Shown here: one piece after another, positions 1 through 64,000 of the stretch | Position numbering within the stretch: position 1 is the first letter of the stretch | How the letters are laid out: every line of letters begins with the position of its first letter | Source of the DNA: a virus | DNA length: 64,000 bases | Direction: 5' to 3' (one strand) | Virus record (IMG/VR): IMGVR_UViG_3300035701_000011 | Coordinates: 1-64,000 of that record | Notes under the pieces: model-generated | Database searches by the model: none | What the model saw: only the letters and a program-made list of their open reading frames with translations | Told to the model about the DNA's origin: nothing | Program-made: the position numbers and the translations under genes

Positions 1-127
1 CCAGTCGGACCTACTACGGTAGAGTCAGCTCCTGTGGGTCCTGTTGCACCTGTTGGTCCAGTCGGACCTACTACGGTAGAGTCAGCTCCTGTGGGTCCTG
101 TTGCACCTGTTGGTCCAGTCGGACCTA
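1..127. repeat. 57-bp perfect tandem repeat (2+ copies) encoding [19 protein letters not shown]
   Basis: 1-57 equals 58-114; partial third copy at 115-127. Confidence 0.95.
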
Positions 128-224
128 TTGCACCATCTGAACCAGAAGAACCAGGACCACCACCATAAACTTTTACATTAATTTTATGATTTTCAGTTTT
201 TATAATTAAATTATCAATTGACAT
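1..224 (-). CDS. Collagen-like repeat protein (tail fibre/virion protein), truncated by window edge
   Basis: ATG at 224 on the minus strand; reads [56 protein letters not shown]..., i.e. Gly-X-Y triplets. Confidence 0.85.
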
Positions 225-225
225 T

Positions 226-591
226 TTAAATTTCCCTCAAAGTTACATCTCTTGAAAAATTTATAATACCTTCTAAAATGGTGGTAATATTTCCAGCAGT
301 ATCTTTTATTTGTATATCAAAAAGATACGAACCAATTAAATTAGTATTTGATGGAGTTAAATTTATAACTGCTTCTCCAGTAGTAGGAGAAGTAAAAGTA
401 GTTATAGTATATGAAATTTTAGCAGAAGTATCTACATCATCTAATTTTTCTTTTACTGTAAAAAATAAAGTATAACCAGTTATATCTAAAGGAACAGAAT
501 TCTCATCTGTAAAAAATAAAGTATAAGATTTGCTATCCCCTCTTTTGATTTCTAAACAAACTTGTTCTACACTCATTATTTTTTCTCCCAA
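226..591 (-). CDS. BppU-like baseplate/Ig-like virion protein
   Basis: IKRGDS...[14 protein letters not shown]...G.Y.FDIQ...TILEG pattern typical of BppU N-terminal-like domains; start probably at 576. Confidence 0.7.
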
Positions 592-599
592 TAAAAATA

Positions 600-1045
600 A
601 AAAAAGCTAACCATTAATCTTAATCATTAACAGTTAGCTTTAGACTTTAAATCGTTTGATTTAAAGTTGGTTGAAATAATTATAAAACGTAGGGTTAGGG
701 TTATATTTTTTAGCCAACCCTACGGAGCTAATTCAATCGGGTAGCCCTCGCATCCGCAATGACTACCCATAATCCTGGCTTATAAAAACCAGGTATGAAA
801 CATAACTTTTTCCGAGGCTTATCGCTAAATAAGCAGTCAGAAAAAGAACAAGTAACATTTTGGTCTTGTTGGTCTCAAAGGAATTTTATGTTTTTCTTTT
901 TAGCGGAAATTAAGTCATTAAGACTTCTTATCGCTAATAATTAGTTTAACATGCCTACAGGGCGGTGTTCTTTGAGTAGACCTTAAATTTATGTAAAAAG
1001 AACAATTATAAAGACTTATGAAAGGTAGCTGTTCGGTTGCCTCTT
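600..1045 (-). ncRNA. Candidate structured RNA / long 5' leader
   Basis: Run of inverted repeats (about 600-641, 643-668, 688-724, 739-768, 774-793); mismatches in three of them become G-U pairs on the minus strand; lies downstream of the minus-strand promoter at 1104-1131. Confidence 0.35.
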
Positions 1046-1103
1046 ATTTTTGTGCGATAATGCACCCATTATGCAACTATCCGTTTTAACCTTCCTACTA
1101 ATA

Positions 1104-1131
1104 AGTATACTCCAAAAGTCGATTTTCACAA
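1104..1131 (-). promoter_or_regulatory. Leftward promoter TTGTGA-N16-TATACT
   Basis: Near-identical element at 2174-2201; -10 flank also matches 21911-21937. Confidence 0.6.
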
Positions 1132-1651
1132 GTAAAATTTTAATTATTTTTAGAAAGAAAGGTTTCATACTTCCAAAGAAAGATATTATACTCGTATTAC
1201 TACGTAATACTCGTATAGTCATCAATTTTAAGGCTTCTGTAAACAGACAGCCTTCCTTTCGCAAATAAAAATCATTTGCTCAAGGGAATCTGCTAATATC
1301 TACCCTAGTTCTTGACCATATTGTTGTCGCTTAAAAATCTTTTCTAACTTAAGGAAAGACAATACCTTACCTCCAATATGGTATAGTATCTTTTGCCAAG
1401 TCTGACTGGGGGTAGGGGGCAACTCGGCACGACGATTTCATAATGTCATCTACTCTGTAAATAGATTCGGAATAGCCTTAAATCGGCTTTTCCTCACTTC
1501 TACCTATTTCTATTGATTATAACCTATTATTATTAAATGACTTATAAATGGTAGATAAAGGTATAATTGATAAGGTAGATAATGGTAGATTGTAATTAAC
1601 TGCTAAAAATTATATTACTTCACTAGTTAAACACAATTCGCTAAGGTAGAT

Positions 1652-2143
1652 TTATAAATTGTTCCACCCAAACTTGTCTGTATTTAAATAACCCTTTGAA
1701 AGTAAAATGGTTACAATATTTTCTGCATCTTGCATTGTATGTAAAATAAAAACTGGAGCATACTTTTCATAGCACTTAATTTGCTCCTTATCTACATCTC
1801 GATTTGCATGGTCTAAATTTCTCTTAACTTCAATAATTAGAATTGGTTGTAAATTTTTATCTAAAATAGCTAAATCACATCTAACGTATCTTCCAACTCC
1901 GTCATTTATACCGTATTCTCCTCGAATAAATTTATCGTCTTTAAAAAAATCTCGTAATTTTGTGTAAGCAACAGCCTGAATTTCAAATTCTTTATAAGAA
2001 TGAGGATTTTCATAAGTATTTGGTTGATATAGACTTAGACGAGCTATTTTTGCTTTATTTCTATCCTTTCTTCTGGGATAAACTATAGACCCAAACCTAT
2101 TATAATAATGTCCGTCTGCTCCTAAAATAAACTCTTCTGGCAT
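1652..2143 (-). CDS. PD-(D/E)XK family nuclease
   Basis: E...RCDLAILD...ILIIEVKR motif; RBS upstream. Confidence 0.7.
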   Translation of the reverse strand: MPEEFILGADGHYYNRFGSIVYPRRKDRNKAKIARLSLYQPNTYENPHSYKEFEIQAVAYTKLRDFFKDDKFIRGEYGINDGVGRYVRCDLAILDKNLQPILIIEVKRNLDHANRDVDKEQIKCYEKYAPVFILHTMQDAENIVTILLSKGYLNTDKFGWNNL

Positions 2144-2173
2144 GATTTCCTCCTTTTTATGGTCCTACTTATA

Positions 2174-2201
2174 AGTATACCCCAATTTTGGTATTTCACA
2201 A
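2174..2201 (-). promoter_or_regulatory. Leftward promoter TTGTGA-N16-TATACT for the nuclease gene
   Basis: Sequence match; about 30 bp upstream of the ATG at 2143. Confidence 0.65.
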
Positions 2202-3001
2202 GTAAAATTTTTAAAAAAACAACAATCTTCCAGCACAAAGGTAGATATTTTTTACAAAAATGGTAATCTACCTATATCAAGGGTAGATGTCTTCTGAATT
2301 GAGATTAACTTATGCTTAAAACGCCCTAAAAAGACTGGTTAATCTCTCCTATATAATAAGGAAGACAAAACCTCCTAAAATAAGGTAAAATGGAATAAGA
2401 TGCCTATATATAGGTAGAAGAAGGTAGATGCTAAAAATGGTTATGTATAGTATATTATACATAAATTACAATATAATAGGTAGATAATGGTAGATTGAAT
2501 AAAAACCTACCCATAAACCCCAGATATGCCTCCCAAAAAGCTAAAATTAACCTTCCGTCTATGGATAAACTTGGTTCCCGTAAATAATAGGTAAATTTAA
2601 TATAAGTAATTGATAATAAAAAAGATAAATATAATAATCTTATTCAGCCCGACACACATTAGTAAATTAGACCATATTGTTGTAGGGATTTTTATTGTAA
2701 CATGAGTGAATAGCGAAGGTTATAGAAAATAATTAAATCGAAAGAAAAGTACAGTCTGAGTATCCCTGAATTTTTTGGGTTTTATTGCTAAATTTAACCC
2801 TACCGTCTATAACCTATTGATGTTATTAGGTTTATAATAATTGTATGCCTTTTGAATTAGATTTAACTTATAAGGAGTTAAACTCATTTGAATTATTACA
2901 TATAAACGCTTTTATTTTTTGCGACTATTTTTTTTATAATCACTCAATTAAAACCCTTTTATTATCTTATAGAGTAGTTTAAATTATTTTTTAAAATGAC
3001 C

Positions 3002-3029
3002 TTGTAATTTGCTTAAAATGTGTTATACT
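3002..3029 (+). promoter_or_regulatory. Early promoter TTGTAA-N16-TATACT with TG extension
   Basis: Precedes RBS AAGGAG and ORF 3061. Confidence 0.7.
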
Positions 3030-3060
3030 TATAATGTAGGATAGATAAGGAGATGTTAAA

Positions 3061-3339
3061 ATGGATAATTACAATAAATTTAAAATTGGTAATAAAGAAA
3101 TTGAGGTTATAAAAAACCCCGATTATAGCGATTATAATTATTTAAATAATTTATTTAAGGATAGATATCCTCATTGTTTAAGGGGCGAACCTAAAACCCG
3201 TATAGCGTATGACAAATTTGGCAATCATTATGTATGGCTTGCCGATACAATGCACGAAGAAATAAAAAACTATTTATTAAATAATTTTAATTTGATTATA
3301 AGTAATTACAATATAATAAAAGAGGGTTATAATGATTAG
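3061..3339 (+). CDS. Hypothetical early protein
   Basis: ORF with promoter and RBS. Confidence 0.7.
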   Translation: MDNYNKFKIGNKEIEVIKNPDYSDYNYLNNLFKDRYPHCLRGEPKTRIAYDKFGNHYVWLADTMHEEIKNYLLNNFNLIISNYNIIKEGYND

Positions 3340-3733
3340 AGTATTTATACCAGAGATTAAAAGGAAATTTGGCAAGAGAGATTTAGCGAGGGGTTTCTGG
3401 CGTAGCGATAGCCATAAGATTTTTTATGATTACATTAAGGTTATAAATTATAATCAGAGTATTAGGGGCATTTATTATAAAGATTTATTTTATAATTATC
3501 TTGATACTATTAAGGCAAGTTATAATCAAGAGGCATTATTTTATGTAAATGAAGCCGGGCAAGGCGTAATTTATTATAGCCGAGATAGACAAGAGGTTTT
3601 AAGTAATAGGATTTATAAAGAGGTTTTAAGGGTTAATTTAAAGGTAGAGATTAAAGAGGCGTTAAAGGTATATGGTGGTGTTACTATATATAAGATAGAT
3701 AACAAGTATTTTAAAGAAGTATTCTATAAATAA
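3332..3733 (+). CDS. Hypothetical early protein
   Basis: Overlapping ORF in operon. Confidence 0.7.
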   Translation: MIRVFIPEIKRKFGKRDLARGFWRSDSHKIFYDYIKVINYNQSIRGIYYKDLFYNYLDTIKASYNQEALFYVNEAGQGVIYYSRDRQEVLSNRIYKEVLRVNLKVEIKEALKVYGGVTIYKIDNKYFKEVFYK

Positions 3734-3745
3734 AGAGATGTTAAA

Positions 3746-3988
3746 ATGGATAACATAAAAGATTTAAGAGAAGCAATTAAAACTATAAGAGATAACAAGG
3801 ATTTTAAGGATATAACCCTAAAGGACAATGTTTATTGTAATTTATTTGGCGATAAACACCCTTTTAAATGTAGAGAAGCAATAAAGGAAGTTATATCTAT
3901 TATAGAGGTAGATATAAATTTATTAAGTTATATCCCGCAAGATATAAGAGAAATAATTAAAGAGGCGGGATATAGTATTTTTAAATAA
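3746..3988 (+). CDS. Hypothetical early protein
   Basis: ORF in tightly packed operon. Confidence 0.65.
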   Translation: MDNIKDLREAIKTIRDNKDFKDITLKDNVYCNLFGDKHPFKCREAIKEVISIIEVDINLLSYIPQDIREIIKEAGYSIFK

Positions 3989-3999
3989 GAGGTAATACA

Positions 4000-4329
4000 A
4001 TGTTAAGAGAGATTAAATATATTATTGTAAAGGATAAAATAACTGGCCGAGCGAGGCGTTATTGTTCGGAGTGGTTACATCATAGCACAATAGCAAGGGA
4101 CAATGGTTACTCCGACAGCGAGGTTATAGAGGCCGGGCTGTTTTTAGATAAGAGATGTTATATTTTAGAGTGTAAAGATTTAAGGCATATTGAAAGACGC
4201 AAGAGCCGATATATAGGTAATTGCTTAAATTTTTATCAAGATATACGCCTTGCGAATTGGTTACGAGGCCGGGAACTTGAAAGCCAAGTATATTATAGGT
4301 TGCCGGGAATTTTAAAAGAGGGCGATTAA
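4000..4329 (+). CDS. Hypothetical early protein
   Basis: RBS GAGG; tightly packed. Confidence 0.7.
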   Translation: MLREIKYIIVKDKITGRARRYCSEWLHHSTIARDNGYSDSEVIEAGLFLDKRCYILECKDLRHIERRKSRYIGNCLNFYQDIRLANWLRGRELESQVYYRLPGILKEGD

Positions 4330-4330
4330 A

Positions 4331-4711
4331 ATGATAAAATTATATCATTATAGCAATAAGGATTTTAAGGGGTATATTAAGCCAAGTTTTTTTGGTTTAA
4401 ATAATTATACATCTGCAAGTAAAGAATTAAGCGGATATAAGCGGATTTATTTTTATGCAGATGATAAAAGTAGAGAGTATTTTTTTAATGGTAGTAAGTT
4501 TTTGTATATTGCAGAGATAAAACAAAATAAAGTATATGATTTAAAAATAGATGTTTTAAATTGTATAGGCAATTTTGACAGCATAAGTGAGTTTATATCT
4601 TATATAAGTAGTAAGGGATTTAAGGGATTTAAAGATTTTAATGGTAAACAAGATGTTATATGCTTATTTAAAGCGATAAAAATAATTGATAAAATAACCT
4701 TGACAAGATGA
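4331..4711 (+). CDS. Possible ADP-ribosyltransferase-like protein, paralog of 5429-5821
   Basis: MIKLYHYS.KDFKGYI.P.FFG.N.Y...R.YFY...REY.F shared by both copies; LYH..YF pattern is ART-like. Confidence 0.45.
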   Translation: MIKLYHYSNKDFKGYIKPSFFGLNNYTSASKELSGYKRIYFYADDKSREYFFNGSKFLYIAEIKQNKVYDLKIDVLNCIGNFDSISEFISYISSKGFKGFKDFNGKQDVICLFKAIKIIDKITLTR

Positions 4712-4728
4712 TTTTTATATGTTATACT
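4700..4728 (+). promoter_or_regulatory. sigma70 promoter TTGACA-N17-TATACT
   Basis: Consensus -35, near-consensus -10 with TG extension. Confidence 0.85.
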
Positions 4729-4781
4729 TTTTATATAAAGGGTTGCAGTTTATCCTTTGAAAACTGCGAGAGTAATAAAAA

Positions 4782-5357
4782 GTGAGGGATAAAATGTTAT
4801 ACAGAGCAAAAAGCGATAAGGATATTGGCGTAAAGGGTTGTAAAGTGGTGGGAATTGGTGATGTTTTTGGTTATGAATTGATACAAAACTTTTTTGTGGA
4901 CAATAGCGGATTTGGTAGTGATGATGAGCCAGCATTGACTTTTAGCAATTTTTTAACAAAGGTTAAGGCAGGTTATTTTTATGGAATTAGAGATGTAGGG
5001 CAGTTTCAAGTTAATATCGGAGAATTTAAAAAAATAGCCAAGCCAAGAGCCGAGATATTAGCCGAACAGGGAATTGTAAGTAGTAAGTTAATAAAAAATA
5101 ATACAAGGTTGACTATATATAAAAATGGCGACAAAGTTTTGAGGTTACATTCTACGGATATAATAAAATGGCAAGGTAACAAGATTATTTTAAATTCTGG
5201 CGGTTGGGATACAATGACTACAAGGGCAAGGTTTAACGAATTTTTACCCGACAGAATATCTATATTTAGAAAAAAAGGGGTTACTTATATTAAAAATTCT
5301 TTAAAATATCCCGACGAAATTACAGAGTTTAGCGACGGAATAGAGATTAACCTTTAA
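4782..5357 (+). CDS. Hypothetical early protein
   Basis: C-terminal LHSTDI...LNSGGWDTMTTRARFN motif common in phage early proteins. Confidence 0.7.
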   Translation: MRDKMLYRAKSDKDIGVKGCKVVGIGDVFGYELIQNFFVDNSGFGSDDEPALTFSNFLTKVKAGYFYGIRDVGQFQVNIGEFKKIAKPRAEILAEQGIVSSKLIKNNTRLTIYKNGDKVLRLHSTDIIKWQGNKIILNSGGWDTMTTRARFNEFLPDRISIFRKKGVTYIKNSLKYPDEITEFSDGIEINL

Positions 5358-5428
5358 TTTTTAAGGCATAGCAAGGGCAAGGTTACATTATTTTAAGGTA
5401 AGGCATACAATATAAGGGGGCGATTAAG

Positions 5429-5821
5429 ATGATTAAATTATATCATTATTCGAGCCAAGATTTTAAGGGGTATATTGAGCCGGGATTTTTTGGGGCTAAT
5501 AGTTACTCTAATAATTCCGCAAGGTTAAGCGGAGTTAAGCGGAGTTACTTTTACCTTGACCGAGCCGGCCGGGAGTATTATTTTGAGGGGGCAAGATATT
5601 GCTATATAGCCGAGATTAAGGAAAGCCGATTATATAATCTTAACATTGACCCTTTAAAACTGGCCGGGCGTAACATAAGGGATATATTCGCTTATATTAA
5701 GCGGTTAGGTTATAAGGGTTTAATCGGCTCTAATGGATATAAGGACGGGGTTATATTCTACCCGATAAAAATAAAACAGCGTAAGACCTTGACAGAGGCC
5801 GGGCGATATGCTATACTATAA
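5429..5821 (+). CDS. Possible ART-like protein, paralog of 4331-4711
   Basis: Clear sequence similarity to ORF 4331. Confidence 0.45.
   Translation: MIKLYHYSSQDFKGYIEPGFFGANSYSNNSARLSGVKRSYFYLDRAGREYYFEGARYCYIAEIKESRLYNLNIDPLKLAGRNIRDIFAYIKRLGYKGLIGSNGYKDGVIFYPIKIKQRKTLTEAGRYAIL
5789..5817 (+). promoter_or_regulatory. sigma70 promoter TTGACA-N17-TATACT
   Basis: Consensus -35, near-consensus -10. Confidence 0.85.
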
Positions 5822-6077
5822 TCAAAAGGGGGTTACAATGATAAATTTTAAGCAATATATCGGAAAGCGGTTTATAGTAAAGGGATTTAATGAGCCGAGA
5901 GAATTAGAAATTGTAGAGGGTTATTTTTTAGGCAATAATAAGCGATACCCGACTTTTAAGTGTAAAGTTATAACCGATACAAAGTATTTTAAGGTGGGCG
6001 ATAGAGAAAATTTTTTGTATAGGGATATAATTAAGGCCGGGCAGTTAGTAAAAGAAATTAAAGTTTTATCAGCGTAA
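5808..6077 (+). CDS. Hypothetical protein (start likely 5838)
   Basis: G-rich RBS before the second ATG. Confidence 0.6.
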   Translation: MLYYNQKGVTMINFKQYIGKRFIVKGFNEPRELEIVEGYFLGNNKRYPTFKCKVITDTKYFKVGDRENFLYRDIIKAGQLVKEIKVLSA

Positions 6078-6087
6078 GGGGGGTAAA

Positions 6088-6270
6088 ATGTTAGACAGAT
6101 ATAGACAGAATTTAAAAGTTGAGGGTAGCAAAGTATATTCTTATAATACTTTAGTAGCCGAGATTAACAGCGAGGCCGGGGAATTGCGTCAATTAGGTTG
6201 GTGGAGTGTAACTACTCAAAAACATATAAATTATGTAAGCCGGGAATTAGGTTTAAAAATAGTTAAATAA
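6088..6270 (+). CDS. Small phage early protein
   Basis: YSYNTLVA...WSVTTQKHIN motif recurrent in phage early regions. Confidence 0.7.
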   Translation: MLDRYRQNLKVEGSKVYSYNTLVAEINSEAGELRQLGWWSVTTQKHINYVSRELGLKIVK

Positions 6271-6286
6271 AAAAAGGGGGTGTAAG

Positions 6287-6592
6287 ATGAAAACATATAT
6301 TGCAAGAGGTTTTGTTTTAGGTAAAAATTGGGGCGGTGGTTTTGGGGCTTATGAAAGCCGAGAAATTAGGGCAAAAAGTAAAGCCGAGTTATTAAAACTG
6401 GCCGAGCAAGATTTAAAAAGTGGGGCGTTAGATAGCGGTATGGGTTTTGAATTTTTAAAGGGGGCAAGGTTGGATATAAAAGAAGTTGACCGGGTTATTG
6501 TAAAGGGTAAAGAATACGAAAGAGCCGAGTATATAACAGAATTTATCGGAAATTTGACAGAAAAAGAGCAAGATTTTTTGTTAGAATTATAA
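6287..6592 (+). CDS. Hypothetical early protein
   Basis: G-rich RBS, packed operon. Confidence 0.7.
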   Translation: MKTYIARGFVLGKNWGGGFGAYESREIRAKSKAELLKLAEQDLKSGALDSGMGFEFLKGARLDIKEVDRVIVKGKEYERAEYITEFIGNLTEKEQDFLLEL

Positions 6593-6742
6593 AAAAGGGG
6601 GGTTAAAAATGAGAAAACCTTTTTATAAAATATCTATAATAGGATATTATAAATTATTAAGATATTATGTTATCGGTATTTTAGCCGATATTAGATTATT
6701 TATATTTAAAAAATGGTATAAAATATAACAAAGGGGGTTGTT

Positions 6743-6931
6743 ATGGGAAATCTTTTTGAATTGGCAGAATTGCAGTTAATAAAAGAGGGGAAAGAGCCGA
6801 CAGAGGCGTTAATTTTAAGCCGGGCGGTTGCTATTAGGCGGTGGTTAGATAAACATAGAGGCATAGCGGACAAGATACTGGCCGGGCGTAAGGTTTATCA
6901 ATATGGGAATAGGTTTGTATGTAGTAAATAA
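6743..6931 (+). CDS. Hypothetical protein, paralog of 13814-14050
   Basis: G.LFELAE..L..E...A..IR.WLD shared. Confidence 0.7.
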   Translation: MGNLFELAELQLIKEGKEPTEALILSRAVAIRRWLDKHRGIADKILAGRKVYQYGNRFVCSK

Positions 6932-6943
6932 AGGGGGTGGATA

Positions 6944-7162
6944 ATGATTAAAGATTTTAGACCAGAAAAAGATTTATTTAATCAAGGTTATAAAGTAACT
7001 ATTTATAAAACTAAAAAAGAAATTACAGAAATTAGTTTTATAAAGAAAACTAAAACAAAAACTTTAGGCGTAAGTTATGGTTGTGATAGTTTTAAGCAAA
7101 AAGATTTAAGAGATGTTTTTAATTTTATAAAAAATAACGGATATAAATATAGTATCAATTAA
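6944..7162 (+). CDS. Hypothetical protein
   Basis: RBS and ORF. Confidence 0.6.
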   Translation: MIKDFRPEKDLFNQGYKVTIYKTKKEITEISFIKKTKTKTLGVSYGCDSFKQKDLRDVFNFIKNNGYKYSIN

Positions 7163-7179
7163 AAAAAGGGGGGTAAAAA

Positions 7180-7389
7180 ATGGCAAAAAAATTTGATTTA
7201 GTAGGGGCAATTATGAGTTATGAGGCCGGGGAGTTAAGAGGGCAAGAGGTTTTAAGGTTATTTAGCGAGTTAATAAAAAGCGGTAAGGCGTGGAGTTTGC
7301 AAGGGAGTTATGGGCGTATGGCCGGGCGGTTGATAGACGAGGGCTATTTATCAGCAAAAGGCGAGATATTAAAAGAGGTTGAGAAATAA
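7180..7389 (+). CDS. Conserved phage early protein
   Basis: IMSYEAGEL...LF..LI.SG.AWSLQGSYGR.A..LI motif. Confidence 0.75.
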   Translation: MAKKFDLVGAIMSYEAGELRGQEVLRLFSELIKSGKAWSLQGSYGRMAGRLIDEGYLSAKGEILKEVEK

Positions 7390-7695
7390 ACTGACCGGGC
7401 GAGTGTAAGGCGAGGCGATAGCGAGGCAACGTGTATATTATAAGGGGGTAATTTAAAATGAGATATTATATAGTTTATTTTACTACCATAACAAGTTTAT
7501 TAGTTTTTGATACTTTTAAAAATGTATTTGAAAAATTTGGCAGTAAAGTATTATATATAAAAGAGGTATAAGATAGAAATTTATTTTATCAAAAAGACCC
7601 GAGAAAATTTTAAAGAAATTAAAGAGTTATATAAAGACCTTAAAAAGAGCCGAAAGGATTTACATAAGTTATTGTAAGACAAGGAGTTATGATAA

Positions 7696-8133
7696 ATGAG
7701 GCAGTATAGATTTGGGGAGTGCATAGCCGAAAGTGTAAAGGTATATAATCGATTAAAAAGGCAACGCAAAAACCCTAAATTAGTTGAGGGGTGGGTAGAG
7801 GTTAGCGACTGGCCGGGTAATTTATTACCTTGCAGAGAATTTTTAGAATTATATTATCCCGATATGATTAAAAAATTAGATAAAGATATTTTATTTGATG
7901 ATTATATTAGAGTTTTACCGCATACTTGGGTTATTTGCGACGGAAAAATTATTGATAAGACCCGAAATCAGTTTGATATTTATGGCGGTATATTAGTTTA
8001 TTACGAAAAAATGAAATATAGACCGAAAGGAAAAGCAAAAGCATATAATATAGAAAATTGGTTTGATGAAAGAGATTATATTATAACAAGGGATAAATTT
8101 ATACATTATCCCGACGAGATAAAAGCAAAATAA
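7696..8133 (+). CDS. Possible transglutaminase/papain-like (Cys-His-Asp) protein
   Basis: GEC near the N-terminus, LVEGW, HTWV..DG.IID.T..QF. Confidence 0.45.
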   Translation: MRQYRFGECIAESVKVYNRLKRQRKNPKLVEGWVEVSDWPGNLLPCREFLELYYPDMIKKLDKDILFDDYIRVLPHTWVICDGKIIDKTRNQFDIYGGILVYYEKMKYRPKGKAKAYNIENWFDERDYIITRDKFIHYPDEIKAK

Positions 8134-8233
8134 AAAAATTTAATTTTACATACCCAGAAAATAATTAAAAAATTATTTTTGAAAAAAGTTGTAAGTTGTT
8201 GTAAGACATAAAGATAAAAGTTTTACGATACCC

Positions 8234-8262
8234 TTGACAAGACCCGATTTTTATGTTATACT
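8234..8262 (+). promoter_or_regulatory. sigma70 promoter TTGACA-N17-TATACT
   Basis: Consensus -35, near-consensus -10. Confidence 0.85.
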
Positions 8263-8289
8263 TAATTAGAAACTAAAAGAGAGGATATA

Positions 8290-8685
8290 ATGAGAGCCGA
8301 TAAAATAATAGAGGCAAGACCGATAGCCGAGCAGTTAAGAGATTTAATTTGTAATAAGTATAATCTTAATCCGATAAAAATTAGGGTTAAAGATATTAGA
8401 CAGGGATTTGCTTATTACGATAACCGAGCGATTAGCATACCGATTTGGGCTTATTTAGAGGGATTAGATTATTTTAGGGCTTATGTTTTACACGAATTAG
8501 GGCATTTTATAAATTATGATACTACGGAAACATACGGACATAACAAGAATTTTAAGAGAATAGAAAAAGAATTATTGGCCGGGTTTGGATTAGTGCCTAT
8601 ATATAAGAGAGTTTATATTAAGGCATTAAAAAATGATAAAGGTGATTTAGTATGGTTAAAAAGAGGATATGAAAATGAAATTTAA
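8290..8685 (+). CDS. SprT-like zinc metalloprotease
   Basis: YVLHELGH followed by GHNKNFK. Confidence 0.7.
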   Translation: MRADKIIEARPIAEQLRDLICNKYNLNPIKIRVKDIRQGFAYYDNRAISIPIWAYLEGLDYFRAYVLHELGHFINYDTTETYGHNKNFKRIEKELLAGFGLVPIYKRVYIKALKNDKGDLVWLKRGYENEI

Positions 8686-8899
8686 GCAAGAGATAAAAGA
8701 GATTAACGGAATAAGAAAAGCAATTTGTCCGATTTGTAAAGAGATTATTGATTATCCTTTTGGAGTTTATTTTAGAAATGGCGTAGAAGTGCATACAAAA
8801 TGTATTACCATAGCAAGATTAAGACGAGACCAGATAAACGGAATAGATAGGTAAGGACTTCCGGGAAAGCAAAAGGATATGTTATACTTATAAAGAGAG

Positions 8900-9193
8900 G
8901 TGAAAATGGACAATACCGAAATTAGAAAAGAAATTAAACGACTTAAAAGATTAAAAAAAGATTTGAGGCCGGGAAGTAAAGAACGAATAGAGATTTTTAG
9001 GAAAATTAAAGACCTTAAAAAGCAAAGAGCCGAAATTACCGCAGTAGAGCCGGGCAAAGAGGAATTGATAACCGAAATTTTAAGTATATATGATAAGCAA
9101 AACATTAAGCCGAGATTTGAGGATATAGGGATAGATTTACATATTTATACCATAAAACAATTAGAACTTCATTTAAAAAAGATAAGACCTTGA
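8900..9193 (+). CDS. Hypothetical protein
   Basis: Extended -10 (TGTTATACT 8880-8888) and RBS upstream. Confidence 0.6.
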   Translation: MKMDNTEIRKEIKRLKRLKKDLRPGSKERIEIFRKIKDLKKQRAEITAVEPGKEELITEILSIYDKQNIKPRFEDIGIDLHIYTIKQLELHLKKIRP

Positions 9194-9218
9194 CAGATAA
9201 AAAAGTATATGTTATACT
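9190..9218 (+). promoter_or_regulatory. sigma70 promoter TTGACA-N17-TATACT
   Basis: Upstream of the 552-aa gene. Confidence 0.85.
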
Positions 9219-9241
9219 TTAATTAAAAGGAGTTAGATTAA

Positions 9242-10900
9242 ATGATTAAAAAATATCATATAGAAAATACCGACGAAACTTATTTAAGGATATGGCAAAA
9301 AATAAATTTAGGTAAAGAAATTTTGGTTAAAGAATTTTTTGAGGAAAATAAAGTAAATGAAAGTGATGAGAGTTATAGATTAAATGTTTGTCAATATGAC
9401 CCGAATACCCGACTTTTTTATTTAGGTGGTTTTTTATATTGGGTTACTTCTGATGAGGCAATTTATAATTATCTTGATACAGGCCGGGCGGTTAGTTTAT
9501 ATGAGAGAAGTCATTATAGTAATGATAATATAGCGAATTTTTACATATACAATGATTTACTTATTACGGATAAGGATATAATAGATTTTGAAAATTATAA
9601 AGATAAGAAAAATTTAAGTTTAAAAATTTTATCCGAAACTGATACCGAAAAAGTAAATTTAATTTTTAACGAGGATTTAGACAAAATTAAAAGCCGATTA
9701 GCAGAAATCCGAGCCGAAGAAGAACAGATAAAAAAATCAGAAGTAAAAGAAAAAATAGATAATACACAAGAAGAAGAACGATTAGTCAGTTTGATTAGGC
9801 AATATGATAAAATGACTTTATTAGAAGATACAGAGACAATAATTAAGGATAATTATTTTATAGATAAAGACGAGGGATTTAAAATTGAATTTAAAGATAA
9901 AGTTGTAAAACTTTTTAGTAAAAATGATTTAGTAAGTGAAAGTTATTATGGGGGTAATTTTATACAGATAAATTTTAGAAATTTTTTAGATAAATTAGAG
10001 AGAGTTTATAGTCAAGGAAAATACGCCGAACCGATAGAGGAAAAATTAAAAGGATTAAATAAAAAGTGGTTAAGTTTTAAGATTTATTCTTATGATAAAG
10101 AAACAAAAGCCGAAGTATTTTTAAAAGAAATAAAAATAGAAAATAATGTTAATGATAAAAGTAAAAGAAGATTTAAAGTAAATGGCGTAAAAATGCCGAT
10201 ACAAAAAATGGCTAAAGTATTAGAGTTTATTTTAGCCGGGCGTTACGGACACGAAAGGGAAACGACAATAGAGAGATTAACTAACCTTGAAAAGTATTTA
10301 GAGCAGATTAGGTTATATAGCGGAACGCAATTAGAATTATTACAGGGTAAGACCATAGAAATAACTTTAAGTGGAGTTAGAATACCTATACATTTTAATA
10401 TAATGGCAGAGGATAAAGACCGCTGGGAAATTAGTATTGACGATTTTAAGGTAAAGAGAGATTATACCGCAGTAAAAGATAGTTTTAGGTGGTTAAGAGG
10501 TGGTGGTTTGACCGCTATTAGTAAAATTTGCGATACGCTAAAGGCCGGGCAGAAATTAGAGGACATTTTAATAGGTAAGGTAAAAGGTTATGTAGAGAAA
10601 CGCAGATTAGCCGAAGAAAAGGCAGAGAAACTATTTGCAGAATTTTTAGAAAAGAATAAGACCAGAGTATTTAAAAGAGAGGGTGGTTATATTGTAAAGG
10701 GTAAGTTAAAGAATTATTTAGTTAAGATGAAAAATGACGAGGACTGCGGAGTTTGGAGTTACCCGAATAACGAGTATGTATGTATAAATGAAAAAAGTAG
10801 AGCCGGGCAATATCTTTGTAAGGCAGATAAATTATTGCAGTTTTGTCTTGTTATGCTAAACGACGGAAATTTACGCAACGAAATCACAACGATACATTAA
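9242..10900 (+). CDS. 552-aa protein with C-terminal Cys-containing domain; candidate partner of the Ubl/E1 pair
   Basis: C-terminus AEEKAEKL...YIVKGKLKNYLV...PNNEYVCI...DKLL...MLND resembles (from recall) the domain at the C-terminus of DUF4132-type proteins. Confidence 0.55.
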   Translation: MIKKYHIENTDETYLRIWQKINLGKEILVKEFFEENKVNESDESYRLNVCQYDPNTRLFYLGGFLYWVTSDEAIYNYLDTGRAVSLYERSHYSNDNIANFYIYNDLLITDKDIIDFENYKDKKNLSLKILSETDTEKVNLIFNEDLDKIKSRLAEIRAEEEQIKKSEVKEKIDNTQEEERLVSLIRQYDKMTLLEDTETIIKDNYFIDKDEGFKIEFKDKVVKLFSKNDLVSESYYGGNFIQINFRNFLDKLERVYSQGKYAEPIEEKLKGLNKKWLSFKIYSYDKETKAEVFLKEIKIENNVNDKSKRRFKVNGVKMPIQKMAKVLEFILAGRYGHERETTIERLTNLEKYLEQIRLYSGTQLELLQGKTIEITLSGVRIPIHFNIMAEDKDRWEISIDDFKVKRDYTAVKDSFRWLRGGGLTAISKICDTLKAGQKLEDILIGKVKGYVEKRRLAEEKAEKLFAEFLEKNKTRVFKREGGYIVKGKLKNYLVKMKNDEDCGVWSYPNNEYVCINEKSRAGQYLCKADKLLQFCLVMLNDGNLRNEITTIH

Positions 10901-10912
10901 AAAGGGGGATAT

Positions 10913-11074
10913 ATGGAAGGAAAAAAGATATTATCAATAGACGAAATGACCGAGAAAATAGAGAGATTAGGGCATAGGGCGGTTTGGAATTTGATAGAAA
11001 AGATAGGGAATTGGCAAGACCGAATTGCATATAGACAATTATTCTTTCTGACCGGGGGCAGTTTAGATGATTAG
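10913..11074 (+). CDS. 53-aa protein not in ORF track
   Basis: RBS AAAGGGGG; MEGKKILSIDEMTEKIERLGHRAVWNLIEKIGNWQDRIAYRQLFF...; similar to C-terminus of ORF 20404. Confidence 0.65.
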   Translation: MEGKKILSIDEMTEKIERLGHRAVWNLIEKIGNWQDRIAYRQLFFLTGGSLDD

Positions 11075-11078
11075 GGGC

Positions 11079-11108
11079 TTGACAGATAGCAATAAGGTAT
11101 GCTATACT
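11079..11108 (+). promoter_or_regulatory. sigma70 promoter TTGACA-N18-TATACT for the Ubl-E1 unit
   Basis: Consensus -35 and TG-extended -10. Confidence 0.8.
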
Positions 11109-11143
11109 TATAGTAGAAGATACAAAAAAGAGGGGGTGTTAAA

Positions 11144-11341
11144 ATGATTAGGGTAATAGTATTAGATGAGAGTGGAGATACAAGGTTAGAAGTGGCAACG
11201 ATAGACGAATTAAAGGCAAAGGTTGACTTAAAAGATAAGTTTATTTTTGCTGATAATAAGTATATCAACGAAGTTACTCTTGACGGAATTACTCAATTAC
11301 CGAGAGAAATAGTAGTTACCGAAAGACTAATTGGTGGCTAA
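11144..11341 (+). CDS. Ubiquitin-like (beta-grasp) protein with C-terminal Gly-Gly
   Basis: 65 aa, N-terminal beta strands, ends ...VVTERLIGG-stop, immediately upstream of a ThiF gene. Confidence 0.75.
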   Translation: MIRVIVLDESGDTRLEVATIDELKAKVDLKDKFIFADNKYINEVTLDGITQLPREIVVTERLIGG

Positions 11342-11432
11342 ATTCTCTCGTAAGGGTTGACCTAAACGAGTGGGGTTAGCCGAAGAAGTTATAATCCCAC
11401 TCTGTCTTTATAAAAAATTAAAGGAGTAAAAG

Positions 11433-12023
11433 ATGAAAGATAATCTAAAAATAGCAGTAATAGGATTAAACGGAATAGGTAGTTATTTTGTCAGGGGTTT
11501 ATCCGAGTTAATTAAAAAAGATGTGGCCGGGCTTGACAGAATAAATGTTATGGGTATAGATTTATTTGATTTTGATACCATAGAAGAAAAGAATTTTAGT
11601 TATACCATTTATGATATTGAGCATATTGGAAGAAATAAGGCAGAAGTAATGGCAGAAATGACAGGGTATAAGGCAAGAGCCGAGAAAATAGAGAGAGCCG
11701 AGCAGTTAGCCGAGTATGACCTTGTTATTATGGCAGTAGATAATAATGAAGTGCGAAAAATTGTTTATGAGGCCGGGAGACCATTTATTGATTTAAGGGC
11801 TAAAGGTAAGGCAGTTATGGTATATTTGACACAAAAAGACGATATAGAATACCTTAATTTGACAAAAGATACAGGGGAAAAGGGCGGTTGTCAGTATGAT
11901 AGGGATATAGAAGAAAAGACCATTGAACTTGGAAATCGTGTGGTTGCGGAATTAGGTTTGCAGTATTTAATTGACTATTGTAGGGGTAAAATAGAAAAGA
12001 AGAATACGATTTTAATGATTTAA
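11433..12023 (+). CDS. ThiF/E1-like adenylyltransferase
   Basis: IAVIGLNGIGS, DFDTIEEKN, IGRNKAE, DLVIMAVDN..VR; candidate catalytic Cys in GGCQ. Confidence 0.9.
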   Translation: MKDNLKIAVIGLNGIGSYFVRGLSELIKKDVAGLDRINVMGIDLFDFDTIEEKNFSYTIYDIEHIGRNKAEVMAEMTGYKARAEKIERAEQLAEYDLVIMAVDNNEVRKIVYEAGRPFIDLRAKGKAVMVYLTQKDDIEYLNLTKDTGEKGGCQYDRDIEEKTIELGNRVVAELGLQYLIDYCRGKIEKKNTILMI

Positions 12024-12748
12024 AAAAAGGGGTAGAAATGAAATTATCTAAAAAAGTTTTAATTCCGAAAGAAGTATTAAAAGATAAACAATATAATGCT
12101 ATTAGTGATTATTTATCAGATAAGTTTGGTTTTTGTGTTAATTCTTTTGAATTAAAAGGTAATTATGCAATTAAAATAAATTGGGATATAACTATTTAAA
12201 AAAGGGGGTATAAAATGCAAAGAAACATAGTGAGGTTAGCATTAAAGTTAAAAAAAGAACTGCAAGAGGATATTCTTAATAGATATGATAATAGCGAGTA
12301 TTGGGAAACGCAGGTTGCAGATGATTTTTATAAGGATAATAAAGTAAATGATGATGAGGCACAAAAGATTATAGAGATTTTAGAATTATAATTTTTTAGA
12401 GTAAAGCGAAAGTAGGGAACATAAAATTTTAGGGATAATACCCTAAACGAAGAAATCTCTACCACTCTAAAAATTAAATAAAGAGGTTAAAAATGAGAAA
12501 GATTAGAGAAATTTTAGGGTTACCCTTTATGTTTTGTGGATTTATTTTAATTGCAGTAGGTATGATTATTAGTTTTGGATTTAGAACTTTTGAGGAATTT
12601 TCTGATGAATTTAATAAGCATTTTAATTAAAATGAATAAGACCAGAATAATACTCAAAAATAATTTTTTAAATCTACCCGGGAAGATGCTTCATTATAAT
12701 TTTTTTCTCTTCCCGGCCACAATAAAATTTTAAGAAAAGGAGTATAAA

Positions 12749-13135
12749 ATGGTAAAAATGGCAAGTATCAAAAAGGTAAAAACATACGAAGATTTAGAGG
12801 CATTAGGAATTGGTAGAGTTTATTGTGATATATCTTATAGGGGTGGTGGCATTGGTTTTTATGCCGAAGATGTAGCAAGGGCGTTTGATGTTAGCGATTA
12901 TCAATTACCCCGACATTTTGGGGCAGGTTGCAATTATTTAGGCGGTGGTTTAAGGGGTAGTATCTTTGCAAGTGATTTTTCTAAAGAAATTACAGGTAAG
13001 AAAAGGCAGTTATTGGAAGCATTGGCAGAAGCGTGTGTTAGGGCATATGAGAGTTGTGAAAATGAGGGTGAAATTGAAGATGACCCTATAAATACAGGAA
13101 TTGGCCGGGTAAAAGGAGTAAAAAGTGCATATTAG
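12749..13135 (+). CDS. Hypothetical Gly-rich protein
   Basis: RBS AAGGAG. Confidence 0.7.
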   Translation: MVKMASIKKVKTYEDLEALGIGRVYCDISYRGGGIGFYAEDVARAFDVSDYQLPRHFGAGCNYLGGGLRGSIFASDFSKEITGKKRQLLEALAEACVRAYESCENEGEIEDDPINTGIGRVKGVKSAY

Positions 13136-13173
13136 AAGACAGACCGGAAGAAAATTTTTTTAGCACGGGGAAA

Positions 13174-13485
13174 ATGATAAAATTACCTATATATAAAGGC
13201 AAAGCATACCGAGTAGAGAGTAATCTTTTATTTGGTGGTAAGACCATTTTAGATGTGATTAAATTTGAAGAACAAGAATTGGGTAATAAACAAGATTATA
13301 AACATCTTTCTTCAAAATTAAGAAAAGAATTATCTAAAATTCCTGCCGATAGATGTATTTGGGTTTGTAAAATAAAACAAGACGCAAAGATATACGGAAC
13401 TCCCGAAGAAATACAATTAGGTAAAAATCCTAAAATAATCGCATACGATTATTGTGGGGGATATTTAGTATTAAAAACAAAATAA
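13174..13485 (+). CDS. Hypothetical protein
   Basis: ORF with RBS. Confidence 0.6.
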   Translation: MIKLPIYKGKAYRVESNLLFGGKTILDVIKFEEQELGNKQDYKHLSSKLRKELSKIPADRCIWVCKIKQDAKIYGTPEEIQLGKNPKIIAYDYCGGYLVLKTK

Positions 13486-14196
13486 TAATTAAGGAGGAAC
13501 AATGTTAAAAAAATTTTTTATAAATCTTTATAGGAGGTTAGATAATTTTTTAACAATGATTTGTAGAGAAATTAGCCAGAGGAGGATATAATGAAAAAAG
13601 ATAGAATACATTACGAGGTTTTTACTTCTGATTATAAAACAGGCAGAACGGAAACAATAGCGAGTTTTGATACTTTAAGACAAGCAAAAATATATAGAAC
13701 TAAATTAGCAAAAACAGGATATTGTAAAAAGAACGAAAAAAGTTTATACATCGATAAATGGATAAATGAAACTCCTTATAATGTAAATTGTTAATAAAGA
13801 AAGAGAGGACATTATGCGTAAAATAGGTAGTTTATTTGAACTTGCAGAAAAAAGGTTGATGAGAGAAAAAAAGTTAGGAATAATCCCTTGTTATACCTTG
13901 TCAGATGTAATAGAGTATGCAATTTTGATAAGAAAATGGTTAGATAATAACCCGAACCGAATAAATAAAATTATGAAATTGACCCGGGAAGAGTTAAAAA
14001 GAAATCACAGGGAAAGTCAGAAAAGATACGCATTAAAAATAAGGAAATAAAATGATTAAAATAACTAAATTTTGTATTGGAAAAAAGAAAAAATATAAAG
14101 GAATAGCCATAAAATTATTGTGGTTTAAATTTGAAAGAATTGGATTTGGAAATAAATTTATGTGGAGATTTGAATTTACTAATTGGGAAGAATAGA

Positions 14197-14217
14197 AATC
14201 AGGATTTATGTTATACT
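14197..14217 (+). promoter_or_regulatory. Extended -10 promoter AATCAGGATTTATGTTATACT
   Basis: Identical 21-mer at 15650-15670; variant at about 22247-22268. Confidence 0.7.
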
Positions 14218-15649
14218 TCACTAGTTAAACACAATATAAAAGGAGAAGAAAGATGTTATATAATATAGTTAGAAACGGAAAGTGTTTAAGTTGTGGACAA
14301 TTATCAAGTATGTTTATAGCCGAAGCAGAAGCAAAAAATTCTGAAGAAGCAATAGATATAGCAAAAAGCCATTGGATAAACGAAAAATATGGCGACGCAG
14401 GAAGTTTAAGAGAAGAAGAAATTAGAGAAGAAGATGAATTTTTACAAGGAGATTTTGTAGCAGAAAAAGTAAATTAAAATGAAATATCACGCAGGAGTAA
14501 TTTTAAAGACAGGCGAAGTTAAAGGCAGGGCTTTTGAAGATAAATCAAGTGCGGAAGCATATATCCTTGATTTAGCCGAGAAAGAGGATATAAAGCAGGG
14601 TAGGATAAGAAATTTAAGCACAGGTGAGGAAGAAGTAATAAACTTTTAAAAAGAAGAATAAGATGAAAAAGAAATTTAGAGTAAGTTATAGTGAAATAGT
14701 GCATTACGAGGCAACGATAATAAAAGCACAGGACAAAGACGAAGCAGATGAAATTTTTAGAAATATGTTAGATAATGGTGATATTGAAGTAGATGAAACC
14801 AAGATTGAACATTTTGATATTGAAGAAATTGAAGAAACAGAATAAATAAAATAATAAAATGATACGACTAAAATGCTCTAATAAAAGTTGTGCTTATTGT
14901 TATTCAATTTCTGTAAAAGAATTTGAAGAATACAAAGATACTTACCATAATTTTTGTATGATTTGTGGCAGTAAATTAGAAGTTACTAATCTGGAAGAAA
15001 TTGTTGCTAAAGATATTTATAAAAGAGCAGAAGAATACATAAATAAATGGGTAGCGGATTTGGGGTGGGATAGAACTTTAGATTTAATAGAAAAAAATAA
15101 AGACCAAGCGTGTTATAGAATTTATAAAGAAATACTTGAGAAAAGGGGATTTAAGATAAAATGACAATAGGATATTTTGGGAGAGCATTTAATTTTAAAC
15201 ATAAATCATTAACTACGAAAACGCATATAGTAAATAATGACAGGGTATTATGCGGATATAAACCTCATAAGACATTAAGTTTTCAATGGTGTATTATAGG
15301 GGTAGGAATAAATAAATTAGATATAGTAGAGTGTAAAGAGTGTAGAGTAAGAGCCGAAAAATTATTACAAAAGGAGAAAGTAAAATGAAATACTTTTTAA
15401 TAAAAGTAGAAATCAGAGATGGTGAAATGGAATATAGAGAAGCAATTACTATAAGGGCAAATACTCTTGATGAAGCAGGAAAAATAGCCGATAAAAACCT
15501 TAAAAAAGAATTTAGTTATGGTAAGGGAGATTATCGGTTATTTGAAGTAGCAAGTATTCAAGAAATTAAAGAAAATGAAGCAAAACTATTATCTAATTTA
15601 GGATTAAGTTATGTTGTTAATTAGATTTAATTCTTATTTAGTTAAATAT

Positions 15650-15670
15650 AATCAGGATTTATGTTATACT
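15650..15670 (+). promoter_or_regulatory. Extended -10 promoter AATCAGGATTTATGTTATACT
   Basis: Second identical copy. Confidence 0.7.
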
Positions 15671-16537
15671 ATAAGAAAGAGAGGAAAAGATGAATAAATG
15701 TATTATTTGTGGATACAATATAGAAACTTTACAAGATGAAAATGCGGTAACTTATAATGGTAAAGACGGATTTATGTGCGAGAAATGTTTTACAAAAGAT
15801 ACAAAAAAAGAAAATATAAAAATTATACCCACTTTTATTATTAAATGTAATGAACCGATAAGCAAAGAAGCATACGAAGTTTTAGTGCAAGAAATAAGCG
15901 AGTGGACAGCAGAAAATAATCTTTATTTAGATGATGTAATAGAAGAAAAGGAGTAAAAAATGCCTAATACGACTTGTATAAAATGTGGTAAAATGGCTTA
16001 TGAATTAAATGATGAAATAATTTGTTTAAAGTGTAATAAACCCGAAAAACAATGTACTTGTTGCACAATTCATTATGAATTAAATAATAATAGAGAAACA
16101 ATAAAAACTATTAAACGCCACTTAAAAGGAATTGAAATTGCGGTTAAAAAATTAGAAAAGGAGTAATTATGGCAAAGAAAGTTAAATGGAATTATGCAGT
16201 TGTTAAGAGTATATTTGGTGATTATTGGGTAGGGAAAACAAAATTAAAGGCAGATGAGATAACAATTTTTGCGGATATTGAAGATGTTATTAAACAGGTA
16301 GAAGAACAATTTTTAGATGAACATATTGATTTTGACCCTAATTTAGATGAAGATGATGAAAATTATGATGATGAATTAAATTATAAGTTTGAGGAAATAA
16401 GAGAACACGCAGAAGAACCCGATGAAATTACAAAAGGAATGGAAAAATTTATTGTAAAGAATTATTAATAATAATTTAAAAACCTTAATTACTTCTCTGA
16501 ACTAAAAAAGAGAACTCATTAAGGCAAGAGATTTAAG

Positions 16538-16587
16538 ACCTATTTACCCAAGAAATTGGCTCAATAGAGGGGTAGATAGGTTTTTTT
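16538..16587 (+). terminator. Intrinsic terminator-like hairpin ending the early region
   Basis: ACCTATTTACCC / GGGTAGATAGGT followed by a T-run. Confidence 0.6.
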
Positions 16588-16622
16588 ATTGTATAAATTA
16601 CATTTTAAGATATACTTATAAC

Positions 16623-16697
16623 TAGGTAATAAAGTAGGTAATAAAGTAGGTAATTTGGCTTAAAGTAGGTAAAATAAGAGATTATTACCCACTTTAT
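16623..16697. repeat. Direct and inverted repeats of TAAAGTAGGTAA
   Basis: TAGGTAATAAAG x2 plus a partial copy, another copy at 16661-16672, inverted copy at 16683-16697. Confidence 0.8.
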
Positions 16698-16722
16698 AAG
16701 ATAAGGGCAAGAAAGGGCTACA

Positions 16723-16974
16723 ATGACCAAAAAACAAGGCAAAAATAGAGGCATAGAGAGTTTATTGGGCTATTTAGATGAGCAAATAAATGGTTATTAT
16801 CAAAAGACAGGAAATTATCCGATTAAATTAATTATAAGTAAAGAAACAAGAGATAAAATATTTGCTGAATTAAATTTAGAGCCGACATTAGATAATTGCT
16901 GGTTTAATAAAAAAGACAATTATAGAAATATAAAAATAGAAATATCTAATATAGAGCAGATAAAATTAGAATAG
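16723..16974 (+). CDS. Hypothetical protein
   Basis: ORF preceding the RuvB-like gene. Confidence 0.55.
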   Translation: MTKKQGKNRGIESLLGYLDEQINGYYQKTGNYPIKLIISKETRDKIFAELNLEPTLDNCWFNKKDNYRNIKIEISNIEQIKLE

Positions 16975-16983
16975 GAGAAGTAT

Positions 16984-17979
16984 ATGTTTGATTTTGATTT
17001 ATTAGGTATGATAGTAGGAATGGGAGATTTATTATTGGAAAAGGTGGGATTAAAAAAATCTGAACAATATCATTCTGAACAGATAGAACCAGTTAAATTT
17101 GATTTCACGCCTACTAATCTTGATGAATATATCGGTCAAATCAATGCAAAATTAAGAATAAATACTTATATCAAAAAAGTTATGACAATAAAACCTATTC
17201 ATTTATTGATTAGTGGAACAAGAGGACACGGGAAATCAACCCTTGCTTATATTATTTCTAATTTATTAGGATTGCCGATAGATACTTATGTTGGTGGGTC
17301 ATTTACAAAAGAAAATCTAATAAAATTTTTAGCAAAAAGTCAAAATGACCACAATAATTTACATATTCTTCTTATTGATGAAATTCACGGATTGGAAAGA
17401 GAAGTAACCGAATATATGCTTCCAATACTTCAAAGTTTTATACTTCCAGAAGGAAATTTAAAATTAAAAAAATTTATAATGCTTGGTTGTACTACGAATT
17501 TAGAAATATTACAAAAAAAAGCAGAACCCTTTGTTGATAGATGTGATACCATTGAATTAGAGTGTTATACCGCAAGTGATATAAAACAAATTCTCAAACA
17601 ATATAATGATAAATTGTATCATAAAAATATTCCAGACGAAATATATGATAAAATTTCTATTAATACAAGATATAATCCGAGAACAAGTTTATCGGTTTTT
17701 GAGGATTTTCTTGTAGAAGAAAATATAGAACGAGTTTTGGGGGGTAGACAAATAATAAAAAATTCCTTAACAGTAAAAGATATTATTATATTAAAACATC
17801 TAATTGAAATAAACAAACCCGTAGGAGTAGAAGTATTATCGATATTAACTCAACAGACTAAACAAACATATATGGAATTACAAGAACCATTTTTGATACA
17901 ACAGGGATTTATTTCTCGCACAGCGAGAGGTAGACTTGCCACAGAAAAGGCAAAAAATTTCTTACAAGAAATAAAATGA
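16984..17979 (+). CDS. ruvB: RuvB-like Holliday junction branch-migration AAA+ ATPase
   Basis: P..LDEYIGQ, GTRGHGKST, IDEIHGL, EPFLIQQGFISRTARGR. Confidence 0.85.
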   Translation: MFDFDLLGMIVGMGDLLLEKVGLKKSEQYHSEQIEPVKFDFTPTNLDEYIGQINAKLRINTYIKKVMTIKPIHLLISGTRGHGKSTLAYIISNLLGLPIDTYVGGSFTKENLIKFLAKSQNDHNNLHILLIDEIHGLEREVTEYMLPILQSFILPEGNLKLKKFIMLGCTTNLEILQKKAEPFVDRCDTIELECYTASDIKQILKQYNDKLYHKNIPDEIYDKISINTRYNPRTSLSVFEDFLVEENIERVLGGRQIIKNSLTVKDIIILKHLIEINKPVGVEVLSILTQQTKQTYMELQEPFLIQQGFISRTARGRLATEKAKNFLQEIK

Positions 17980-18181
17980 AAGAACATATAACAATAACTA
18001 TAAAAAATCTTGATAATATTCATAGTGTATTGGGAAGTTTAGAATTACTTTTTAAAAAATTAATGGAATATTATGCAGATAAAGATTTAAACAATTTAAA
18101 GATACTTATAATAAGTTGTAGTGTATGGTTTGGTATGATATTGCAGAAATTTGGTTATGATAAAGATTTAGAGGAAAAATA

Positions 18182-18991
18182 ATGGATATACTTATTAAAT
18201 ATAAAGAATATTTAAAAGCAAGAAATCAATCAATGGTTTATTATAATTATATTAAACTATTCTTGACTTATTGTAACAGTAAACAAATAAATTATTTAGA
18301 AATTAATCAACAAATTATAACAGATTTTTTTAATGGAAATAATTATTCTCCTAATAGTAAAAATAATTTTATTAAAGCAGGTAGGTCATTCTATAATTTT
18401 TTAAATATACCGAGAGAAAATAATGAATGGTTTAAAATCCGTATGTTAGAAATCGCCAGAAAAGAAATAGAAGTTATAGATTTAAAAGATATTGAAAAAG
18501 TTGTTAAAAGTGTTGCTACTTATAATTCAAGATTAAATGCAGATAAGATAGAAATTATCTTACTTTTAATGTTCTATACTATTATTCGTAAGAGTGAATT
18601 ACTTTCTTTAAAGCGACAGGATATAGATATTGTTAATGGTGAAATGAAAATATATGAACAAAAAACAAAACAAGAAAACATTATAGATTTTCCATTAAAT
18701 TTAATACCAAAAATAATTGCTTATTTTAATGCCTATCCAGAAGAAAATAATGCATTTAACATAACTTTTGCAGAAATAAATTATTTATTTAGAGGAGTTA
18801 TGACCAAAGTATTAGGAAAAAAATGTAAACCACATCTTACAAGACACGGGGGAATTAGGTATTTATTAAGTAAGATACCGCCCCAAGATGTTCAATCAAT
18901 GGCAGGGCATAAAGATATAAGGACTACTTTGCAATATGGAATTGTGAATAGAGAAGAAAGAAAGAAAACTTATAGACAAAAGATAGGATAA
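18182..18991 (+). CDS. Tyrosine recombinase (Xer/integrase family)
   Basis: R(IRKSE), HLTRH, GH(AGHKDIRTT), catalytic Y. Confidence 0.92.
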   Translation: MDILIKYKEYLKARNQSMVYYNYIKLFLTYCNSKQINYLEINQQIITDFFNGNNYSPNSKNNFIKAGRSFYNFLNIPRENNEWFKIRMLEIARKEIEVIDLKDIEKVVKSVATYNSRLNADKIEIILLLMFYTIIRKSELLSLKRQDIDIVNGEMKIYEQKTKQENIIDFPLNLIPKIIAYFNAYPEENNAFNITFAEINYLFRGVMTKVLGKKCKPHLTRHGGIRYLLSKIPPQDVQSMAGHKDIRTTLQYGIVNREERKKTYRQKIG

Positions 18992-18997
18992 ATTATT

Positions 18998-19567
18998 ATG
19001 AAAACTAAAATTTGTAGTAGATGTAAAAATAAATTATTTTTAAATCAATTCGGGAAGAATAATCTTATGGCAGATAAATTACAGAATTGGTGCAAAAATT
19101 GTAGACAAACTTATTGTAAAGTTTGGAGATTTAAAAATAAGAAAAAAATTAAAAAATATATTAAAACACATAAAAAAGAAATAAAATTATATATGGGAAA
19201 TTACAGAAGAAAAAATAAACAGAAAATAAAAAGATATACTTTGTCTGCAAGGGGAATTTATTTAATAATTAGAAATAGAGCAAAAAGATTTAAACAAAAA
19301 TTTAATATTACAAAAGCAGATTTTATTAAATGGTATAATTTTCAAGTCAAAAAATGTTATTATTGTGGTAGAACTTTAGAAGAAGTTAAAAAAGAAATAT
19401 ATTTTGCAAAATCAAATAGACTAACAGTTGATAGAAAAAATAATATTAGTGGATATACATTAAATAATATAGTTTTGGCTTGTATGAGATGTAATATAAT
19501 AAAATCTAATTTTTTTAATGAACAACAGATGAAAAAATTAGGTAAAATAATTAGAAAATTATCATAA
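18998..19567 (+). CDS. HNH-type homing endonuclease
   Basis: CSRC..CKNC zinc motif; CYYCG...LTVDRKNN..GY...N.VLAC.RCN..K. Confidence 0.8.
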   Translation: MKTKICSRCKNKLFLNQFGKNNLMADKLQNWCKNCRQTYCKVWRFKNKKKIKKYIKTHKKEIKLYMGNYRRKNKQKIKRYTLSARGIYLIIRNRAKRFKQKFNITKADFIKWYNFQVKKCYYCGRTLEEVKKEIYFAKSNRLTVDRKNNISGYTLNNIVLACMRCNIIKSNFFNEQQMKKLGKIIRKLS

Positions 19568-19591
19568 CCAAATAAAATAAAGAGAAAAATA

Positions 19592-20164
19592 ATGGACAAT
19601 CTTCCAGAATTTAAAGAATTTAAAAAGATACCAAGATTAAGTAGAGAAATTGTAATCACAGAAAAAATTGATGGTACTAATGGTTTAATTTATATTGATG
19701 AATTGGGTAATTTTTTTGTAGGTAGCAAAAATCGTTGGCTTGATGACCACCAAGATAATCATGGATTTTGGCATTGGGCTGTGGATAATAAAGAAGAATT
19801 ATTAAACCTAGGTAAAGGTTATCATTATGGTGAGTGGTGGGGTAAAGGAATACAAAGAGGATATAATCTACAAGAAAAAAGATTTAGTTTATTTAATGTT
19901 GGTAAATGGGTTAAAGATAGAACTCAAACTTTAAAAGAAAAACAAGAATACTGCCCAGAATGTTGTAATGTTGTGCCAATTCTTTATGAAGGAATGTTTA
20001 ATACTTCTATTATATCAAGTGTATTAGATGAATTAAAAATTACAGGAAGTAAAGCATCTCCAAATTTTATGAAACCAGAAGGAATAATAATTTATCATAA
20101 GGTAGGTAATTTATATTTTAAAAAGACAATAGAAAATGATGAGAAAGGTAAAACTAATGAATAA
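19592..20164 (+). CDS. RNA ligase (Rnl2-like)
   Basis: ITEKIDGTN motif I, YGEWWGKGIQ, PEGIII. Confidence 0.85.
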   Translation: MDNLPEFKEFKKIPRLSREIVITEKIDGTNGLIYIDELGNFFVGSKNRWLDDHQDNHGFWHWAVDNKEELLNLGKGYHYGEWWGKGIQRGYNLQEKRFSLFNVGKWVKDRTQTLKEKQEYCPECCNVVPILYEGMFNTSIISSVLDELKITGSKASPNFMKPEGIIIYHKVGNLYFKKTIENDEKGKTNE

Positions 20165-20423
20165 TACCTGGACAATGAGTATAGAAGATTACCTAACAAT
20201 AATGGAAGAAGCAATTAAACTCGGTAAATCAAGAGGAAAAATAGAAGGAGATAATCTTGAACAAGAATTTTTTGAAGTAGCAGAAAAGAAAGGAATGACT
20301 AATAAAATAAAGCATTTAGGCATAACAGAAATGGATAAAGATTTGTTAGTAGGAAATTTGAGAGAAGAAGGACTAAAAATTCTTAATTTAGGAGAGAAAA
20401 GAAATGTTATGCCCTCAAAATAA
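20136..20423 (+). CDS. Hypothetical protein
   Basis: Overlapping ORF. Confidence 0.55.
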   Translation: MMRKVKLMNNTWTMSIEDYLTIMEEAIKLGKSRGKIEGDNLEQEFFEVAEKKGMTNKIKHLGITEMDKDLLVGNLREEGLKILNLGEKRNVMPSK

Positions 20424-20733
20424 TAATAAAGATTTTGATGATTTAGATTGTAGAGATTGTAAGTGGTTTTTTCAATGTTTTAAAATGTGGCAAAATGGAA
20501 ATATTTGGGGAAAAGATAAAACGATAGGAGATAATTATCCTGTTATTCCAAAAGAAAAAAAATCTCCAACAGATACAGAAAAAACAATAATAAATGCTTT
20601 AGCACAGGAAATTAAGGATTATGGTGAAGAAAGAGTTTGGAATAATTTGAATACAATACCAATAGATAAAAGATTAGATTATTTAGAATTATTTTTATCT
20701 GCAAAACATTTATTAGAAACAGGAGAATATTAA
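20404..20733 (+). CDS. Hypothetical protein with Cys cluster
   Basis: CRDC..C; C-terminus similar to ORF 10913. Confidence 0.6.
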   Translation: MLCPQNNNKDFDDLDCRDCKWFFQCFKMWQNGNIWGKDKTIGDNYPVIPKEKKSPTDTEKTIINALAQEIKDYGEERVWNNLNTIPIDKRLDYLELFLSAKHLLETGEY

Positions 20734-21198
20734 TGGTATGCAAATTATGTAAAAAAAATGAAGTTAATGACCTAAACCCAAAAATTCATATCTGTTCATT
20801 ATGTAGAATGGAGATAGAGTTAAGTTTTCAATATTTTATTGATGGTAAAGAAGTAACCAAAGAAACTTATGATAAGAGGATAGAAAATGCTTTTTAATTT
20901 ATTAATGGGTATCTATTGTTTTTATTGTAAGAGTTACAAAGACCCCTATACAGAAGTTTATCTGAATGTTTTATATGAAGGTAGTATCACTTGTGAGAAA
21001 GACCATTTATGCGGAAATATAGCAGACCCACAATGGCAAAAATTTACAGGTGAAGAATGATTTGTTCTTATTTTTATTTCTATCACGATGAATTAATCTG
21101 TAAATGTACACAAGAAGAAAGTAAATGTTGTGCAATTTTGGAACAATGTGAAAATAAATTAGCCAAAGAGAGTTATTTACAAGATTTAAAGGAAAACA

Positions 21199-21909
21199 AT
21201 GACAAATCTAACTGAATTAGTAAAAGAGTATAAGCAAACCAAGAATAAACTTATTATAGATAAGATTTATTTGGAATTAAAATCTACAATTCAGCAAAAA
21301 GCAAGATTTATTTATTATGCCAAGTGGTATCCACTTAATCTTTATCATAATTGTAAATTTTGCAGAAACTGTGATAAATTAAATAATGTGCCAAAGAGTG
21401 AACATATTATTATTTGTAAAGATTGTGATATTTGTAAATGTATTAAAGGATTTTTTAATTTAAGAAAAAATAATTTATGCGAGTATGAAGATGTTGAAAA
21501 TGATATTTGGTTAGAAATTATGAGAACAATTGAAAATTTTGACATAACAAAAGATTTTAATACTTATTTATTTAGTTGTTTATGGGAATTTGTGCCTTCG
21601 TTTATAACGAAAAATTTCGTTAAATCTCTTTCAAATAAATCATTAACTAAAATAGATGAAGAAGGAAATGAAACTGAAATGGAAATTCCAGATGAACAAG
21701 ATAAAAAAACAGAGCCAAAAATATCTATAGAAGAAATCTTTGAGATTTGTAAAGATAATTTCGAAAAAAAGATACTTACCTTAATTTTACAGGGTAAACC
21801 GGTTAATAGGACTGTTATAGCAAAAGAATTGAATGTAAGTCCTCAATATATCTCATTGATATTAAAAGACTTACGAAAACGTCTAAAAAAATTCCTTTCA
21901 AAAATCTAA
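21199..21909 (+). CDS. Phage sigma70-family factor with Cys-rich insertion
   Basis: YEDVENDIWLEIMRTIENFD...FNTYL (region 2); C-terminal HTH IAKELNVSPQYIS. Confidence 0.75.
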   Translation: MTNLTELVKEYKQTKNKLIIDKIYLELKSTIQQKARFIYYAKWYPLNLYHNCKFCRNCDKLNNVPKSEHIIICKDCDICKCIKGFFNLRKNNLCEYEDVENDIWLEIMRTIENFDITKDFNTYLFSCLWEFVPSFITKNFVKSLSNKSLTKIDEEGNETEMEIPDEQDKKTEPKISIEEIFEICKDNFEKKILTLILQGKPVNRTVIAKELNVSPQYISLILKDLRKRLKKFLSKI

Positions 21910-21945
21910 ATTTGGAGTATACTTAATAGTAGAAAGGCAAAGACA

Positions 21946-22248
21946 ATGAGAAAAGCGAAAAAGAGCACAAAAGAGATAATTTCAGAGATAGAATTTTTTC
22001 CCATTATTCCAAAGAATGGAGTTATTGCTTTTGTTTCTTTTACCTATCAAAATTCCTTACGAATACAGGACTGTGCGATATTAACTCGACCTACGGGTGG
22101 TTATCGTTTGTCTTTTCCTATTAAAAAATTAGCAAACGGAAAAACTATTCAATCAGTTTATCCCATAAATAAAAAATTAGGCACACAAATAGAAGAAATC
22201 CTCTTAATAAATTTTGAGGATTTTTTATTAAGAAAAGTTAAAGATTAA
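21946..22248 (+). CDS. SpoVG-like nucleic-acid-binding protein
   Basis: GVIAFVSFTY...IQDCAI...YRLSFP...VYPIN. Confidence 0.7.
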   Translation: MRKAKKSTKEIISEIEFFPIIPKNGVIAFVSFTYQNSLRIQDCAILTRPTGGYRLSFPIKKLANGKTIQSVYPINKKLGTQIEEILLINFEDFLLRKVKD

Positions 22249-22307
22249 ATCAGTAATTATGTTATACTTATAATGAAAGACGAAAAAGAGTTAAAGGAGA
22301 AAATGAG

Positions 22308-23393
22308 ATGAAAAATTGGACAAAAGAAGAAATTAAGTTAGTAGGAAAATTAAAAGCAGAAGGCAAATCTATTCAAGAGATTGCAGATATTCTTTCTAAA
22401 TCTTATGATAGTGTTGCCCATAAGTATCGTCATTCTCAAGTGGAAGCACCAATAAAAGAAAATAAAATATCAACCCAATCTAAAAAAGATAAAATAAATT
22501 TATCTGCTCTCATTATCCAGACCTTGAAAGATGAGTTGATAAATGTTGAACCTTATAAGGCTTCTACACAAAGTAAAGTAGATGTTAAGGGGGATACATT
22601 AGTTTTACTTCTTTCAGATTTTCACGCTGGGAAAGAAGTTAAAAATCAAGAAGGAGAAATAATTTATAATGAACAAATTTTTAAGAATAGAATTAATCGT
22701 CTATGTGAACAAACACTCAAACTTTTAGATAATAATATAAGTAAGGGAGTTCCAATCAGGGATGTAGTTTTACTTTTATGTGGAGATTTGTGTAATGGAG
22801 AAAATATATATCTTACCCAAGTTTTTGAACAAGAAACTGCCCCTCCTAAGCAAGTTATGCTTGTTGTTGAAGTTCTTACAAAATTAATAACATCTTTATT
22901 AAAAAGAAATTTATCTGTTAAAGTATATGGAGTCAGGGGGAATCATGGTCGCACAGCAAAAGAAGATAATCCAATTTCAAATTGGGATATTATGATTTTT
23001 GAAATACTGGATTTTTGGAGTAAATTAGTTTTAAAAAATTCAAAATTACAGATTAAATTTGCAGAAACCGAGCACATGGTATTTGATATTAGAGGGCACA
23101 AATTTATGATGCGACATTTAGCCCCTGAACAAGTAGACTCTCCTGCTGGTCGGGTAAAAATAAACGAATGGGCAAGACAATATGATGTTGAAGGAATAAT
23201 TTACGGACATTATCACCATGCTGCTATTAGTGATTGTGATAATATTAGGGTAATTAGAGGTGGTTCGACAGTTGGTGGCGATTCTTTAAGCGATAGCATG
23301 GCAAAACATTCAGAACCAATTCAAATTTGCTTCGGAGTAAATGAACAACGTGTTACCAGTTTTATATACTTCGTTGATTTGGGAGTTAAGTAA
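22308..23393 (+). CDS. HTH plus calcineurin-like metallophosphoesterase
   Basis: SDFHAG, GDL, GNHG, GHYH; N-terminal WT.EE HTH. Confidence 0.85.
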   Translation: MKNWTKEEIKLVGKLKAEGKSIQEIADILSKSYDSVAHKYRHSQVEAPIKENKISTQSKKDKINLSALIIQTLKDELINVEPYKASTQSKVDVKGDTLVLLLSDFHAGKEVKNQEGEIIYNEQIFKNRINRLCEQTLKLLDNNISKGVPIRDVVLLLCGDLCNGENIYLTQVFEQETAPPKQVMLVVEVLTKLITSLLKRNLSVKVYGVRGNHGRTAKEDNPISNWDIMIFEILDFWSKLVLKNSKLQIKFAETEHMVFDIRGHKFMMRHLAPEQVDSPAGRVKINEWARQYDVEGIIYGHYHHAAISDCDNIRVIRGGSTVGGDSLSDSMAKHSEPIQICFGVNEQRVTSFIYFVDLGVK

Positions 23394-23394
23394 A

Positions 23395-24045
23395 ATGAAT
23401 ATCAAAATTTGTAAAAATCCAAAATGTAATAAAGAATTTGAATCTTTTAAAGGTTCTAATAAAAAATATTGTTCTGATTTGTGTCGCAAACAAAATTTTA
23501 AGAAGTATTTTTGTAAATGTGGTAAAGAAATAACTATACATATAAAACAATGTCAAAAATGTTATTGGGATTATATTAGAAAATATCCAGAATTTCATCC
23601 CCAATATAAACATGGAAAAACTAAAAATAATGAATGTATTGATTGTCATAAACATATAACTTTTTATGGAATCAGATGTCATTCTTGTGCCGAAAAATTA
23701 AAAATAGGAGAATTAGCACCAGGTTATATACATGGAAAAGGTTACGAATCGTATCCCGTAGAATTTAATGATAAACTTAGAGAAACAATCCGTAAACGAG
23801 ATAATTATGAATGTCAGAACTGTGGTATGACCGAAGAAGAGCATTTAATAGTTCGGGGAAGAATTTTAGATATTCATCACATAGATTATAATAAAGAAAA
23901 TATAAACGAGAGTAATTTAATTACATTATGTAATTCTTGTAATGTCAGAGCTAACTTTAATGCTTCTTATTGGCAAGAATTTTATACAAATAAGATTAAA
24001 ATAATAATTAATCGAGGCGTAGATGTCAATTATCTGCCGAAATAA
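23395..24045 (+). CDS. HNH endonuclease
   Basis: IRKRDNYECQNCG...IHHIDYNKEN...NLITLCNSCN. Confidence 0.88.
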   Translation: MNIKICKNPKCNKEFESFKGSNKKYCSDLCRKQNFKKYFCKCGKEITIHIKQCQKCYWDYIRKYPEFHPQYKHGKTKNNECIDCHKHITFYGIRCHSCAEKLKIGELAPGYIHGKGYESYPVEFNDKLRETIRKRDNYECQNCGMTEEEHLIVRGRILDIHHIDYNKENINESNLITLCNSCNVRANFNASYWQEFYTNKIKIIINRGVDVNYLPK

Positions 24046-24113
24046 AGATAAAGGTGAAGTTAATAAATCAAGAGATAATTCTCTACGCCTCAACTTTTAA
24101 ATTAGGAGATTAA

Positions 24114-24305
24114 ATGAAGAAAAGAAGTTCTTCTTGTTATCAGAATAAAATTAAAAAGATTACTGAATGGTATAATGATTTGCAAGAAGCAAGAAAAGAC
24201 CCCAAAGGAGATAATTTAATTAATCCGAATACGAAGGCGGAACCAAAAAAAAGAGAATTAAAACCCCTCGAATATTATTTAGATTTATTAAAAAAGGAAA
24301 AATAA
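24114..24305 (+). CDS. Hypothetical protein
   Basis: RBS AGGAG. Confidence 0.6.
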   Translation: MKKRSSSCYQNKIKKITEWYNDLQEARKDPKGDNLINPNTKAEPKKRELKPLEYYLDLLKKEK

Positions 24306-24344
24306 AATGAGTCAAAAAACTTTAGAAATTATAATAGTAATAAT

Positions 24345-25217
24345 TTGTTTAGGATATTTAATCTATTTAGGAAGAAAGAATTTAAAGGAGAAGAAGAAAT
24401 GAATGAATTATTAAAAGATGGTTTAATGATTTTATCAGGATTAATTGGAGGTTATTTACTTATTTTAATTAGAAATAAAATTTTTAAAACTACAAAACAA
24501 GAAGTAATTAAAATAATTCCTGAAGAAGAAAAAATTAAATTATTAGACTTATATAATAAAGGTTTAGTTACTTTATCTCATTTAAAAAGTTTAGGAATAG
24601 AAGTAGAAAAAAAAATAGAAGGCAAAATAGAAGCATTTAGCGGAGAAAAATTAGCAACAGGTATGTTAAAAGTAAATAATGGGGTATTATGGGCTAAAGA
24701 TATTGCTTCTATTTTTAATTTGAGAAAATTAATTATAATAGGAGTAATAATTGGTTGTATTTATGGTTATGGTTGGTATAGAGGAACACAAGGAAAACCT
24801 GTTCATTTTGATATGAGAGGAAAAGAAGCATTAATACAATTAAATGAACATTATTTAAAAATTGATAAAGACGGAACTGCTAATGTAGTAGATAAAGATG
24901 GAAAAATACTTAAAACAATTAAAGTAAAAGATATAGATGCTCTACGAAGGGCATTACGACCCTATGGATTTATTCTTGAACCAATTGTAGTAGCAGGGGG
25001 TAGTTTAGGTGAGAGTGGAGCTGGAGTTGAGGCAGGAGCAGGAATTTCTTGGTTTAAATGGTATAAAACTAAGTTAGATTCTTTTTTAACAAGCAAGGGA
25101 TTCTATCCATTAGGATTATCTTATTCTATTACAGATAATTCTGGCATAGGATTGGGTGCTGGTATCGGATTTAAAGGAGATAAAAGAATTATATTATATT
25201 ATAAGTGGAGATTTTAA
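24345..25217 (+). CDS. Membrane protein with Gly-rich beta-type C-terminus
   Basis: Two hydrophobic segments; ends YYKWRF. Confidence 0.55.
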   Translation: MFRIFNLFRKKEFKGEEEMNELLKDGLMILSGLIGGYLLILIRNKIFKTTKQEVIKIIPEEEKIKLLDLYNKGLVTLSHLKSLGIEVEKKIEGKIEAFSGEKLATGMLKVNNGVLWAKDIASIFNLRKLIIIGVIIGCIYGYGWYRGTQGKPVHFDMRGKEALIQLNEHYLKIDKDGTANVVDKDGKILKTIKVKDIDALRRALRPYGFILEPIVVAGGSLGESGAGVEAGAGISWFKWYKTKLDSFLTSKGFYPLGLSYSITDNSGIGLGAGIGFKGDKRIILYYKWRF

Positions 25218-25384
25218 TAAGGAATAATAATGCCTATTTTTAAAAGATGTGCGGTATGTGGTTTGAATTTACCTATAAGTGTTATGCAACCAATTCAGGT
25301 CAAACATCAAGATAAAATTATAACAGTAGGAATTTGTAATATTTGTAAAAAAATTAAGGAAGAAGAAACCAAAAAGGAAAACTA

Positions 25385-25771
25385 ATGAACCAACTCATTA
25401 AATTACATTTGGGTTTGATTAAATATTTAAAAATAGAATTAAGAAAGAAAAGAACATTAAAAGAATTAATTTTATTCTTTGCAAATATAATTAAACTTTA
25501 TTTAAAAGAGTTAATAAGATTATATAAAACTTTATTTTTGGTATTCGATAAAGATTATCAAAAACAACAACAAGAATATAAAAAATATCAACAAGCAAAA
25601 AAAGAAATCGTAGGACTAATTAAATTATTAAGATATTCTAAAGAAAAATTAAGAAAAGCAGGAATATCAAGACAAAGAATTAAAAGATTTTTTATTGATT
25701 TAGGTAGTAGAGATGACAATGCACTTCAAATTTTATGTGATGAATTAATGAAAGAAATAGGAGGAAAATAA
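25385..25771 (+). CDS. Hypothetical protein
   Basis: ORF in operon. Confidence 0.6.
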   Translation: MNQLIKLHLGLIKYLKIELRKKRTLKELILFFANIIKLYLKELIRLYKTLFLVFDKDYQKQQQEYKKYQQAKKEIVGLIKLLRYSKEKLRKAGISRQRIKRFFIDLGSRDDNALQILCDELMKEIGGK

Positions 25772-25772
25772 A

Positions 25773-26039
25773 ATGCCCTATATTAATCAAACACAAAGAA
25801 ATAAATATGATATAATAATGAGAGCAATTAAATCTTCTACTGGAATAGAAACAAAAGGAGATTTAGAATATTTAGTATTTGCTCTTATGAGAAAATTTAT
25901 GTCTACCAGAGAAAATCGATATTCAACTTTGCATGAAGTAGTTTATGCTGTTATGCATTGTGCTGATGAATATCGAAGACGTTATTTAGATAAAAGAGAA
26001 GATGAAGCAAGAGAAACTAATGGAGATATAGAAGTATGA
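25773..26039 (+). CDS. Conserved phage protein (MPYI...G.L.Y...EYRRR..YED...NGDI type)
   Basis: Recognisable motif of an uncharacterised phage family. Confidence 0.7.
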   Translation: MPYINQTQRNKYDIIMRAIKSSTGIETKGDLEYLVFALMRKFMSTRENRYSTLHEVVYAVMHCADEYRRRYLDKREDEARETNGDIEV

Positions 26040-26561
26040 AAGCATTAAAAATATCTCTTGTAATCGATTCAGTATGTAAAGAATTAGGAATACCTTATTG
26101 CTCTATTAATCCTCATTTAGTTACTTTAGATGAAGATGTAAGAAAAATGAGTAGTATTTATTTACAATTAAAACAAATTATAGGAACATTATTAGAAATA
26201 GAAGATAGACATGATTTACAAAATCTGAGAAGAAATATGGAAAAAATTATTAAAGAACTTAATGAGGCAGACCATGAAGTTATTAAATTGGCAAGACAAT
26301 TAGTAGAAAAAGAAGATGATTAAATATTTATTGATTTTTATATTTGGTGTAATAGAAACTTATATTTATACTGGATGGGCATTAACTGCTACACAAAAAA
26401 AGAAATGGGTTTCTTCTATACTTATGTTTTTATATATGACAATTTATCTTTTTATTTTGGATAGTGCATTTAAAGATACAAATTCTAAATTAATGATAAT
26501 AACTTATGCTACATCTTGCGGAGTTGGTAATTTTATTAGAGTTAGACAAGAAAAAAAATGA
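26036..26561 (+). CDS. Two small ORFs (26036-26323 coiled-coil; 26316-26561 three-TM membrane protein)
   Basis: Overlapping starts and stops. Confidence 0.6.
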
Positions 26562-27244
26562 AAAAAAATAATAAAAAAGAAATTAGATTAATAGATATTA
26601 CTAAGATAAGATTTGCTGTGGAAATTGAAGTAGAATTTCCTCATTCAAAAGATAGCCAAAAATTAATTGATAGACATAGAGTATTAAATGGTTGGGAAAT
26701 CGATTGTGATGGTTCATTAGATAATGGTGCAGAATATAGACCAAAAGATGGAAATCATCTTTATTATAATGAAGAATCTTTAACTCAATTGAAAGAAATG
26801 TTAGCACTTATTAGAGTACATAGAGGAAAAGTAATGAAATCATGTGGATTACATATTCATATAAATTGTAAGAATTTTACAGATAAACAGATTTTATTTA
26901 TTATAAAAGAATTTATCGCATGTCAAAAATACATTATTAAAACTTTTGAAGTTCATCCAGATAGGTTAGCAGATACTTGTAAATTATTACCAAGAGAAAA
27001 TTTAAATAAATTAACAGAAAAACAGATACACAATTTTAGAAAACAAACTCAAGAATGGTCTTATGATGGTTATAATGGACTTCTTGATGAAAAATATCAG
27101 GCTTTAAATGTGAGTCATCTTAGACAAGGAGACTATGGTACTCTGGAATTTAGATTATTCGATGCCACACTTTCTTATAAGAAATTAGTGGCTCAAATAA
27201 AATGGACATTAGAATTTATTAAGAGGAGCATTGAACGTGAGTAA
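26558..27244 (+). CDS. Putative amidoligase (COOH-NH2 ligase family)
   Basis: FAVEIEVE, DGSL..GAE, SCGLHIH, KYQALN, GTLEFRLF. Confidence 0.85.
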   Translation: MKKNNKKEIRLIDITKIRFAVEIEVEFPHSKDSQKLIDRHRVLNGWEIDCDGSLDNGAEYRPKDGNHLYYNEESLTQLKEMLALIRVHRGKVMKSCGLHIHINCKNFTDKQILFIIKEFIACQKYIIKTFEVHPDRLADTCKLLPRENLNKLTEKQIHNFRKQTQEWSYDGYNGLLDEKYQALNVSHLRQGDYGTLEFRLFDATLSYKKLVAQIKWTLEFIKRSIERE

Positions 27245-27245
27245 A

Positions 27246-27743
27246 ATGAATAAGAAAGATAAGAAAAAGAGAAATATTTATTTAAAAATTTGGAGATTAA
27301 AAAATCAGCAAAAATTATTATTATATTTTAGAAAATATAGAGCCAAACATCAAATAGAATTGAGAGAATATCAAAGAAAATATAGATTAACACATAAAAA
27401 AGAATTAAATTTAAAATTAAAAATGCGATTAAAAAATAATATTAATCTTAGACTTTCAAGTCAAATAAGAAAACGAATATATGAAGTTTTAAAAGGAAAC
27501 CCAAAAGCAGAAACTACAATGAAATTAGTAGGATACTCTATTGAACAATTAAAACAACATTTAGAGAAACAATTTAAATTAGATATGTCTTGGGATAACT
27601 ACGGAAAATGGCATATAGACCATATAAGACCTTGTGCGAGTTTTGATTTAAGTAAAGCAGAAGAACAGAAAAAGTGTTTTCATTACACAAATCTACAACC
27701 CCTTTGGGCTAAAGAAAATCAAATTAAAGGAACAAATGCGTGA
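27246..27743 (+). CDS. HNH endonuclease (WHIDHIRPCASFDL family)
   Basis: WHIDHIRPCASFDLS..EQKKCFHYTNLQPLWA.EN..K. Confidence 0.88.
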   Translation: MNKKDKKKRNIYLKIWRLKNQQKLLLYFRKYRAKHQIELREYQRKYRLTHKKELNLKLKMRLKNNINLRLSSQIRKRIYEVLKGNPKAETTMKLVGYSIEQLKQHLEKQFKLDMSWDNYGKWHIDHIRPCASFDLSKAEEQKKCFHYTNLQPLWAKENQIKGTNA

Positions 27744-28476
27744 AATTAGAAGTTATTCAAAATTAGTGAATGAAATTATCAATCTTAATATTTCTTTTAG
27801 GATTGAAATAATAGGATATGTTATTTATTTTGAAAAAATATATCCGATAATAGCTTTAAAATATAATTCAAAAATGAATAATAAAACTATAATATTTTTA
27901 AGTGGAAATCACGGAGATGAACCATATGCAATTACCACACTTTTAAAATGGTTAAAACAACCAATTATGTTTCCCGATTTTAATTATTATATTTTTCCAA
28001 TTATTAATCCATTTGGATATTCTACAGGTAGAAGAACCAACGGAAATCGTCAAGATTGTAATAACGATGCTAATTTTATTAAGGATTCTAAAGTATCAGA
28101 ATTATCAATTTTGTTTGAACAATTTCCGCAAACAGCAAGTATGATATTAGATATTCATGGAGATACAGGAAAGTCAGAAGTATATTGTTATGAACATAAA
28201 TCAGATAATCTTCCTTCAATTGCAGAAAAAGCATTAATAGAAAATGATAATTTATTACCTTATTTAAAAACAAAAACAATTTATAAGGTTCCTGTAAATA
28301 ACGGTATAATAATTCCTCCAAAAGAAGATATAGGTATTGAAGGATTTTTAGAAAAATTAGGAATACAATATTCTCTTACTTTAGAATTGCCTGGAAAGTT
28401 TGATGGACAAAAACGAGCCGAAGGTGGTATAGCAATTATAAATTCGATTATTCGTAATTTTAAAGAGGTTAAATAA
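27736..28476 (+). CDS. M14-like zinc carboxypeptidase / succinylglutamate desuccinylase family
   Basis: GNHGDE, NPFGY...R.N, LDIH, TLELP. Confidence 0.85.
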   Translation: MREIRSYSKLVNEIINLNISFRIEIIGYVIYFEKIYPIIALKYNSKMNNKTIIFLSGNHGDEPYAITTLLKWLKQPIMFPDFNYYIFPIINPFGYSTGRRTNGNRQDCNNDANFIKDSKVSELSILFEQFPQTASMILDIHGDTGKSEVYCYEHKSDNLPSIAEKALIENDNLLPYLKTKTIYKVPVNNGIIIPPKEDIGIEGFLEKLGIQYSLTLELPGKFDGQKRAEGGIAIINSIIRNFKEVK

Positions 28477-28809
28477 TGATTTATTGTTGGGTAAGAGATT
28501 ATTATGTAGAACAAGATGAATGTTGTGTTTTATGTAAGAATTACGATGAACAAACAGATAGTTGTAAAGAGGAGAAGAAGAAATGAAAAAAGATACCGAA
28601 TGTATTGAATGTGGCGGTATAGCGGAAATAAATTATTACTGTGATACTTGTAGGGATAATTTAATTACAAAATTTTTAGGAGTTCCTATTACAGTTACAT
28701 TTTCTTACGGAAGTAATTTAGATGGAGAAGAATATCATTTTTGTGGTTATAAATGTTTATTAGATTTTATTGTAAACGAATTAAAAAAAATTAAAAAGGA
28801 AGCAACTAA

Positions 28810-29661
28810 ATGAAAGAAAAAACATTCGTAAAAGATTTAATCGAAAGTATAGTATTGGGTATTGTTATAGGTATACTAATTATTTTTGGTATTGTACAAT
28901 ATCAAAATAAAAATGCTACTAAATTAGCAATAAAAGAATTACAAAATCAAATTATCGATATACAAGAAGCATATAATAATCTTCTTGATAATGATATAGA
29001 ATTAACTAAAGAAATTCAAGAAATAAATAGAAATATTCAAAAAGAACCAAATATAAAACAATTACTAAATAGTAGTGTATTTGTAAAGTCTGAGTTTGGA
29101 TTGGGTGCAGGAACTGTTATTAAAAAAACCGAAACGGAAATGTATGTTTTGACTTGTTATCATGTTGTGGCTGAAATAATAGAAATGAATAAAAAAGGAT
29201 ATAATACCAAACCTTCAGTCGGATACACTAAAATAGATAATTTAAATAGAATTGCAGGAATGGTTGTTTATGGAGCAAAAATAATTAAATATGATGAAGA
29301 TAATGATTTGGCTCTTTTAAAAATAAATGTTATTGATGATAATTTAGAAGTAGTTTCTATAGCAGAAATTTATCCAGAACAAGGAGAAACAATTTATTCT
29401 GTAGGAAATCCATTAGGATTTTTAAGAACTATTTCTAAAGGAATTCTAAGTAGGATAACTGAAAAATTTTATATTTCGGACAATACAACGACCTATGGAA
29501 ATTCTGGAGGGGGTTTGTTTAATAAAGATGGAGAATTAATAGGTATTCCTGTTCAACTTGGTTATATTTATAATTTAGAAGGTTCTCTTTCTCCCGAAAC
29601 AAGTTTAGGAAAATCAGTTAAGTTATCAATTATTAAAGATTTTTTAGAAGGAGCATTTTAA
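28810..29661 (+). CDS. Membrane-anchored trypsin-like serine protease
   Basis: N-terminal TM plus coiled coil; LTCYHV, DLALL, GNSGGG. Confidence 0.9.
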   Translation: MKEKTFVKDLIESIVLGIVIGILIIFGIVQYQNKNATKLAIKELQNQIIDIQEAYNNLLDNDIELTKEIQEINRNIQKEPNIKQLLNSSVFVKSEFGLGAGTVIKKTETEMYVLTCYHVVAEIIEMNKKGYNTKPSVGYTKIDNLNRIAGMVVYGAKIIKYDEDNDLALLKINVIDDNLEVVSIAEIYPEQGETIYSVGNPLGFLRTISKGILSRITEKFYISDNTTTYGNSGGGLFNKDGELIGIPVQLGYIYNLEGSLSPETSLGKSVKLSIIKDFLEGAF

Positions 29662-30333
29662 GTGGAAGAAAATAAAAGATTAAAATATACTTCGTACTTG
29701 GCTGGGGCGATTGAGGCTGCTTCTAATAAGGAAATGAAATCTTGGAGAAAAGAAGTAGCCGAAAAATTAGCTAGTCCTGATTTGGGTATTTATGACCCCG
29801 TAGAACAAGAATCTAGTAAGGTAGGAAAAGAATCAGGTAAACAAGTTGAATACATTACTGGATTAAAACAAGGAGGTCATTGGGATATTTTTGGAGAAGA
29901 GATGTCTAAGATTTGGTGGGGAAAAATAGATACTCTTAAATTAGATAAAATTAGATTACTTATTTATCTTTATGAAAAAGCCAGATTAGAAGGAAATTAT
30001 TTAACCGATTTTTGTTATTGGGGAGATTACGAAGCAACTGTCCGTTCAGATTTTATTATTACTTATTATCCAAAAGATATTAGAACAGTAGGAACATTAA
30101 ATGAAGTACATACTTGTTATCTATTCAACATACCTATTTATTTAATTCTTCCAGACCATCCAAAAACAGAAGAAAATTCTACATTAATAGATGAAGTTAT
30201 GAAAAGTGGGGGCGAAATTTTTTATTCGATTAATGAGGCATGTACTTTTATTAAAGATAAATATCATTTAAAAGAACCTAAAGAAGAAAAAGAAGAAATA
30301 AAATCCGAAGAAAAGAAAGAGGACAAAAAATAA
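29662..30333 (+). CDS. Nucleoside 2-deoxyribosyltransferase-like protein
   Basis: YLAGAIE...WR...YDP...D...SDF...GT..E. Confidence 0.7.
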   Translation: MEENKRLKYTSYLAGAIEAASNKEMKSWRKEVAEKLASPDLGIYDPVEQESSKVGKESGKQVEYITGLKQGGHWDIFGEEMSKIWWGKIDTLKLDKIRLLIYLYEKARLEGNYLTDFCYWGDYEATVRSDFIITYYPKDIRTVGTLNEVHTCYLFNIPIYLILPDHPKTEENSTLIDEVMKSGGEIFYSINEACTFIKDKYHLKEPKEEKEEIKSEEKKEDKK

Positions 30334-30785
30334 TGAGAAAATTTAAAACAGGAGCGACTCGTGATAATGAAGAAGGTAAATTTGATTATGAAGGATTTTA
30401 TAATCCTTTAGTAATTAAAAGATTTGGTCAATACATGGATAAACACCGTAAACAAGCAGATGGGAAATTAAGAGATTCGGATAATTGGCAAAAAGGAATC
30501 CCCAAAGATGCTTATATTAAATCTGCTTGGAGACATTTTATAGATTGGTGGATGGAACATAGAGGATATAAAAGTAGAGAAGGAATCGAAGATGCTCTTT
30601 GTGCACTTTTATTTAATGTACAAGGTTATCTTTTTGAAATTTTGAAAAATAAAGAAGATAGACCATTTATAGAAAAAGAAGAAATAATAAAACCTACTCC
30701 GTTACCAGTAATTTGTATTGAATGTAAACAATCTAAACATTATTCATGTTTTGCTTGTACAGGTAAAAAAGGAAATAAAAAATGA
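30333..30785 (+). CDS. dATP/dGTP diphosphohydrolase-like (DUF5664 type)
   Basis: F.TGATRD...K..Y...DNWQKGIP...SAWRH. Confidence 0.7.
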   Translation: MRKFKTGATRDNEEGKFDYEGFYNPLVIKRFGQYMDKHRKQADGKLRDSDNWQKGIPKDAYIKSAWRHFIDWWMEHRGYKSREGIEDALCALLFNVQGYLFEILKNKEDRPFIEKEEIIKPTPLPVICIECKQSKHYSCFACTGKKGNKK

Positions 30786-30962
30786 CCGATAAACTCTATT
30801 TAGCATGTATAATATTTTTTACAATTGATTTAACATTAGTTGCGACTACCTGTGTATGTGTAATGATTTTAGTAAGGAAAGTTATGTTGGGTAAGGTTGA
30901 AATAAAGATAGTAGATAAGAAAATTAGATTAGACCGAGATTTTATAACAACAGGAAAATAAA

Positions 30963-31163
30963 ATGTCAGACCCAAAAGAAACAAAAAAACTAATAAATCT
31001 ACCAGAAAATATTCCTGTAGATTATAATTTTGAAAGAATGTTAAAATCTTTTATGAAACAAATCGACAAAGATGGTATTATTAAAGAAATTAAAGCTAGA
31101 CGTTATTATATTAAACCATCGGAAAAAAAGAGATTAGCAAAAAAAACAAAAAGGAGAAACTAA
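30963..31163 (+). CDS. rpsU: Phage-encoded ribosomal protein bS21
   Basis: FERMLKSFMKQIDKDGIIKEIKARRYYIKPSEKKR. Confidence 0.85.
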   Translation: MSDPKETKKLINLPENIPVDYNFERMLKSFMKQIDKDGIIKEIKARRYYIKPSEKKRLAKKTKRRN

Positions 31164-31606
31164 TGAAAACAGAATATTTTGTAGATACAGTAGGATTAGA
31201 GAAGTTATTAGTAGATTATAAAGAAGTATTTGATTTATTGGATGATATTTCTCAACAACTTTTGCAAGGAATTATAGCAACTGTAGACCAATATAAAGAG
31301 ATATTAAATCAAGCAACAGGAGCTTATGGAACATTAGAACCTCTTTATTCTATGTCTATTGCCTATAAAGAAAATTCAGAACTACATTATTTTGTAGAGA
31401 AAAAGAGAGAATTAGAATCTAAAGGAGAAAAACTTACTGTAGCTTCTGTTGATAAAGAAGCAAGTGAATCTGTAGGTCAGATTAGAAGAGTTAGAAATAT
31501 TTTAGAGGCATATGTTTCTGTTTCTGAAAAAATTATTATTACTGCTCAAACACAGATGAAACAAATGGCACAAGATTATAAATTTAAACCACAAGAAGAA
31601 AGATAA
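31163..31606 (+). CDS. Helical protein, possibly a recombination mediator
   Basis: Coiled-coil character and context only. Confidence 0.35.
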   Translation: MKTEYFVDTVGLEKLLVDYKEVFDLLDDISQQLLQGIIATVDQYKEILNQATGAYGTLEPLYSMSIAYKENSELHYFVEKKRELESKGEKLTVASVDKEASESVGQIRRVRNILEAYVSVSEKIIITAQTQMKQMAQDYKFKPQEER

Positions 31607-31703
31607 ATGAATAAAAATAATAATTTACAGAATTTATTTGTTTTACTTTTATTACCTGTTATTATGTTTATAGGAATTTTTGTATGTATTTATGAGGAAA
31701 TAA

Positions 31704-32444
31704 ATGGTTAAAAAATTAATTATAGTTGATAGTGGTAACATTATGTTCAAAGCAATCTTTGCTTTCAGGAACAATAGTCAAGTACCAGCAGTTTATACTT
31801 ATTTTAGAATGATAATTGGTTATTTGAAAAAAATTGGAGTAAACTTAGATGATAAAATAGTGGTCGCCGAAGATTTTGGTTCTTGGAGAAAAGATATAGA
31901 CCCAATGTACAAAGCTCAACGAAAAGATTATCGTGAAAGTAAAGAGGACAGCGATTGGTGGGCTGAAGTATTTAAAGAGTTTAATGATTTTCTTCCTAAA
32001 TTAGAACAATGTTTACCCTGGAATTTTGTAAAAATTTATAAGATGGAAGCAGATGATGTAGCAAGTGTGGCAATTCGTTATTTAGAAGCTGATGAAAAAA
32101 TAATGATAAGTTCTGATGAGGATTGGCAGCAATTGTGCGTTTTACCAAACGTTAAGGTATTTTCTCCATATTCAAAAAAGTATAAAATTGTTAAAAATCC
32201 AGAAAAAATCTTATTGAAAAAGATTAAAGGAGATATAAGTGATAATCTTCTGGAGGCACCAAAAACTGAAGCAGAATTTGAAAAAAGAAAAATGATTGTC
32301 GACCTTATTCATTTACCAGTTCATATAGAACAAATTATTAGACCAGTAATAGAAACCCTTCCGATTAAGAATTTGTATATTAACAAGGTACCCTTCCGTA
32401 CATGTCGTGTGGAATTACAAAAACTTTACAAATTGGAGGAATGA
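31704..32444 (+). CDS. 5'-3' exonuclease / RNase H (FEN-like)
   Basis: IVDSGN, SWRK..YKAQR, EADD, SSDED, GDISDN. Confidence 0.9.
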   Translation: MVKKLIIVDSGNIMFKAIFAFRNNSQVPAVYTYFRMIIGYLKKIGVNLDDKIVVAEDFGSWRKDIDPMYKAQRKDYRESKEDSDWWAEVFKEFNDFLPKLEQCLPWNFVKIYKMEADDVASVAIRYLEADEKIMISSDEDWQQLCVLPNVKVFSPYSKKYKIVKNPEKILLKKIKGDISDNLLEAPKTEAEFEKRKMIVDLIHLPVHIEQIIRPVIETLPIKNLYINKVPFRTCRVELQKLYKLEE

Positions 32445-32918
32445 TGGTAAAGATAATTAACAAATTACTTTTAACTACTTGTTGGATTTGTCAAGGAAAA
32501 GGATGTAAAGTTTGTAATAATACAGGAAAATGGAAAGATAATATAAATTATATTATTTATGAAAAAAATGGTAAGAAATTTGCCATAGATTCGGATAATA
32601 TAGGATAAAGGAGAAAATAATATGAGAAATTTAGCCAAAATTGTAAAAGATAAAAACAATGCTGTTTATCTTAAAGTCTATGATAAGAATGTTAAAGTTT
32701 TGGCTTATTTTAAAATTGAAGAATATAATACAGACCCAGAAGGTAAAGTAGAAGAATTAAGTGATGTATTTAGTATTGATTTATCAGGAGAAAAATAATG
32801 AAATTAAAATATAGATTAGGATTGATTGCTTATACAATTATAAGTAAATTTGGATTAAATAAAGTTACAATAGATTTATTAAGTTGGATAGAAAGAAAAT
32901 TAAATAAGGAGGAATAAA

Positions 32919-33464
32919 ATGGAAGTAAAAGGTAAAATTCTTGCAAAAAAAGGAGATAATAAAGCATTTAAACTTGATGATGGTAATTGGTACAATTTGA
33001 ATGATAATGTTATACCTTATTTAGAAAAAATGAATAAGGGAGATGAGGTTGTAGTTACTTTCGAGAAGAAGGGTGTAAGTCGTTATGTATCAAAATTAGT
33101 AAATACAGCAGAAGTAGCAAAAACAGAAACAACTTCTACTACCGAATTTGCTTGCGAGGTTTGTAATGCTCCTTTGAAAGATGGAAAATTTAAGAAATGT
33201 TATATGTGTAACAAATCTGGTGCAACCAAAAAAGAAGACCCAAAAAGTAATCCAGCAGTAACAGAACCAAAAAAACCTTATACACCTTATGATAATCCTG
33301 AAAAAACAGCACAGATTCAAAGAGGTAATGCTTTAAATGCTGCTGCTGCGGTTGTTGGTGGATGTAATTTGAATAATCCAAAAACATCAGAAGAAATAGA
33401 GGCAATAAAACAATTTACATTATTATTGGCAGAAGATTTTCTAACTTGGTTAAGAGGCGAATAA
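32919..33464 (+). CDS. Probable OB-fold ssDNA-binding protein with zinc ribbon
   Basis: beta-rich N-terminus KGDEVVVTF, CEVC..CYMC; replication context. Confidence 0.45.
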   Translation: MEVKGKILAKKGDNKAFKLDDGNWYNLNDNVIPYLEKMNKGDEVVVTFEKKGVSRYVSKLVNTAEVAKTETTSTTEFACEVCNAPLKDGKFKKCYMCNKSGATKKEDPKSNPAVTEPKKPYTPYDNPEKTAQIQRGNALNAAAAVVGGCNLNNPKTSEEIEAIKQFTLLLAEDFLTWLRGE

Positions 33465-33762
33465 TTATTCATTATTTTTGAATAAAATGAGAAAAATAAT
33501 TGCTTATTGCTTCCATTGTAAAAAAGATACAGAACAAAATGCAGTAGCGGAATCGTATTTAGGACTCGATGGGATTACTATTTTTATTAATTATTGGACA
33601 AGATGTTTAGAATGTGGAGAGAACTGTATTAACAAAACTAAAGAAATTAATTCTGAGGATTTAGAATAAAATGAAAAAATGCAAATACGAACAATGTCAG
33701 TATGATAAAAGTATTTTTTGTATACATCCAAAAAATAAAGCACAATTATGTGAACAAAATTT

Positions 33763-35622
33763 TTGTCCATTATTAAAGAGGAAAAAATAATGATAACAAC
33801 CGAACAATTATTCCAGTATCTTGAAAAAAAGATACCTACTTTTGTTAAAACAAGAAAGGCAAAGACAGGCGAGATGCTTTTTACATGCCCAAACATTGCT
33901 AATCATAAATTTAAATCGGCTCCTTCTGCAACATTTTCTCCAAGTGGAAATGTTGTATGTCTTATTTGTGGTTGGAAAGGCACAATGTTTGATGCCATTC
34001 GCATATTAGAAGAAGATAAGAAAAATAATACAGATGCTGATATTACTGATTATCTTATTGGTCTTTTACATCTCGATATGTATACTGAATTATCTTTTTA
34101 TGAAAAGTATGGATTTGCTTTAATTCCTCTTCTTCAAAATTCTAAAGCAGCATTTGAAAAAGGATGGACAGAATCTCAATATAGAGATAAAGTACATTGG
34201 ATAAAGTGGTTGAATAATTCTTTAAACATTGGACTTCGGACTGGAGAAGTTAATGGAATTACAGTCATTGATGCTGATTTTAAAGTTGCACCAATTGGAT
34301 TTGAAGAAATTTATAAAGAATTAATTGGATTAAATACATTAATGCAAGATACACCTCATGGGAGACATTTTGTTATTAAGTATGATAAAGATATTCAACA
34401 AACTACAAAAATTGCAGGAATACATCTTGATATTCGTAATGATGGTGGACAGATTGTGGCTGCACCATCTCAAATTGATAATACTTCTTATAAATGGGTT
34501 AATTTAGGAATAGAAATTAAAACCATTACTCCAGAATTAAAAATTAAATTATTAGAATTAATGAAGAAACAAACTAATAATTCTGATAAAATTTCTGATG
34601 AAGAATCTTTGAAAGTAAAGAATAACGATTTGGCAGGATGTCGAAATGATACGATGGTTTCTATTGGGGGTATGTTGATAAAACAATTAACTCCAGAGCA
34701 TACCGAATTTGTTCTAAATATTATTAATAGACATCTTTTAGAAAAATCAATGCCTTCTCATGAACTCCGAGCAATGATGGGCAGTTTAATGAATTATAAA
34801 GGGGATGATGAAGGAACTTATGAACAAACTATATACGATTATATGAGATTAATGCAGACAGATGTTACACCAAGAGATGTAATAGATAATACTAAATTAC
34901 CAAGAGCCATTGTTGATAAGTATTTAAGTAAATTTGTTAAAGAAGGCAAAGCAGTAAGAATGGGAAGAGGTCGTTATCAATATAAAGAAAAAATTGAATG
35001 GTCTGATACTATTCCTGAAATGGTAACAGAATATAAATATAAAATACCTTATTTTAATGATATTGCTATTTTTCAGGATAAAGATGTTATTCTTTTGGGT
35101 GCCAAAACTAATGATGGTAAAACTACAATAGCATTAAATATGATTAAAGAAATGATAGTACAAGGAATTAAACCTTATTATATTTATTCAGAAGCTGGTT
35201 CAAGGTGGCAGAAAACATCAGAATTTTTAGGTATTACGGGAAAATTTTATCGTACTTATCATGAGAATCCATTAGCAATAGAATTAGAATATAATGCTTT
35301 TAGTATTATAGATTGGTTACATTTAGAACATAAAGAGCTTACAGATACTACATTAAAACATTTGAATGATGAATTACAGAGAAAAGGTGGTATTTTAGTT
35401 ATTTTTACACAATTAAAAACTACAAATGAATGGTTCGCACCAAATTTAATAGACCACTATCCTACATTTGCAGCTAGATACATACAAGATAATGATTCTA
35501 AGACTGAAGGGCATTGGGATATTCAGAAAATAAAAGAACCAAGAGGTAATTTCTGTACATACATTCTTCCTAGTGAATACAATCAAGAAACTCGTATTTT
35601 TAAGAAAAAGGATATTATCTAA
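33763..35622 (+). CDS. Primase-polymerase / helicase fusion
   Basis: N-terminal Zn finger; NIGLRTG...VIDAD...TPHGRH...DIRNDGGQIVAAPS; RND; Walker A AKTNDGKTT. Confidence 0.88.
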   Translation: MSIIKEEKIMITTEQLFQYLEKKIPTFVKTRKAKTGEMLFTCPNIANHKFKSAPSATFSPSGNVVCLICGWKGTMFDAIRILEEDKKNNTDADITDYLIGLLHLDMYTELSFYEKYGFALIPLLQNSKAAFEKGWTESQYRDKVHWIKWLNNSLNIGLRTGEVNGITVIDADFKVAPIGFEEIYKELIGLNTLMQDTPHGRHFVIKYDKDIQQTTKIAGIHLDIRNDGGQIVAAPSQIDNTSYKWVNLGIEIKTITPELKIKLLELMKKQTNNSDKISDEESLKVKNNDLAGCRNDTMVSIGGMLIKQLTPEHTEFVLNIINRHLLEKSMPSHELRAMMGSLMNYKGDDEGTYEQTIYDYMRLMQTDVTPRDVIDNTKLPRAIVDKYLSKFVKEGKAVRMGRGRYQYKEKIEWSDTIPEMVTEYKYKIPYFNDIAIFQDKDVILLGAKTNDGKTTIALNMIKEMIVQGIKPYYIYSEAGSRWQKTSEFLGITGKFYRTYHENPLAIELEYNAFSIIDWLHLEHKELTDTTLKHLNDELQRKGGILVIFTQLKTTNEWFAPNLIDHYPTFAARYIQDNDSKTEGHWDIQKIKEPRGNFCTYILPSEYNQETRIFKKKDII

Positions 35623-36379
35623 TGAATAATATACATATTGAAATTTGTCCTTATTGTAATCAAAAAATAGAAGTAAGTTATGGAACTAGACCTTGCCCGA
35701 AATGTAATAAATTAATTAACATTTTTCCAGATGATTCAATTATACTAAGGAGGATGATAAATGTTGGGATTGGAGAATTATTTACAAAACTTTTTACAAG
35801 ATAAGAATTTAATTAAAAAATATTTAAAACAAATTAATACTATTACATTAATTGAAATTATAAAAATTTTACAAGAAGAATTAAAATTAAGAATTAAAGA
35901 ATTTGAGACAAAAAAGAATGAATAATCTTATTAAACATATAAATAAATTAAATAATCTTTATCATTCTTTTAAAAAAAATTATTCTGACATGAAAAAAAT
36001 GTTTCGCAATCATTCTTGTATTTTACAAAAAATTAAATTATCAGAAGAAATTTTAATGCAAGCATATATGTTAATTTCAGAAAAAACAGAAGAAACAGAA
36101 CAACATAGAGAATTTAATAAAATTATAAAAGGGATAAAAAATGAAAACAAAAATCTATAAAATTAATCCTACTAAGAAACAATTAGCCATAATGAAACTT
36201 TATTGGGATATGTTTCAAGCTGAACAAAGTAATTTGTGGATAAGAATAGGTGAATTAGAAAGAGAAATGAGCAAGAAAACTGGAATTGAAGAACTTGAAT
36301 TTTTTCAAGATGATAATGATTGGGTTGGAATAGGTCAGGGAAATAGAGAAATGAGATTAATTTATGGAGAAGATTTAAA

Positions 36380-36706
36380 ATGAACACTAAAGATGTAGGA
36401 AGAAAACTCGAAGAATATATTCTTGCTAAAGTAAAAGAAATAGACCCACAGGCAAGATTAAGTAGAGGGTCTGGTTGTGGCAATGATTATTCCGATATTA
36501 CAAGTTCACTTTATTTTATTGAGTGCAAGAAACGTAATACAATAGATTTTACAATTAAAGAAAGTGTGTGGAATCATCTAAATAATAATTTACCCATTAA
36601 TACAAAAAAGATTTGTTTTATGGTGCACGAAAATAAGAATGGTAAACGATTAGTAACATTGGATGCAGAAGATTTTTTTAGATTATTAAAGGAGAAAAAT
36701 GAATAA
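36380..36706 (+). CDS. Hjc-like PD-(D/E)XK resolvase
   Basis: GRKLE...GSG...SDI...IECKKR. Confidence 0.75.
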   Translation: MNTKDVGRKLEEYILAKVKEIDPQARLSRGSGCGNDYSDITSSLYFIECKKRNTIDFTIKESVWNHLNNNLPINTKKICFMVHENKNGKRLVTLDAEDFFRLLKEKNE

Positions 36707-37018
36707 TAAAACATTTTTAAAAATAGATATTGAAACCGATAATGTCATTATTAATGGTATTTGTATGAATGATGGAACCTTATTATGTAATTTAGGTTAT
36801 GCTTGTGATTGCTGTCCTTATAATTATGACCCAGAAGTAGAAGAACGCTTACAGGTGGGATTATAATGTTACATATTACTTATTGTTATAAAGAGGATTC
36901 TGAAGTTACTTACGAAGCAAGTTGTGAAAAATGTGTTTATTTTACTCATTTTGTGCAATTGTCTGTAGATTGGTTTGAATGTACTTATTTAGAAGAACGT
37001 TTACAAACAGGATTATAA
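36699..37018 (+). CDS. Two tandem Cys-rich micro-ORFs (36699-36866, 36866-37018) ending EERLQxGL
   Basis: Manual translation; TAATG coupling. Confidence 0.6.
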
Positions 37019-37557
37019 AATGGATTATTTTATAGATTTAATATTTGTAATAATAATAGGAATTGGTGTAGGAATAATTATTAGTAAATTATTACTTTTA
37101 ATACCGATAGGATAATTATGAAAAAATTATGTAATACATGTAAAAATTGGACAAGATATTTAAAATTAGAAGATAACTGTTTATGTTCAATTCAATCAAG
37201 AAGTATGACTGATATTTATACAAATGCTAGAGATTCATGTGGACTATATAAAAAATGGGAACATAATTTTAAAAAATTTAGAAATAGTATTAAACCTAAA
37301 ATAAAAATAATATGAAAAATAAACTAAAAATAAAAGAACCTATCTGGATTTCTCGTAGCGTGGGTATTGCTGCCAAAAGAGCATTTGCAGACCTTGAGAT
37401 ACAAATTATGTATAAGGACTCTTATGGTAATAAAGTTTATCCTGCTCTTTATAAAATTGCAAAAGAAAAGATTATAACATATCCATATAGATATATTGGT
37501 GGTAATAGAATTTATATAGTACCTATAAAAGATTTAACAATTATAAAGGAGAGATAA

Positions 37558-37677
37558 ATGGACTATTGTGGAAGTTGCGATATTGCGTATGAAGGAAGAG
37601 ATTGTCCACTTTGTGAAGCAATGAAAGAAATAGAGGAATTGAAAAAAGAAATAGAAAGAATAAATAATTTAGAATAG
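37558..37677 (+). CDS. 39-aa zinc-finger/coiled-coil microprotein, paralog of 56536-56655
   Basis: MDYCGSCDIAYEGRDCPLCEAMKEIEELKKEIERINNLE. Confidence 0.7.
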   Translation: MDYCGSCDIAYEGRDCPLCEAMKEIEELKKEIERINNLE

Positions 37678-37920
37678 GAGTAAAAATGTCAAGAACTAAG
37701 AAGTATATTTACGGAAGAAATAATACAATACATCGTACTAAATTATTAAATATAGAAGTAGATAAAAGAACAGGTGAGATAGTTTCAGTATGGTTTAGAT
37801 GTATGATTCTTCCCTTTGATGTAACAAAAATAGATAAAAATAGAGCAAATGAAATGAGAAGAGTATATAAAGAAAATGAGATAATACAAATAAATGCTAT
37901 AGAAATAGAGGAGGTTATAG

Positions 37921-38937
37921 ATGGGAAGAACTAAAGGTGCAAAAGGTAAAAAGAATAAAGCAGAAATTGCATTAGAAATTGTTAGAAAACAAGAATGTTC
38001 ACCAGTAAATGAACATTCACAAATAGTGAACAATCCTTTAATAGAAAAAAATAATATACAAATCTCTCAAGAAAGAAAAGATAAATTAAATCAAACTCTG
38101 AGGGAGATTAATAAAATTATTCCTGATTCTGTTAAGTATGCTAAAGATATTGAAGTTAAGGAGAGGCAATCCTTTGGTTATAAATGTCTTGATAAATTAA
38201 CAGGCGGTGGCATAATTAGAGGTAATTTTACGACTATTTGGGGGTCAAAAGCATGTGGAAAAAGTACAATTGCTTATAAAATGATTGCAACAGCCCAAAA
38301 AGAAGGTAAAATAGCAACTTATTTGGATATTGAGAGGTCTTACGACCCCCTATGGGCTGCAAAATTTGAAGTAAATGTAAACGATTTAGTTATTGTGAAT
38401 ATAGAAACAGCAGAACAAGCATTAGATACAATTATAAAATTATGCCGAGAGGATGTTATTGATTTGATTGTTTTGGATAGTATTCAAGGTCTTACACCGA
38501 AACAAGAAAATTATGCTGGTAAAGGAGAAAAAGAAAGGTCTGTGGAAGACGATAGTATGGCATTACTTGCCCGTAAACTTTCACAATTTTTTAGAATGGC
38601 TGCTGCTCCAGTTTCTAAGGCTAAATGTGCAATATTATTGATTGGGCAAGCACGAATGGATTTATCATCATTTATTAAGTTAGAAACCTTATCAGGAGGT
38701 CATGCTTTGTTACACAATAGTCGTTTAATTTTAAGATGTAGAAGAGGACAGGGTGCAGATGCTCCCACAGAAAAAAAAGAAACAGGAAAAATAACAGAAA
38801 AAGGTAAACCAGAAATGAAATCTGTACCAATAGGATTTGATTGTGTTATTCATGTAAATAAATCACAGATACAAGGATGTACAGAAGGTGATGAAATACA
38901 CGTACCCTTCTATTATAAGGATGGAATAAAAGAATGA
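37921..38937 (+). CDS. recA: RecA recombinase
   Basis: LDKLTGGG, GSKACGKST, LDIERSYDP, VLDSI, LARKLSQ, SGGHAL. Confidence 0.92.
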   Translation: MGRTKGAKGKKNKAEIALEIVRKQECSPVNEHSQIVNNPLIEKNNIQISQERKDKLNQTLREINKIIPDSVKYAKDIEVKERQSFGYKCLDKLTGGGIIRGNFTTIWGSKACGKSTIAYKMIATAQKEGKIATYLDIERSYDPLWAAKFEVNVNDLVIVNIETAEQALDTIIKLCREDVIDLIVLDSIQGLTPKQENYAGKGEKERSVEDDSMALLARKLSQFFRMAAAPVSKAKCAILLIGQARMDLSSFIKLETLSGGHALLHNSRLILRCRRGQGADAPTEKKETGKITEKGKPEMKSVPIGFDCVIHVNKSQIQGCTEGDEIHVPFYYKDGIKE

Positions 38938-39187
38938 AAAAAATAGGTATTTTTAAAATTTATTTTTATCCTTTAACAATTACTGGATTTGGAATTCATG
39001 CCGATTACAAATTATTAGAAATTAGTTTGATTTGGTATAATTTAATTATTGATTGGGATGAGGAAGAAAATGGATAACTTCACTTTAGATAAATGTTCAG
39101 TTTGTGGTGAACATAAGGCATTGAAGAATGGTGTATGTGTTGATTGTGATAAGAAGAATGATATGCCTAATTTTTTAAAAGATTTAT

Positions 39188-39613
39188 TTGGAGGATTTAA
39201 AAATGAAAAAATATAAAAGAACTCTATTAGATGAAATAAGATATTATGGATTTTATATTTGGTGGAATTTTATTACTGATTTAAAATGGAAAATTCCTAA
39301 TCTTATTCATCGTGCTTATTATGGATGGGGTAAGGCAGATACGTGGAGTTTTGATACTTATTTAGCAAAAATAATTAATGAAGGAATTACTTATCTCAAA
39401 AAAGATAAATCAGGAATACCTTGTGATTTAGCAGAAAAATATGATGATGAAATTGCTATAATAAAACGAGATGAAAGATTAGATAAAATAATTCATGCTT
39501 TTAAATTACATCTTATTTGGGTAGACGGAAGAATATTAACAGAAGAAGAAAAAATAGAATACCAAGAAGGATTAGAATTATTTATAAAATATATGGGAGA
39601 TTTGTGGAGTTAA
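39188..39613 (+). CDS. Conserved phage hypothetical protein
   Basis: DTWSFDTYLA..I...EGLELF..Y..DLW. Confidence 0.65.
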   Translation: MEDLKMKKYKRTLLDEIRYYGFYIWWNFITDLKWKIPNLIHRAYYGWGKADTWSFDTYLAKIINEGITYLKKDKSGIPCDLAEKYDDEIAIIKRDERLDKIIHAFKLHLIWVDGRILTEEEKIEYQEGLELFIKYMGDLWS

Positions 39614-39758
39614 TTATGGCTAAATTACCTTTTTATTTTAAAGATGTTAAAAACTATGTTAAAAATGGAAAATTATGGGTGGATTTTAAAATATCTAATA
39701 TTGGTATATTATGTTTAATTATAGATTGTTTAATTAAAAAATTAATTAGAATTAAAAA

Positions 39759-40124
39759 ATGAAAATTCTTATTTTAGAAGATAATTTAGACCGTATAGAA
39801 AAATTTAAACAATTATTTAGAAATCAAGAATTATTTATTTGTGAAACTGTAAATGCAGCCAAAGAAGCATGTTTATTAAATGATTTTCAAACGATTCTAT
39901 TAGACCATGACCTCGGAAATGCAATTTGGGTAGATTCAAATGAAGAAAATACAGGGTATACATTTGTAAAATGGTTGGTTGATAATGAAAGTCAAAAGCA
40001 AGCATTATGTTATATTCATTCTATGAATTTTGTAGGGGCAAATAAAATGATGAATTATTTATTAGATAATGGAAGAGATGGAATTTGGATTCCATTTCAT
40101 TTATTAAAATTGGAGGGCATGTAA
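39759..40124 (+). CDS. Receiver-like domain (cyclic-phosphate-processing type)
   Basis: ILILED, LLDHDLG, TGY..VKWL, IHSMN.VGA..M. Confidence 0.8.
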   Translation: MKILILEDNLDRIEKFKQLFRNQELFICETVNAAKEACLLNDFQTILLDHDLGNAIWVDSNEENTGYTFVKWLVDNESQKQALCYIHSMNFVGANKMMNYLLDNGRDGIWIPFHLLKLEGM

Positions 40125-40825
40125 TGGATAAAGATAGAATGATACAGCAACAAACAAACCTAAAACAAAATAAAAATAAATCTTCTGAAGAAATTGAACA
40201 ACTGGTTGATAAAAAAATTCAGGAAGAAGAATTATTAACTGCTTTTATTGGATTAAATGATACCGAAAAAATAAAAGCAATGCAATTATATAATCAGTAT
40301 ATAACCGAACATAGTTTTGAGTCTTTAGCCGAAAAGAGTACACTTATTAATTTAGTCTATCTTGAAATTTTAAATGATAGAGTTAAATTATTTATTGAAA
40401 AAGAAGGTAATGAAAAACAAGGTGCTATACCATTAAGAATGACCGAACAACTTGTTGAAAATACTACACAAATAATGGTACTCAAAGAAAAATTAGGTAT
40501 GCTCAAAAATAAAGAAGATGAATCTGCTTTAGATTTGATTAATGAATTAAAAGAAAAAGCATTAACCTATTATAATGAACATGCTGGAGAGACCTATGTA
40601 AAATGCCCAGAATGTCAGAGTTTATTCAGATTATTAATGAAAGTAGATGGATTAGAACCTGCAAAAGCGACATTTTTTCGTGGCACGACCCTTTACAATG
40701 TTAAATTAATGGAACTTTATCATTATAAAAAAGTAACATTAGAAGACTGTGCAGAAATAATGGGAGTTAATAGTAAGTATATTACTTTTATTTATGAAAA
40801 TATTTATTTAAAAAAGGCGGAATAA
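40124..40825 (+). CDS. Helical protein with CPEC motif; possible terminase small subunit
   Basis: Position upstream of the terminase-like gene; C-terminal HTH-like segment. Confidence 0.35.
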   Translation: MDKDRMIQQQTNLKQNKNKSSEEIEQLVDKKIQEEELLTAFIGLNDTEKIKAMQLYNQYITEHSFESLAEKSTLINLVYLEILNDRVKLFIEKEGNEKQGAIPLRMTEQLVENTTQIMVLKEKLGMLKNKEDESALDLINELKEKALTYYNEHAGETYVKCPECQSLFRLLMKVDGLEPAKATFFRGTTLYNVKLMELYHYKKVTLEDCAEIMGVNSKYITFIYENIYLKKAE

Positions 40826-41963
40826 ATGAAAATTATTATAAAAAATTTAATTCCACAATCAATAACAACTTTTAATAAAGATAGTAAAAGAATTAGATAT
40901 GCTGGAAAGGATGTAGGAAAAATAATAGAATTTATCGAAACTGATACTGGAATAGATGCAATAGCAGAAATTACTAATAAAAAATTAATTATTAAACTTA
41001 GAAATGGAAATCATAATATTAATTTAAATAAAGGAGAATAAATGGAATTTATTTATTCAAAAGAAATTCAGGATTTAATAGATAAACTTGAAGAAATAAG
41101 ACATTTATATCCTAAAGATTTTATAGATAATCAAATTATTAAAATAAAAGAATTAGCAATACCAATAATTTTGATTAAAAAACGACAAAAAATCTATTAA
41201 AGATTAAAGGAGATTAATAGGTTATGGAAAATAATTGTGTTAAGAGATATAGTGCTTATAGACTTTCCAAAGATTTTAGAATTATCAATTTCGATAAACA
41301 AAGTCCTAAATGTAGAACTTGTTGTGATTACGATTGGTGTATTCACGAACAGCCAGAAAGAGACAGATTGGGGAGAATTAAATAGACTATGGAGAAGAAA
41401 ATTTTTATTTGGTTACAAATAGAACCAGAAGAAAATAATAGAATAAATAGAGATTTATTAGAATCTTTTGGCTTAGAAAATTCAGGAGGAAATGCTAAAG
41501 GTTATTCTGATTATGAAGGTTATATTACAGACGAACAAATTGAAATAATTAAAAAAATTAATATAATTAAATTACATATTCATTCAGAATTTAAAAAAGG
41601 AGAGAAAGAAGATGAAAGATTGGCTAGATAAAGCAAAGGAACATTTAGAAAAATGCAAACAATTCATAGATGAAGGTTGTTCTGAATGTAAGGATTGTAT
41701 TGAAGATTGTGAGGGATTTAAAATTAAAAAATTACTTAATAGGGCATATAAATTATTTACCCAAAAATGATAACTAATAAAAATTTAACTAAACAAGAAA
41801 AAAGAATATTAATTCATTTGACAAATGCTTGGAATGAATTTATTAAATTAGATACTCAACACCCTGATGAATTAAGAGATTTTGCAGATGGATTGCATAA
41901 ATGTCAATATTTAATTGGTATGAGAATAGCAAGAAGAATAGAACCAAAAATATTTCCCATAAA

Positions 41964-43580
41964 ATGATAGCCAAAATTAAAGAAAACGATTTAAAAGCAT
42001 TTCAGGTCTTATCTCATCCGATAAGTGCGTCTCAAATTCTTTTCCATGATTTTGATTCATTAGGAACGTGGGATAAAGAAAAATTTGGACATATTCGTGT
42101 TTATCAGTATCCTATGATGTCATTTGATAGTTTATTTTTATATGATAAGAAATTATCTAAAGAAAAGAATTGGGAAATTAAAAATAATTTAGCTGAAAAT
42201 TATAATCTTGGGGGGAGACTTACTGGAAAATCAGCAATTTCTATTCTTATAGATTCTATAGTTGGCACTTTTAATAAAGTTTATACTTGGACTGTAATTA
42301 GTTCCTATGATAAGTTACATCTACAAGAAATCTTTGAAAAAATGATTAATTGTTTTGAAAATCATAAAATAATGAGAATTTTAAATGTACATCCGTTAAG
42401 AAGTCCTACTTTTAAATTAAATTTTGCAAACGGATGTTTATTAGAAAGTGTAAATATGAATATTGCCAGCAAAAATCCAGGTGGTCAATTCTTTGGTAAA
42501 CATTTTGGAAGACACTATATGGAAGAATCTTCGTATTTAACTAAAGAAGTTTCTGGAAAAATGCTTATGGCACAATCAGAACAAGGTTGTATAAATCGTT
42601 TTTCTGGTATGACTACATTTACAAAAACATCTCCAGTAGGCGAAATATTTTTTGATTTAAAAAACAAAAAAAAGATTATTAATCTTCCTTCCTATATTAA
42701 TCCTACTTGGAATGATAAAAAAGAAGCAGATGCTATAAAAGAATTTGGTGGTAAGGATTCTCCTGGTTATCAAGTACAGATTGATGGTAAGGTTATTGAA
42801 GGTGCCGAAAGTGTTTTTGATATTCAAAGAATTAGGCAAACTTATTTAGTAGATAAAAAAGGCAATCCTATTTCTATTAAAGCATTTGAAGTAAATAAAG
42901 ATAGTTTTTTTAGATATAAAGAAATTGTTATTGTTGAGAAACCTGTTAATGCTGAATTTTTAGGAATCTATGCAGACATTGGCGAGGGTGGGGCAGCATC
43001 TGAATATATTATTATTTCAAAAACAAATCAAATTTATAGATATATATATCGTATCACTACATTTCAATTATCACCCGAAGAAGAAAAAGAATTTCTCGGA
43101 TATTTAATTAGTCTTTTACTACCTAATATTATAGGGTTGGATAATACTTCTGGAGTAGGCAAGGCATTGATAAGTGCATTAAGAAAAGATTATCCTGATA
43201 ATGTTATTCCCGTTTCGTTTAATGAAAACATTCAAATTGGATTAGCCAGAGATAAAGATGGAAAATTTATTACAGATAAATCAGGGCAGATTGTATATGA
43301 AGAAGCCAATATGGTAGATTGGAGTATGCAGAGATTAAAAGATATTTTCTATAGTAAAAAAATACAGATGTTGGAAGATATAAAATTCGATACAGAAATT
43401 AATAATGTTATTGTTGGAAGAACAAAACAAGGTAAGGTCATGTATGGTTATAAAGTGGCTAACCATTTATTTCAAGCCTTTCAAGTATTTGCAATTTGTG
43501 ATTGGTTAAAAGAGGGTTTACCTAATTTAAAACCCATTAAAAAACGTCGCCCTGGGTTTGGGAGTTTCGGAAATGCATAA
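41964..43580 (+). CDS. Terminase large subunit-like
   Basis: GGRLTGKS Walker A, YMEE Walker B, ADIG and GLDNTSGVG RNase H-type nuclease motifs. Confidence 0.7.
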   Translation: MIAKIKENDLKAFQVLSHPISASQILFHDFDSLGTWDKEKFGHIRVYQYPMMSFDSLFLYDKKLSKEKNWEIKNNLAENYNLGGRLTGKSAISILIDSIVGTFNKVYTWTVISSYDKLHLQEIFEKMINCFENHKIMRILNVHPLRSPTFKLNFANGCLLESVNMNIASKNPGGQFFGKHFGRHYMEESSYLTKEVSGKMLMAQSEQGCINRFSGMTTFTKTSPVGEIFFDLKNKKKIINLPSYINPTWNDKKEADAIKEFGGKDSPGYQVQIDGKVIEGAESVFDIQRIRQTYLVDKKGNPISIKAFEVNKDSFFRYKEIVIVEKPVNAEFLGIYADIGEGGAASEYIIISKTNQIYRYIYRITTFQLSPEEEKEFLGYLISLLLPNIIGLDNTSGVGKALISALRKDYPDNVIPVSFNENIQIGLARDKDGKFITDKSGQIVYEEANMVDWSMQRLKDIFYSKKIQMLEDIKFDTEINNVIVGRTKQGKVMYGYKVANHLFQAFQVFAICDWLKEGLPNLKPIKKRRPGFGSFGNA

Positions 43581-44220
43581 ATTAAAAGTATGTTCAAAAT
43601 GTAAAAAAGAATTGAATATTAATAATTTTACAATAGATAATAGAGCTAAAGATAAATTATTAGGTTATTGTAAACAATGTGTTAAAGATTATCAAATTTT
43701 ACATAAAAAAGAAAGAAAGATATATTTGGAAAATAATAAACAAAAATTTATTTGTTACAGGAAAAAATATTATCAAATAAATAAAGAAAAAGCAAAACAA
43801 TATTATCAGGAACATAAAATAGAAGTTATTCAAAAACATAAAAATTATTATGAAAAAAACAAAGAAAAAATTTTATATCGTATTAAAATTTATCAAAATA
43901 AAAAAATAAAAATAGATATTAATTTCCGATTAGCTGCTTATCTAAGAACAAGAATTTGGCATGCTCTTAAAGGCAATCCTAAATTATCTACAACTATGAA
44001 ATTGGTAGGATGTAATATTAAACAATTAAAACATCATCTTGAAAAACAATTTATTAAAGGAATGACGTGGAAAAATTATGGTAAGTGGGAAATAGACCAC
44101 ATAAGACCTTGTGCTTCTTTTGACCTTAGCAAACCAAGTGAACAGAAGAAATGTTTTTATTATAAGAATCTTCAGCCTTTATGGAAAGAAATAAATAGAC
44201 GTAAACAAGGAAAAATATAA
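43573..44220 (+). CDS. HNH endonuclease (WHIDH family)
   Basis: CSKC..CKQC; WEIDHIRPCASFDL...NLQPLW. Confidence 0.88.
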   Translation: MHKLKVCSKCKKELNINNFTIDNRAKDKLLGYCKQCVKDYQILHKKERKIYLENNKQKFICYRKKYYQINKEKAKQYYQEHKIEVIQKHKNYYEKNKEKILYRIKIYQNKKIKIDINFRLAAYLRTRIWHALKGNPKLSTTMKLVGCNIKQLKHHLEKQFIKGMTWKNYGKWEIDHIRPCASFDLSKPSEQKKCFYYKNLQPLWKEINRRKQGKI

Positions 44221-46289
44221 TGTTATCATTTGGAGTAACAAATATTGCCAATGTTGGTCGGGAGATATATGTCTGGTATCGCATAGACAAGACTCTATCT
44301 TGTTTTAAGGATTCTACTTTTCGACCTTACTTTTATCAGATTTCTCCAAATGGTATTTACAAAACAATTGATGGCAAAAAAGTAGAAAAAATAATATGTA
44401 GTAGACCTTCAGATGTTAAGAATCGCAGAGACGAAGGAAGTTATGAAGCTGATATACTTTTCACGAAACGATATATAATAGATAAGATTACTAATTTTAA
44501 TAAAATAGACCTACATTGGTCTTTTATAGACATTGAAGTACTTTGTAAAGAACTTCCTAATTATCTCAACCCATCTCAGCCTATCTCTTGTATTTCATGT
44601 TCTAATTCTTATACTGGGGAAATTAAGACTTTCTTTTTATTAGATTATTATGATTCTGTAAAATCAGATGTTCCTCTTGCAGAGAATAAAGATTGGATTG
44701 AAATTGCAGAGGAAGAATTATTAAATGATTTTGTAAAATGGACAAAAGAACAACAATTTGATTTGGTATTGGGATGGAATTTTATTGAATTTGATTGGCT
44801 TTATCTTTGTGCTAGATATAAGAAAATATTTAGTTGTGAATTAGCAGAAATGTTAAGTCCAATAGCACAATCAAAATATTTAGGAAGTTCTCAAAAAGTG
44901 GAACCTACATTAATTCCTGCTGGATTAAGTGTATGCGATTATTTTGATATGTATAAAAAGATTTATCGCACAGAACCATCTTATGCTTTAGATATAATTG
45001 CTCAAAAGCGTTTAAATGAACAAAGTTTTAAAAAGGTAGATTTTAGTAGATTAATTCCAGAAATAAAGGAAAAGAATATAAATGATGTTAAAAGAATGAT
45101 AGATATTGAAAAGAAATTAAAAATAATTGAATACTATGATGAACTTAGGCGAATGTCTATGTGTGAATGGAGTGATGTTACCTGGAATTCTAAAATGATA
45201 GATATGATTCTTCTTAGAGAAGCTAAACAAAAAGGAATAATACTTCCCTCTAAACATTACGGTGAAGGATTAGAAGTCGATGAAATCGGATTTGAAGGAG
45301 CCTATAGAAGATGTGATACTGGTCTTTATAAAGGTCTTTGGAAACTTGACCTTTCCTCTGCTTATCCAATGGCAATAATTAATTTCTGCCTGGATATTTC
45401 AAACATTAAAAATGAAGGAATTACCATAAACATGGTAAAGTTTTACCAGAATGAAAATGCTCTTCTTCCCACAATAGCCAGAAAATTAATTAGTAAGAAA
45501 GATATTTTAAAAGCACAATTAAAATCTTTAAATCCAGAAACTGAAGAAGCCAAAGATTTACAAATTAAATATGATGCAATTAAAGCGGTTGTTAATTCTC
45601 TTTTTGGAGTGTGCGGACTAAAGATTTTTAGATTGTTTGATTATAGAGTTGCTGCAAGTATTACATTTTTAATTAGAGATTTATTGCATTATGTAGAAGA
45701 TAAATTAATAGAAAAAGGAATGAAAGTAATTTATATAGATACAGATTCATTTTTTATAGATGCAAAAGAAAATCCTAAAGATTTATGTAATGAACTAGTC
45801 AAACAATGGGCAAAAGAAAAATATAACAAGGATAAGATTGGTATCGAATTTGATTTAGAAGGTAAGTTTGATAAGATTTTTATAATTGCTCTGTGCCATT
45901 ATAAAGGATATTTAAATACACCAAGGGGTGTAAAAGAAGAAATAAAAGGTATAGAGGCTCGTAGGAAGGATAGTTCTAATTTTATTAGAGAATTCCAGAC
46001 TAATCTTATTGAAAAAATAATGAATGAAAAGCCACAAGAAGAAATAATTAAATGGATTAATTTAGAAAAAGAACGAATTAAAACATTACCCCTGCAAGAT
46101 ATTGGATTTCCTGCAAGATTAACAAAACAAGATGGAGAGTACAAAACTATAGTAACAAATGCTAAAGGAACAACTTATAATAGAAAGTTACCAATTCATA
46201 TCCAAGCAAAAAATAATAGCAAAAAAATATTTGGAAAATTTGATAAGCAATTGGGTGATAATTATTGGTGGATTTATTATGTGGACTAA
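44220..46289 (+). CDS. polB: Family B DNA polymerase, main fragment
   Basis: DIEV, GWNFIEFD, NINDV exonuclease motifs; DLSSAYP, KAVVNSLFG, YIDTDS, KGIEARRKD. Confidence 0.95.
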   Translation: MLSFGVTNIANVGREIYVWYRIDKTLSCFKDSTFRPYFYQISPNGIYKTIDGKKVEKIICSRPSDVKNRRDEGSYEADILFTKRYIIDKITNFNKIDLHWSFIDIEVLCKELPNYLNPSQPISCISCSNSYTGEIKTFFLLDYYDSVKSDVPLAENKDWIEIAEEELLNDFVKWTKEQQFDLVLGWNFIEFDWLYLCARYKKIFSCELAEMLSPIAQSKYLGSSQKVEPTLIPAGLSVCDYFDMYKKIYRTEPSYALDIIAQKRLNEQSFKKVDFSRLIPEIKEKNINDVKRMIDIEKKLKIIEYYDELRRMSMCEWSDVTWNSKMIDMILLREAKQKGIILPSKHYGEGLEVDEIGFEGAYRRCDTGLYKGLWKLDLSSAYPMAIINFCLDISNIKNEGITINMVKFYQNENALLPTIARKLISKKDILKAQLKSLNPETEEAKDLQIKYDAIKAVVNSLFGVCGLKIFRLFDYRVAASITFLIRDLLHYVEDKLIEKGMKVIYIDTDSFFIDAKENPKDLCNELVKQWAKEKYNKDKIGIEFDLEGKFDKIFIIALCHYKGYLNTPRGVKEEIKGIEARRKDSSNFIREFQTNLIEKIMNEKPQEEIIKWINLEKERIKTLPLQDIGFPARLTKQDGEYKTIVTNAKGTTYNRKLPIHIQAKNNSKKIFGKFDKQLGDNYWWIYYVD

Positions 46290-46824
46290 AGAAGATTGGA
46301 AACAATACGCAAAAGAATATTATCAATTATATAAGAAAAAAATTCTTTTAATTCGAAAAATTTATAATAAAATTCATAAAAAAGAAATTGCTTTATATAA
46401 AAAAGAGTATGACCAACTAAATAAAGAAAAAATAAGTTTACAAAGAAAAAAGTATTATCAAGACCATAAAAAAGAAACCATCGAACAAGATAATGTTTAC
46501 AAATATAATAGGTACCATAGAGATATTAATTTTAGAATACGAATTTGTCTTAGACAAAGATTGCGAAAAGTATTAAAAAAAATTCATAAATCTACTTCCA
46601 TATTGAAATTAATTGGTTGTTCTTTAAAAGAATTAAAACAACATTTAGAATCACAGTTTTTAAAAAATATGTCGTGGTCTAACTATGGATTGTGGCACAT
46701 AGACCATATTAAACCTTGTGCTTCATTTGATTTGCGAAAAAAGTCAGAACAACGCAAATGTTTCCATTATACTAACTTACAACCTCTGTGGGCAGTTGAT
46801 AATTTAAAAAAAGGAGCAAAATAA
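46279..46824 (+). CDS. HNH endonuclease inserted at the polB 3' end
   Basis: WHIDHIKPCASFDL...NLQPLWA. Confidence 0.88.
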   Translation: MWTKEDWKQYAKEYYQLYKKKILLIRKIYNKIHKKEIALYKKEYDQLNKEKISLQRKKYYQDHKKETIEQDNVYKYNRYHRDINFRIRICLRQRLRKVLKKIHKSTSILKLIGCSLKELKQHLESQFLKNMSWSNYGLWHIDHIKPCASFDLRKKSEQRKCFHYTNLQPLWAVDNLKKGAK

Positions 46825-47012
46825 TGATTCCAATTGCTTTTGATGAAAATACTATAGATTTATTAGATAAAACAAAAATTGCTTGGACTAAAATGATAGA
46901 AAGAAGTATAATTTCAAAGGTTGAACATATTTTTTTAGCATTAAAATGGGATTTATCACTTATTAAGGAAATTAAACCTAAAAAAGAAAGAAAAAAGAAA
47001 TGCATTATATAG
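46824..47012 (+). CDS. Probable PolB C-terminal (thumb) fragment
   Basis: IAFDE...IAWTKMIERSIISKVEHIFLALKW resembles the PolB terminal ID(Y/W)..(Y/M)I...I...I...(L/G)W helix. Confidence 0.65.
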   Translation: MIPIAFDENTIDLLDKTKIAWTKMIERSIISKVEHIFLALKWDLSLIKEIKPKKERKKKCII

Positions 47013-47749
47013 TTAGTTATTCAGGTGGAAAAGATTCAACTGCGATGCTTATAAGACTTATAGAAGAAAAAAGACCTATAGATGAAATTTTATTTTTTGA
47101 TACAGGATGGGAATTTTCTGCTATTTATTCTACAGTTAAAAAAATCGAAGAATATATTAAAAGACCTATTGTTTGGCTTAAACCTGAAAAATCTTTTGAA
47201 TGGTACATGTATCAGAAATCAAATAAACGTGGATTAGGTTTAGGATTTCCTCGATTTAATATTCGTTGGTGTACAGGTTTAAAGAAAAATACGATTAAAA
47301 CATATTTAAAAGATAAAAAACCATATATTAACTATCTCGGTCTTACTAAAGGAGAAGAATATAGAGCAAAAAGATATGCAGATGATAAAACAATATTACT
47401 TCCTTTAATTGAATGGAAAATGACAGAACAAGATTGTTTAAATTATTGTAAAAATAAAGGATTTGATTTTGAAAATCTTTATAGTTGTATGAGTAGTGCT
47501 TCATGTTGGTGTTGTCCTTTGCAACCTATGACATCATTAAGAGGTTTATATAAAAATTTTCCCGATTTATGGAAAAAATTATTAGAAATGCAATCTAAAA
47601 CTAAAAGTGCTTTTAAAGTGGGTCATATTAATAATAAAAAAGGAAAAGATAGATTTCCTCCAATTTATGTTACAGATTTAGATATTCGTTTTAAAAAAGA
47701 AATAGAAGATGGAACATTTAATAAAAAAATGCAAAAGAAAAATGACTAA
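47000..47749 (+). CDS. PAPS reductase family protein
   Basis: SYSGGKDS, DTG.E, RWCT..K, SCWCCP. Confidence 0.85.
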   Translation: MHYIVSYSGGKDSTAMLIRLIEEKRPIDEILFFDTGWEFSAIYSTVKKIEEYIKRPIVWLKPEKSFEWYMYQKSNKRGLGLGFPRFNIRWCTGLKKNTIKTYLKDKKPYINYLGLTKGEEYRAKRYADDKTILLPLIEWKMTEQDCLNYCKNKGFDFENLYSCMSSASCWCCPLQPMTSLRGLYKNFPDLWKKLLEMQSKTKSAFKVGHINNKKGKDRFPPIYVTDLDIRFKKEIEDGTFNKKMQKKND

Positions 47750-48713
47750 TAAAATTCAAATCTGGGAATTAAAACAAAGACAGTCATTACCTTTAGAAGC
47801 TAAAATAACTTTGGCTAAAACAAGAATAGAACAATTTCATACAAAAATGGATGGTAATGTATGTGTATCTTTTTCTGGAGGTAAGGATAGTACCGTTCTT
47901 CTTCATTTAGTAAGGTCAATTTATCCAGATGTTAAAGCAGTTTTTGTTAATACAGGACTAGAATGGCCGGAAGTGGTGCAATTTGTCCGAGAAACTGAGA
48001 ATACAGAGATTATACGTCCCGAGATGACTTTTAAAGAGGTCTTAGATACTTATGGTTATCCAGTTACTAGCAAAAAGATTGCCAAAATGATTGATACTCT
48101 ACAAAATCCCACAAAAGGAAATAAAGTTATTAGAAATCTTTATTTAACAGGTATTAGGGGAGATGGCAAAAAAGCAACTGGAAGTTGGAAGGTACCAAAG
48201 AAGTGGAGATTTTTAATTAAGGCTCCTTTTAAAATTTCCGACCAATGTTGTGCAGTTATGAAAAAACAACCATTTAAAGAGTATACTAAAAAGACAGGAT
48301 TACACCCCTATGTTGGCACACAAGCAGCAGAAAGTAGATTAAGAGAAATTTCTTATTTACAGTATGGATGTAATTCTTTTAAAGGTAAGATTCAATCCAG
48401 ACCTTTAAGTGTTTGGTTTGAAGATGATATTTGGACATATATTAAGAAGTTTAATTTAAAGTATGCTACCATCTATGATAAAGGTCAGAAAAGAACTGGA
48501 TGTATGTTCTGTATGTTTGGTACACATTTGGAAGATGAACCAAATAAATTTCAATGTATGGCAAAGACACATCCGCAACTTTGGAATTATTGTATTAATG
48601 AAATAGGTGTAGGTAAAGTATTAGATTATATTAATGTACCTTATAAATTATTAGAAAATAGTACAAATGATGGACAACCTGACCATGAATTACCAATTCA
48701 TGAACTGGAGTAA
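47709..48713 (+). CDS. PAPS reductase family protein (phage type)
   Basis: SFSGGKDS, NTGLE, CC..MKK.P, RTGCMFC.FG. Confidence 0.88.
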   Translation: MEHLIKKCKRKMTNKIQIWELKQRQSLPLEAKITLAKTRIEQFHTKMDGNVCVSFSGGKDSTVLLHLVRSIYPDVKAVFVNTGLEWPEVVQFVRETENTEIIRPEMTFKEVLDTYGYPVTSKKIAKMIDTLQNPTKGNKVIRNLYLTGIRGDGKKATGSWKVPKKWRFLIKAPFKISDQCCAVMKKQPFKEYTKKTGLHPYVGTQAAESRLREISYLQYGCNSFKGKIQSRPLSVWFEDDIWTYIKKFNLKYATIYDKGQKRTGCMFCMFGTHLEDEPNKFQCMAKTHPQLWNYCINEIGVGKVLDYINVPYKLLENSTNDGQPDHELPIHELE

Positions 48714-48715
48714 AA

Positions 48716-49291
48716 ATGAATTTTAAAATTAAAGACATTGAAAAACGATTAGGATTTAAATTAAGAAGAAATACTTATTGTATTGGCGTTGATACAGCCT
48801 CAACAACAGGATTAGCGATATTAGAAACTGATGATAAAATGTTAAAGATTAAGACTTCTATTTTTAAATTACCTGTAGTTAAAAAGGCTGACGAATTATC
48901 AGATAAATTTGTAGAGAAACTTGAATTTATGTTACGTTCAATTCGTGATTTTAAGCAAAAAGAATTTGGAAATAAAAAAGCATCTAAAACAGTTTTAGTA
49001 TTGGAGAATAGTTTTCTTTCTTTCAATCCAGTAACTTTTGGATTATTAAGAATGTTGTGTGGTATTATTTTTGCTGAACTATTTGATAATTTTGAGGAGA
49101 TTAAAATAATATTTCCTATGTCAGCAAGAAAACAAGTTGGATTTAAATCTCAATTGAAAAGAGGAAGCAAGAGAGAAGAAAAGAAAAAAGAATTAATAAC
49201 TTTTATAAATAATATTTTTAATACAAAAGAGACATCGGATGATATTTGTGATGCAATAATTTTATCTCTTTGTGGATTAAAGGAGGAATAA
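48716..49291 (+). CDS. RuvC-like resolvase
   Basis: IGVDTASTTG, VLEN, DDICDAI. Confidence 0.75.
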   Translation: MNFKIKDIEKRLGFKLRRNTYCIGVDTASTTGLAILETDDKMLKIKTSIFKLPVVKKADELSDKFVEKLEFMLRSIRDFKQKEFGNKKASKTVLVLENSFLSFNPVTFGLLRMLCGIIFAELFDNFEEIKIIFPMSARKQVGFKSQLKRGSKREEKKKELITFINNIFNTKETSDDICDAIILSLCGLKEE

Positions 49292-49648
49292 ATGACAGAT
49301 TTAAATAAGATTTTGGTTACAGGAATTTTGGTTCAGGATGTAGAACTTCGATTTACACCAACTGGAACGAAGACTGCTAACTTGCGAATTGCTATTCATA
49401 GGAGATATAAAAATAAAACTCAAGAAATCAAAGAAGAGACTGAATTTATTACTGTGGTAGTATGGCAGATTTTAGCAGAAAATTGTGCCAATTATTTAAA
49501 GAAAGGTAGTAGAATTTTTGTTGAAGGAAGATTACAGACTAGAGAATTTATTGACAAATACCAACAGAAAAGAACAGTAACAGAAATTGTAGCAGAAGAT
49601 GTAGAATTTTTAGACAGACCTGAAAAGAAAGAAATTAAGGAAGAATAA
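49292..49648 (+). CDS. ssb: Single-stranded DNA-binding protein
   Basis: LNKILVTG...ELRFTPTG...YLKKGSRIFVEGRLQTR. Confidence 0.93.
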   Translation: MTDLNKILVTGILVQDVELRFTPTGTKTANLRIAIHRRYKNKTQEIKEETEFITVVVWQILAENCANYLKKGSRIFVEGRLQTREFIDKYQQKRTVTEIVAEDVEFLDRPEKKEIKEE

Positions 49649-50042
49649 TGGATTGGAAAGACGAATTAATAAAAAAAGAAAAAGAACTTAATCTACCAAA
49701 AGGAGGAGAAGATGGACAGATTATTTCATCTAGTAGTATTAGTAATAGGAATAATACTAGGAGCAACAGCGATGTACATAGGGTATCCGTACATAAAGAA
49801 ATAAATAATATTAAAAAAGGAGGTAATGTAATGATTACAAAAGAAGCAGCAGTTAGTGATTTAGAAAAAATTGATGTTAATGGTCCAGTAGGTAAAGTTA
49901 TTGTTGAAGTAGGTAAAGTTATTATTAAAGTTTTAGCAACTATTAGGTCTAATCAACTTTTGACTGATGAAGAAAAAGTTAAAATTCGTGAAGCAAGAAA
50001 ATTAAGAGACAGCAGAAAAGAACCACAGAAATAATTCAAGAT

Positions 50043-50091
50043 GGAAGGGTTGATAATAATCACCCTTCCCCAAGACAAAATGTGCTATACT
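50043..50091 (+). promoter_or_regulatory. Hairpin (50043-50069) followed by extended -10 TGCTATACT
   Basis: GGAAGGG / CCCTTCC stem; TATACT at 50086-50091. Confidence 0.5.
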
Positions 50092-50321
50092 TATAGTATA
50101 AAAATAAAATGTTAATATTAGGATTACAAATTTGGGTAATAACTATGGCATTAGGTATTGGTATAATTATTTTAACTGATAAAGGGGAATTATGATTTAT
50201 TGTGAAAAGATAAAAAATTATATAGACCAGGAAGAAAAATGTCTTGCATGTATTTTTTATATAAAAGATGAAGATACTTGTGATTGGGAAAATTGGCATC
50301 CTGGATTAATTAAAGGAAAAG

Positions 50322-50690
50322 ATGAATCCAATCTTAATTAAAGATATTTTAGGAGGATTATTAATATTAACATCTATTGGAGATGCAATAAAATATACTA
50401 TTCAAGCCAATAAAATTTCGAGAGCAAAAACCGCTAAATCAATGTCTCGTAAATTTATTAATCTTGCTCTTCTAAATGATTTTGTAAAATTATCTTATGG
50501 CATAACAATCAAAGATTTATTTATTATAAGTTCAAGTATTTTAGCTTTAATTTGTATGATTCATTTATTTGGAATAATTTATAAATTTTATCCTTATAGA
50601 ATGAGAGGATGTTCTAATTTTAAACGACCTAATATATTTTTATATATAATTAATAGTTTAATTCCAAATCGAATTAGAAAGAGGTTATAA
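50322..50690 (+). CDS. PQ-loop/SemiSWEET-like membrane protein
   Basis: Three hydrophobic helices; Q..KI...K.AK.MS pattern. Confidence 0.5.
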   Translation: MNPILIKDILGGLLILTSIGDAIKYTIQANKISRAKTAKSMSRKFINLALLNDFVKLSYGITIKDLFIISSSILALICMIHLFGIIYKFYPYRMRGCSNFKRPNIFLYIINSLIPNRIRKRL

Positions 50691-51327
50691 TTGTTAGTTA
50701 ATTATTGTGATTTATGTGGGCAACCACTAAAAGAAAATAATTTTCATTCTTTATATTGTTCTTCTCCTGATATAAATGCTCCTGACCCAAATAAATACGA
50801 AGAAATGGATAAATATTATAAAGATTATGCTCGTTATTTACTTCAAGTACAAAAAGAAGTAAAAGAAATTTGTCCTACATGCAAATATGTTTATGATAAA
50901 ATTTTTGAATATAGATTACAAGGATTAAGTAAGATGACAGAAGAATGTGCAAATTTATTTAATTTACCTTCAAAAAAGAATCCAAAGGAGAGAGGAAATG
51001 GCAAAGAAAAAAAGTAAAGAAAAATCTAATTGCTGCCATGCAAAAGTAAGAGTAAGTGGTATAGGAGATTTTGAAGGTGATAAAATTGCATGTACACTAT
51101 ATTATATTTGTACAAAATGTAATCAACCTTGTGATGTTTATATTCCTATAAGAAGGACTTGGAATATTAATCCTGTTACTAAAGTTAAAGGAGATAGTCG
51201 TGGAAAAGAAAAAGAAAAACTTACAAAAAAGGAAATCGAAGAATTTAGACGTAACGAAGATTTTTAAATTATTCGGAGAACAACCACAACGAACTTGTTC
51301 TTACGATGGTCATCCCCATTACGATAA

Positions 51328-52371
51328 TTGGAGATAATGATAATGAATAATGTTTTAATCTATTCTGATTTGCATATCAATCAATCCTCCCTAAAAGAAT
51401 GTATAACAATCCTTGAAGAAATAGGTATGCTTACTAATAAGTATAATATTGATACACTTATTAATTTAGGTGATACATTCGATGGTCTAAAACCAAGTAG
51501 TCAAGAGTTAGATGTTTTTGCAACTTTTATTAAAAGATTAGGAAATGATAAAAAACATATTATCCTGGCTGCGGACAGCCATGAAAGTACCACGCAAGAA
51601 GAATCAATTTTAAATCATTATGGAATTCTTTCTGATAATGTGCAAATTGTCAAAGAATATAAAGATGGTAATCATCTTTATTGTGGACATTTTAGTATTA
51701 AGGAATCTATTGTAAATTATGGAGCCAAACTTTCTAAAGAAGATTTAAAAAATTATATATATGTTTTTCTTGGACACATTCACAGTTATCAAGTTATAAA
51801 GCCTAACATTTGTCATTTAGGAAGTTGTAGATATGTTGATTTTGATGAGGCAAAAGATGAGTATAAAGTCATAACCATTATTAGCGATTATAAAACAGAA
51901 CAGGAAGAAGTTCATTTTATGAAGTTAAAAAGTCCTATCCCAATGATTCAATTAGAGTTAGGTAAAAATAACCCAAAAGAGGCGATTTTAGACACGATTT
52001 CGGACCAAAACAAAGGTATAGAGAAAGATACTCTGGAACCTAAATCGAGGCAAATTGCCTGTATAAACCCCCTAAATTCCTATAGTTTTGAGGCAGTATG
52101 TCAATTTTTAGATAAAGCAGACCACAAGACTAAAGTTAAGGTTAAAATCCTCGATTTTGAATCTTTCCGCCAATTCCTTCCCTTATGTAGTAAATACAAT
52201 ACAAAATTTGAGACATTTAAGTATGAAACTGATTTTACAATCATTTCGGTAGATAATCAAAATTGTAAAGATACTGCAATAGTTAGTTTTAAAGAAGCAT
52301 TTATTAATTGGCTCAATAATCAGAAAATAGATGATAAGATTAGAGAAATCCTACAAAAAGAGATAGAATAA
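51328..52371 (+). CDS. sbcD: SbcD/Mre11-like nuclease
   Basis: SDLH, LGDTFD, SHE, GHIH; next to sbcC. Confidence 0.85.
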   Translation: MEIMIMNNVLIYSDLHINQSSLKECITILEEIGMLTNKYNIDTLINLGDTFDGLKPSSQELDVFATFIKRLGNDKKHIILAADSHESTTQEESILNHYGILSDNVQIVKEYKDGNHLYCGHFSIKESIVNYGAKLSKEDLKNYIYVFLGHIHSYQVIKPNICHLGSCRYVDFDEAKDEYKVITIISDYKTEQEEVHFMKLKSPIPMIQLELGKNNPKEAILDTISDQNKGIEKDTLEPKSRQIACINPLNSYSFEAVCQFLDKADHKTKVKVKILDFESFRQFLPLCSKYNTKFETFKYETDFTIISVDNQNCKDTAIVSFKEAFINWLNNQKIDDKIREILQKEIE

Positions 52372-52549
52372 TGATAGAACACAGAGTTTGGTGGGAAGAA
52401 ATAGAAAGATGTAAAGGAAAAAATAAAAATGGTTCTCCTTGTCATTTACCAACTCGTAGGGGATTTGAAATTAGTCCTGGAAATTTATTTGTTCCTTTAA
52501 CTTGTTGGAGACATCAAGAACAAGAAAATAAATTAAGGCAAATCAAAAC

Positions 52550-53329
52550 ATGATAATTAAATCCTTAAAGATTAATAATCTACAACTTATCAAATCAGCT
52601 CAGGTTAATTTTGATAAGATTAATATTATTTCTGGAATAAATAAAGATAATCCTTCCGAAAGTGGTAATGGGTCTGGTAAGTCTACTTTTGTTTTGCGTG
52701 CCATTTTATTTTGTCTCTACGGGTATTGCGAGGAAGGTCTAACCCTCAAAGATTTAATTCGCTTTGAAGAAAAAGAATGTTCAGTTACTTGTGAAATAAC
52801 CAATAACAATGAACATTACAGAATAATAAGAAAAATACCTAGTGAATTACAACTTTTCCTTAATGATAAGGAAATTCAAGCAAATACCGCAACTATTAAA
52901 CAAAATTTAATAAACGAATATTTTGGTGATGTTAGTTTTTTCAGACAATATAGATGTGTTGATTTAAAGAATGGAATAAATGTTTTAGATATGGGTATTG
53001 TATCTCTTCGCAAGACATTAATGAGTTTTATAGAAGGTATCTTTACTGAAATAAGAACTCGATTATTGGCACAAAAAGTAGAAAGAGAAAGGTATTCAAT
53101 TGATAAAAAATTATTCAAAAATTTCCTCTCAGAGAAGCGATTAAATATCTTAAATGCTTCATTAATTGAAGCAAAAACTGATTATCAACGATTTGAAAAA
53201 GAAAGAGATATACAACAAAATATTATTAATAAAATCAAATCAGAAATACAATCAAGAGAACAAATTATCTATTATAAAAAATCAGAATTAGAAAAATTAA
53301 AAAAAGGACAATGTCCTATAATAAAATGA
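52550..53329 (+). CDS. sbcC: SbcC/Rad50 ATPase, N-terminal half
   Basis: GNGSGKST Walker A then coiled coil, ends GQCPIIK. Confidence 0.88.
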   Translation: MIIKSLKINNLQLIKSAQVNFDKINIISGINKDNPSESGNGSGKSTFVLRAILFCLYGYCEEGLTLKDLIRFEEKECSVTCEITNNNEHYRIIRKIPSELQLFLNDKEIQANTATIKQNLINEYFGDVSFFRQYRCVDLKNGINVLDMGIVSLRKTLMSFIEGIFTEIRTRLLAQKVERERYSIDKKLFKNFLSEKRLNILNASLIEAKTDYQRFEKERDIQQNIINKIKSEIQSREQIIYYKKSELEKLKKGQCPIIK

Positions 53330-53997
53330 ACAAATGTATAATTTGTAAAGAAAAATTTCAACCAAATAGTAATAATCAAAAATGTTGTTCAATTGACTGT
53401 TATAAAATTCATAAGAACAACTATCAAATAATTTATCGCAGTAACAGGAACCAAGAAAAGAAAATGATTTGTTTGATTTGTAAAAATGAATTTATTAAGA
53501 TTGGTAATCAAATATGTTGCAGTAAAAAATGTTCTACTATTAATAAAAAAGAGAAACATATAATTTATCGATTAAATCATAAAAAAGTAAAAGAAATTTA
53601 TGATAATAATTATCGGCAAATTCATAGAATAGCAATAAATGAATCACATAAAAAACGTTTTGAATCTGATATTAATTTTAGAATAATGTGTAATTTAAGA
53701 AGTAGATTACTTTCAGCAATTAGGGGTAATCCAAAATTAGAAACTACTACAAAATTAGTTGGATGTAGTATAGATAAATTTAAGAAACATCTTGAAAAAC
53801 AGTTCAAAATAGGGATGAATTGGAATAATTGGGGTAGGGGTTGGAGTGGAATGGGCATGAAAGAATGGCATATAGACCATATTATTCCTTGTTGTCAATT
53901 TGATTTAACGAAAAAATTGGAACAAAAGAAGTGTTTTCATTATACTAATCTTCAACCTCTGTGGGCAATAGAAAACATGCAAAAAAGGAAAAAATAA
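53326..53997 (+). CDS. HNH endonuclease inserted in sbcC
   Basis: Two C..C/CCS..C repeats; WHIDHIIPC...NLQPLWA. Confidence 0.88.
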   Translation: MNKCIICKEKFQPNSNNQKCCSIDCYKIHKNNYQIIYRSNRNQEKKMICLICKNEFIKIGNQICCSKKCSTINKKEKHIIYRLNHKKVKEIYDNNYRQIHRIAINESHKKRFESDINFRIMCNLRSRLLSAIRGNPKLETTTKLVGCSIDKFKKHLEKQFKIGMNWNNWGRGWSGMGMKEWHIDHIIPCCQFDLTKKLEQKKCFHYTNLQPLWAIENMQKRKK

Positions 53998-54689
53998 TGG
54001 AATGTCCTATTCTAAAAGAAAAATATAACCTAATATATAAAGAAAAAGAGCAAGAAATTTTAAAATTAAATGAAGAGATTAACGATTATAAGAAACAATT
54101 AGAATTAGAACAAGATTCTATTTCTTATTATAATGATATGTTGGAATCAATTCGCAATAAAGAAGAAAAAGTACGACAAAAATTAACACAATTAAAGTCT
54201 GCATTTCAATTTGCTGATTATAAATATACTAAAGCCGACATCGTAATCTATGATGAAGCGGTAAAAATTTTAGATACATTTGCTGGTGAATATATAAAGG
54301 AATGGTTATCTTCTCTTTCAGTAATTATAAATAACCTTCTTCAACCTATAAATATTTCAGTAGAGTTTACTGCGGATAAAGATTTTTTACATGTTTATGA
54401 TAATGAACAAATGTTAAAGTATGACCAATTATCGAAAGGTCAGAAGACATTTTTGGGGTGTTTATTTAAATTTGCTATCTTAATGCAGCAAAATAAATCG
54501 GGGATAGTGATTTTAGACGATGGACTCAATGATATTGATTGGATTAATTTTAAAAATTTAATAAATATAATTAAAACTCTTCCCTTTCAAGCAATCTGTG
54601 TGTATCAGGGATTGCAAGAAAAAATAGAAGATACAAAACATTTTTTAGTTATAAGAGAAAAAGGAATTTCAAATGTTAAAACTGAATAA
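53997..54689 (+). CDS. sbcC: SbcC/Rad50 ATPase, C-terminal half
   Basis: Starts MECPILK; coiled coil; LSKGQK signature; VILDDG Walker B. Confidence 0.88.
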   Translation: MECPILKEKYNLIYKEKEQEILKLNEEINDYKKQLELEQDSISYYNDMLESIRNKEEKVRQKLTQLKSAFQFADYKYTKADIVIYDEAVKILDTFAGEYIKEWLSSLSVIINNLLQPINISVEFTADKDFLHVYDNEQMLKYDQLSKGQKTFLGCLFKFAILMQQNKSGIVILDDGLNDIDWINFKNLINIIKTLPFQAICVYQGLQEKIEDTKHFLVIREKGISNVKTE

Positions 54690-54944
54690 GAAAAAACATT
54701 TTAATTGTAAAAATTGTATCTGCCAAGAAAAGGTAAAATTTCAGAACAATGTATTATTTTGTTTTGGATTAATTAAAAAAACTTATTATAAAGAAGACCA
54801 CTATCGTTTTTGTATAATTAAAGGAAAAAAACGTTCAGCAAATGATATAATGTTAGAAGAACTTCATAGTATGTTAATGGGATTGTCAAGGATTCTTTTT
54901 CAAAAAAGATTAGAAGAAGTAAATAAAGATAGGAGATTAAAAAA

Positions 54945-56099
54945 ATGAATACTATTCAAATTAATAAGCCAGGGAATTCTACTATGGTATTAGTTATGGC
55001 TCCTACAGGAGCCTATTACGAAGATGATAAATATAAAGGTATATCTCATTTTTTAGAACATATGTGTTTTAAGGGAACTAAAAAAAGAACCAGAGAAGAA
55101 ATAAATTCTACAATAGAAAATGTAGGTGGTGATATTAATGCTTTTACTGATTGGGAAGTTACTGCTTATTGGGCAAGAGTTGGAAATGCCTACAAAAAAA
55201 TAGCATTTGATATTATTGAAGATTTAGTTACTAATCCTATTATTCCTGATAAAGAAGTAGATAAAGAAAGAGAAGTAATTATACAAGAATTAAAAATGGG
55301 CGTGGATGATGCCAAAGGATATACTTGGGATTTATTTCATTCTGCTCTTTATGAAAAAAAATCTGGATTTCATATATCAATTATAGGAACCAAAGAATCT
55401 CTTTATAGAATTAAACAAGAGGATTTGGAAAAATATCACAATCAATATTATAAATCAAATAATTTAACTAAAATAATCGTGGGTGATGTTCCCAATATTG
55501 AAAAATTTCAAATGAAATCCTACAATATAAAAGAAAATTTTGTGAATAAAAATCCTAAAGATAAATTAGTTACTCGCAAAGATATGACTCAAGCAAATAT
55601 TATTATAGGAAATAGTACAAAACCTTTTGTATCTACTCAAGAAGGAGAAATTTTAAATTGGTTATTATCTTCTCTCTATAATGATATGAGTGGTAGATTG
55701 TTTTCTGTTATTAGAGAACAAAATCATTTAGTTTATAGAATAAGATTTGGAATTGATTATAATAGAAATAGAGAAATGACTTGGAGTGTTTCTCTGGGAT
55801 TAGATAAGAAGAATATTGAAAAAGCAAGAAAATTAATTGTTCAAGAATTAATCAGACCTGCTACAAAAAAAGAAATTGAAACTATCATAAATAAAACTAT
55901 AGGTACTTTAGATTTATATTTGGATGATAATATTCATATAGCAAATCAAATCGCTTATTTTGTTACTCGTAATATTGATTATAAATTCTTTATTTATGAC
56001 TACAAAAAATATATAAAGCAAACTGCAAATTTAATTAATGATTATATTCAAGATTTACATTTTGAAAAAAATGTATTAGCTGGAGTAGTAGGAGAATAG
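54945..56099 (+). CDS. M16 family zinc peptidase
   Basis: GISHFLEHMCFKGT, NAFT. Confidence 0.93.
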   Translation: MNTIQINKPGNSTMVLVMAPTGAYYEDDKYKGISHFLEHMCFKGTKKRTREEINSTIENVGGDINAFTDWEVTAYWARVGNAYKKIAFDIIEDLVTNPIIPDKEVDKEREVIIQELKMGVDDAKGYTWDLFHSALYEKKSGFHISIIGTKESLYRIKQEDLEKYHNQYYKSNNLTKIIVGDVPNIEKFQMKSYNIKENFVNKNPKDKLVTRKDMTQANIIIGNSTKPFVSTQEGEILNWLLSSLYNDMSGRLFSVIREQNHLVYRIRFGIDYNRNREMTWSVSLGLDKKNIEKARKLIVQELIRPATKKEIETIINKTIGTLDLYLDDNIHIANQIAYFVTRNIDYKFFIYDYKKYIKQTANLINDYIQDLHFEKNVLAGVVGE

Positions 56100-56534
56100 A
56101 TGATTAAATATTTTATATTTACCTTAATTTTAGCCATTATAACTGCTCTATGGGAGATTCAGGCTGAAGGACATGATGGTTGGGCTAGGAATTTACCTAC
56201 TTTCCGCATCAATGTATTCTTTAAAAAGTTATTAGGTGGTAAAAGTTTGACTGGTTATCATATCTTTTTATTACTCTTATTTATAACAGTATTTCATGGA
56301 TTATTTATTAATGAATTAGGAACTTGGAAAATAGAATGTACTATTATTGGACTAGTATCTTGGTTTTTTGTAATAGAAGATGCATTGTGGTTTATTTTTA
56401 ATCCTCATTATACATTAAAAAAATTCTGTAAAGGAAAGATAGATTGGCATCGCAGATGGTTCTGTAAATTACCGATTACTTATTGGTGGGGAATGATTAT
56501 AGGTACTTTATTATTAATTTTAGGAGGAAAATAA
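56100..56534 (+). CDS. Membrane protein
   Basis: Multiple TMs; EIQAEG.DGWA.NLPT. Confidence 0.7.
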   Translation: MIKYFIFTLILAIITALWEIQAEGHDGWARNLPTFRINVFFKKLLGGKSLTGYHIFLLLLFITVFHGLFINELGTWKIECTIIGLVSWFFVIEDALWFIFNPHYTLKKFCKGKIDWHRRWFCKLPITYWWGMIIGTLLLILGGK

Positions 56535-56535
56535 A

Positions 56536-56655
56536 ATGTATTATTGTAATGATTGTGATATTGCACATGAAGAAAGAAATTGCCCTCTTTGTGAAGCAAA
56601 AAAAGAAATTAAACAACTAGAACAAGAAATAGAAAGATTAAATAATTTAGAATAA
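56536..56655 (+). CDS. 39-aa microprotein, paralog of 37558-37677
   Basis: MYYCNDCDIAHEERNCPLCEAKKEIKQLEQEIERLNNLE. Confidence 0.7.
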   Translation: MYYCNDCDIAHEERNCPLCEAKKEIKQLEQEIERLNNLE

Positions 56656-56659
56656 TAAA

Positions 56660-57247
56660 ATGCCATATAAAAATAAAAAAGTTAGAACTAAATACCATAA
56701 AATATATTATTCGAAGCATAAAGATAAAATTTTAAGAATTGCAAAAAAATACATAAAATTACATAAAATAAAAGTTTCTATTTATCAAAAAAATTATCGC
56801 AAGAAGCATAAAGAAAAAATTAAACAATATAATGAACAACATAAGAAAAAAATTAATTTACAGATGAGAAAATGGAGAAAAGAAAATAGAAAAAAGATAA
56901 CTCATTATATCAGGCAACGTAGAAATAATAATTTAGATATTAAATTAAAAGATTATTTAAGAAATAGATTATATCAAACTTTAAAAGGACTTTATAAATC
57001 TAAATCAATTTTAAAATTACTCGGTTGCTCTATTAATTTTTTAAAAAATCATTTAGAAAAATTATTTGCTAAAGGTATGAATTGGCAAAACTATGGTAAG
57101 TGGCATATAGACCACATCAAGCCTTGTGCTTCATTTGACTTGAGCAAACCCGAAGAGCAACGTAAGTGCTTTCATTATAAAAATCTTCAGCCCTTATGGG
57201 CGAAAGAAAATTATATTAAACACGATAACATTATAAAAGAGGAATAG
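56660..57247 (+). CDS. HNH endonuclease (WHIDH family)
   Basis: WHIDHIKPCASFDLSKPEEQRKCFHY.NLQPLWA. Confidence 0.88.
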   Translation: MPYKNKKVRTKYHKIYYSKHKDKILRIAKKYIKLHKIKVSIYQKNYRKKHKEKIKQYNEQHKKKINLQMRKWRKENRKKITHYIRQRRNNNLDIKLKDYLRNRLYQTLKGLYKSKSILKLLGCSINFLKNHLEKLFAKGMNWQNYGKWHIDHIKPCASFDLSKPEEQRKCFHYKNLQPLWAKENYIKHDNIIKEE

Positions 57248-57874
57248 ATGCTCAAAGATAAATTTCAAAATATTGAAGAATTTGATTTATATATAAAAGA
57301 ACAATTGGATAGACAAGTTAAAGGATATTTGACTTATACAGAAAGAAAACAATTAAAAATATTATCGGATAAGAATTATAAACCTATTTTTACAAAAGAA
57401 GAAAAACCTAAACTTCCTATAGTTACTGATATAAATGAATTAAAAAAACCTTGCCAAGAAGTAACTAAGGAAGATAACATTTCCGAAATAATCCAAAAAC
57501 TTAAAGATACCTTAGAAAGTAGAGGTGGGCTTGGAATTTCAGTCAATCAAGTAGAAATTAAAAAAAGAATCTCTTATATAAAAATCCCTAAATTCACCAA
57601 AGATAAAAGAATAGAATTTAATGAATATATCTTGATTAATGCTAAAATAATAGAAAAAGATAAACCTATTAAGGTTAAAAATGAAGGATGTTTGTCTTTC
57701 CCTGGAGTTTATGTAGATACATTAAGATATGTATTTTGTACAGTACAATTTTTAAATGAAAAAATGGAACAACAAACTGGAACGTTTCAAGATTTAGAGA
57801 GTCTTGTGGTACAACACGAATGTTCGCATCAAGAAGGTAAAACCATTTTCGATTATAAATGGAGAAATAAATGA
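57248..57874 (+). CDS. def: Peptide deformylase with N-terminal extension
   Basis: GLGISVNQV, EGCLSFPG, QHECSH. Confidence 0.88.
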   Translation: MLKDKFQNIEEFDLYIKEQLDRQVKGYLTYTERKQLKILSDKNYKPIFTKEEKPKLPIVTDINELKKPCQEVTKEDNISEIIQKLKDTLESRGGLGISVNQVEIKKRISYIKIPKFTKDKRIEFNEYILINAKIIEKDKPIKVKNEGCLSFPGVYVDTLRYVFCTVQFLNEKMEQQTGTFQDLESLVVQHECSHQEGKTIFDYKWRNK

Positions 57875-58449
57875 TTTTATTATTTTTAATAAGTTTAATA
57901 ATTTGTATTTTTTGTCATGAATTTGCACATTTAATAACAGCAAAAAAATGTGGTTGTGGAGTTTTAGTTTTTAGTATAGGATTTGGAAAACCAATTTATA
58001 GTTTTGAATGGAAAAAAACTCGTTATAATTTCACTCCTTTTTTACTGGGAGGATATTGTAAATTAGAAGGAGAATTAGATGGCAAATCAAACTCTCCAAT
58101 AGCATTTACCAATTTATCCTATAGAAAAAAATTAATGATTGCTTTGGCAGGAGTAACTACAAATATGTTAATGGGCTCAATGATTTTTTTAATAGGTAGA
58201 TTTATTCATTGTTATACATTAACTTATTTTGGATATTTAAGTTTTCTTTTAGGTCTTACAAATGCTATCCCATTTCCTGCATTAGATGGTAGTTATCCTA
58301 TTTTAGTTTGGTTAGAAAAATTTTATGGAAAAGAAAAAGGATATAAATTAATGGGAATTGTTTGTAAATGGGGATTTATTATTCTTATGATATTAAATAT
58401 ATTATGTATTCCTTATCTTATTCATTTAATAAAACAAGGGATTTTATAA
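57871..58449 (+). CDS. Site-2 protease (M50, RseP-like, no PDZ)
   Basis: HEFAH, FSIGFG, GGYCKL, NAIPFPALDG. Confidence 0.9.
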   Translation: MILLFLISLIICIFCHEFAHLITAKKCGCGVLVFSIGFGKPIYSFEWKKTRYNFTPFLLGGYCKLEGELDGKSNSPIAFTNLSYRKKLMIALAGVTTNMLMGSMIFLIGRFIHCYTLTYFGYLSFLLGLTNAIPFPALDGSYPILVWLEKFYGKEKGYKLMGIVCKWGFIILMILNILCIPYLIHLIKQGIL

Positions 58450-59621
58450 TGAAAATAAATAAAAAACTTTTTTGGATTTTTGTACTCAGTTCCTCTGTTT
58501 ATTTTACTCAAGGAATTGAAGGTCTTCCTGGATTGGCTTTAACATTTTATTTAAAAGAAAAATTACATCTTAATCCTTCAACTATAATGTATCTTGGGTC
58601 AATCATAGGTCTTGCTTGGTTAATAAAACCATTATGGGGATATTTATGTGATAATTATTTAACAAAAAAGAAATGGATAGTATTTTCTTTATTAGGAAGT
58701 TTAATAACTTGTCTTTATTTAGGATTAAATCCTTTTCTTGCCTTACCTATTATTATCTTGTTGGCTTCAATAGGAAGTTGGACTACAGCAATAAGAGATG
58801 TAGCGGTAGATGGGATTATGTGTGTGGAAGGGAAAGAAGCAAATGAATGTGGTAGAATTCAAAGTATCCAGTGGACATCTATTACTATTGCAGGAATTAT
58901 TGCAGGTCTTATTGGTGGATATGTTGCTGACCATTTTAATTATCAATTTGGATATTTATGTTTAATTCCCTTCTATTTAATAATTATGGGAGTCGTATTA
59001 AGATATAGAACAACTGTACCAAAAAATAGAATAAAATCTATATCTATTATAGATTCTATTTTATCTTATAAAGAATTATTTACTAATAAAAAATTCTTAA
59101 TTGGTTGCTTATTTTTATTTCTCTATAATTTTAATCCTTCATTTGGTACTCCATTATTTTTTATAGAGAGAGATTCGTTTCATTGGTCTGGTACATTTAT
59201 GGGGATATTGGGAGCCATTACTTCAGGTATAAGTATTATTGGGTCGATTTTATATTGGAAATTTGGAAAGAAAATAAATATTAAAAAATGTCTATTCTGG
59301 TCTGTATTTATTGGAGCTGGAACTACATTATGTTATCTTTATTTTACACCAATTAGTGCTGTAATTTATGGTCTAATATTTTCATTGGCAGGAATGTTCA
59401 TTTTTCTTAATGTGATGGCATGGATGGCTGAATCTACTATCACAGGGAAGGAAGCCACTTCATTTGCCTTACTTTGTAGTATAAATAATCTTGCAGGAAC
59501 TTGTTCTGGTCTTACTGGAGCATTTCTTTTTCCAAAAATAGGATTACAACCATTGATTATAGTTTCGGCATTAACGAGTTTTGCATGTTTACCTATTTTA
59601 AAAAGATTGGAAATAAAATGA
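58449..59621 (+). CDS. MFS transporter, folate-biopterin (BT1) type
   Basis: YFTQG...FYLKE.L...WLIKPLWG..D; DVAVDG; about 12 TMs. Confidence 0.8.
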   Translation: MKINKKLFWIFVLSSSVYFTQGIEGLPGLALTFYLKEKLHLNPSTIMYLGSIIGLAWLIKPLWGYLCDNYLTKKKWIVFSLLGSLITCLYLGLNPFLALPIIILLASIGSWTTAIRDVAVDGIMCVEGKEANECGRIQSIQWTSITIAGIIAGLIGGYVADHFNYQFGYLCLIPFYLIIMGVVLRYRTTVPKNRIKSISIIDSILSYKELFTNKKFLIGCLFLFLYNFNPSFGTPLFFIERDSFHWSGTFMGILGAITSGISIIGSILYWKFGKKINIKKCLFWSVFIGAGTTLCYLYFTPISAVIYGLIFSLAGMFIFLNVMAWMAESTITGKEATSFALLCSINNLAGTCSGLTGAFLFPKIGLQPLIIVSALTSFACLPILKRLEIK

Positions 59622-59722
59622 ATAACGAAAAATTTGAATACGATTTATTAGAAGATTTAAGATTTTTAGAAGAGAAATATTCTCATATAGAAAAAGATTA
59701 CCAACCCAGACAGGAGGAATAA

Positions 59723-60313
59723 ATGAATAGACCAAGAAGAGAAGAAGAACCAATAGAAGAATCTTTGGGAGACAAAAAAAACCGTTTCAATGAAGAATAT
59801 TATTTTAAAATGTTAAACAAGAACAGAATAATATTATTATATGATGAAATTGGTAATATTTCTGCTGATGTAGTATGTTCCAAAATTAAAGTCATGAATA
59901 TTCTTGATACTAAAAAAGAAATAACAATCGAAATAAATTCCCCTGGAGGAGATATTTCTTACGGATTTTCTATAATTAATGCTATGGAACAAAGTAAGGC
60001 ACCAATTCATACAATAATTAGTGGACAATGTTGTAGTATGGCAGCTATGATTAGTATAGTAGGCAAAAAAAGAAGTATATATTATAATTCTTACTGGATG
60101 AATCATCCTCTTTCTGAGGGGCAAGCAGACTATTTAAGTTTTATTAAAGATAGAACTACTTTTTTAATACATTTGGATAAAATGACAGAAAATCTTTTAA
60201 AAAAATATACTAAACTAAATAGAAAAGATTTAATAAAGATTGCTACTGGCGAATTATGGTTATCAGCAGAAGAATGTTTGAGAAAAGGTATTGTAGATAA
60301 AATAATAAAATAA
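59723..60313 (+). CDS. clpP: ClpP-like protease
   Basis: RIILL, INSPGG, CSMA (Ser), MNHP (His), WLSAEE...G.VD. Confidence 0.9.
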   Translation: MNRPRREEEPIEESLGDKKNRFNEEYYFKMLNKNRIILLYDEIGNISADVVCSKIKVMNILDTKKEITIEINSPGGDISYGFSIINAMEQSKAPIHTIISGQCCSMAAMISIVGKKRSIYYNSYWMNHPLSEGQADYLSFIKDRTTFLIHLDKMTENLLKKYTKLNRKDLIKIATGELWLSAEECLRKGIVDKIIK

Positions 60314-60323
60314 GGAAAATAAA

Positions 60324-61937
60324 ATGACACTTGGTGTGGCTATAATAGTTAAAAATGAAGAAAAAGTAATTGAACGAGCTTTATCTTCTTGCAAAGATAT
60401 AATTGATAAAATCATTATATGTGATACTGGGTCTACAGATTCTACTATTGAAAAGATTAGAAATTTTGCAGAAATTAATCATATACAATATGAAATTCAT
60501 TCAAGAGAATGGAAAAATTTTAGTTGGAATCGTACAGAATTATTAAAAATTGCTAAAGATAAAACCGATTATTTATTATTACTTGATGCAGATGAAATAG
60601 TTGTTATTTCTAAAGATTTTAATAAAGAAAAACTTAATGCCGATGCCTATTATTTACATTATATAGGTGAATTAGATTATGCTCAACTTCTTTTGATTAA
60701 CAACAGAATTAATTGGAATTATATAGGAGTAACTCATGAATATATAGAATCAAAAGAAGCCAATACTTATATAGATTTGAAAGAAATTAAAATGCAAGAT
60801 TTTTGTGATGGAACAAATCGTAAAGATAAATTTACAAGAGATATACAGTTATTACAACAAGGAATTATAGATGAACCAAGCAATAGTCGTTATCATTTCT
60901 ATTTAGGACAAAGTTATAAAGATTTAAAAAAATATGAAGAAGCCATAAATTATTATTTAAAAACTATAAAATTAAGTTATTGGGTTAAAGAAATTTTTTA
61001 TTCAAAATATCAAATTGGTAGATGCTTTGAAAATTTAGGAAAGACCGATGAAGCAAAAATTGCTTATTTAAAAGCATGGGAATTTAGACCTGGAAGAGCA
61101 GAACCATTATATCGTTTAGCAGTTTTATGCCGAAATAATAAAGAGTATTATCAGGCTTATTTATTTTGTAAAAGAGCATTAGAAATTTCTTATCCTACAG
61201 ACCATTTATTTTTGGAGAAATCAATATATGATTATTTATTAATATTCGAATTGAGTATAAATGCATATTATGTAGGTCGTTATACAGAATCCTTAGAACT
61301 TTGCAAAAAATTAATGAAAATGGAAAATATTCCCGAATCAATTCTAATGCAGAACAGAATTAATATCCAATTCAGCGAATTAAAATTATATGGTAGTATT
61401 CTTACTTCTACTTTTGATAGAGAATCTGCTTTAGAAAATTTAAAAGATGTTTATAATATTTGTAATAAGTTAAATATTCCTGTTTTTCCAAATGCAGGAA
61501 CTTTATTAGGAATTATTCGAGAAGGAGATTTTATCAGTCATGATGAAGATATAGATTTTGGAATAGAAATAAATAATTATTCTCCTCAATTAATAAAAGA
61601 ATTAGAAAATAATGGATTTAAATTTGAACATACTTTTGGAACCGTAGAATTAGGTTATGAATTAAGATTTACAAAAAGAGGAATACAAACTGAATTTTCT
61701 TTATTTTATAATAAAAAAGATTATATTTGTACCTATTGTTATAGTGATGATGGCAAAATTTATGAATTAAAATATAAAAAATTTAAATTAGAAAAGTTTA
61801 ATTTTAAAAATATAAAAATTAAAGTACCGAATAATCCCGAAGAATATTTAAGACAACAATATGGAGATGATTGGAGAGTTCCAAAAAAAGATTGGAATTA
61901 TCTGACTGACCCCAAAAATATAATATTGGAGAAATAA
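60324..61937 (+). CDS. GT2 glycosyltransferase-TPR-LicD fusion
   Basis: IVKNEE, DTGSTD, LDADE; TPR repeats; GTLLG..REG.FI.HD.DID. Confidence 0.85.
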   Translation: MTLGVAIIVKNEEKVIERALSSCKDIIDKIIICDTGSTDSTIEKIRNFAEINHIQYEIHSREWKNFSWNRTELLKIAKDKTDYLLLLDADEIVVISKDFNKEKLNADAYYLHYIGELDYAQLLLINNRINWNYIGVTHEYIESKEANTYIDLKEIKMQDFCDGTNRKDKFTRDIQLLQQGIIDEPSNSRYHFYLGQSYKDLKKYEEAINYYLKTIKLSYWVKEIFYSKYQIGRCFENLGKTDEAKIAYLKAWEFRPGRAEPLYRLAVLCRNNKEYYQAYLFCKRALEISYPTDHLFLEKSIYDYLLIFELSINAYYVGRYTESLELCKKLMKMENIPESILMQNRINIQFSELKLYGSILTSTFDRESALENLKDVYNICNKLNIPVFPNAGTLLGIIREGDFISHDEDIDFGIEINNYSPQLIKELENNGFKFEHTFGTVELGYELRFTKRGIQTEFSLFYNKKDYICTYCYSDDGKIYELKYKKFKLEKFNFKNIKIKVPNNPEEYLRQQYGDDWRVPKKDWNYLTDPKNIILEK

Positions 61938-61938
61938 A

Positions 61939-62475
61939 ATGTATTACTTTTGGTCTGATACTCATTTGGGTCATTGGAACATTGTAAAATATTGTAATAG
62001 ACCATTCAAAACATTGAAAGAAATGGATTCTACTTTAATTAAAAATTTCAATGATAGAGTAGATGAAAATGATGTCGTATTCTTTTTCGGAGATTTTTGT
62101 ATGAAAAAATCTTCTGAAGCTAGTGAAGCTCCACAAGATGCCTTTGATTATTATCGGAATCAGTTAAAATGCAAAAATATTATTTTTATTAAAGGAAATC
62201 ACGATAAAAATAATTCAACCAAAACTATAATTGAATCTGTTGTAATCGATTTTGGTGGAAGTCACATCTACATGACTCACGACCCTAAGTATGCCAAAGA
62301 AGACTTTCAATTTAATTATTGCGGTCATACACATGGAAAATTCGGAAAGTTCCGAAAATTAGGACATAAATCTGTTATTGTAGACCTTTCGGTAGAAAAT
62401 TGGGATTATAGACCTGTAAATATTAATGATATTAATCAAGCGTATTCGAAATGGATAAGGGGAAATAAAAAATGA
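61939..62475 (+). CDS. Calcineurin-like phosphoesterase
   Basis: SDTHLGH, GDF, GNHD, GHTH. Confidence 0.9.
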   Translation: MYYFWSDTHLGHWNIVKYCNRPFKTLKEMDSTLIKNFNDRVDENDVVFFFGDFCMKKSSEASEAPQDAFDYYRNQLKCKNIIFIKGNHDKNNSTKTIIESVVIDFGGSHIYMTHDPKYAKEDFQFNYCGHTHGKFGKFRKLGHKSVIVDLSVENWDYRPVNINDINQAYSKWIRGNKK

Positions 62476-62662
62476 AAAATCGAATTAATTGGGGAATTTT
62501 ATTGTGGGCTGCATTTTTAATTTTAATAACTTCTGATTGTAAAAATTTAAAATATTTGCCTAACTTAATAAAAGAATTACATAAACTATTTAAAAAAGGT
62601 TCTGGTTATACGGAAGATAGTGGATTTATCCTGATTCATAAAAGTAAAGTAAAGGATTTATA

Positions 62663-63463
62663 ATGAAGATTTTAATTACTGGAGCAGATGGATTTTTAGG
62701 TAAACAATTAATGTTTACTCTTTATCCTACCAATAATGTAGTAGATATTGATAAAGAAATAGATATTACTGAATATTCTAATTTACAACAAACTATACTT
62801 CATTATGCTCCGAATATTATTATTCATTGTGCTGGAATTGTTGACCCAGCCATTTGTGAAGAAAATAAAGAATTGGCATATAAAGTAAATATAATTGGAA
62901 CTGCTAATTTAATACAAATTTGTAAAGAATTGAATATTAAATTAATTTTTATATCTACCGATTGCATTTTTTCGGGAATAAAAGAAGAATATTATGAAAA
63001 TGATATTCCCGACCCAATTAATTATTATGGTTGGACTAAATATTGTGGAGAAAATTTAGTTAAAACTTTAGATAACTATTTAATTCTTAGACTTTCTTGG
63101 CTTTATGGAAAAGATTCTAAATTTATAAAACAAATATTAAACTGTAATTCTCCAATTTATTTAGACCATAATCAAATTCGCTATCCTCTTTTAGTAGACG
63201 ATTTGACTTATATAATTTCTGATTTAATCAATGATAATAGCAAAAGAATATATCATATTAGAGGACAAGAAGGAGTTACTAAATTTTATCTAGCTCATTT
63301 AATCTCTGAAAAATTTAATTTAAAAAATTCTTATAATTTTTTAGAAGAAAAAGATGATTCTTACCTTAGACCAAATATTAAATTCAATTATAATTATTTT
63401 AGTCAGATTCATAGTTTAATTGATGGACTAGAAATAATTAAACATCAATCGGAGAATAGATGA
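62663..63463 (+). CDS. dTDP-4-dehydrorhamnose reductase-like (RmlD) SDR
   Basis: ITGADGFLG, ISTD.IF.G, P.NYYG.TK. Confidence 0.88.
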   Translation: MKILITGADGFLGKQLMFTLYPTNNVVDIDKEIDITEYSNLQQTILHYAPNIIIHCAGIVDPAICEENKELAYKVNIIGTANLIQICKELNIKLIFISTDCIFSGIKEEYYENDIPDPINYYGWTKYCGENLVKTLDNYLILRLSWLYGKDSKFIKQILNCNSPIYLDHNQIRYPLLVDDLTYIISDLINDNSKRIYHIRGQEGVTKFYLAHLISEKFNLKNSYNFLEEKDDSYLRPNIKFNYNYFSQIHSLIDGLEIIKHQSENR

Positions 63464-64000
63464 AAGTAATAATTTTGGCTGCTGGACAGGGTACTCGTTT
63501 AGGACAATTAGGAGAAAAAATTCCAAAATGTTTATTGCCTTTAAATGGAAGTACTTTGCTGGAACAATCGATACAAACATTAAAAAAACTAAATTTAACT
63601 GACATTACTGTAATTATTGGATATATGGCAGAAAAAATACAAATTGTTTGTCATGAGGTTAAAACAGTAATTAATTCAGAATATTCTACTTCTCAACCTC
63701 CATATTCTGCAAGATTAGGAATTATATCTAATGGTTTTTTAGAAGATGATTATTTAATAATTGATGGAGATTTAATATTTGATTCTTCAATTATTGAAAA
63801 TTTGATTAATAATTATGTTAATAAATCTGTTTTAGTAACTTATACTGCATTAACTCCACTTGAAGCAGGGAGTCGTATTGAAGAAGACAATAACAAAATA
63901 AAATCCATTGGAAGATACATTTCTCCTACTTTTCCTTTTCAAATTCATGCAGGAATAACTAGAATTACAAAAAACGATTCTAAACAATACATTGAATTAA
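63460..64000 (+). CDS. Sugar/choline-phosphate nucleotidyltransferase, truncated by window edge
   Basis: MKVIILAAGQGTRL...PKCLL; frame open to the end. Confidence 0.88.
   Translation, partial: MKVIILAAGQGTRLGQLGEKIPKCLLPLNGSTLLEQSIQTLKKLNLTDITVIIGYMAEKIQIVCHEVKTVINSEYSTSQPPYSARLGIISNGFLEDDYLIIDGDLIFDSSIIENLINNYVNKSVLVTYTALTPLEAGSRIEEDNNKIKSIGRYISPTFPFQIHAGITRITKNDSKQYIEL

Follow-up and report, generated by a model that had tools for sequence, protein, structure and literature searches.

A strand-specific GCCGGG word selected in the immediate-early coding sequence of an uncultured AT-rich phage

Much of bacterial chromosome biology turns on oriented words of skewed distribution, Chi and KOPS among them, and the Chi-type words of low-GC Firmicutes include AGCGG and GCGCGTG. 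An asymmetric word can also lie one way round in phage DNA, as in T7, where all copies of the EcoP15I site share one orientation. We know of no oriented, skewed word that marks a single temporal gene class of a phage. Another Chi-type word of low-GC Firmicutes is GAAGCGG, and phage P1 carries 50 Chi sites that are denser toward its packaged ends (bioRxiv 10.1101/2021.07.08.451572); at free DNA ends, Chi delimits the hotspots at which spacers are acquired, and these require AddAB (PMC8860600). At the RNA level, T4 RegB cleaves GGAG and thereby inactivates early T4 mRNAs (PMC1702504). BF23 and other Tequintavirus phages (T5 group) are described as resisting restriction-modification only if the sites lie outside the first-step-transfer DNA (PMC10644984). 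A literature search on the word GCCGGG returned nothing relevant.

This word fills the early region of an uncultured, AT-rich phage that bears a tape-measure gene and has a full record of 97,145 bp. The window, meaning the whole stretch of DNA analysed here, comprises 64,000 nt (positions 1–64,000 of IMGVR_UViG_3300035701_000011), and the entire 97,145-bp record was also scanned for GCCGGG. An earlier note, written from the letters, had listed 26 + strand copies and a lone reverse copy near 12712, all of which proved exact.

3554–13109, + strand: oriented-word field with 26 GCCGGG, 15 GCCGAG and 51 GCCGRR in total, at a mean spacing of 191 bp
3554, 4132, 4268, 4302, 5479, 5568, 5663, 5798, 6036, 6175, 6239, 6819, 6881, + strand: first 13 copies of GCCGGG
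7225, 7321, 7812, 8578, 8968, 9049, 9483, 10235, 10544, 10802, 11526, 11772, 13104, + strand: last 13 copies of GCCGGG
12712–12717, − strand: sole reverse GCCGGG, in a 118-bp spacer that also carries CCCGGG

The absence of GCCGGG downstream, likewise reported earlier, extends from the remaining 51 kb of the window to the other 33 kb of the record, and the many GCCGAG seen by eye amount to 17 copies on the + strand, 15 of them between 3579 and 11709, and 1 on the − strand. The word is thus polar (26:1) and local to one block, rather than similarly frequent on both strands or across the genome; for GCCG the ratio of + to − is 66:3. The opposite orientation, CCCGG, occurs 0 times in ORFs, where equal enrichment would predict ~8, and because its prefix CCCG is nevertheless present 23 times in the window, the polarity exceeds what composition allows. 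The logo reads R-GCCG-R-(G>A)-(A/C), with R-GCCG-R-R as the fuller word and CCGGG as its core.

All 41 field copies of GCCGGG and GCCGAG sit within ORFs. GCCGGG falls in all three reading frames, as had been claimed, encoding AG, GR/SR and xPG in 15, 6 and 5 cases against 1.24, 0.27 and 1.14 expected. Because every frame is enriched, selection must act on the nucleic acid, a proposal of the earlier note that is borne out by codon context: G follows the GCC codon in 36/37 early codons versus 12/64 elsewhere. The dipeptides AG (19 vs 8.8 expected) and AE (28 vs 10.4 expected) are over-represented 2–3-fold, in early proteins only.

The field lies in a larger block of unusual composition, bordered by two non-coding elements.

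3000–17000: palindrome-purged early block, 14 kb, with the word field as its first 10 kb
1550–2489: GGTAGA(T) iterons, clustered in non-coding DNA of the divergent region directly upstream of the early block
16469–16722, + strand: non-coding spacer of 254 bp, right border of the purged block

The block has lost nearly every short palindrome with G or C in it: about 20 palindromic words are at or near zero between 3 and 17 kb and normal elsewhere, and the related genomes G001 and G002 show the same pattern. Observed over expected counts are 1/24 for ACGT, 0/33 for AGCT, 0/18 for CATG, 2/22 for CTAG, 1/20 for GTAC, 3/16 for TCGA, 1/31 for AATATT and 2/31 for ATTAAT, and GATC, GCGC, CGCG, CCWGG, GGWCC, GCWGC, GANTC, GGNCC, GCNGC, CTNAG and ACNGT do not occur at all. 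The dinucleotides TC and CT are depleted 2–3-fold, and GC skew reaches 0.36–0.49. CCGG and GGCC are purged across other parts of the genome and persist only within the word. A purge of this kind is the hallmark of DNA that is exposed while the host is not yet disarmed, and the 3–17 kb block looks as though it behaves like first-exposed DNA. The block may also be first-injected, though the 111-bp 'DTR', the apparent terminal repeat, was rejected as the true genome ends, being a collagen-like 57-bp tandem repeat within a gene. The iteron cluster recurs at the same place in two relatives, and the spacer at the right border carries AGTAGGTAA repeated at 16634, 16646 and 16665, with a single GGTAGAT at 16571.

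Such a background raises the question of whether any dedicated signal is needed, since local codon usage, amino-acid content or strand composition could have produced the word as a side effect, and so could the restriction purge, which would leave C few safe contexts. The early block does have its own codon usage (G-ending codons, CCG, GCC and AGC raised), extreme purine loading and a CpG excess, and a maximal-order Markov model accounts for the hexamer from its pentamers. Chance, however, supplies ~2 copies, somewhat more than the fewer than one estimated earlier: dinucleotide shuffles of the window gave 1.96 ± 1.56 (largest 7) against the 26 observed. Synonymous-codon shuffles (25 ORFs, 2000 shuffles) gave 2.6 ± 1.5 (max 9), codon-order shuffles 1.2, and a synonymous shuffle barred from creating purged words 4.1 ± 1.9 (max 8). 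The enrichment, which the earlier note had allowed might vanish under codon and dinucleotide control, therefore persists; shuffles keeping codon usage, protein and purge yield 1–4 copies (max 9), and since the word lies far beyond all of them, neither codon usage nor the restriction purge accounts for it. The GCC-then-G rule is also missing in other parts of the genome, the word spends two Cs where one suffices and so creates the otherwise-removed CCGG and GGCC, and relatives are enriched independently for the same word. The reading without a dedicated signal is thus largely refuted here, and we consider it very improbable. The word is a positively selected, strand-specific cis-signal that acts at the nucleic-acid level in the coding sequence of the immediate-early operons.

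Among relatives, two or more full genomes and several fragments carry the same early-gene field. In G001, a genome of 109.6 kb, 22/23 copies are in coding-strand orientation within a 7-kb stretch; G002, L014, L020 and L029–L036 are word-rich too, and CCGGG exceeds synonymous shuffles in L009 (32 vs 6.3) and L010 (48 vs 7.9). Sites are shared in 14/25 cases with L009 and 7/16 with L010, and individual sites turn over, because codons at word sites are identical no more often than the background. Density is conserved all the same among relatives ~65% identical in the protein of the compared gene, and function therefore depends on number and orientation, not on exact position. The polarity that the earlier note had proposed looking for in related phages is as strict in G001 as the coding-strand count implies but weaker in G002, where the opposite CCCGG is also enriched (22 vs 4.2), partly through a 39-nt tandem repeat, CCCGGG and promoter spacers. 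L018, a distant relative, lacks the word; CGCAAG (40:1), considered as a polar word there, was rejected as the product of two tandem-repeat arrays rather than dispersed copies. A field of GGAAA, another word considered, is absent from all the relatives compared. A 552-aa protein co-occurs with the word, and its predicted fold (mean pLDDT 57) is too poor for a structure search. As to wider affinities, a DNA search of the phage collection with this phage gave 0 matches, PolB and PrimPol searches led only to remote cultured phages (nearest ~24% identical), and a crAss-like identity was rejected on the presence of the tape-measure gene and the absence of a giant RNA polymerase.

The limits of the field coincide with transcription units.

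3002–3040, + strand: first early promoter candidate, TTGTAA/TTGCTT ... TGnTATACT/TATAAT
4700–4728, + strand: strong host-type promoter, TTGACA-17-TGnTATACT, 11/12 matches
5789–5817, + strand: strong host-type promoter with GCCGGG copy 5798 in its spacer
8234–8262, + strand: strong host-type promoter, by sequence match
9190–9218, + strand: strong host-type promoter, by sequence match
11079–11108, + strand: strong host-type promoter, by sequence match
14196–14252, and also 15625–15689, + strand: second promoter class, AATCAGGATT and TATGTTATACT, without a −35 element

Downstream of the first promoter candidate come an AAGGAG ribosome-binding site and the first early ORF (3061), and the word field begins ~500 bp past this promoter. 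The five near-consensus TTGACA-TGnTATACT sites have no counterpart elsewhere in the 97-kb genome, and host RNA polymerase most likely transcribes the immediate-early genes from them, judging by their match to consensus. The word field corresponds exactly to the units under these five promoters and ends at 13.1 kb, where the promoter class switches; the second class falls where the purged block, which continues to 17.0 kb, is free of the word, so that the field stops 4 kb before the purge does. The early-region motif of the earlier note is in this sense oriented and confined to early genes. A separate candidate, the consensus pause element of RNA polymerase (G at −10/−11), was rejected, as its signal is absent around the word.

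Our preferred reading, to which we assign a probability of roughly 0.3, is that the word is recognised in RNA, on the sense strand, where it tags immediate-early messages. A sequence-specific factor, either a phage or host endoribonuclease or an RNA-binding protein, would recognise the tag, and tagged early messages would then be handled differently from the middle and late messages that lack it, in a manner resembling T4 RegB, which cuts GGAG to retire early mRNAs. The distribution is what a RegB-like target would call for, with 26 sense copies in 3.5–13.1 kb and none on either strand in the other 84 kb. Several observations nonetheless weigh against an RNA tag. The early proteins are mostly orphans, with family matches only to ThiF (ThiF/E1-like), Kyano_Gp96 and, weakly, SprT, and a reader gene was not found among them; the opposite orientation is enriched too in G002; and the lower-density subword GCCG is unpurged on middle-gene sense strands (18 observed vs 15 expected). 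A conserved RNA hairpin around the word was sought and rejected: the only pairing was trivial, between abundant Gs and the few Cs available. Most RegB sites are found in ribosome-binding sites, but here 41/41 copies of GCCGGG and GCCGAG are inside ORFs, and an RNA tag leaves unexplained why CCGG and GGCC, purged elsewhere as double-stranded sites, are tolerated. Because all genes of the block point one way, RNA and the non-template DNA strand are inseparable as the substrate.

Although an RNA tag is our best guess, a Chi-like signal comes close behind as a possible but doubtful reading, in which a host helicase-nuclease of the AddAB/RecBCD type would read the word on one DNA strand and a dense cluster would halt degradation. 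Fewer fragments would then be available for the acquisition of CRISPR spacers or Argonaute guides. The word suits this role in being short, oriented, G-rich and GC-rich within AT-rich DNA, akin to the Chi-type words of low-GC Firmicutes, and in apparently working through density with turnover of sites; the block looks first-exposed, and hints of the host, whose search with the MFS/BT1 gene gave 0 matches in genome contigs, point to Bacillota. Phages can bear non-randomly placed Chi, as P1 does (bioRxiv 10.1101/2021.07.08.451572), and spacer acquisition at free ends has hotspots that Chi delimits and that require AddAB (PMC8860600). Against it, the field ends where the promoter class changes, with 4 kb of purged block still to come, and the word holds CCGG and GGCC, a restriction liability. 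With canonical polarity, moreover, a + strand word would halt an enzyme that moves leftward, and would therefore suit DNA entering from the right, the late-gene side, but not DNA entering by the left end, where the first promoter lies.

The tolerated restriction sites would be accounted for more directly if CCSGG/GCCGGG were a double-stranded mark, bound or chemically modified by a protein, be it a methyltransferase of the host or a DNA-binding protein of the phage, for example a silencer or protector of early genes; polarity would then be largely secondary to a C-poor coding strand. The core is the quasi-palindrome CCSGG, its flanks avoid every 6-bp palindrome around CCGG, and CCGG and GGCC are tolerated only in the word context, as if protected. 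G002 is again informative, being enriched for both orientations and leaving GGCC out of its word where GGCC is purged genome-wide. We nevertheless regard such a mark as unlikely: CCCGG is missing from ORFs despite the CCCG copies in the window, PF00145, PF01555, PF02384 and PF01702 (C5, N4/N6 and N6 methyltransferase and TGT families) are absent from the phage genome, and helical phasing or regular spacing was rejected, the spacing being roughly exponential (CV 1.09).

We hold it equally improbable that the copies are nicking or loading sites on one strand, serving as the target of a strand-specific nickase, in the manner of the one-strand interruptions in T5/BF23, or as a KOPS/SRS-like word that would orient a genome-pulling DNA translocase. 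T5 nicks are few and scattered over the whole genome, which counts against this reading. The phage genome lacks an FtsK/SpoIIIE-like motor (PF01580), although the host may have one, and its RuvB-like ATPase gene lies outside the purged block and is found too in relatives without the word. Consistent with it are the strict polarity, the position on the non-template strand, where nicks would spare transcription, the many HNH genes of the genome, and the direction of the + strand word, which points from the early block to the remainder of the genome. Two-step entry of the T5 type does occur with sequence-specific nicks (PMC10644984).

On a wider view, we give slightly less than even odds to the idea that some phage lineages mark immediate-early DNA or RNA with a dense, lineage-specific, one-way word for a dedicated putative reader. 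If true, such word-marking would add an undescribed class to the cis-signals of phages, separating the first-expressed block from other parts of the genome, overriding restriction-site avoidance and bending the amino-acid sequence of early proteins. The word passes every compositional control, reshapes protein sequence and is kept despite two otherwise-eliminated restriction sites. Once identified, its reader would bring to light a new step in early infection, be it message sorting, end protection or DNA entry, and would supply a sequence handle for spotting immediate-early regions in uncultured phages.

Compared with described systems, the EcoP15I case in T7 explains polarity alone, not a 10-fold enrichment in one block, and a Type III methylase would find no adenine in GCCGGG. 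KOPS and SRS (FtsK/SpoIIIE) are likewise polar, G-rich words with many copies one way, read there by a directional motor; they are, however, chromosome-wide and skewed toward dif, unlike the block-limited word here, their sequence is unrelated and their motor is not encoded in the phage genome. The first-step-transfer (pre-early) DNA of T5 and BF23 resembles the locus in holding small early genes that need to survive unprotected, matched here by a 3–17 kb block that has lost nearly all short palindromes. T5-type DNA, however, is noted for missing sites rather than for an enriched oriented word; the present genome has no long terminal repeat, and two-step entry would be hypothetical in it. Chi (RecBCD/AddAB; P1, lambdoid phages) shares a short, oriented, G-rich word whose number and orientation matter, GC-rich even in AT-rich Firmicutes and non-randomly distributed in P1, but the present word is limited to a single 10-kb transcription-defined block, contains restriction palindromes and has a polarity that fits only if the nuclease comes from the late-gene side. 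RegB sites need S1 and sequence context in addition to lying mainly in ribosome-binding sites, while the word here is spread inside ORFs in all frames at ~1 per 190 nt; with the GGAG of T4 RegB, which picks out early messages to be inactivated (PMC1702504, PMC3014915), it has in common that it is a short sense-strand word of early messages.

The earlier note had counted by eye about 26 copies of GCCGGG on the + strand and a lone reverse copy, all in the early region. A pattern search of the window (27 copies in total) found all 26 + strand positions to be exact, confirmed the reverse copy at 12712 (- strand), and revealed no copies beyond the early field (3554-13109) in the whole 97,145-bp record, whose first 64 kb the window covers; dinucleotide-preserving shuffles of the window gave 1.96 ± 1.56 copies (largest 7). 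GCCGAG occurs 17 times on the + strand of the window and once on the - strand, with 15 of the 17 between 3579 and 11709. A logo built from the 66 + strand copies of GCCG at 3-17 kb is compact, with a purine at position -1 in 60/66, then GCCG, a purine at +4 in 66/66, G commoner than A at +5, A or C at +6, and no signal further out; the 60/66 copies that fall in 3.0-13.2 kb give an unchanged logo. No conserved hairpin or pause-element signature was found at the word, nor any helical phasing of its copies.

Across 25 ORFs called in 3.0-13.2 kb for frame and shuffle tests, GCCGGG does occur in all three reading frames, as had been claimed, and is enriched separately in each (15/6/5 observed vs 1.24/0.27/1.14 expected). 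These early ORFs have their own codon usage (GAG 42% vs 11%, CCG 49% vs 5%, GCC 29% vs 12%, AGC 26% vs 3%), which does not account for the word: the enrichment of the 26 + strand copies persists against codon-shuffled controls, in which permuting synonymous codons inside the block yields 2.6 ± 1.5 copies (maximum 9 in 2000) and permuting codon order yields 1.2. The word bends the protein sequence, as indicated by a G after GCC in 36/37 cases in early ORFs vs 12/64 in the rest of the genome, and by an excess of Ala-Gly (19 vs 8.8 expected) and Ala-Glu (28 vs 10.4) dipeptides in the early proteins only.

The 3-17 kb block, of which the word field is the first 10 kb, is missing nearly all G/C-containing short palindromes.

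Short palindromes at 3-17 kb (copies observed/expected)
ACGT, 1/24
AGCT, 0/33
CATG, 0/18
CTAG, 2/22
GTAC, 1/20
TCGA, 3/16
AATATT, 1/31
ATTAAT, 2/31

GATC, GCGC, CGCG, CCWGG, GGWCC, GCWGC, GANTC, GGNCC, GCNGC, CTNAG and ACNGT have zero copies there. The genome outside this block retains most of these words and avoids only GATC (0 vs ~200 expected), GCGC, CGCG (these three being wholly absent across all 97 kb), CCGG (3 vs 30), GGCC (1 vs 52) and a few 6-mers; since non-palindromic GC-only 4-mers are at expectation outside the block, avoidance there is palindrome-specific. AAGCTT, CTTAAG, GTTAAC, GATATC and AGATCT are also zero or near zero genome-wide. This restriction-avoidance profile is very strong, with no C5, N4/N6 or N6 methyltransferase found in the phage genome. 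A TGT or FtsK-like motor was not found there either. AATATT and ATTAAT are purged in the early block only, with the other six AT-only palindromic hexamers normal; because C depletion is unable to explain this loss, the loss suggests that the host population has SspI- and AseI-type enzymes. A 254-bp spacer (16469-16722) sits precisely on the right edge of the purged block and carries three to four copies of AGTAGGTAA; it is possibly a border element in a position comparable to an injection stop signal.

CCGG (35 copies) and GGCC (21 copies) are present in the purged block, nearly all inside the word: 26/35 CCGG are GCCGGG and 18/21 GGCC are GGCCGGG. The word is thus exempt from the purge, an argument for positive selection. 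A synonymous Markov-chain shuffle forbidding the creation of any purged word, including 6-bp palindromes around CCGG and GGCC, gave 4.1 ± 1.9 copies of GCCGGG (maximum 8), far below 26, so that the word is not a side-effect of the purge. With every frame enriched, and codon- and purge-preserving shuffles giving 1.2-4.1 copies, the earlier proposal of selection at the nucleic-acid level is upheld, and a pure by-product carrying no dedicated signal is very improbable.

Two full-length relatives, G001 (109.6 kb, ~65% identity in the 552-aa early protein) and G002 (96.5 kb, similarly distant), and many fragments were recovered with that protein and the RuvB-like ATPase as queries. The strand polarity recurs in G001, where 22/23 GCCGGG lie on the coding strand inside 7 kb, and CCGG occurs 47 times in the early stretch vs only ~1-2 in the other ~95 kb. 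It is weaker in G002, where both orientations are raised. CCGGG exceeds synonymous shuffles in L009, the locus from G001 (32 vs 6.3), and in L010, from G002 (48 vs 7.9), and the reverse-orientation excess in G002 (22 vs 4.2) stems partly from a 39-nt tandem repeat, partly from CCCGGG and partly from promoter spacers. The repeat (L010:5993-6100, two CCCGG per unit) lies inside a 348-aa early ORF. G002 is without any GGCC genome-wide, its word taking the form T/A/G/C-CCGGG with no GG before it, and has 8-13 CCGG per kb in the early block vs ~1.5 per kb elsewhere. A double-stranded mark or binding site would fit this weaker polarity and would account for the tolerance of CCGG and GGCC in the word context only, but it leaves unexplained the 28:0 polarity seen within ORFs of the window, and we consider it unlikely.

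Among alignable orthologues, 14/25 CCGGG sites are common to L009 and 7/16 to L010. Sites have often been lost or gained by non-synonymous changes, and word sites show no more codon identity than other synonymous sites do. Density and direction of the word are kept across relatives while positions turn over. Fragments L014, L020 and L029-L036 are word-rich; the 10 kb early block of a distant relative, L018, is not. That block carries two long tandem arrays, L018:1964-2240 and L018:8095-8440, one with ~15 copies of an 18-bp unit and one with ~30 copies of a 12-bp unit (GGTCGCAAGTTN). A one-way GGAAA field is absent from all loci analysed. Presence of the 552-aa gene and its Ubl/E1-like neighbours goes together with that of the word, which could be mere shared descent.

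The genome encodes PolB, a PrimPol-helicase and a RuvB-like ATPase, and no close cultured relative was found by DNA search of a phage collection or by PolB and PrimPol searches. A crAss-like identity was rejected: the two-arm layout is similar, but a tape-measure gene is present and the giant polymerase absent. A 111-bp 'direct terminal repeat' (window 1-170 and record end) was likewise rejected as a physical terminus, being a 57-bp tandem repeat within a collagen-like gene (- strand); the record-end repeat, 57% GC in a 27% GC genome, is an assembly overlap, so the record ends cannot be taken as true genome ends. AAGGAG-type ribosome-binding sites, extended -10 promoters and one protein-atlas hit weakly suggest a Bacillota host.

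The divergent non-coding region that separates the structural arm from the early block holds a GGTAGA(T) iteron cluster (1550-2489), conserved in position in the window phage, G001 and G002, which may serve as an origin or in packaging or regulation. Alone in this region, pointing away from the early block, is a small PD-(D/E)XK-type nuclease-like gene (1652-2143, -), with a weak HSDR_N_2 match below Pfam's cut-off. The early block has two pairs of paralogous small genes, 4331-4711 with 5429-5821 (starting MIKLYHYS...) and 6743-6931 with 13814-14050. Its promoters, identified by sequence match, are as follows.

~3010, weaker promoter
4700, +, near-perfect TTGACA-17/18-TGnTATACT
5789, +, near-perfect, same form
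8234, +, near-perfect, same form
9190, +, near-perfect, same form
11079, +, near-perfect, same form

The five near-perfect promoters are the sole such sites in 97 kb. From 14 kb on, promoters retain TATGTTATACT and lose the -35 element, and with this change of class the word field matches the strong host-type promoter units. The word is strand-specific, positively selected and density-dependent, and it occurs only in the immediate-early transcription units of a block of first-exposure type.

Since the extent of the word field is that of the promoter-defined units and not that of the purged block, and the word lies on the sense strand, is independent of reading frame and is missing from later genes, we rank first, at a probability of roughly 0.3, the possibility that immediate-early messages would be tagged by the word read as RNA; T4 RegB and GGAG (PMC1702504) offer an analogy. 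Ranked close behind, and also doubtful, is a Chi-like signal read by AddAB or RecBCD: in low-GC Firmicutes the Chi-type words are rich in G and C, and Chi placement in P1 is non-random (bioRxiv 10.1101/2021.07.08.451572), and spacer acquisition from free ends is bounded by Chi (PMC8860600), but the polarity fits solely an enzyme coming from the late-gene side. Strand-specific nick sites or translocase-loading words, supported by the parallel with T5/BF23 (PMC10644984), are a less probable reading.

BF23 and other Tequintavirus phages resist restriction only if the first-transferred DNA is free of the sites (PMC10644984). The purged 3-17 kb block adds another case of this T5-type logic for first-exposed DNA. 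To our knowledge, an enriched oriented word within a purged early block is undescribed, and the chance that it stands for a phage signal of a new class is substantial; oriented skewed words are themselves a known kind, of which the GCCGGG word is a variant.

Follow-up and report, generated by a model that had tools for sequence, protein, structure and literature searches.

An uncultured bacteriophage of a low-GC clade, represented by a 97-kb record carrying terminal repeats, holds in its early region three genes that may well specify a virus-encoded minimal ubiquitin-like (Ubl) transfer system of the E1-to-(E2-like Cys) type, which would be expressed early by the host RNA polymerase. The genes encode a 552-aa protein (the partner) with a C-terminal Cys domain, a 65-aa Ubl and a 196-aa ThiF/E1-like protein (mini-E1). 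The same three genes are linked in very distant viruses, and the phage therefore probably tags proteins itself. Coordinates refer to the stretch of DNA that was analysed, positions 1 to 64,000 of the record (the window), and every feature of the module lies on the + strand.

The partner gene (9242-10900) is preceded by a sigma-70-type promoter at 9190-9218 (TTGACA-17-TATACT, 11/12 matches, extended TG) and by the ribosome binding site AAAGGAG ahead of its ATG at 9242. The part of the gene that encodes the C-terminal Cys domain (residues 436-552) spans 10547-10897, with the codon of Cys514 at 10781-10783. Another promoter of the sigma-70 type (11079-11108; TTGACA-18-TATACT, 11/12 matches, extended TG) lies upstream of the Ubl and E1 genes. 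The Ubl gene (11144-11341) has the ribosome binding site GAGGGGG ahead of its ATG at 11144 and ends in LIGG-stop, with an Arg just before the LIGG, and the E1 gene (11433-12023) carries the codon of Cys153 at 11889-11891. The initial annotation of this DNA had reported the three ORFs with these sizes, the LIGG terminus and strong promoters ahead of the partner and Ubl genes, and all of these were found in place. It had passed over a conserved 53-aa ORF (10913-11074) that separates the partner gene from the Ubl promoter, so that the full gene order is partner, 53 aa, Ubl, E1. Homologues of the 53-aa ORF occur at the matching position in loci L002 and L003 only, and profile searches gave no family match for it. 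The window contains five near-consensus sigma-70 promoters of identical type, all on the + strand between 4.7 and 11.1 kb, as compared to a chance expectation of 0.32; two of the five are the module promoters described above. An archaeal host for the phage was ruled out by the bacterial sigma-70 promoters, with their extended -10 elements, and by the Shine-Dalgarno sites.

The predicted structure of the 65-aa protein has the order beta-beta-alpha-beta-beta-(alpha)-beta, i.e. a beta-grasp (pLDDT 70.7), and its structural matches were ubiquitin, MoaD and TtuB-type folds only. The top matches by Z were MoaD and TtuB, both of which are sulfur carriers. We found 48 homologues of this protein, and GG-stop was present in 24 of the 24 close homologues that were aligned. 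Both the modelled fold and the invariant GG thus agree with the earlier description of the protein as a Ubl ending in GG. The Ubl of locus L072 ends in IMGG-stop, and those of marine viruses (~27 homologues) have zero to two residues after the GG, mostly one or two.

The 196-aa protein matched Pfam ThiF (PF00899) with an E value of 4.2e-10 and 39.6 bits, above the cut-off of 28.1 bits (38.3 bits in a search of its own genome), which supports its assignment as a ThiF/E1; the Cys of the GGCQ motif, also pointed out in the initial annotation, is Cys153. The best NCBIfam model was TIGR03736 (PRTRC_ThiF; E 1.7e-11, 44 bits, cut-off 144.75), and the E1-E2 models of PADLOC matched at 5.6e-7, with only the E1 Rossmann part aligned. 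Our searches identified 92 homologues, nearly all of which are ~195-200 aa long, along with a few shorter fragments; among GenBank phages, tblastn matched neither the E1 nor the 552-aa protein of this clade. Across three clades that share 25-30% identity, GxGGIxS (G11, G14, I15, S17), D46, D48, E51-N54, K69, D103-N104, R108, D120, R122 and C153-Q154 are invariant, and the mini-E1 has the Gly-rich nucleotide loop, the DxD after strand 2, the Lys and the DN-motif Asp of ThiF proteins. The ATP-binding motifs had been called intact. This holds for the nucleotide loop and the DN..R motif, but the Arg of the NLxRQ motif of solved E1s is replaced by a Tyr (N54-x-x-Tyr57) in the mini-E1 and in all aligned relatives. 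The invariant Lys53, just ahead of this motif, may compensate for the missing Arg. When the E1 profile was compared with the PDB, it matched NAE, UBA5, Cap2, Uba4, MoeB, ThiF, MccB and BubCD, and the solved E1s among these are of both conjugating and sulfur-carrier kinds. Cys153, a candidate for the catalytic Cys of the E1 crossover loop, sits 50 residues past D103, a region that none of the PDB alignments reaches, as all of them stop near profile position 115. While the family matches keep an MccB/RiPP-type role conceivable, we set it aside because the E1 has a folded beta-grasp with a GG terminus as its substrate, not an Asn-ending peptide.

The 552-aa protein consists of a virus-only N-terminal region followed by the Cys domain. 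It has 55 homologues, with 37-79% identity, and belongs to no Pfam family. Foldseek comparison of the entire model (pLDDT 81) with the PDB returned nothing meaningful, and in BFVD it had full-length structural relatives in three proteins of marine viruses (E about 1e-8). In the model, the Cys domain is composed of a helix, a four-strand meander, the motif YP..Y-x-Cys514 and two helices, an arrangement that appears loosely UBC/RWD-like. A comparison of residues 451-552 with 48,161 chains, carried out independently of Foldseek, was dominated by E2, RWD and UEV structures (~30 of the top 50 rows), and RWD/UEV-type proteins were again among the matches in a second structure comparison. RWD and UEV domains, which are non-catalytic UBC-like folds, scored as high as true E2s. 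At the sequence level, Pfam E2 families (UQ_con, Prok-E2_A-E) matched neither the 552-aa protein (E up to 1), in agreement with the earlier remark that no E2 was recognisable, nor 30 relatives of the Cys domain (E up to 0.01). Sequence-profile searches of the PDB with the Cys domain (alignments A4 and A5) gave chance-level matches only and no E2, and an ESM Atlas search with residues 436-552 was uninformative, returning a single cluster without annotation at 0.85.

YVCI and three more Cys residues had been noticed near the C terminus of the partner. All four Cys are present, and the one in YVCI, Cys514, is the sole invariant Cys of the protein (alignments A3 and A4). It is kept down to viruses that are ~20% identical in the domain and is nearly invariant in alignment A5, which covers 255 clusters. 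The modelled Cys514 lies 7 residues past strand 4 (502-507) and 13 residues before the next helix (527-539), which we take to be the position of the catalytic Cys in UBC-fold E2s. The HPN motif is absent from the domain; YPN is confined to this clade, with GP-I-C-I-D-N in the marine one. No Lys is invariant in the alignment.

At 50% identity the Cys domain is spread over 255 clusters. DUF7737 (PF24879) matched 8 of the 30 relatives, as well as the L072 protein, over the same ~70-90 residues. These matches (E 6.5e-5 to 0.08, 13-23 bits) all lie under the 27-bit cut-off, and their scores are indicative of a remote relationship but do not make the proteins members of the family. DUF7737 had no match in the 552-aa protein or elsewhere in its genome, and a search of 201 Thermoplasmatota genomes did not recover it. 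None of the papers searched mentions it. The many clusters of the domain, together with its below-cut-off similarity to DUF7737, are suggestive of a large family that has yet to be studied.

Gene context was taken from IMG/VR loci and one GTDB contig. The Cys-domain protein is encoded at 42 of 44 viral mini-E1 loci, across three very divergent clades, and ~30 of the mini-E1 loci show a Ubl within the DNA that was fetched. This linkage, kept across clades, rules out chance adjacency of the three genes. It also shows that the C-terminal domain of the 552-aa protein co-occurs with the mini-E1, and it bears out the statement in the initial annotation that small GG proteins often neighbour such a C terminus in other phages. 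Neither the partner nor a Ubl accompanies the larger E1s that other phages encode (L044-L071). Gene order varies among the loci, being partner, Ubl, JAB, E1 in L072 and Ubl, partner, Zn-ribbon protein, E1, JAB in marine viruses. Most loci outside this phage clade add the JAB protease, and their Ubls have one or two residues past the GG. The L072 JAB was identified by Pfam Prok-JAB (7.8e-8), and that of the marine clade by a sub-threshold profile match together with an HxH..S..D motif. As had been observed for the surroundings of the trio, the whole 97-kb record, whose Ubl stops at GG, has no JAB.

On the basis of gene content, fold and family assignments, invariant residues, linkage and promoters, we infer adenylation, two thioester steps, protein conjugation and a role for the N-terminal region of the partner. 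The E1 is most likely a ThiF-type homodimer, which would bind ATP and adenylate Gly65 of a Ubl that would be synthesised with its Gly-Gly already exposed. The activated tag would then move, possibly via Cys153 of the E1, onto Cys514 of the UBC/RWD-shaped domain, and the virus-specific N-terminal part of the partner would probably pick the target or hold the complex together. The tag would finally be placed on host or phage proteins. In related viruses, JAB would trim the one or two residues past the GG and may also remove the tag; this phage clade would have lost JAB and would encode the mature tag directly. A co-fold of the E1, the Ubl and residues 436-552 scored 0.76, as compared to 0.80 for a control in which the E1 was replaced, and it was therefore taken neither as support for binding nor as evidence against it.

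The same proteins could instead serve as a sulfur carrier. The E1-adenylated Ubl would then be converted to a C-terminal thiocarboxylate, with the invariant Cys residues in both the E1 and the 552-aa protein relaying persulfide, and Ubl-COSH would give its sulfur to a thiolation, e.g. of tRNA, DNA or a cofactor, with no protein being tagged. Sets of JAB, E1 and Ubl genes are found in sulfur assimilation operons, and a JAB adjoining E1 and Ubl occurs in sulfur-carrier systems too (Iyer et al. 2006, PMC1779556). The best matches of the Ubl by Z, MoaD and TtuB, would fit this role, as would the small ThiF/MoeB size class of the E1 and its matches to ThiF, MoeB and Uba4, and the Cys conserved in both E1 and partner would suit a persulfide relay equally well. 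The initial annotation had stated that no sulfur-pathway genes were nearby, which was true of the neighbourhoods inspected; two PAPS-reductase/PP-loop-like genes, which would favour sulfur transfer, are nonetheless present at 47000-48713. However, these lie 36 kb from the module and have no counterpart near it in 70 other loci. The 97-kb record has no rhodanese, and in a scan that was not exhaustive, no ThiG, MoaE or TtuA-type genes were seen in the inspected neighbourhoods of the three clades. The homologous loci inspected have genes for replication and transcription as neighbours, and not those of sulfur-transfer pathways, as the annotation's reading requires. Moreover, the Cys domain of the constant partner is UBC/RWD-like, not rhodanese-like. 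We thus consider sulfur transfer without tagging to be unlikely.

It is also quite unlikely that the 552-aa protein is an acceptor or a non-catalytic Ubl-binding adaptor, in which case the E1 alone would transfer the tag, without an E2, to the 552-aa protein or to targets that it recruits. E2-less transfer is known from archaeal sampylation (SAMP/UbaA) and urmylation (Urm1/Uba4), and the missing HPN motif and the equally high scores of RWD/UEV domains are consistent with such a role. In contrast, the retention of Cys514 to ~20% identity and across 255 clusters is hard to reconcile with a mere binding module, and an invariant Lys is lacking in the domain alignment. A counter-defence decoy, in which the phage Ubl or E1 would compete with or poison host Bil, Bub or CBASS Cap2 and would form no conjugates of its own, seems very improbable. 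It would suit the location of the module among early genes behind host-type promoters and the PADLOC resemblance of its E1 to the E1 domains of Cap2 and Bil, and bacterial E1/E2 systems do act against phage (PMC10557695, PMC11601596). However, a decoy needs no conserved E1, one-Cys partner and, in relatives, JAB, and the full set has been kept over very large distances. Furthermore, there is no particular host system to which such a decoy could be assigned.

The proposed tagging system resembles BilABCD (Ubl, E2, JAB, E1) and Iyer classes 6c/6d (PMC1779556; PMC10557695) in having a GG-Ubl, a ThiF-like E1 and a one-Cys UBC-like partner encoded alongside, with JAB only in the relatives of the phage. 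The E2-like proteins of bacterial Bil-type operons also lack the classical HPN His (PMC1779556). In contrast to Bil, the phage kit is virus-encoded rather than host-encoded, its E1 is a 196-aa core without extra domains, and its Cys domain falls outside all Pfam/PADLOC E2 models and ends a 552-aa virus-only protein; this phage clade also has no JAB. The PADLOC match to BilD is marginal (E 0.0092). By the PADLOC definitions the locus is neither Bil nor CBASS-Cap2, since only the E1 Rossmann part matches, JAB is absent and the element is a virus. The E1 domain of CBASS Cap2 resembles the phage E1 by its PADLOC and PDB matches, and the scheme of an E1, an E2-like Cys and a JAB is common to Cap2/Cap3 (JAB) and the viral kit, but Cap2 is a host-encoded E2-E1 fusion that conjugates the C terminus of the CD-NTase, not a free Ubl. 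Sampylation (SAMP1-3/UbaA/HvJAMM1) and Thermus TtuB/TtuC likewise combine a small free-GG beta-grasp with a MoeB/ThiF-type E1 of small size, and these systems and the relatives of this phage have a JAMM/JAB protease in common. Sampylation and TtuB/TtuC can potentially act both in sulfur transfer and in conjugation. They have no E2-like partner and are part of cellular sulfur metabolism, whereas the phage kit has a third, Cys-bearing protein that is conserved as strongly as the E1. PRTRC ThiF, a small E1 of mobile elements, is the best named model for the 196-aa protein, but its score is far below the cut-off, and of the other proteins of a PRTRC system (A-F and ParB) none was detected among the neighbours.

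Literature searches found no description of a viral Ubl-E1-Cys-domain kit. We tentatively suggest that large tailed viruses of bacteria and archaea could share an ancient ubiquitination-like kit for the early covalent tagging of host or viral proteins, in which a minimal E1 and a GG-Ubl would be joined by a new DUF7737-type E2-like Cys-domain family that ends a virus-specific targeting protein. What a phage gains from protein tagging in the first minutes of infection is a question that this raises, and the viral kit, being very small, would lend itself to mechanistic studies. So far, prokaryotic E1/E2/Ubl systems have been understood either as sulfur carriers or as defences of the host (Bil, Bub, CBASS Cap2). 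If our reading is true, an E1 consisting of a 196-aa core, along with a Cys domain outside E2 models, would widen the known ubiquitin-like chemistry, and not only hosts but also viruses would use Ubl protein tagging as a weapon in prokaryotic conflicts.

The three genes of the module belong to an IMG/VR virus record of 97,145 bp that has direct terminal repeats; the window covers its first 64 kb. GC content is ~27%, nearly all genes are on the + strand, and the phage encodes a replication set comprising a clamp loader, an Mre11-like nuclease, a primase, a RecA/UvsX-like recombinase and a family B polymerase. The three ORFs of the initial annotation were recovered exactly as it gave them: on the + strand they encode a 552-aa partner protein (9242-10900), a 65-aa ubiquitin-like protein (Ubl) ending in LIGG-stop (11144-11341) and a 196-aa E1 (11433-12023). 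That annotation lacked a conserved 53-aa ORF (10913-11074, +) that separates the partner gene from the Ubl promoter and has homologues at the same place only in two related viral loci (L002 and L003). Its product ends in FFLTGGSLDD, and no family match was found for it; it might be a fourth component of the module. Just 5' of the module, a 131-aa ORF with its own early promoter (8290-8685, +), a putative metalloprotease gene, contains an HELGH motif and a sub-threshold Pfam SprT-like match (E 0.0011), and a similar ORF is present in L002.

The partner and Ubl genes are each preceded by a TTGACA-17/18-TATACT promoter pattern with an extended TG (9190-9218 and 11079-11108, +) and by a Shine-Dalgarno site, an arrangement that fits early transcription by a bacterial host polymerase. 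These promoters belong to a set of five near-identical + strand sequences (TTGACA, 17-18 nt, TATG[TC]TATACT; also at 4700-4728, 5789-5817 and 8234-8262), against a chance expectation of 0.32 per 64 kb. All five fall between 4.7 and 11.1 kb, with none elsewhere in the 64-kb window. They are a distinct, predicted early class for a bacterial host polymerase.

We scanned IMG/VR with the E1 alignment, which yielded 70 loci, added one GTDB contig (L072), and searched all ORFs of the loci with HMMs. The proposed association of the E1 with the Cys-domain partner was borne out: 42 of 44 loci with a minimal E1 (~185-210 aa) also encode a protein ending in the Cys domain, and one of the remaining two is truncated just upstream. 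The Ubl was present within the fetched DNA in ~30 loci. At the 28 loci with larger E1s, HMM searches found neither partner nor Ubl. We conclude with high confidence that partner, Ubl and E1 form a conserved functional module.

Gene order differs among the three clades compared. In the window phage's clade it is partner, 53-aa ORF, Ubl, E1; in L072 it is partner, Ubl, JAB, E1; and in the marine viruses it is Ubl, a 1-3 kb gap, partner, a zinc-ribbon/HTH protein, E1, JAB. The JAB of L072 scored above the Pfam cut-off; that of the marine clade fell below threshold, yet has the HxH..S..D motif. Marine-clade Ubls mostly have 1-2 residues past the GG. No JAB was found in the genome of the window phage, whose Ubl ends at GG. 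L072 (PWNH01000053.1, 1-9908) was assigned to a Methanomassiliicoccaceae MAG, but beside its operon it has genes for a sigma-70 factor (5072-6004) and for PolA, a family A DNA polymerase (6017-7816), and it looks like a mis-binned bacteriophage contig. In the marine viruses (L004-L043), the 266-329-aa protein between the Cys-domain gene and E1 combines an HTH with a zinc ribbon of the TFIIB type (E 1.4e-6 in Pfam, narrowly sub-cut-off), and a GroEL-like gene and ribonucleotide reductase are found nearby. Two loci of cultured crAss-like phages (Bacteroides phage DAC15, 5551-7660 and 10046-10342; Kehishuvirus, 5265-7654) have a ThiF-like gene of greater length, 336-383 aa. In Kehishuvirus it is directly 3' of an annotated metalloprotease with a JAB-type HxH motif, and the DAC15 gp056 terminus, AIIGGYED, resembles a masked Ubl tail. 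The Ubl and Cys-domain profiles gave no match at these two loci.

The Ubl had been proposed as a GG-ended beta-grasp protein, and both features held. Among its 48 homologues (69-100% identity), GG-stop was the terminus in 24 of 24 aligned, and AlphaFold with this 24-homologue alignment gave a beta-grasp topology (pLDDT 70.7). The E1 scored above the Pfam ThiF cut-off; its best named model was PRTRC_ThiF, at a score far under that model's cut-off, and in PADLOC it is similar to the E1 portion of Cap2-like 'E1-E2' proteins. Its 92 homologues are all metagenomic; nearly all measure ~195-200 aa, and a few are shorter fragments. In an alignment of 14 members from the three clades (25-30% identity), the nucleotide loop, D46, D48, E51-E52-K53-N54, K69, D103-N104, R108, D120, R122 and Cys153-Gln154 were invariant. 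The E1 profile matched all kinds of solved E1 (NAE, UBA5, UBA6, Cap2, Uba4, SAE2, MoeB, ThiF, MccB and BubCD), with Tyr in this family replacing the usual Arg of NLxRQ. These alignments end before Cys153, which is a candidate equivalent of the E1 catalytic cysteine.

The partner has 55 homologues (37-79% identity), several sharing long contigs with E1 and Ubl, and no Pfam family was found among them. Foldseek with its model (pLDDT 81) found nothing in the PDB; in BFVD it matched three proteins from marine viruses, 416-452 aa in size, along most of their length (E ~1e-8). A renewed structural look again returned RWD/UEV-type proteins. In the modeled Cys domain, a long helix is followed by four strands, then by Tyr-Pro and a short strand bearing Cys514, and finally by two helices. 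Across the three clades G487, C514, N540-D541 and T550 are kept. Out of 1.84 billion representatives, the domain profile matched 255 clusters; the majority are 370-480-aa proteins with the domain C-terminal, others have 530-700 aa, and a few are stand-alone (~110-120 aa). The Pfam family DUF7737 was matched sub-cut-off, at the same residues, by 8 of the 30 members sampled and by the protein of L072, and not by the 552-aa protein; a literature search found no published mention of it.

Cys514 is the only invariant cysteine of the partner in alignments, and its position in the model would correspond to that of the catalytic Cys in E2s (UBC folds); none of the sequence-based methods tried connected the domain with E2s. 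That the partner is non-catalytic or an acceptor seems improbable to us. We also consider it unlikely, if slightly less so, that the module is a sulfur-carrier system. Two adjacent PAPS-reductase-domain genes beside the polymerase region (47000-48713, +; PF01507, E 1.4e-11 and 6.5e-26) favor such a system, but other viruses lack counterparts of them close to the module. Moreover, the 97,145-bp record contains no detected rhodanese, and no ThiG, MoaE or TtuA-type gene was seen in the inspected subset of module neighborhoods. The likeliest chemistry, which we hold with middling confidence, is conjugation: the E1 would adenylate the GG tail of the Ubl, the activated Ubl would be transferred to Cys514 in the E2-like domain of the partner, and it would then be passed onto targets.

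Iyer et al. 2006 (PMC1779556) predicted that bacteria have Ubl/E1/E2/JAB operons, and Bil and Bub, since characterized, are host systems (PMC10557695; PMC11601596). Our literature search found no published description of a virus-encoded kit of such composition. The module described here is a system on the side of the virus rather than the host.

Follow-up and report, generated by a model that had tools for sequence, protein, structure and literature searches.

A Rad50/SbcC-like gene of an uncultured phage has very likely been turned from one gene into a two-chain form, through insertion of an HNH-like homing endonuclease gene at the codons of the coiled-coil apex, as part of a mobile cassette. 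The window analysed here, 64,000 nucleotides long, is part of a 97-kb uncultured phage record (IMG/VR record IMGVR_UViG_3300035701_000011, positions 1 to 64,000), and in it the Rad50/SbcC-like ATPase is encoded as two ORFs with a nuclease ORF between them, the three lying in three different frames. We propose that a free-standing HNH-like homing endonuclease gene entered the Rad50/SbcC-like gene at its apex codons. The insertion would have duplicated at least five hook codons (C-P-x-L-K), and would have brought the stop codon that ends the N-half and that the nuclease start overlaps, together with a ribosome-binding site and ATG for the C-half. Rad50 would then be made as two chains, reassembling via the antiparallel coiled coil and the two ABC ATPase head lobes, and would act together with the Mre11-like nuclease, whose gene lies just before it. 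The cassette, together with its remodelled junction, would move between Rad50 backbones whose nearest relatives are uninterrupted. Free-standing homing endonucleases are already known to split core genes of phages (nrdA, gene 60, gene 43). Here the break falls on the one residue-level feature thought to join the two Rad50 arms, and our literature search turned up no account of a Rad50/SbcC gene divided at its hook.

All features of the locus lie on the plus strand. An Mre11/SbcD-like metallophosphoesterase gene (51328..52371; Pfam Metallophos, 6.6e-5; PHROG 100 'SbcD-like', 1.4e-7) comes first, encoding the predicted nuclease partner of the Rad50-like ATPase; such a gene also stands before the Rad50 gene in the loci L001, L002 and L005. 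The N-half (52550..53329, 259 aa), an ORF with weak Rad50 NCBIfam matches, carries the Walker A head lobe and the ascending helix of the coiled coil, followed by a tail of 8 residues that ends in C-P-I-I-K, so that its C-terminus reads G-Q-C-P-I-I-K-stop. The nuclease ORF (53326..53997, 223 aa), for which there is an alternative ATG at 53311, overlaps the stop of the N-half in ATGA (53326-53329), and its own stop overlaps the start of the C-half (53997..54689, 230 aa) in TAATG (53995-53999). The C-half comprises the head M-E-C-P-I-L-K, the descending coiled-coil helix, the signature motif, Walker B and the D-loop. Its ORF had been listed from a GTG at 53961; the ATG at 53997 was adopted, in agreement with the starts of the C-halves P0128, P0144 and P0130. 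An AGGA (53986..53989) lies 7 nt before this ATG, within the 3' end of the nuclease gene, and may act as a Shine-Dalgarno sequence. A scan for promoters and terminators returned a site count no higher than in shuffled sequence. The ORFs confirm the description given in an earlier note on this DNA, in which the nuclease gene fills the whole gap and is coupled to both halves by these overlaps.

The motifs of the ATPase head are shared out between the two chains, with the Walker A loop G-x-G-K-S-T in the N-half and L-S-x-G-Q and hhhh-D-D-G in the C-half, and the family-invariant residues K44, S405, G407, Q408 and D433 are all retained in the window. In the AF2 model of P0040, the closest uninterrupted homologue (pLDDT 86.8), helices at 195-251 and 274-329 enclose a loop at 252-273. 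The cysteine motif sits in this loop, between two antiparallel helices of ~57 residues to which the window halves align, and the term 'hook position' is therefore correct. The earlier proposal that a Rad50 gene is split at its hook by an HNH-like gene is borne out. The best Foldseek matches, which belong to the homologue model and not to the window chains, were Mre11-Rad50 3av0_B (1.1e-16), 5dny_D, SbcCD 7yzp_C and 9q9h_B, with SMC heads close behind.

The full-length homologues collected are single genes without exception (102/102 proteins), and the gene is likewise undivided at more than 20 loci, among them L002 (488 aa), L005 (496 aa) and more than 15 others. Relatives lacking the nuclease gene are thus undivided, in keeping with the split that had been proposed, and because ~100 close relatives are uninterrupted they can be used as controls. 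The nearest proteins are P0040, with 76% identity over the full alignment, and P0035, with 79% once the junction columns are removed. The N-half is 65-82% identical to residues 1-259 of the uninterrupted homologues, and the C-half 62-77% identical to their C-terminal parts. Our search for cultured relatives found none, the best match being 32% identity over 130 aa to a Staphylococcus myophage SbcC.

Canonical Rad50, SbcC and T4 gp46 have a CXXC zinc hook (PMC6969161). The phage protein resembles them in its bipartite ABC head, antiparallel coiled coil, apex cysteines and adjoining Mre11/SbcD gene. However, its family has very short arms, Walker B reads D-D for D-E throughout, and Y-Q stands where the H-loop His is expected, with Gln in place of the His. 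The hook differs too: the CXXC presumed in the earlier note gives way in this family to a variant, and the window has two chains with one cysteine each. Two apex cysteines are present in all 102 uninterrupted proteins, usually as C-P-x-L-x-x-x-C (Cx6C). The first Cys and the Pro are kept in every one of them, and the second Cys occupies the aligned column in 100; the remaining two have CPTC, and long forms have CDKC.

At the junction, AATGTCCTAT occurs exactly at 53310-53319 and again at 54001-54010, an offset of 691 nt. The repeat lengthens to 17 nt, of which 15 match, giving a left copy (53310..53326) and a right copy (54001..54017) of the duplicated hook codons. The bare repeat is not very improbable in this AT-rich DNA, since ~6% of placements drawn at random in the window do as well (p ~0.06), and the case for duplication therefore rests on homology. 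When the two ends were placed by tblastn, the five C-terminal residues of the N-half fell on the same 15 nt as residues 3-7 of the C-half in every uninterrupted gene fetched, that is, on the same five codons, and therefore the tip has been duplicated; the claim that a 10-bp duplication gives each half a CPI.K motif stands. Five residues lie beyond the break in the N-half and two precede it in the C-half. Nucleotide homology to L030, L018, L001 and L020 (blastn) ends between 53296 and 53330 and restarts at 54052, and in the alignments the stretch after the duplicated codons (54018..54051) is remodelled and has no nucleotide homology to uninterrupted alleles. The alignment further shows Tyr in place of the second hook Cys, and the seven residues after the Cys position are absent. 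With the tip duplicated and the second Cys changed to Tyr, each chain is therefore left with one Cys-Pro. The pattern is both specific and compensating, combining duplication of the tip with the loss of the second cysteine and of one heptad.

P0002 and P0130 form a second split pair, with both members on one 50.6-kb JGI contig, and a nuclease gene is assumed to lie between them. P0002 ends C-P-V-I-K-E and P0130 starts M-K-C-P-L-L, and both the Tyr and the 7-residue loss of the window recur in this pair; the tails have diverged from each other (V-I-K-E vs L-L-Q-N). A third split form is represented by the N-half P0007 (P0007/P0140 Logan contig, 45.8 kb). Tyr at the second Cys position is seen only in split forms.

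The matched codons TGT CCT AT at both junctions raise the question of whether the halves are rejoined, by DNA excision between the 10-nt repeats, RNA splicing, ribosomal bypassing or protein splicing. The earlier note had pointed out that deleting the 691 nt between the copies restores a single frame. This is so, as the deletion brings the TGT codons at 53312 and 54003 into register, but the ancestral hook would not be recovered in this way, its second Cys having become Tyr, and the joined sequence with Tyr is found in none of the 102 uninterrupted proteins. The diverged tails of P0002/P0130 also show that the matched codons are not conserved. As the note had concluded for group I introns and inteins, neither was detected. 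Positions 52900-54400 gave 0 Rfam intron matches at E<=1, and the domain search of the locus found no Hint or intein domain; the gap is too full of nuclease ORF to hold an intein, and tails of 5 and 2 residues are too short for split-intein halves. Translational bypassing is known from T4 gene 60, where it spans 50 nt. The gap here is 691 nt long and encodes a conserved protein, and the C-half is preceded by an AGGA and begins with an ATG of its own, so that no comparable bypass is plausible. Rejoining by any of these routes, including the excision or bypass offered as alternatives in the earlier note, is thus very unlikely indeed. Fractured genes in phage-like metagenomic DNA, as outlined in a later account, are likewise broken by a free-standing endonuclease gene (Dassa et al. 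2009, cited in PMC3045599); in that outline the halves are rejoined by split inteins, unlike the Rad50 halves with their 5- and 2-residue tails and no Hint domain.

Two separate chains could also be the remnants of a gene that the split inactivated. The window protein has a rather long terminal branch (0.24-0.26 vs a median of 0.14-0.23), as decay would have it. Against this, 259 and 230 codons have stayed open in AT-rich DNA with every family-invariant head motif in place, and a second split lineage, 60-68% identical, retains both ORFs. Values of dN/dS are 0.14-0.24 for the N-half and 0.10-0.30 for the C-half, the same as between uninterrupted genes, with dS near saturation; to judge from these substitution patterns, both halves are under purifying selection. 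Pseudogene-like decay was looked for and no sign of it was seen, which makes decaying remnants a highly improbable explanation. The chance that the junction is an assembly artefact or a chimeric contig is smaller still, close to negligible, given that almost identical C-halves, beginning at the same start, are present on further JGI and Logan contigs (P0128, P0144), that the N-half is present on two contigs and that the diverged pair P0002/P0130 comes from another sample. The two-chain Rad50 suggested in the earlier note is well supported, by single-gene relatives, by dN/dS of 0.10-0.30 and by the lack of an intron match, and the N and C chains would be expected to assemble.

The nuclease itself is not easily placed. 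Its N-terminus has two Cys-rich modules, and a beta-beta-alpha element is predicted at 181-219 (strands at 181-185 and 209-213, then a helix at 214-219). H185, N208, N217, C189 and C203 are invariant in 64 relatives, and the predicted fold of the 53326..53997 product contains a His-Me finger core with His, Asn and Asn, on which the description of the gene as a free-standing, HNH-like (H-N-N) endonuclease is based. Curated models in Pfam and NCBIfam and a PDB sequence search gave no match, nor did an hhalign comparison with the Pfam-HNH protein of L001; across Pfam, NCBIfam, PDB sequences, hhalign, Foldseek and VIA there was no secure classification. Fold matches were weak (CAD, Z 4.3; PacI, Z 3.7; colicin E9 and the Cas9 HNH domain at E>1). 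An Atlas structure match (TM 0.71) fell in a cluster containing I-HmuI_NUMOD-like. The phage genome has seven paralogues of the nuclease, and PHROG 1035 'endonuclease VII' matches one of these only, not the nuclease at the split. We infer that the nuclease cuts uninterrupted alleles.

The closest precedent is the 'genes in pieces' arrangement nrdA-a / mobE / nrdA-b of Aeromonas phage Aeh1 (Friedrich et al. 2007; Crona et al. 2011, PMC3045599), in which insertion-born tails on both polypeptides are essential for assembly (PMC3045599). As in Aeh1, a free-standing HNH-type gene, without intron or intein, splits the gene for an essential enzyme at a site critical for function, relatives carry the gene undivided, and both polypeptides carry short insertion-born tails. 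In contrast to Aeh1, the host gene is Rad50 and not ribonucleotide reductase, and its tails duplicate the host's own metal-binding motif, whereas those of Aeh1 are new sequence. The Rad50 break is also at a coiled-coil apex, where two chains could probably zip together unaided. The T4 topoisomerase gene 39/60 split with mobA and the split gene 43 of Aeromonas phages 25 and 44RR (PMC2988022) are similar in that endonuclease-associated splitting has divided core replication or repair genes into two reassembling polypeptides. The phage split is natural and keeps the full arms. It differs in this from the artificial, hookless two-chain Rad50 catalytic domains that Hopfner et al. in 2000 reportedly engineered for crystallography, and in which separate N and C segments are said to form an active ATPase head.

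What has become of the hook is less certain, and two possibilities of similar standing can be put forward. In one, which we hold tentatively, the Cys-Pro ends replace the ancestral Cys pair, and two N/C heterodimers may share one zinc through four chains; with a Cys-Pro on each chain end in place of the pair, the second Cys could become Tyr. That Tyr is confined to the split forms, whereas all 102 uninterrupted proteins keep a second Cys, lends indirect support to the earlier note's suggestion that each chain may supply one hook cysteine. In the other, which is also possible though short of an even chance, the two-chain Rad50 has a dead hook. The duplication would then be an insertion scar, left by staggered-break fill-in or microhomology-mediated repair, the Cys-Pro tails would no longer bind zinc, and the coiled coil and head alone would hold the arms. 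The loss of the second Cys and an apex loop seven residues shorter fit a dead hook, and with arms as short as ~57-residue helices apex bridging may matter less. Among the five HNH copies in the window, flanking repeats did not go beyond p ~0.06. A dead hook fits less well with the two apex cysteines of all 102 uninterrupted homologues, with the exact preservation of two cysteines per arm in the split form, and with the Cys-Pro on both tails of the window and of P0002/P0130 despite differing neighbouring tail residues. The shared Tyr and 7-residue loss probably derive from one ancestral junction, however, so that the two split pairs do not count as separate evidence of selection on the cysteines. 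If the four-chain hook were true, the duplicated tip would be a selected adaptation, making the hook tolerant of a selfish insertion, and a Rad50 hook would need two thiolates per arm rather than a continuous hairpin. The locus is thus a natural test case for whether separate chains can form a zinc hook. The proteins are small (~490 aa in total) and easily expressed, which makes it testable whether hook function needs a continuous hairpin, and also how a host gene adjusts to the arrival of a selfish element.

The distribution of the split points to a mobile cassette. In a tree built without the junction columns, the three split forms fall in three different supported clades, beside uninterrupted relatives, and the AU test rejects the window and P0002/P0130 as one clade (p = 0.0009, delta lnL 110), for a group chosen after inspection of the tree. 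Split forms on different Rad50 backbones suggest that the cassette, with its remodelled junction, is mobile. Alternatively, the hook split could have arisen two or three times by convergent insertion and Cys-to-Tyr change, as opposed to once followed by horizontal spread. This would account for split forms in different clades, conserved hook-coding DNA is a natural repeated target, and the tract of P0002 next to the junction bears no specific resemblance to the window. It is nevertheless unlikely, because the same break point, five-codon duplication, Tyr and 7-residue loss would all have to recur. Mobility of the cassette is supported indirectly by a paralogous HNH cassette in PolB, which shares 97.5% identity with L030 over 767 nt, against 65-82% in the neighbouring DNA, suggesting that the nuclease family moves within this phage group, one in which mobile nucleases repeatedly break Rad50, Mre11 and PolB.

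The 25 residues of P0002 upstream of the hook were also considered as a window-like co-conversion tract, and this was rejected, the tract being consensus-like across all homologues. P0068 and P0069, the uninterrupted sisters of P0002, may themselves be derived in this tract.

The Mre11-like to Rad50-like ORFs lie in a + strand run of tightly packed, co-oriented genes, on a source record of 97,145 bp that has direct terminal repeats; the window covers its first 64 kb. An Mre11/SbcD-like phosphoesterase (51328..52371, +) is followed by a small ORF of 60 aa (52371-52553, +) and by the 259-aa N-half of a Rad50/SbcC-like protein, with its Walker A loop and long helical region (52550..53329, +). A nuclease ORF of 223 aa (53326..53997, +), whose C-terminal part carries the motif H-x-D-H ... 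N-L-Q-P-L-W ... N, then precedes the 230-aa C-half, which holds a helical region, the signature motif and Walker B (53997..54689, +). N-half, nuclease and C-half occupy three different frames with ATGA and TAATG overlaps, and AGGA sits 7 nt before the C-half ATG. The overlap of the N-half stop by the nuclease start suggests translational coupling. What lies between the Mre11-like and Rad50-like genes varies from phage to phage: a small gene of 60 aa in the window, and different ones of 175, 91 and 130 aa in the related viral loci L001 (3184-3711), L002 (3962-4237) and L005 (3850-4242). Downstream, a complete M16 (insulinase-type) peptidase gene (54945-56099) occupies exactly the gap between two genes that lie side by side in L001 (window 54927 = L001 5940; window 56100 = L001 5943); judged by this gene order it is an inserted accessory gene.

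The homologue set comprised 102 full-length proteins of 470-520 aa plus more than 20 related loci, and homologues without the nuclease are single genes, in keeping with the earlier note's reading of a split Rad50. Sequence-profile matches to Rad50, RecF and SMC are only weak. An AlphaFold model of P0040, the nearest uninterrupted homologue (89 sequences, mean pLDDT 86.8), has an ABC head, a helix (195-251), a loop (252-273) and a second helix (274-329), and among PDB structures it is closest to Mre11-Rad50 (3av0_B, 1.1e-16) and E. coli SbcCD. The apex loop holds the family-invariant Cys255-Pro256 and a near-invariant Cys262. C-P-x-L-x-x-x-C occurs in 100/102 proteins, with C-P-T-C at the same position in the other two and C-D-K-C in longer relatives (655-690 aa); the second cysteine is missing from none of the 102 uninterrupted homologues. 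The CXXC hook assumed previously thus gives way to C-P-x-L-x-x-x-C as the family motif, but the P0040 model does place the break exactly at the hook. All members of the family amount to a 'mini-Rad50', ~487 aa long, in which the arms span ~57 residues and the apex is Cx6C. Its Walker B has D-D instead of D-E, which the long-form relative P0121 does have, and a near-invariant Y-Q stands at the place expected for the H-loop His.

At the break, AATGTCCTAT is repeated exactly at 53310-53319 and 54001-54010, an offset of 691 nt, and the extended repeat matches at 15/17 positions over 17 nt. Taken alone the repeat is mildly unusual in such AT-rich DNA (about 6% of random placements equal it), and its meaning derives from homology, not from repeat statistics. 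In tblastn searches, C-half residues 3-7 and the last five N-half residues map to the same 15 nt of every uninterrupted gene, the C-P-x-L-K codons, and the gene tip is therefore present twice. The ORFs, overlaps, frames and offset first described from the sequence proved correct in every detail. Just before the nuclease start, AGGACAATGTCCT (53305-53317) forms a perfect 6+1+6 palindrome over the left-junction G-Q-C-P codons; it is absent from the uninterrupted alleles compared at the hook-coding DNA, and may either have arisen by chance or act as a signal.

At the nucleotide level, homology with uninterrupted alleles breaks off between 53296 and 53330 and starts again at 54052, so that about 744 nt replace about 74 nt. 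The C-half reads C-P-I-L-K-E-K-Y where relatives have C-P-x-L-K-x-x-C, and 25 residues, compared with 32 in relatives, separate the first Cys from the conserved E-I-N of the descending helix. A second split pair, P0002 (N-half, 260 aa, ending C-P-V-I-K-E) and P0130 (C-half, 228 aa, starting M-K-C-P-L-L-Q-N-K-Y), is found on a single 50.6-kb JGI contig. Although its identity to the halves in the window is just 60-68%, it shares with them the break point, the duplicated Cys-Pro, the Tyr and the seven-residue loss. P0007, a third N-half, stops shortly after C-P-I-L.

Both reading frames are open, and each half retains the family-invariant head residues. Their dN/dS against six uninterrupted loci (N-half 0.14-0.24, C-half 0.10-0.30, with dS near saturation) is within the range seen between uninterrupted genes, and other contigs carry C-halves that are near-identical and share this start. 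Decay of either half into a pseudogene, or a junction created by assembly, is therefore unlikely. The nuclease ORF occupies the entire gap, and an Rfam intron search at the split gave no match at E<=1. At the broken ends just 5 and 2 residues extend past the cysteines, so split-intein halves are excluded; the absence of intron and intein proposed in the earlier note is borne out.

Intron-less homing endonuclease genes are known to break core genes into pieces (PMC2988022, PMC3045599), and Aeh1 NrdA requires the tails created by mobE insertion in order to assemble (PMC3045599). The window resembles Aeh1 NrdA in having chain tails that arose where an endonuclease gene was inserted, here the duplicated Cys-Pro, and by analogy these may be functional. 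Rad50 is probably made as two chains, which would pair via the antiparallel coiled coil and the lobes of the head, and a break of this kind is best tolerated at the apex. Each arm keeps two apex cysteines, one per chain, so two heterodimers could still bind one zinc. Such sharing of a zinc through the Cys-Pro tails of two N/C heterodimers is a tentative reading that we lean against, and a two-chain enzyme with a dead hook is nearly as likely. Our literature search turned up no account of a Rad50/SbcC divided at the hook; particular to the window are the duplicated metal-binding tip, the matching second-cysteine loss and the many uninterrupted close relatives.

The nuclease is one of a very large and mainly viral family, for which a metagenome library gave 44,655 representative proteins at E<=0.001. 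Curated HNH-type Pfam models matched 0/64 members scanned, five of them from the window, and the scan gave only isolated chance-level matches to unrelated families. H185, N208, N217, C189 and C203 are invariant and lie in a predicted beta-beta-alpha unit. Fold matches are weak, to the His-Me finger nucleases CAD (Z 4.3) and PacI (Z 3.7) and, at E>1, to colicin E9 and Cas9 HNH; an Atlas structure search pointed to a cluster that carries I-HmuI_NUMOD-like (TM 0.71). By motif the protein is HNH-like, matching no HNH-type Pfam model, and its relatives have the look of a very large His-Me finger family of viruses that no curated model covers. The genome has seven copies, with paralogues in the window at 27231, 43558, 46279 and 56660.

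In a tree built without junction-proximal columns, the three split forms fall in three supported clades, each beside uninterrupted proteins. The window is nearest P0035 (79% identical, junction columns removed; P0040 76% on the full alignment), P0002/P0130 groups with P0068/P0069 (86%), and P0007 with P0099/P0108. Joining the window and P0002/P0130 in one clade, a group picked after seeing the tree, is rejected by an AU test (p 0.0009, delta lnL 110). The same split could have arisen by repeated exact convergence, but a single origin and later horizontal transfer of the cassette along with its junction, by homing or recombination, seems the likelier course. The P0002 upstream tract, considered as window-like support for transfer, was dropped; it is consensus-like. 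At the DNA polymerase B gene (44220..46289), followed by a nuclease-family copy (46279..46824) and a 62-aa ORF (46824..47012), the stretch 46232-46998 of the window matches L030, a locus with an uninterrupted Rad50, at 97.5% identity, whereas surrounding genes are 65-82% identical. By this comparison (window 44220-47012 with L030:1-805) the PolB cassette is a recent horizontal transfer, lending independent DNA-level support to mobility of the nuclease family.

The Rad50 family is also broken at two or more further sites in other phages (L001:3708-5702; P0004, P0006, P0009-P0020, P0082, P0110). In L001 the break follows residue ~98 and is made by a Pfam-HNH gene; the C-pieces at this site have in common a junction tract with 87% identity, compared with 65% for their remainder. 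A further break lies after residue ~158; its N-pieces measure 158-162 aa, and its C-pieces, which start at the native Met, 329-331 aa. In L002 (2354-3969) a Cys-rich gene of 195 aa divides the Mre11/SbcD-like gene into pieces of 208 aa and 133 aa. No nuclease domain is recognisable in this Cys-rich protein, which gives only a weak DUF2116 treble-clef match, and one of its Cys-rich modules resembles the N-terminal modules of the window's hook nuclease.
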